Shown one piece after another: positions 1-20,000 of a DNA stretch of 20,000 bases. The notes below the pieces were generated by a model. The model was not told the DNA's origin. It did not search any database and worked only from the letters and a program-made list of their open reading frames with translations. Both the position numbers and the translations under genes were made by a program. This DNA is from an uncultured virus (IMG/VR IMGVR_UViG_3300047567_000019) (lineage: Duplodnaviria > Heunggongvirae > Uroviricota > Caudoviricetes): IMG/VR virus record IMGVR_UViG_3300047567_000019. One strand, written 5' to 3'. Each line of letters begins with the position of its first letter. The first letter of the stretch is position 1.

Positions 1-2
1 GC

Positions 3-389
3 GTTTGGCACTATGTGGTTGTAAATCGAAAAGACAACAGCGTAGGACGAGCTACCTATGACAAGTGGTGTCCTGAGCATGGCGGAGCTCCGAGGACGTA
101 TATCGGTGATATGGGCAAACACATCAGCAGGGATATCGATGTTCGGATGCCTGAAGTCAAAATGGATGACGAGATATACGATTTTGGAGATGAAGATGCC
201 GATCAACCAGAGGTCGAGTACGACTTCGGCGATGAGGACAGGAAAACAGACACGCCTCCTCCCACGCAGCAGATAATAAACAATCCGCTGATCATTCAGC
301 AGAAGGGCGACGGGAATGCGGTGATCCCCAATTATGGAACGGTGAATCTTACGCTTGGGAAGCACGGAGGTGGATCGAATGAGCAGTGA
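3..389 (+). CDS. Hypothetical protein, C-terminal part only (5' end outside the window); acidic repeat linker followed by a C-terminal Q/N/G-rich motif
   Basis: Frame is open from base 3 (VWHYVVVNRKDN...), so the GTG at 15 is probably not the real start. Ends TGA 387-389, overlapping the next ATG (379). Contains YDFGDED twice and IIQQKGDGNAVIPNYGTVNLT near the C-terminus. Confidence 0.8.
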   Translation, partial: VWHYVVVNRKDNSVGRATYDKWCPEHGGAPRTYIGDMGKHISRDIDVRMPEVKMDDEIYDFGDEDADQPEVEYDFGDEDRKTDTPPPTQQIINNPLIIQQKGDGNAVIPNYGTVNLTLGKHGGGSNEQ

Positions 390-1019
390 AGTCAAGGTCA
401 TATCTGCGACCGGCCTCCCTGCGACCGGGCAGCCGCAGGTCGTACAGACAGGAAATGATAATGTAACGATACCAAACTACGGCACAGTAAATCTCACCGT
501 CCAGCAGCAATTTGCCACCATGCCTGCTTTCGGAGGCAGCTTCTATGTGCCAGTCAGAGTAAACCGCGAATATTACAACATCTTCGTAATTGGCGGAGAG
601 GAATTTGATAAACCGTATTTTAAGGTTCCGCGTGACCGGGCTCTAACGCATCTGATGTCTAAGGAGACAATGGATCGGTTTGCTGAAATGACGCAGGAGA
701 ACAAGGAAGAAATAAAAACTATGCCCTCTCTTTTCATGGCTGAGAACCGGAACTATGGAAAAGCTGATGATGATCAGATGGTTATATATGGGTTCGTTTC
801 AGACCTCAAAATTATGATAACGATGTGAAAGTGTACTACTGCGGGTACAAGATAGACATTCCGCAGCAGCGGTTAAATGAGTGCCTCGAAGAGCTGGGGC
901 TCGTTGGAGATAATAGATTTAATGAACTGAACAGGACTCACTGGTCAATCAAGCGCTGCGACCTGATACAGGAGCTGCTTGAGGCCGGAGTTCAAATCCC
1001 GGTGTTTAACATGGGGTAA
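379..1019 (+). CDS. Hypothetical protein (~213 aa after joining one frameshift at ~812); N-terminal Q/N/G motif plus a globular domain ending ELNRTHWSIK
   Basis: SD GGAGGTGG at 366-373 precedes ATG 379. ORFs 355..828 and 825..1019 join into one frame if one T is restored in 'attatgataacgatgtg' (reads ...DLKIYDNDVKVYY...). Confidence 0.75.
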
Positions 1020-1047
1020 ATTACGTGAAAGTAATGGAGGAAGATTT

Positions 1048-1260
1048 ATGAGTAACGAATTAGAAAATATCACAACAGAAGCAGCACCGGAAAAATGGGT
1101 AAACCTTGAGGATATAGCAGAACACCTCAGCGTTAGTACAGATACCGTCAGGAATTGGATAAAAGACGGCAAGCTACCATTTTATCGAGCCGGGAAACGC
1201 TATAAGTTCAAAATATCCGAAGTCGATGAATGGCTTCGAGATGGGAAAATAACGGATTAG
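1048..1260 (+). CDS. Excisionase-family (HTH_17/MerR-like) DNA-binding protein, 70 aa
   Basis: SD GGAGG at 1036-1040, ATG 1048. Sequence WVNLEDIAEHLSVSTDTVRNWIKDGKLPFYRAGKRYKFKISEVDEWL matches the HTH_17 pattern. Confidence 0.9.
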   Translation: MSNELENITTEAAPEKWVNLEDIAEHLSVSTDTVRNWIKDGKLPFYRAGKRYKFKISEVDEWLRDGKITD

Positions 1261-1299
1261 TATGTCGCACGCGAAAATGTGGCAGAAGGGAGAGTGCCT

Positions 1300-3605
1300 A
1301 TGCAGGACAAAATGCAGTCCCTCATAACAAATATAAAATTAGACGCTGCCACTTTTCATGGTGAAACTGTGGAGCCGACATATATAAATTTTTTCTTTGG
1401 CAAGAATGGCGCAGGGAAAACTACGGTTGCATCTGCATTCAAGCAGCCGGATTGCCTCGAATGGCAAACCGGAATAGTCTCCGCCGATTATACGATTCTC
1501 GTTTATGATCAGGAGTTTATCGACCGCAATCTGGCAGACTACGGTGACGTGAAGGGCGTGTTTACGCTCAGCGAGGAAAACGCCGAGATACGGAAGCAGA
1601 TCGACGATAAGACCGAAGAAAGAAAAACGGTCGTTGAAGACGGTAAGCTGGCCGCTGGAGAGCGTGACAAGAAAACTGGCGAACTCAAACCTTTGCGTGA
1701 TGCATTTGAAAGCACCTGCTGGGATGATACCGAGGACATCAGAAGGAGCTTCGACCAGACGCAGACCGGAAAGAAAAAGAAGCTGCAGTTTACGGACGAG
1801 GTGCTCTCTGGGAAGCACGCGCCGGTCGAGCACAAAAAAGAGGATATTCAAAAGCTCTACGATATCGCCTATGATCCGAATGCGCGGAAGTATCCGTTGT
1901 TCAAAACGACTGCCGAGCTGACTGGTGTGTATGACCTTTCCGGCGAGAGCCATCTCGGCGAGGAGGTGACCAGTCGCAGTGAGACGCAGTTTGCGCAGTT
2001 TATGAAAGCGCTGAATGCGACCGAGTGGGTGAAGCAAGGCCACGCAGATTATGTGGTCGGTCACGATGAAGGAAAGTGTCCCCTTCTGCCAGCGGAAGCT
2101 GCCGGATACCTTTGAAAAGGATATTGCAGAAGCTTTTGACGAAGGTTACCAGAAGGCTCTTGATGCGCTGGAAACCTTCGAGACAGAGTACACAAGGAAG
2201 ATGGCTGCCCTGCTTGAGCTGCTGAAGAATAACCTGAGTGACGTATTTCCGAAGGCGCAGACCGCTGAATACGAAAAGCTGGTGGCGCAGCTGGAAACGG
2301 CCATTACAGAGAACGAGCAGCTGATTGCAAAGAAGAGACAGGCTCCGGGCGAGCCGGTGACACTGAAAGACACAAGCTCTATTCTCGCTGACATTGATAC
2401 GGCTGTGGCGGGTATCAATAAACTGATTCAGGAGAATAACGACATTGTGGCTACCAAGCCGGAAAAGCAGCGCGAATGCTTCAATATGGTCTGGGAAGAA
2501 ATAGCCTTTATCCTGAAGGATAAGGTCGCGGCCTATTTGAAGAGCAAGGGTGATATCGAAGCTGAGGTTAAACGCCTTGACGGACAGGTGAAAGCACTGC
2601 AGGGAAAGTATAAGACGCTGACCTCGGAGATAAACACGCTTAACGCAAGTGTTATCAATACGGCTGCGACGGTAGATAGCATAAATGCTCACCTGAAGGA
2701 TTCCGGATTTGAAGGCTTCCGACTCCGAGAGAAGGAAGGGGTCAAAGGCACCTATGAGGTCATTCGCGAAGATGGCAAGGTTGCCGAGAATCTCAGTGAA
2801 GGAGAACGTAATTTTATCGCTTTCCTGTATTTCTACCATCTGGTGCGTGGTAGCCAGACCGAGACTGACTCCGGCAAGGACAAGATTGTGGTAATCGACG
2901 ATCCGGTTTCCAGCATGGATTCCAGTGCGCTCTTTATCGTCAGTGCGCTGGTGCGTGAGATGCTGGGCGTGTGCAGCAACAATGTCCGGCTCGAAGGCCA
3001 CGAATACAAGGGAAAGTACATCCAGCAGATATTCATCCTGACGCACAATGCGTTCTTCCACAGGGAGATCACATACAATCAGGTAAGCCATTACCGGTAT
3101 GTGTCTTTCTTTAAGGTGAACAAGAAGAACAACGTCTCGACCGTGGAAAAGTGCGTCATTGAGGCCACGAAGATTTCTGAAAAGGATAGGAACTTCAATC
3201 CAGTTCAGAATTCCTACGCGGCTCTGTGGAGAGAATATGAGACGCTCGACGCTCCGATCCCGCTCATGAATGTGATCCGGCGGATTCTGGAGTACTACTT
3301 CCTTCAGCTTTGCGGGTTTGAAAGCAGCCGTCAATGAGTACGATACGGTGCTTGAAGCTGTAAAGAAAGAGATTGATGGAGGAAGGCCAGCCGGCATGGA
3401 GTTCCGGATTACACGAAATACCATCTTGCGCAGGTGCCATGCTCTCCTACATAAACGGCATACGGACTCCTTTAATGACGGACTGTCATTTTGTCGATGA
3501 GAGCATCGATTGCGACCAGTATAGAGATGTGTTTCATTCACGATCTTTGATGGTGATGAATCAGGGACAGCACTTACAAGAGACATGATGGAAGAAGTCG
3601 GATAA
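1300..3605 (+). CDS. RloC-like (AAA_13) Rad50-type ABC ATPase with zinc hook, coiled coils and a C-terminal HEPN-like region; frameshifted as sequenced
   Basis: Walker A GKNGAGKTT; zinc hook CPFC restored by removing one C from the C-run at 2080-2083; signature LSEGE; Walker B/D-loop IVVIDDPVSSMD; H-loop LTHN; C-terminal NVIRRILEYYF. Several more indels at ~3325-3590; plausible stop TAA 3603-3605 (end approximate). Confidence 0.8.
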
Positions 3606-3664
3606 GGTTGTCCACGGCACTTGGCCCACGGAATAGATTACATAAGGAAGGCGAGCACTGCTTA

Positions 3665-6600
3665 ATGAAAATCTTTGACAATGTCACGGATATAGTCCGG
3701 GACGATTTAAAACAGACGGTGAAGCGTGGCAGCAAGGTTTCCATTGCCGCTGCATGCTTCTCCATGTACGCATATAAAGAGTTGAAGACGCAACTGGAGC
3801 AGGTGGACGAGTTCCGGTTCATTTTCACGTCTCCGACATTTATCAAGGAAAAGGCTGAGAAGCAGAAGCGCGAATTCTATATCCCGCGTCTCAGCCGCGA
3901 AAGCAGTCTGTACGGTACGGAATTTGAAATCAAGCTGCGTAATGAGATGACGCAGAAGGCCATCGCAAAGGAATGCGCAGATTGGATCAAGCGCAAGGCG
4001 ACCTTTAAGTCCAATGTTACCGGCGAGAACATGGGCGGCTTTATGACTATTGCTGCTCCATGCTGAGGAAGTAGCATATATGCCGATGAACGGCTTTCAC
4101 GACTGTTGATATCGGCTGCGAACGCGGCAACAACAGCTATAACATGGTCAACCGCATGGAGGCGCCGTTCTCCACGCAGTACATGCAGCTTTTCGAGTCG
4201 CTTTGGAATGACAAGGATAAGATGCAGGACGTAACCGATGTCATCATTTCAAATATCAGTACGGCCTACAATGAGAACTCACCGGAATTCATTTATTTCA
4301 TGACACTCTATAACGTGTTCAGTGAGTTCCTTGATGATATTTCGGAGGACGTTTTGCCGAATGAGGCGACCGGTTTTAAGCAGAGCAAAATCTGGAGTAT
4401 GCTATATGACTTCCAGAGGGACGCGGTACTTGCCATCATCAACAAGCTGGAGAAGTACAACGGCTGCATTCTTGCTGACAGCGTCGGTCTTGGTAAGACC
4501 TTCACTGCGCTGGCTGTTATCAAATATTATGAGAACAGGAATAAAACCGTCCTTGTCCTCTGCCCGAAGAAGCTATCGGAAAACTGGAATACCTATAAGG
4601 ATAACTATGTCAATAATCCGATTGCGTCTGACAGATTAAATTATGATGTTCTTTTCCATACCGACCTTTCTCGTGCTGGTGGCTTTTCCAATGGGCTCGA
4701 TCTCGATCGCCTGAACTGGGGAAACTATGATCTTGTGGTCATAGACGAGTCGCATAACTTCAGGAATGGTGCTGGTACCCATGCCAACACGCAGGAGAAC
4801 CGCTATGTGAAATTGATGGACAAGGTGATCCGTGCTGGCGTCAAGACGAAAGTGTTGATGCTGTCAGCGACACCGGTCAACAACAGATTCACCGACCTGA
4901 AAAATCAGCTGGCCATCGCCTATGAGGGGAACTCGGAATTTATCAATGAGAAGCTCGATACCAAAAAGCCGATTGATGAGATATTCCGTCAGGCGCAGAA
5001 AGCCTTCAATGCATGGAGCAAGCTCGATCCGGAAGCAAGAACGACGGACGCGCTGCTTAGGACACTGGATTTCGATTTCTTTGAAGTCCTCGATAGCGTG
5101 ACGATTGCCCGCTCCAGAAAGCACATAGAGAAATATTACAACACGGAAGAAATCGGCAAGTTCCCGCAACGCCTGAAGCCTATCTCAAGGCGTCCGAGCA
5201 TGACCGATCTTTCGAGCGCCATAAACTATAACCAGATTTACGAGCAGTTGATGCAGCTGACGCTCGTGATCTATACTCCGTCAAACTATATCTTTCCGAG
5301 CAAGATGTCGAAGTACATCGACCTCACGCACAACAAAGGAAATAACCTTACGCAGAAAGGCCGTGAGCAAGGTATCCAGCGTTTGATGAGTATCAATCTC
5401 CTGAAGCGTCTGGAGAGCTCTGTTTATTCCTTCAATTTGACATTGAGCAGAATTCTGGCGCTGATAAAGAGCACCATCTCAGCCATTGACAGCTTTGAGA
5501 AAAATGGAAAAGCTGATCTGGATATGTATGAGGCTTCTGACAGCGATTTTGATATTGATGACGAGAATAACGATTACTTCACCGTCGGCAAAAAGGTAAA
5601 GATTGACCTTGCTGATATGGACTATAAAACATGGCGTGATGAGCTGCAGCGCGATGCGGATACGCTTGAGCTGCTGACGCTTATGATCGCCGATGTTACA
5701 CCGGAACATGATCTGAAGCTGCAGACCTTGTTGCACCTGCTGGATGAGAAAATGAAGCATCCTATCAATGAGGGCAACAAGAAGGTGCTGATCTTCTCCG
5801 CGTTCTCCGATACGGCAGAGTATCTGTACGATCAGGTGTCTGCCTACATGAAATCAAACTATGGTCTGGATACAGCGGTTATTACTGGAAGCATTGACGG
5901 ACGGACTACCATCAAAGGCCTGAAAGCCACGCTCAATAATGTGCTGACCTGCTTCTCGCCTATATCAAAGAGCCGTGATGTTCTGATGCCGGGCAGTACA
6001 AAGGAAATTGATGTCCTGATTGCTACGGACTGTATTTCAGAAGGACAGAACTTGCAGGACTGCGACTATCTGGTGAATTACGATATTCACTGGAATCCTG
6101 TACGCATTATTCAGCGCTTCGGTCGAATTGACCGTATCGGCAGCAGGAACCAGTATATTCAGCTGGTGAACTTCTGGCCGGACATGACGCTGGACGACTA
6201 CATCAACCTTAAATCTCGCGTGGAGACCAGAATGAAAATCTCCGTTATGACCTCGACCGGAGACGATGACCTGATCAATCCAGAGGAAAAAGGCGACCTC
6301 GAATACAGAAAGCAGCAGCTGAAGCGTCTGCAGGAAGAGGTCGTGGATATTGAAGATATGTCCACGGGTATTTCCATCATGGATCTGGGACTAAATGAGT
6401 TCCGGCTTGACCTGCTGGAATATATAAAGACGCATGACCTTAGTACTAAGCCGAAGGGACTGCACGCGGTAGTTCCGGCCACGGAGGAGAATCCGGAGGG
6501 CGTGATCTTTGTCCTACGGAACATCAATAACAGTATCAACATTGATAACCAGAATCGCATTCACCCGTTCTACATGGTGTATATCGGTGTAGACGGAGAA

Positions 6601-6894
6601 ATTGTCTGCGACTACTTGAATCCGAAGAAGCTGCTGGACACCGTCCGGCTGTTGTGCCGAGGAAAGTCCGAACCGGTACTGACGCTGTGTGAAAAATTCA
6701 ATAAGGAAACAGATGATGGAAGAAACATGGAGGAAGTGTCGCAGCTTCTCTCCGATGCGATCAATTCCATTATTGACGTAAAAGAAGAAAGCGATATTGA
6801 TAGCCTGTTCTCCGCTGGAGGGACTTCTGCCCTGATGTCAGAGATCAACGGGCTGGATGACTTTGAGCTTATTTGCTTCTTAGTAGTGAAATGA
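3665..6894 (+). CDS. SNF2-family helicase with an N-terminal PLD-like domain; frameshifted at ~4060-4100
   Basis: SD AAGGAAGG before ATG 3665 (MKIFDNVTDIVRDDLK...SIAAACFSMYAY). ORF 4144..6894 has LADSVGLGKT (motif I), VIDESHNFRN (DExH), SATP (III), ATDCISEGQNLQ (V) and QRFGRIDRIG (VI). Confidence 0.85.
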
Positions 6895-6907
6895 GGAGGT
6901 GCATCCG

Positions 6908-7576
6908 GTGATTGGATTACCGAAGAGCACGGAGTTTAACCGGCGCATCCCGAAGCAGAAGTTCTATGAGAACATTTCTGTATCGCCGACGTTAAAGCGA
7001 GTGTTCATAGATCAGATCAAGGTGATCTACTGGCGCAACAAAGTGGCCGCGACAACTATGAATCTTGCCGCCGGAGACACCGTAACGGAGCTGGAGGTCT
7101 TTGAAATAAAACTGAACGGGCAGCAGCTTGACGAGTCCGTCCTCCGGCAGATAGATAAAGAGATACCGTACCACATTCTGTTCCTGCTGGAATACGATGG
7201 CAAGTATCAGGCGTGGACAGCCTACAAAGAGGCTGCGGCTTCCGGATCAAATGCATTTAAGGTGGGTACGTACTACCACACGGATTGGCTCCCGGAAGAT
7301 GAGCTGCCTCTGAAGGTAGAAGGCCTGAGTGTCGATAAGGTTTATGAGAATTTTGTGCGGCAGATCGCGGGCGATGCGCTCCGCGCCGAGGACGGAAAGA
7401 CTGAATCGCTGAAGGAATCCGTAGAGCGCGATACCCGCCGTCAGGAGCTGGAAAAGCAGATCGCAGCACTTCAAACGAAAGTCCGCAAGGAAAAGCAGCT
7501 GAACAAGCAGGTGCAGCTGAACGCGGAGCTAAAGAAACTGAAAAAAGAACTGGAGGTGCTGGGTAATGGATCATGA
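6908..7576 (+). CDS. DUF4391 family protein
   Basis: SD GAGGAGGT then GTG 6908. N-terminus (M)IGLPKSTEFNRRIPKQKFY and C-terminal coiled coil KVRKEKQLNKQVQLNAELKKLK are typical of DUF4391, as is the position between an SNF2 helicase and Type III mod. Confidence 0.8.
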   Translation: MIGLPKSTEFNRRIPKQKFYENISVSPTLKRVFIDQIKVIYWRNKVAATTMNLAAGDTVTELEVFEIKLNGQQLDESVLRQIDKEIPYHILFLLEYDGKYQAWTAYKEAAASGSNAFKVGTYYHTDWLPEDELPLKVEGLSVDKVYENFVRQIAGDALRAEDGKTESLKESVERDTRRQELEKQIAALQTKVRKEKQLNKQVQLNAELKKLKKELEVLGNGS

Positions 7577-8645
7577 TCAAGAAGTTCGAAAAATCCTTGC
7601 AGGAAGAACTTCTTCTGGCACGATCAGGAGCAGAGAAAGTAATACTGTTGAGTTCAAACAGTCTTTCAATAAAGGAAATACTGCAGCTTATGCTAAAACG
7701 ATGGCTGCTTATGCAAATAACAGCGGAGGATATATTATCTTCGGCATCACAGACTCGCCAAGAAAAATCGTAGGCCTTAAAAATGATAACTTTGAAAACT
7801 TGAAGCAGGAAGTATTTACTGACGCCATAAACGCCCTTTTCTCACCTGCTATAGAATGGGAAATGGGGGCAATTGTTCTGGAAGAAGAAAAAGAGGATGA
7901 TAACGGTGTCATTATTACAGAGCGAAAGAAAATCGGCTGGATATATACAATCGAGTCTGAAATAAAGCCCGTGATCGCTCAAAAGGATAACAGCAGCGAA
8001 AGTATAACAGCTGGAGATGTATTTTATCGTTATCGGGCGAGAAACGGAAAAATAAAGCCTGCCGAGATGGAGCGGATTATATCGGATCGCATAAATCGAG
8101 AACGAGAAAATTTGCTTCGCGTCCTTGAGGTGATACGCAAGAGCGGGACTGCCAATTTGGGTATTGTAAATTATAGCGACGGAAAGTTTTCAACTCCGTA
8201 TGGTGTGGATGTTGCCTTTGATAGAAAACTGGTCACTCAGGTTTTGAAGAAAGCAAAGTTCATAAAGGAAGGGAGCTTCAACGAGACGGATGGTATTCCG
8301 GTTATAAAGGTCACGGGTAATATTGATCTGGCAGAGGAAGTTCCTGTTCCTGAAGGGAATCCAGACGATACTCATCCGTATATTCAGAAGCAGATGGCTG
8401 AAAAGCTGGGAATCAGCACGCAAGATTTATACGCACTCATTTGGTACTTTAAGATGAAGGAATCCAAGAAATATCATCTGGAAATAACCGTCTCCAAGAG
8501 TGGAAAGACACACAAGTTTTCAAACTTTGCGCTCGAATTCCTACAAGAGAAACTAAACGAGCTGAAGGGCAATGATGCAGAGTTTGAAAAAATTAGAATG
8601 GCTTATAAGAACAGAAACAAGCAGGAGGAAAAAACTAATGGATAA
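7566..8645 (+). CDS. Schlafen/AlbA_2 domain protein with an uncharacterised C-terminal domain
   Basis: RESNTVEFKQSF...YAKTMAAYANNSGGYIIFGITD is the AlbA_2 signature. Intact 359-aa ORF, visibly more AT-rich than its upstream neighbours, overlapping both flanking genes. Confidence 0.85.
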   Translation: MDHDQEVRKILAGRTSSGTIRSRESNTVEFKQSFNKGNTAAYAKTMAAYANNSGGYIIFGITDSPRKIVGLKNDNFENLKQEVFTDAINALFSPAIEWEMGAIVLEEEKEDDNGVIITERKKIGWIYTIESEIKPVIAQKDNSSESITAGDVFYRYRARNGKIKPAEMERIISDRINRERENLLRVLEVIRKSGTANLGIVNYSDGKFSTPYGVDVAFDRKLVTQVLKKAKFIKEGSFNETDGIPVIKVTGNIDLAEEVPVPEGNPDDTHPYIQKQMAEKLGISTQDLYALIWYFKMKESKKYHLEITVSKSGKTHKFSNFALEFLQEKLNELKGNDAEFEKIRMAYKNRNKQEEKTNG

Positions 8646-10614
8646 GATGAGAATGGAGTCAGTTGACATGACTGAGAAGAACATCGACAGGGTTGCAGAC
8701 CTGTTCCCAAACTGCATCACTGAGGCCTGTGGACGAAGAGCGCAGCACTCCTGACCATAAGGTCTACAAGAAAGTTGTGAATTTCGACCTGCTCCGCCAG
8801 ATGCTTTCCGGAGATGTTCTGGAAGGCGATGAGGCTTATGAATTTACATGGGTTGGTAAGAAAGCTGCTATTGTAGAGGCAAATAAGCCTGTCCGCAAAA
8901 CATTGCGTCCATGCCCGGAAGAGAGTGTTGAGTGGGATACTACGGAGAATCTGTATATCGAGGGCGACAATATTGATGTATTAAAACTCTCTGCAGGAAA
9001 GCTATCTTGGTAAGGTAAAGATGATATATATCGATCCACCTTATAATACCGGCTCGGATAGTTTTGTGTATCCTGATGATTACGGAATGTCACAGGATGA
9101 ATATGAGAGTGAAAGCGGTGCTGTTGACGATGACGGTAATACTGTATTTAAGGAAAACAGCAAAACAAATCCTCGTTACCATTCCAAATGGTGCTCCATG
9201 ATATATGAGAGGTTGATGCTTGCACGAAATCTTTTAAGCGACGAGGGAGCCATTTTCATACATATAGACGAACATGAAGTCTATACGTTGGAGATGATGT
9301 GCAATGAAATCTTTGGCGTGCAGAATGAACTTGGCACCATTGTATGGGACAAAAGGAATCCGAAAGGTGTTGTGGCTGGTGTTGCTTATCAACATGAATC
9401 CATTTTAGTGTTTTGCAAAAATATTTCTGTTTTTGCTGGGGTGCCTTTTACCAAAAAGAAGGAACATGCAGATGCAATGATGTCTAAAGCTGCTTCTTTG
9501 ATTAGAAAGTATGGTGGTGTTACAGAGCAGGTTAGAACTGAGTTTAAGGACTGGATAAAGGCAAATAAAGCGGACTTATCAGGTGGAGAAAGTGCGTACA
9601 GCCTTATTGATGATGCAGGAAATATATATCAACCTGTTTCGATGGCTGCACCGGATAAGCCGGAAACCCGTTCGCACCGGCCTCTGATACATCCTAAAAC
9701 AGGAAAACCTTGTCCTGTTCCTGCGAAGGGGTGGCGATTTACCGATCCTACAATGGATGATTTGCTCAAAAGGGATAAGATTGAGTTTGGAGCTGATGAG
9801 TCCACCCAGCCGAGACAGAAATATTTTCTTAAAGAGAATATGTATGAGGCTGTTTCCTCGCTCCTTTACTATGGAGGATCTGACGATGCCTTAGGCTTGC
9901 CGTTTGAGAACCCTAAGCCGGTATATGTGGCGAAAAAGTTGATAAGCTCACTTGCAAAGCAAGATGGGGATATCGTTATGGACTTCTTCTCCGGTTCAGC
10001 TACTACTGCCCATGCGGTTATGGAATTGAACGCAGAGGATGGAGTTAAGCGTACCTTTATAATGGTTCAATATCCTGAACTATTAAAGAGAAATCGCCAG
10101 CGTATAAGGAGGGGTATAGGACTATTCCTGAGATTGGGAAGAAACGTATAAAACTCGCAATTGAGAAAATTAAAGAGGAATCGAACCCAAATACTGTAGA
10201 CCTTGGCTTTAGGGTATTTAAGACAGATGAAAGTAATATGAATGACAGTTTATTATTCAGCGGGAGAATATAATCAAGGGATGCTTTCGCTGCTGGAGTC
10301 TAATGTCAAAGTCGGATCGTTCAATGACCTCGATCTGCTCTTTGGCTGCCTTGCTTGAGTGGGGACTTCCGCTCTCGATGCCGTACACGTCAGAGCAGAT
10401 TGAAGGTTGCACAGTACACACATACAACGATGGCGATCTGATTGCTTGCTTTGATGAGAATATTCCGGATGCAGTTATTAAAGGAAATCGCGAAGAGCGT
10501 CAGCCGCTTCGTGCTGTATTCCGCGACAGCAGCTTTAATGGAAGCCCGGCAAAAATCAACGTGGGAGAGATTTTCAAAATGCTGGCACCAGACACAAGAG
10601 TAAAAGTAATTTAA
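8638..10614 (+). CDS. mod: Type III restriction-modification methyltransferase (Mod subunit); multiple frameshifts as sequenced
   Basis: SD AGGAGG, ATG 8638 (MDKMRMESVD...LFPNCITE). Fragments contain YEFTWVGKK, NLYIEGDN, motif IV IYIDPPYNTG, motif I DFFSGSATT (beta-class order) and the C-terminal RAVFRDSSF...INVGEIFK...KVI. Indels near 8727, 8990, 10085 and 10245-10500. Confidence 0.9.
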
Positions 10615-10629
10615 GGAGGTGGCATCCGT

Positions 10630-13600
10630 ATGAGGATACAATACAAACATCAAAAATTCCAAGCTGATGCTGCCAAGGCGGTCGTGGATGTTTTTGCAGG
10701 CCAGCCTTATCTGACGCCTACCTACATGATGGATAGAGGAACCGGTACATTTCAGATTGGAATGAATGAGGAACAGAGACTACACTGGTTGGAGTAATCA
10801 GAAGATTGTGCCGGAGCTTTCCGACCATCTGATTCTGGAGCATATACAGAAAATTCAGCGTACAAATCAGATCCAGCCTTCTTCAAAGCTGGAAGGCCGC
10901 AGCGACGGTTTCAATCTCACCATCGAGATGGAGACAGGTGTCGGCAAGACCTATACCTATATCAAGACGATGTATGAGCTGAACCGCGCCTATGGCTGGA
11001 GCAAGTTCATCATCGTGGTGCCGAGCATCGCTATCCGCGAGGGTGTATATAAGTCCTTCCAGATGACGCAGGAGCACTTTGCGGAGGAGTACGGAAAGAA
11101 AATACGCTTTTTCATCTATAACTCTGCGCAGCTCACGGAGATTGACCGCTTTGCCTCCGACAGCTCCATCAATGTCATGATCATCAATTCGCAGGCGTTC
11201 AATGCCAAGGGCAAGGATGCAAGGCGTATTTATATGAAGCTGGACGAGTTCCGCAGCCGTCGCCCGATTGACATCATTGCAAAGACGAATCCGATTCTGA
11301 TCATCGACGAGCCGCAGTCTGTGGAAGGTAAGCAGACAAAGGAGCGCCTGAAAGAGTTCCAGCCGCTGCTCACGCTCCGCTATTCTGCTACGCATAAGTC
11401 GGACAGCATTTACAACATGATTTATCGTCTGGACGCGATGGAGGCATACAACAAGCGTCTGGTTAAGAAGATCGCCGTTAAGGGTATCACCGAGACCGGC
11501 AGCACGGCTACGGACAGCTATCTCTATCTGGAAGGCTTGAATCTTTCCAAGGGTGATCCTACTGCTACGCTGCAGTTTGAGGTCAAGATGGCCAGCGGCA
11601 CTCCAAAGAAAAAGAGCCGCGTCGTGAAAATCGGAGATAATCTCTACGACTATTCCGGCGGGCTGGAAGAATACAAAAATGGCTTTGTGGTCAAGCAGAT
11701 TGATGGCCGCGACGACTCCGTGGAGTTCCTGAACGGCATCAAGATTTACGCCGGTGACGTGATGGGTGCGGTCGATGAAGACCAGCTGCGTCGCATTCAG
11801 ATCAGAGAGACGATCCTGTCACATATCCAGAGAGAACGTCAGCTCTTCTATAAGGGCATAAAAGTGTTGTCTCTGTTCTTTATCGATGAGGTTGCAAACT
11901 ATAGAGAGTATGATGCCGCAGGCCAGCCGGTGAACGGAAAGTACGCCAGAATGTTTGAAGAGGAGTACGAGGACATCATCAGCAATATGCAGCTTAGTAT
12001 AGGCGAGGACGAATACATCAAATACCTGCAGAGCATCAAGGCTTCAAAGACTCACGCGGGATATTTCTCCGTGGACGGAAAAGGCAAGATGATCAACTCC
12101 AAGGTCGGTCGTAAAGAAACTACCTCGGACGACGTGAGCGCCTACGAGCTGATCATGAAGAACAAGGAGCTGCTTCTTGATCGTGATCCGAAGAAGTCTC
12201 CGGTGCGCTTCATCTTTTCACACTCCGCTCTGCGTGAAGGATGGGACAATCCTAATGTGTTCCAGATCTGCACGCTGAAGCAGTCCAGCAGCGATGTTCG
12301 TAAGCGTCAGGAAGTAGGCCGTGGCCTGCGCCTTTGCGTCAATCAGGATGGTGAGCGTATGGATACCAATGCGCTCGGAAACGACGTTCATAACGTGAAT
12401 GTCCTGACGGTTATCGCCAGCGAGAGCTACGATTCCTTTGCCAAAGGCCTGCAAACCGAAATGGCTGATGCCGTTGCTGACAGACCGCGTGCTGTTACAG
12501 TTGATCTTTTCGTTGGCAAGGTCATCAAGGACGACAAGGGTAATGAGCAGGTTATCGATCAGGATACTGCTTCCGCAATACACTACGACATGATCGTTAA
12601 CGGTTATATCGACCGTAAGGGCGTCCTGACAGATAAGTATTACGAGGATAAGGCAAACGGAGAAATCAAGGTCGCAGAGGAAGTGGCTGATTCCGCAGCC
12701 TCTGTTATTGAGATTGTTGACTCCATTTACGATGCCCGCAGCATGCAGCCTGAGAATGCCCGCAGCAATAACGTCGAGCTTCAGGTCGATGAAGAGAAAC
12801 TGGCTATGCCGGAATTCAAAGCGCTGTGGTCAAAGATCAATGCTAAGTCCGTATATGTTGTTGATTTTGATACCGACGAGCTGATCAGGAAGTCTATCGC
12901 TTCCCTTGACTCCAAGCTGCGCGTTTCAAAGATTTATTTCCGGGTAGAATCCGGTGCTATGGATACCATCAAGTCCAAGGAGGAGCTGGTCTCCGGAGCT
13001 TCCTTCGTAAAGGAAGAGTCTGCCAGCTACGGTGTGACCATCACGGCAAACTCGAATGTAAAATATGACCTCATCGGAAAGCTGGTGGATGAGACCGGCC
13101 TTACCCGTAAAGCGGTTATTGCAATCCTTCAGGGTATCCAGCCGTTCGTGTTCGACCAGTTTAAGGATAATCCGGAGGAATTTATCGTCAAGGCCGCTGC
13201 GCTGATCAATGACGAGAAGGCCACGGCAATCATTGAGCACATCACCTACGACGTGCTGGATGAGCATTACGGCATGGATGTTTTCACCGATCCTACCATC
13301 AAGGGCAAGCTGGGCGTTAATGCGATGAAGGCAAAGAAGCACTTGTACGATCACATCGTTTATGATTCCTCGAACGAGCGCGACTTCGCCACAGACCTTG
13401 ATACGAATACCGACGTCGCGGTTTACGTGAAGCTGCCAGACGGTTTCTATATCTCCACTCCGGTCGGGCATTACAATCCGGACTGGGCGATTGCTTTCTA
13501 TGAGGGGAAGGTAAAACACATATACTTCGTGGCAGAGACGAAGGGCTCCATGAGCTCGATGCAGCTGCGTCTGATCGAGGAGTCTAAGATTCACTGCGCA

Positions 13601-13690
13601 AGAGAACACTTTAAGGCCATCTCCAATGGGAATGTGGTATACGACGTGGTTGATAGCTACAAGTCCCTGCTGGAGAAGGTAATGAAATAA
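10630..13690 (+). CDS. res: Type III restriction endonuclease (Res subunit); one frameshift near 10765
   Basis: SD AAGGAGGT, ATG 10630 (MRIQYKHQKFQADAAKAVVDVFAGQ). Motifs EMETGVGKT, IIDEPQ, RYSATH, FIFSHSALREGWDNPNVFQIC, QEVGRGLR and the nuclease motif YNPDWAI...VAETKG. Confidence 0.95.
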
Positions 13691-13695
13691 CGCTT

Positions 13696-13893
13696 ATGAA
13701 ACATAAAGTGAAGGTGAAGGTTCCTGTCGAAAAGCGTGGACTCTTCGGAATAAAGAAAACTGTCATGGAGACGCGCACGATAGAGGTGGACGGCAAAACG
13801 TATAAGAAAATGCAGCAGGAAAAGAAAAATCGCCCGTACAGCATCGAGGAGATGATGCTGTACGACGAGATTTTTGACGAATGGGATGACTGA
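13696..13893 (+). CDS. Small hypothetical protein, 65 aa (basic N-terminus, acidic C-terminus)
   Basis: ATG lies 5 nt after the res stop; protein-like composition. No strong SD and no recognisable domain. Confidence 0.55.
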   Translation: MKHKVKVKVPVEKRGLFGIKKTVMETRTIEVDGKTYKKMQQEKKNRPYSIEEMMLYDEIFDEWDD

Positions 13894-13895
13894 GT

Positions 13896-13960
13896 AAACC
13901 TTTTAAGGTTTCCTACACAATTTAAGGATACCCATACTTTTTAAGGATTGCCCTTTAGGG
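13896..13960. repeat. Three imperfect 19-bp tandem repeats starting TTTAAGG, the first overlapping a perfect inverted repeat
   Basis: TTTAAGG begins at 13902, 13921 and 13940 (exact 19-bp period), with a TTTAGGG variant at 13954. AAACCTT-TT-AAGGTTT inverted repeat at 13896-13911. Confidence 0.8.
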
Positions 13961-13985
13961 GTTTCGGAAAGGAGGCACAGCCGGA

Positions 13986-15050
13986 ATGAGCACAGCGACA
14001 GCAAGAGCATATCGGAGCAATTTCGCAGGCCGGTTTATGCCCTCCGGAAGCGCAAAAGCCCTGAAATCAAGCCTTTTCTACGGGTATCCGAGCACATATT
14101 CGCGGAAAGCACATTGTATCAAAGATAGAGTCTTGTTAGATCCTTGCTGCGGTTCTGGAGGTATGTTTGTTCAGTCTGCAAAATTCATTCAGGCTCATTC
14201 AAACAATCGTGGAGCTATTTCTATCTATGGTCAGGAAGCAAACCCTGATACTTGGAAGATGGCCATCATGAACCTTACTATTCGTGGTCTTGATGCCGAT
14301 TTGGGATCATATCATGCAGATACCTTTACCAATGACCTGCATCCGACATTGAAGGCAGACTTTATACTTGCTAATCCGCCTTTCAACTATAACCCGTGGG
14401 GTCAGGATAAGCTCACTGAAGACGTTCGATGGAAGTATGGACTTCCTCCGGCAAGTAATGCCAACTTTGCATGGATTCAGCACATGATCCATCACCTTGC
14501 ACCGAACGGCAAAATTGGACTTGTTCTGGCAAACGGTGCACTTTCATCCCAGAGCGGCGGTGAAGGTGAAATCAGAAAGAAGATTATTGAGGATGACCTG
14601 ATCGAGGGCATCATTGCTATGCCTACACAGCTTTTCTATAGCGTTACGATTCCGGTCACACTCTGGTTTATCACAAAGGGCAAGAAACAGAAAGGCAAAA
14701 CGGTCTTTATTGATGCTCGTAAGATGGGGCACATGGTAGACCGTAAGCACAGGGACTTTACCGATGAAGATATTCGGAAACTGGCGGATACTTTCGAGGC
14801 CTTCCAGAACGGAACCCTTGAGGATGAAAAAGGCTTCTGTGCTGTAGCTTCTCTACAGGATATCGCTAAGCAAGACTATATTCTGACACCGGGACGCTAT
14901 GTTGGCATCGAAGAGCAGGAAGATGACGGCGAACCTTTTGAAGAAAAGATGACTCGTCTGACTTCTGAGCTTTCGGAGATGTTTGAGGAGTCCCACGAAC
15001 TCGAAGATGAGATTAGAAGGAAGCTGGGGGCGATTGGGTATGAAATCTGA
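13986..15050 (+). pseudogene. hsdM: 5'-truncated Type I R-M methyltransferase (HsdM); HsdM-like part 14139-15050 fused in frame to 51 unrelated codons
   Basis: DPCCGSGGMFVQS (motif I), YGQE, ANPPFN (motif IV), NANFAWIQH, LTPGRYVG. The N-terminal helical domain and the GEFYTP region of HsdM are missing. Confidence 0.85.
14111..14160. other. Putative attachment (att) junction between the element end and the hsdM 3' half
   Basis: acattgtatcaaagatagagtcttgtta|gatccttgctgcggttctgg: the left side encodes HCIKDRVLL where HsdM normally has (G/C)RVY; the right side encodes DPCCGSG. The exact crossover position is uncertain by a few bases. Confidence 0.55.
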
Positions 15051-16170
15051 ATGGAACACAAAGATGCTATCAGACATCGCCGATTTTAATCCAAGAGAAA
15101 GACTATCTAAAGGGACAATAGCTAAGAAGATTTCTATGGATATGCTTCAGCCCTACTGCAGAGACATTCCTTCGTTTGAATTAACAGCATTTACCGGAGG
15201 AACTAAGTTCCGCAACGGCGATACGATTATGGCAAGAATTACGCCCTGTCTTGAAAATGGTAAAACAGCACAGGTGAGCATTCTTGATGATGATGAAGTT
15301 GGATTTGGATCTACAGAGTACATTGTATTCCGCGCTAAGGAAGGAATTTCAGATCCGGATTTCATATATTATCTGGTTTGCAGTCCTCTTGTACGAGAAC
15401 CGGCTATTAAATCAATGGTCGGCTCATCAGGAAGGCAAAGAGTACAAACTGATGTAGTTCAGAGATTGGAGGTACAGGTTCCGCCGCTTGAAGAACAGCA
15501 AAAGATTGCAGGTGTTCTTAGAGCGCTGGATGATAAAATAAAGCTTAATAATGAGATAAACAAGAATTTAGAGGAGCAGGCATCAGCTATCTATCAGGCA
15601 TGGTTTGAGGACTTTACCCCTTTCGATGGCAACTGCCCGGCAGAATGGAAGCAAGGTGTTTTATCTGATATAGCTAATGTTACAAGTGGCAAGCGTCCTC
15701 CTATGAAATCTGCCGAAAAGACAGATATTGCCCCAATTCCTCTCGTAGGTGCGGCATCGGTCATGGGATTTACCAGCGAATCAAATCACGTTGATAAAAT
15801 ACTTGTCACTGGTCGTGTTGGAACTCACGGAGTCGTTCAGAGATTCAGTACTCCATGCTGGACATCTGATAATACCCTCGTCATCACCAGTGATTTGTAT
15901 GAATATACATATCAGATTCTTCAGAGAATCGACTATCATGCCATGAATCGGGGTTCCACACAGCCTCTGATTACACAAGGCGACATGAACAAAGTGGCTA
16001 TTCTAATTCCAGATCGACAAACACTTGATGATTTTGAAGCGCTTGTAGGCCAACTGATGCTGCAATGTGAGGCTAACCTTCTGGAAAACGCCAAACTGAC
16101 TGAGCTACGGGATTCATTGCTTCCTCGTCTCATGTCAGGTGAACTGGATGTTTCCGACATTGACTTTTAG
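15040..16170 (+). CDS. hsdS: Type I R-M specificity subunit
   Basis: ATG 15040 overlaps the hsdM end. Two variable TRDs (ARITPCLENGK...GSTEY; GRVGTHG...GSTQPLI) are separated by PPLEEQQKIA...LDDKIKLNNEINKNLEEQA; ends LRDSLLPRLMSGELDV. Confidence 0.95.
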   Translation: MKSEWNTKMLSDIADFNPRERLSKGTIAKKISMDMLQPYCRDIPSFELTAFTGGTKFRNGDTIMARITPCLENGKTAQVSILDDDEVGFGSTEYIVFRAKEGISDPDFIYYLVCSPLVREPAIKSMVGSSGRQRVQTDVVQRLEVQVPPLEEQQKIAGVLRALDDKIKLNNEINKNLEEQASAIYQAWFEDFTPFDGNCPAEWKQGVLSDIANVTSGKRPPMKSAEKTDIAPIPLVGAASVMGFTSESNHVDKILVTGRVGTHGVVQRFSTPCWTSDNTLVITSDLYEYTYQILQRIDYHAMNRGSTQPLITQGDMNKVAILIPDRQTLDDFEALVGQLMLQCEANLLENAKLTELRDSLLPRLMSGELDVSDIDF

Positions 16171-16260
16171 GCCGCTAAATTCTTGTTTGAAACGGATTAT
16201 CAATGAAAATCACCTCTGAGAAGAGGATAATATAAGAAATAAAGTAAAGGAGTGAGACTC

Positions 16261-19200
16261 ATGCCAGGATTCTATACCGAAGCGGATTATGAAAACTCTA
16301 TTATAGAATTATTTGAAAACCTGGGTTATCGTCATGTTTATGCACCTGATTTGGAACGTGACTTCTATAGCCCTTTATATGAAGAAGAACTTGAGTCCGC
16401 GTTACACAGGCTGAATCCAGAAATGCCGGAAGACGCAATTGCGGACGCATTATACAAGCTGAAAAATTTTGAAAACGCGGAGCTTGTACAGAAGAATGCG
16501 TTATTCATGGATTATCTGCAGCACGGAATTGAAGTGCGTTATTTTGTGAAAGGTGAAGAACGTTCCGGCCTGGTTTATCTTGCTGATTACAAGAATCCTG
16601 AGAAAAACTCCTTTGTTGTAGCAAACCAGTGGACTTTTATTGAAAATAGTAATAAACGTCCAGATGTTATCTTGTTCTTAAATGGTTTACCTGTTGTTTT
16701 AATAGAACTTAAATCTCCTTCACGTGAAGAAACAGATGCGTCAGAGGGATACTTGCAGATTAGAAACTATATGCAGGAAATTCCATCGATGTTTATCTAT
16801 AACTGTATTTGTGTAATCAGCGACCATTTGACGAGCAAAGCCGGAACGATTACTTCCGGTGAAGACCGTTTTATGGAATGGAAAACGAAAGATGGCGACT
16901 ACGAGAATACGCAGTACGCTCAGTTTGATACATTTTTTGAGGGGATGTTCATGAAGGAACGTCTGCTCGATATCATTAAGAATTTCATCTGCTTCTCCAA
17001 TGAAGGAATCAAGCAGTTTAAGATATTGGCAGGATACCATCAGTATTTTGCTGTTAGAAAGGCAATTGAATCTACAAAGAAAGCAACAGTCACTGACGGA
17101 AAGGGCGGTGTTTTCTGGCATACACAGGGCAGCGGGAAATCGCTGTCTATGGTCTTTTATGCGCATCTTCTTCAGGAGGCACTAGATAGCCCGACTATCG
17201 TTGTTATTACAGACCGTAACGATCTGGACGATCAGCTCTACGGCCAGTTTGCAAAATGTAAGGATTTTCTGCGTCAAGACCCGGTTCATGCTTCAAGTCG
17301 CGAAAATCTGAAGAACCTGCTTGATGGCAGACAGGCAAACGGCATCATCTTCACAACGATGCAGAAGTTTGAAGAATCTGCTGAGCCACTTTCTGAGCGT
17401 CGGAATATTGTTGTTATGGCTGATGAAGCTCACCGAAGCCAGTATGGCCTGAAGGAAAAGGTTGATGCCAAGACCGGTGAAATCAAGGTGGGAACTGCCC
17501 GTGTTATTCGTGACAGCCTTCCGAATGCTACATATATAGGTTTCACCGGCACGCCGATTGCGGCCAAGGATAGAAATACCCGCGAAGTATTCGGTGATTA
17601 TATTGATATTTATGATATGACACAGGCTGTTGAAGATGGCGCTACAAGGCCGGTTTATTATGAAAGCCGTGTCATTAAGCTGAAGTTTGACGAAGCAACG
17701 CTTCATCTTATTGATCAGGAGTACGACATTATGGCAAATAATGCTGATCCTGAAGTTGTTGAGAAGAGCAAGAAAGAGCTTGGTCAGATGGAGGCAGTTC
17801 TTGGAAACGACGCTACGATTGATTCACTGGTAAGTGACATTATCGACCACTACGAAAATTACCGTGAGGATCTGCTGACCGGTAAGGCGATGATCGTTGC
17901 CTATTCCCGTGCCATTGCCATGAAGATTTATAAGCGCATCCTCGAGTTGCGTCCGGGCTGGACTGAGAAGGTTAAGGTTGTTATGACCGAGAGCAACAAA
18001 GATCCAGAGGAATGGCGTTCAGTTATTGGAAATAAACGCCGCAGAGACGAGCTTGCTAAGGAATTCAAGGACAATGATAGTCCAATGAAAATTGCAATCG
18101 TTGTGGATATGTGGCTGACTGGATTTGATGTGCCTTCCCTTGCCACAATGTACGTGTACAAGCCCATGCAGGGGTATAACTTGATGCAGGCAATTGCACG
18201 TGTTAACCGTGTTTTCCGAGATAAGGAAGGCGGGTTGATTGTCGACTACGTTGGTATCGCATCCGCTTTGAAGCAGGCTATGAATGATTACACAGTTCGT
18301 GATAAAAAGAACTACGGTGATACCGATATTGCTAAGGTTGCTTATCCGAAGTTCCTCGAGAAGCTGGATGTCTGCCGTGATATTTTCCACGGTTACGATT
18401 ATTCAAAGTTCGCAACTGGAACCGATCTGGAAAGATCAAAGGCTATTACCGGCGCCGTGAACTTTATTATGGCGCTTGATAAGGAAGATAAGAAGATTGA
18501 CTTCATAAAGGAATCATTGCTTCTGAAGCAGGCACTGTCGCTTTGCTCTTCTCTTGTAGAGCGTGATCTGCGAGTGGAAGCAGCATTCTTTGAATCTGTA
18601 CGAGTTCTTGTTACTCGCCTAATGAATCAGGGTGACGGTCACAAGGTCAGCCTGAAGGAGATGAATGACCGAATAAATGAACTATTGAAATCAAGTATAA
18701 AGAGTGACGGAGTAATCAATCTCTTTTCGGATGTGAAGGAAGAGTTTTCGCTGTTTGATCCGAAGTTCCTTGAGGAAATTTCCAATATGAAGGAAAAAAA
18801 TCTTGCTGTTGAGCTTTTGAAAAAACTGATTGCTGAACAGGTTAAGGTTTTCCGTAGGACAAATGTTGTGAAATCTGAGAAGTTCAGCGAGCGGATGCAG
18901 AAGGTTATGAATTCCTATCTTAATGGCATGTTATCAAATGAGCAGGTTATAGAAGAACTTTTAAATATGGCAAAACAGATTGCAGCGGCAAATAAGCAGG
19001 CGATGCTCTTGGGCTTACGCCTGATGAATTGGCATTTTATGATGCATTAACAAAACCACAGGCAATAAAAGATTTTTATCAGAACAACGAACTTGTTGCT
19101 ATCACAAAAGAATTGACGGAAACATTGCGAAAAAACCGAACAATAGATTGGCAGAAGCGGGACTCAGCAAGAGCTAAAATGCGTATGATGATAAAACGCC

Positions 19201-19409
19201 TTTTGAAGAAACATAAATATCCGCCGGAAGGTATGGAAGACGCTGTTCAAACTGTTATGACACAGTGTGAGTTATGGACAGATAATAATGAAATGGATAC
19301 AGATATAATATCGTATTCAGAAAGAAAAAATCAGTATAAAGATAATACAGATCAGATGGTAGCGGAGAATTCTGCTCCATATGGTGATGAGGAGGAGGAT
19401 AAGTCATAA
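16261..19409 (+). CDS. hsdR: Type I R-M restriction subunit; one frameshift at ~18995
   Basis: SD AAAGGAG, ATG 16261. RPDVILFLNGLPVVLIELK nuclease motif, WHTQGSGKS, DEAH, GFTGTP, MWLTGFD, QAIARVNR. Restoring one A in 'aataagcagg' joins to ...GDALGLTPDELAFYDAL... (ORF 19029..19409). Confidence 0.93.
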
Positions 19410-19410
19410 T

Positions 19411-20000
19411 ATGGATGCTACAAAAGGTAATATCTACGCTATCTTGAATGGCAACAAACAATTTCTAATTCCGGTGTATCAACGGTATTACAGCTGGGAG
19501 ATAGAACAATGCAGTCGCCTATGGAATGACATTGTCAATATGCAGAAGACAGGCAAGGTGGGACATTTTGTTGGTTCTATCGTTAATATTGCAGAGCAGG
19601 CAATGCCAACAGGTGTTCAGAAATATATGATTATTGATGGACAGCAGCGTTTAACTACACTCAGTTTGCTACTTATTGCACTTCGTAATTATGGAGAAGC
19701 TCTCGCAGAGGATACTACTATTAACTCAAGGCGTATTGATAATATGCTTTTGAAAAACGAGTACGAAGATGGGGACGAGAGGTACAAGTTGCTTCTCACG
19801 GAAACAGACCGTGATTTGCTTATTAGCCTTGTTGAGAAGAAACCTATCAGCGATCCGGGATTATCCCGCATTCTGTCAAATTATAACTTTTTTGCAGGTA
19901 AAATTGCGGATATGGAACTGCAGCCAAAGGATGTCTACGAGGCCATCGGAAAGCTGCAGATTGTCAATATCACATTGGATCGAAACGTTGACGATGCGCA
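19411..20000 (+). CDS. DUF262 (GmrSD-like, modification-dependent restriction family) protein, runs off the window
   Basis: Not in the ORF track because it has no stop in the window. SD GGAGGAGG, ATG 19411: MDATKGNIYAILNGNKQFLIPVYQRYYSW...HFVGSIV...IIDGQQRLTTL, containing the QR and DGQQR motifs of DUF262. Confidence 0.9.
   Translation, partial: MDATKGNIYAILNGNKQFLIPVYQRYYSWEIEQCSRLWNDIVNMQKTGKVGHFVGSIVNIAEQAMPTGVQKYMIIDGQQRLTTLSLLLIALRNYGEALAEDTTINSRRIDNMLLKNEYEDGDERYKLLLTETDRDLLISLVEKKPISDPGLSRILSNYNFFAGKIADMELQPKDVYEAIGKLQIVNITLDRNVDDA

Follow-up and report, generated by a model that had tools for sequence, protein, structure and literature searches.

Introduction

In the amyloid-signalling pairs BASS1-10, a Bell effector and an NLR are encoded by adjacent genes, and a motif of about 20-25 residues is found at the C-terminus of the effector and at the N-terminus of the sensor. 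These motifs are rich in N, Q, G, V and I, poor in K and L and depleted in proline, and all-in-one equivalents are a described feature of the pairs (Dyrka 2020, bioRxiv 10.1101/2020.01.06.895854). The same source describes a signature, G-phi-Q-phi-G, shared by RHIM, PP and BASS3, and places the BASS pairs mainly in multicellular Actinobacteria and Cyanobacteria, NLR architectures being rare or absent in Firmicutes (bioRxiv 10.1101/2020.01.06.895854). Amyloid signalling with a non-NLR sensor has been described for the anti-phage system Bab/Agp (BASS11) of E. coli, and experiments on that system demonstrated fibrils, prion-like foci and Abi (Ibarlosa, bioRxiv 10.1101/2024.11.07.622273); the preprint makes no mention of EVE, ASCH or YTH. 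Bacterial NACHT proteins carry their effector at the N-terminus, and an anti-phage role is described for the bNACHT family (Kibby 2022, bioRxiv 10.1101/2022.07.19.500537).

Here we analyse a gene pair at the start of a 20,000-nucleotide stretch of DNA from an uncultured virus (the window, to which all coordinates refer). Like Bab/Agp, the pair is a two-gene module of a prophage defence island, with one motif at the C-terminus of the putative effector and one at the N-terminus of a putative non-NLR sensor, and here too a motif of about 20 residues is the sole link between the two proteins. The globular domains, however, appear unrelated: Bab is a 109-aa Bell-like protein, whereas those studied here match no Pfam family. 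Moreover, the fibrils, foci and Abi of Bab/Agp are experimental findings, while the present pair is described from sequences and predicted structures. A preliminary description of this DNA had called the signalling pair possibly undescribed; as a kind, non-NLR amyloid signalling had already been described with Bab/Agp (bioRxiv 10.1101/2024.11.07.622273). Searches of the literature on amyloid signalling, antiphage PUA-type readers and Heliusvirales found no description of this particular pair. We propose that it is probably a prophage-borne effector/sensor module that works by homotypic cross-beta templating, with the gene 1 product as effector and the gene 2 product as a non-NLR sensor.

Results

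The window opens with the 3' part of gene 1 (positions 3-389, plus strand, as are all features given below), which comprises its last 128 codons, the start lying upstream of the window. In the window translation the frame contains an acidic low-complexity linker (153-251) in which YDFGDED occurs twice, and it ends in NNPLIIQQKGDGNAVIPNYGTVNLTLGKHGGGSNEQ followed by the stop codon. Gene 2 (379-1019) encodes 213 aa when intact. Its ATG at 379 precedes the gene 1 stop at 387-389, which gives the 11-nt overlap already reported for these genes, and its GGAGG ribosome-binding site (366-370) lies inside the last gene 1 codons. The tails of gene 1 relatives end GG(K/R)x(D/N)E, and this conserved G-G-x tail after the motif is probably kept because the ribosome-binding site is encoded there.

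The length of about 213 aa first assigned to gene 2 applies to the intact form, P0003, which is 100% identical over the matched part, and not to the window itself, where gene 2 is broken: it runs in frame 1 to a stop at 828 and then in frame 3 to 1019. The cause is a single T that the run at 812-813 lacks. In three public runs there are contigs that have the extra T and no frame break, and independent public contigs equal the window stretch except for this one T. The window has further assembly-type frame breaks. The contigs of RNA run X15, at depth 2, are limited to 1-146, 964-1114 and 1139-1289; they leave out the motif positions and say nothing about expression.

The candidate signalling motif is found at 288-353 in gene 1 (copy 1, LIIQQKGDGNAVIPNYGTVNLT, 22 aligned columns) and at 433-498 in gene 2 (copy 2, PQVVQTGNDNVTIPNYGTVNLT). 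In translation, positions 291-353 of gene 1 read IIQQKGDGNAVIPNYGTVNLT, and the N-terminus of gene 2 reads MSSEVKVISATGLPATGQPQVVQTGNDNVTIPNYGTVNLTVQQQ, with VVQTG...NLT at 439-498. Comparison of QKGDGNAVIPNYGTVNLT with QTGNDNVTIPNYGTVNLT gives 13 identical residues out of 18, as originally observed, and local alignment of tail against head gives a score of 72 (z = 11.1 over 300 head shuffles, run on the representative L001, whose motifs are identical to those of the window). Within the identical 10-residue core the third base differs in 9 of 10 codons; when all 13 identical residues are counted, the two copies agree in 3 codons and have synonymous differences in the other 10. Recent gene conversion was considered and rejected, since synonymous codons differ at 10 of the 13 identical residues. 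The earlier conclusion that neither a recent duplication nor an artefact is at work holds, given the third-base differences, the independent contigs and the occurrence of the pair in more than 100 loci.

These loci belong mainly to gut, rumen and digester Clostridia and to Heliusvirales-type prophages; the hosts, unlike those of BASS1-10, are unicellular Clostridia and their phages. A search seeded with gene 2 returned 47 genome loci. The gene 2 start could be set in 42 of them, and a gene 1 relative with a motif tail lies directly upstream in 41 of these 42, the version in L038 being shortened; the five loci without a set start are cut or broken (L020, L037, L047) or fusions (L045, L046). A search seeded with gene 1 found a relative in 141 viral contigs, of which 80 were kept, and gene 2 follows directly downstream in 72 of the 80. 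The other eight comprise four contig ends, three loci with a NACHT partner and one NACHT fusion. In the recurrent arrangement, two neighbouring genes both encode the motif, the first at the C-terminal end of its product and the second at the N-terminal end, as in BASS1-10.

The motifs differ strongly between loci, with at least four very different types. A test of whether the two copies co-vary within loci had been proposed when the pair was first noticed, and the outcome is positive. For 18 clade representatives, the score is 56.6 for the partner from the same locus and 37.3 for partners from other loci, and none of 100000 permutations reached the own-locus value; for 37 representatives of 114 loci the values are 52.2 and 32.3, again with 0 of 100000 permutations. 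The own-locus score exceeds z = 3 against shuffled heads in 35 of the 37 representatives, and the identity of motif columns is 0.41 within loci versus 0.25 between them. An old duplication followed by independent drift would be expected to give equal own-locus and other-locus scores. Instead, the two partners tend to be alike position by position within their own locus, as in-register homotypic stacking would select for, and the motif is, as in BASS1-10, more alike within a pair than between pairs.

The motif has a median aligned core of 20 residues and 22 well-occupied columns. Relative to the globular parts, the core is enriched in N (3.8x), Q (2.3x), T, V and G, and depleted in K (0.14x), L (0.39x), R and E, a bias shared with the N/Q/G/V/I-rich and K/L-poor motifs of BASS1-10. 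Proline was raised at the outset as a caveat to the amyloid reading, and the caveat is weakened without disappearing: proline is restricted to one motif type, with A, G, N, D or Q at the same column in the others, yet it is not depleted in the core (ratio 0.96). The type that carries it, with a mid-motif proline (IPNYG), is the commonest. In the predicted structures both motifs lie in segments with pLDDT < 50 that adjoin confident domains, in agreement with the disorder that had been suspected on both sides.

The resemblance to the RHIM core that had been suggested is not borne out. A single Gly is invariant across the motif alignment and there is no conserved leading Gly, so that the RHIM/PP/BASS3 signature is absent; the residue after the motif Q is T, K, N, S, Y or L, and the positions around this Q are polar or variable. 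No Pfam family matched gene 1 or gene 2 at E <= 0.1-1. This result extends to the RHIM and HET-s models in so far as Pfam-A includes one. HET-S/NWD2 (HRAM) and RHIM/PP systems resemble the present pair in having a C-terminal effector motif and an N-terminal sensor motif with about 21-22 residues per layer. The layout of gene 1, in which about 230 aa of helical domain lead through a flexible part to the motif, resembles that of HET-S. Unlike HET-s/HRAM, however, gene 1 tails carry one motif copy each and not two pseudo-repeats; the pair also lacks a G-phi-Q-phi-G core and any Pfam match, and the HeLo fold was not found by fold searches. A complex prediction for two gene 1 tails and two gene 2 heads, run with no controls, scored 0.00 against a mark of 0.32, a value that has no bearing on whether they bind.

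Gene 1 belongs to a family of 756 clusters at 90% identity. Its full-length relatives, such as P0074 from L001, measure about 290-350 aa. Some 230 aa of these form a helical N-domain, which is joined by an acidic disordered linker to the C-terminal motif. In the AlphaFold model, residues 1-230 are mostly confident and residues 231-305 have pLDDT < 50; the linker equivalent of P0074, likewise below 50, contains 16 D+E versus 1 K+R in 37 residues. A hydrophobic N-terminal helix (residues 9-19) is nearly invariant, with a Kyte-Doolittle value of 2.4 over 11 residues. Two conserved hydrophobic helices were noted in the N-domain as a whole. Neither the partial nor the full-length gene 1 product gave anything usable in Pfam, PHROGs, NCBIfam or PADLOC, and an alignment of 44 members contained no recurrent Pfam family, any match being common to at most 2 of the 44. 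The gene 1 profile matched nothing significant among PDB sequences, the domain had no usable match in the ESM Atlas, and fold searches with the N-domain gave no match, the Bell, HeLo and Hell folds of membrane-targeting effectors, which have a conserved pore-lining helix motif at the N-terminus, not being among the results. In contrast to the Bell effector of BASS1-10, the gene 1 domain of about 230 aa has no match to Bell in Pfam or in the fold searches. The fusion P0075 shows a weak PADLOC match to HamA/DUF1837 (E 9e-4, 16 bits), on which we do not rely.

Gene 2 belongs to a family of 807 representatives at 50% identity and consists of the 22-residue N/Q/G-rich motif followed by a domain whose predicted fold is PUA-like (ASCH/EVE/YTH-like). 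Residues 1-54 have pLDDT < 50; the globular body, the presumed sensor domain (541-1019, residues about 55-213), is modelled as a PUA-like alpha/beta fold. Searches of Pfam, NCBIfam and PADLOC found no family match, including no EVE, ASCH or YTH match in Pfam and no NTPase family; PHROGs gave nothing usable, and the gene 2 profile matched nothing below E 0.33 among PDB sequences. The early statement that gene 2 is not an NLR agrees with these results: unlike the BASS1-10 sensors, the product is, in the window and in most loci, a 213-aa protein with a predicted PUA-like fold and no NTPase or repeats.

The predicted fold likens gene 2 to the PUA-superfamily proteins that read modified bases in defence (EVE, ASCH, YTH, the McrB N-domain and VcaM4I; PMC7641849, PMC7897488, PMC6765204), although at the sequence level EVE, ASCH and YTH are not matched. 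As described for those readers, the putative sensor module is joined to varied effectors. Among the best 150 gene 2-profile matches, 20 have at least 300 aa, and 14 of these 20 start with the gene 1 domain; in other long forms the gene 2 body is joined to TIR_2 or to a protein kinase. The described readers are fused directly to nucleases, whereas gene 2 would be linked to its partner through the shared terminal motif.

Sister loci combine the gene 1 family with NACHT proteins. The gene 1 relatives of L095, L100 and L101 have a different tail, and after each of them comes a NACHT+SNaCT14 protein (Pfam was run on the L095 and L101 partners, and L100 was assigned by its identical head sequence). 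The NACHT scores are 45.7 bits for the L095 partner, 30.0 for the L101 partner and 41.2 for L075, in which the gene 1 domain is fused to NACHT, against a Pfam gathering cut-off of 26.7; the SNaCT14 scores are 248 and 75 bits. The N-termini of the NACHT partners match that different tail with scores of 46-52 (z 5.5-6.7) that none of 1000 shuffles attained, which exceeds the match to all 37 other heads or tails (maximum 36-42).

The gene 1 domain forms the N-terminus of 25 longer proteins; 20 of them contain NACHT, and 14 of these 20 contain SNaCT14 too. The gene 1 domain thus occupies in 20 of 25 longer relatives the N-terminal effector position known from bNACHT proteins; unlike those, the window pair has no NACHT, and the passages of that study consulted on effector types do not name the N-domain (Kibby, bioRxiv 10.1101/2022.07.19.500537). 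All-in-one fusions and the NACHT partner in L095, L100 and L101 are further likenesses to BASS1-10. Judged by domain order and motif matches, the gene 1 and NACHT loci and fusions present the design of NLR-associated amyloid signalling. The amyloid-signalling type of design first suggested for the window pair is in this way reinforced by relatives in which the canonical NLR version occurs, with the gene 1 family beside or fused to NACHT.

The pair comes first in the defence-cargo region of a Heliusvirales-type temperate phage, which agrees with the defence-island setting proposed for it. In the scanned loci that reach far enough upstream, and in a complete phage genome, it adjoins a divergently transcribed replication module that encodes a sigma70_r4-like protein, DUF2800, an Enc34 ssDNA-binding protein and DNA polymerase A. 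Downstream of the pair lies variable defence cargo and not phage core genes. In the window the gene next to the pair encodes a small HTH_17 (excisionase/MerR-like) protein (1048-1260, Pfam E 3.4e-15), which may be part of the module; it follows the pair in many loci and has the same position in L002, L075 and the phage record PV036449.1. It is followed by an AAA_13 ATPase (1279-3337), split in the window into 1279-2115 and 2051-3337. An AAA_13 gene stands after the pair in 6 of 11 scanned loci (L002, L017, L030, L041, L042 and, in two pieces, L038) and is absent from 3 of the 11 (L022, L040, L044); we treat it as separate cargo, a frequent but inconstant neighbour.

Discussion

For the effector/sensor module that we favour, we infer that the motif folds as an amyloid, which way the signal passes, what the sensor binds and what the effector does. 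The gene 2 domain would bind an infection cue, most likely modified or otherwise foreign nucleic acid, and crowding of sensor molecules on the nucleic-acid polymer would bring their N-terminal motifs together. The motifs would then stack in register into a cross-beta (beta-arch) fold, and this stack would recruit and template the matching motif of gene 1. Clustering of gene 1 products would activate the N-domain, which may release its two conserved hydrophobic helices onto the membrane, and the infected cell would be harmed. How nucleation would begin is a guess, since gene 2 lacks an NTPase and any other known oligomerising module.

Several observations count against parts of this proposal. 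One is the mid-motif proline of the commonest type, and another is that neither protein has a match to any Pfam model. A role in defence is not the only one that fits a near-universal fixed site in the phage lineage, which would also suit the phage's own biology, and the overlap and translational coupling of the genes suit a stoichiometric complex no less than a signalling pair.

A stronger version of the proposal is possible, and we hold it only tentatively. Gene 2 would be a small protein that reads modified or foreign nucleic acid and a prion-like trigger that polymerises on phage nucleic acid and passes the amyloid fold to gene 1, a cell-death executioner of new fold. The carrier of the pair would be a temperate phage lineage that ranks among the commonest in gut and digester Clostridia. 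If this were true, the pair would be a bacterial counterpart, in its logic, of ZBP1-RHIM-RIPK3, with no NTPase needed.

We consider it unlikely, though worth serious attention, that the two products form a constitutive heterodimer in which the motifs are the finite beta-sheet "velcro" of a split protein, with no templating and no switch. In its favour, the gene 1 and gene 2 domains are found in a single protein in L045 and L046, and the fusions L045/P0075, P0253 and P0351 have no recognisable linker motif; the 14 fusions among the 20 long proteins of the best 150 gene 2-profile matches point the same way, and the 11-nt overlap with the ribosome-binding site inside gene 1 favours equal protein output. 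All-in-one forms, however, are expected under the signalling model too. A complementary interface would not need identity, whereas the motifs co-vary by position towards identity; their composition is that of amyloid signalling motifs, and the tail-and-head design with NACHT partners is a described signalling architecture.

It is quite improbable that the pair serves the phage life cycle in place of lysogen defence, for example by reading a DNA modification to time induction, replication or lysis, a function in which the motif coupling may remain. Its fixed position beside the divergently transcribed replication module and its retention in 72 of the 80 gene 1 loci of viral contigs would suit such a function. 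Against it stand the immune-type contexts of both proteins, namely NACHT+SNaCT14 proteins that have the gene 1 domain as their effector end and long forms that join the gene 2 body to TIR_2, as well as the variable defence cargo, not phage core genes, downstream.

We regard as very improbable the idea that both motifs fit one third site, be it a groove of a globular domain with autoinhibition or competition, or a host protease or chaperone. Both motifs do lie in disordered terminal segments, and they have side-specific features (FNQYG in tails versus FTQTG in heads) that a shared ligand might account for. Such a site would nevertheless require three-way co-evolution across the at least four very different motif types and would leave the matching copy on the NACHT partner unexplained, and for a linear binding motif we judge an N/Q/G-rich core of 22 residues to be long. 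Finally, chance similarity, recent duplication, gene conversion or an assembly artefact, which the distance of only about 80 nt between the copies and the assembly-type frame breaks of the window might suggest, is already refuted by the shuffle test (z = 11.1), by the different codons at 10 of 13 identical residues, by independent assemblies in which over 100 loci have the pair with its motifs and by public contigs that match the stretch except for one T.

If the effector/sensor module is real, amyloid-type immune signalling extends to unicellular Firmicutes and their phages, and the pair represents a second, independent case of a non-NLR sensor. If the PUA-like domain reads modified bases, modification sensing would be linked to cell-death signalling without a nuclease. 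Two sizeable uncharacterised families, those of gene 1 and gene 2, gain a testable role, and the co-varying natural motif types are ready-made material for a specificity experiment. The gene 1 domain may in addition be a so far unnamed effector of the NACHT+SNaCT14 clade of immune proteins. In a further arrangement, P0202, a Pfam EVE domain and AAA_5 are joined in one protein to a relative of gene 1.

Two adjacent genes share a motif that co-varies within loci

Gene 1, the presumed effector, is already open at the start of the window (frame 3-389) and its product ends in ...TPPPTQQIINNPLIIQQKGDGNAVIPNYGTVNLTLGKHGGGSNEQ, while the product of gene 2, the presumed sensor (379-1019), begins MSSEVKVISATGLPATGQPQVVQTGNDNVTIPNYGTVNLTVQQQ... 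from an ATG at 379 on the plus strand, 11 nt ahead of the gene 1 stop and preceded by GGAGG at 366-370 on the same strand. The translations of both genes confirm the shared motif claimed in the preliminary description: 13 of 18 core residues are identical between the C-terminal copy (288-353) and the N-terminal copy (433-498). Its codon count is likewise correct, since the third base differs in 9 of the 10 codons of the identical ten-residue core, and the same codon is used at only 3 of all 13 identical residues in the window DNA. The match is far above chance (local score 72, z = 11.1 versus 300 shuffles), and the differing codons rule out a recent gene conversion in the window.

The residues after the first copy (354-389) read LGKHGGGSNEQ, and GG(K/R)x(D/N)E in relatives. 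They overlap the GGAGG ribosome-binding site and the gene 2 start codon, and the conservation of this tail may be imposed by the DNA signal of that start. Gene 2 relatives also keep a short prefix ahead of the motif, M-S/D/E-D/N-K/E-L/V-Q/K, often followed by P or V-I-S.

We scored each gene 1 tail (the C-terminal motif end) against each gene 2 head (the N-terminal motif end), as had been proposed with the motif claim. The results show own-locus scores above other-locus scores, both for 18 clade representatives (means 56.6 and 37.3) and for 37 representatives of 114 loci (52.2 and 32.3); in neither set did any of 100000 permutations reach the observed mean. Against shuffled heads, 35 of the 37 own-locus scores exceeded z = 3, and the two below include one head with a mis-set start. 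The score matrix is blocky, with several motif types (for example ...IPNYGT..., ...SGGNNxF..H.D..., ...NQxGANxxQIG... and ...TQxGxxNTQI.YV.NY....) in which tails match only heads of their own type. A 22-column alignment has a single invariant Gly, and same-column identity in it is 0.41 within loci versus 0.25 between loci. Drift since an old duplication would be expected to give equal own-locus and other-locus scores. Co-variation and codon differences together therefore indicate that peptide-level selection maintains the likeness of both ends, position by position.

Predicted architecture and phage setting

A model of a gene 1 relative (P0074), built from a 44-sequence alignment, comprises a confident, mostly helical domain (residues ~1-230) and a last stretch of 75 residues with pLDDT below 50. 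The linker of this relative is strongly acidic (16 D/E in 37 residues). Conservation is highest in two hydrophobic helices, LCGGTFFVLVL at 9-19 and LPAFLLGVWHYVVV at ~170-183; buried and nearly invariant, they hint at a latent membrane-active module with a logic of the HeLo/Bell kind, which we regard as possible rather than probable. Family libraries, a PDB profile search and a fold search gave no usable match for gene 1. In some gene 1 relatives an additional domain of ~130 aa separates the N-domain from the motif, so the motif acts as a terminal module that can be moved.

In six such relatives of 424-429 aa (P0122, P0126, P0139, P0148, P0156 and P0167) this domain replaces the acidic linker and the C-terminal motif is kept. 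In the window, the linker holds two copies of YDFGDED (153-251), which may be a short linear motif in its own right; it is kept in the near relatives L001, L002, L004 and L008, and other clades have acidic linkers without the repeat.

Gene 2 is predicted to be disordered over residues 1-54 and to form an alpha/beta domain over 55-213 (body at 541-1019). Its best Foldseek matches are YTH domains and the N-domain of Thermococcus gammatolerans McrB (E 1.3e-3 to 1e-2), and VcaM4I appears at rank 46, with middling scores. A PUA-like fold is probable but not certain; family libraries and a PDB profile search gave no sequence-level support for it.

Seeding with gene 2 returned 71 related proteins and 47 genome loci, recorded in Lachnospiraceae, Oscillospiraceae, Christensenella, Desulfosporosinus and Dethiobacter, with some in the Actinobacteria Corynebacterium, Mobiluncus and Tessaracoccus. 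Where the gene 2 start could be set (42 loci), the gene immediately upstream encodes a gene 1 relative with a motif at its end in all but one; the other five loci are two fusions and three cut or broken copies. The gene 1 family comprises 756 clusters; its relatives are encoded on 141 viral contigs, and gene 2 follows directly in 72 of the 80 kept.

The neighbourhood of the pair is constant across the loci scanned. Upstream, on the other strand, lie a small sigma70_r4-like protein, DUF2800/PD-(D/E)XK, an Enc34-type ssDNA-binding protein and DNA polymerase A; downstream, an HTH_17 protein precedes variable defence cargo (AAA_13, DUF6079, SNF2+DUF4391+methylase, type I and type II restriction-modification). 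The window carries AAA_13, SNF2, DUF4391, Schlafen/AlbA_2, type III-like methylase and Res, type I M/S/R and GmrSD. The same synteny occurs in a complete phage genome classified as Ca. Heliusvirales, where both genes are annotated as hypothetical; the accessible text of the paper describing Ca. Heliusvirales does not mention the pair.

Within the window cargo, 3608-13690 encodes an SNF2-type helicase, DUF4391, a Schlafen/AlbA_2 protein, an N6/N4 methylase and a Res-type helicase-endonuclease. Locus L022 repeats the SNF2+DUF4391+methylase trio after the pair, and L017 repeats SNF2 alone.

Exchange of partners and all-in-one proteins

The strongest new evidence is the apparent wiring of the gene 1 domain to NACHT proteins. 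Three viral loci, L095, L100 and L101, have a gene 1 relative with another C-terminal motif, ...VNNYGTVQNQKFISIETMNGDINL, followed not by gene 2 but by a NACHT + SNaCT14 protein of ~770-950 aa (Pfam run on L095 and L101) whose N-terminus reads ...VDNHANVGNQTIINIQNMTGNI. This head matches the gene 1 tail with scores of 46-52 (z 5.5-6.7; none of 1000 shuffles scored as high), and neither of them scores as well with any of the 37 other heads or tails. L075 encodes the gene 1 domain in direct fusion with a NACHT module, and 20 of the 25 longer proteins starting with the gene 1 domain contain NACHT, 14 of them with SNaCT14 too. Bacterial NACHT proteins are described as having the effector end at the N-terminus and the sensor end at the C-terminus (Kibby 2022, bioRxiv 10.1101/2022.07.19.500537).

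An exhaustive gene 2 profile search gave 807 representatives. Among the best 150 of these, 20 are at least 300 aa long, and the gene 1 domain comes first in 14 of the 20; the long matches also include one in which TIR_2 follows the gene 2 body, one in which a protein kinase precedes it, and two tandem gene 2 bodies. The fusions in L045 and L046 have a linker without the motif or with one degenerate motif.

Several single proteins are of note. P0348, P0332, P0311 and P0330 place the gene 2 body before TIR_2, after a protein kinase, or in tandem behind N/G-rich N-termini. P0202, one of the 25 longer proteins and known from a single contig, combines the gene 1 domain with EVE (Pfam) and a McrB-like AAA_5 ATPase; this may be a genuine fusion or an artefact of gene calling. 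P0269 (755 aa) runs from the gene 1 domain through an extra region, the motif, the gene 2 body and a second motif (FSQTGDRNTLIAHADSV) to DUF6650; possibly it reads through into a third gene with the motif at the start of its product, which would hint at further motif-bearing partners.

A signalling model and its rivals

In the model we propose, gene 2 acts as sensor and gene 1 as effector. The PUA-like domain would bind an infection cue, at a guess modified or foreign nucleic acid; sensors crowded on that polymer would have their N-terminal motifs brought together; these motifs would stack into a cross-beta fold, recruiting and templating the gene 1 motif, and the gene 1 domain would be activated through clustering. 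The motif core is rich in N (3.8x) and Q (2.3x) and depleted in K, R, E and L, a composition that fits the amyloid-signalling class as set out in the accessible part of Dyrka 2020 (bioRxiv 10.1101/2020.01.06.895854). The proline raised as a caveat in the preliminary description is limited to one motif type, with A, G, N, D or Q at that column in other types.

The main rival is a constant heterodimer through a finite beta-sheet, favoured by the overlap of the genes and by the existence of motif-less fusions; position-by-position identity would be the expected product of in-register homotypic stacking, and we judge the heterodimer unlikely, with a real share of the probability. That the pair, set beside defence cargo, serves the phage's own cycle rather than defence is improbable, and that both motifs are read by a shared third binding site is slightly less probable again. 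Chance, gene conversion or artefact is effectively excluded.

The proposed sensor-effector pair has the same design as BASS/NLR pairs. According to the part of Dyrka 2020 available, NLR-associated amyloid pairs of fungi and bacteria have effector and sensor as two proteins with matching motifs at their ends, one effector may serve different sensors, and all-in-one fusions occur; these three features together define such pairs. Closest in design is Bab/Agp, a prophage-borne abortive-infection pair with a non-NLR sensor and, as its accessible text states, amyloid signalling shown by experiment (bioRxiv 10.1101/2024.11.07.622273). The reading of the preliminary description stands in part: the co-variation it put forward as a test is borne out, its RHIM likeness is lost, the motif family failing the RHIM/BASS3 signature, and its 'possibly undescribed' kind has a precedent in the non-NLR sensor of Bab/Agp. 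New here are an effector domain without family or fold match, a motif family with at least four co-varying types, and the link of the effector domain to NACHT+SNaCT14 proteins. The sensor, probably a small PUA-like protein without NTPase or repeats, is also new, as are the hosts (Clostridia and some Actinobacteria) together with their Heliusvirales-type phages; such pairs are reported as rare in these groups (Dyrka 2020, accessible part). We found no description of this pair in the literature searched on amyloid signalling, BASS11 and Heliusvirales, preprint supplements aside.

Frame breaks and distribution

Gene 2 in the window is not a single open frame, being one T short in the run at 812-813 relative to the 97%-identical locus L001. 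An intact form of 213 aa exists (P0003), and contigs from three studies (three public runs, among which may be the window's own source) match exactly but for the extra T. An assembly error or a private variant is the likeliest cause of the break. The same kind of split affects at least three further window genes: AAA_13 lies in two pieces (1279-3337), the N6_N4 methylase has a separate 106-aa ORF ahead of it (8693-10151), and HsdR breaks within T1RH-like_C, at profile position 240/244 (16252-19409). The multiple breaks suggest assembly indel errors rather than decay.

DNA near-identical to window 1-1300 (98% of sampled words) is found in 14 public runs from 9 studies, some of which may be the source of the window. 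Their labels are bioreactor, landfill, wastewater, anaerobic digester, soil and food-production metagenomes, and the element, or its host, is widespread in these habitats.
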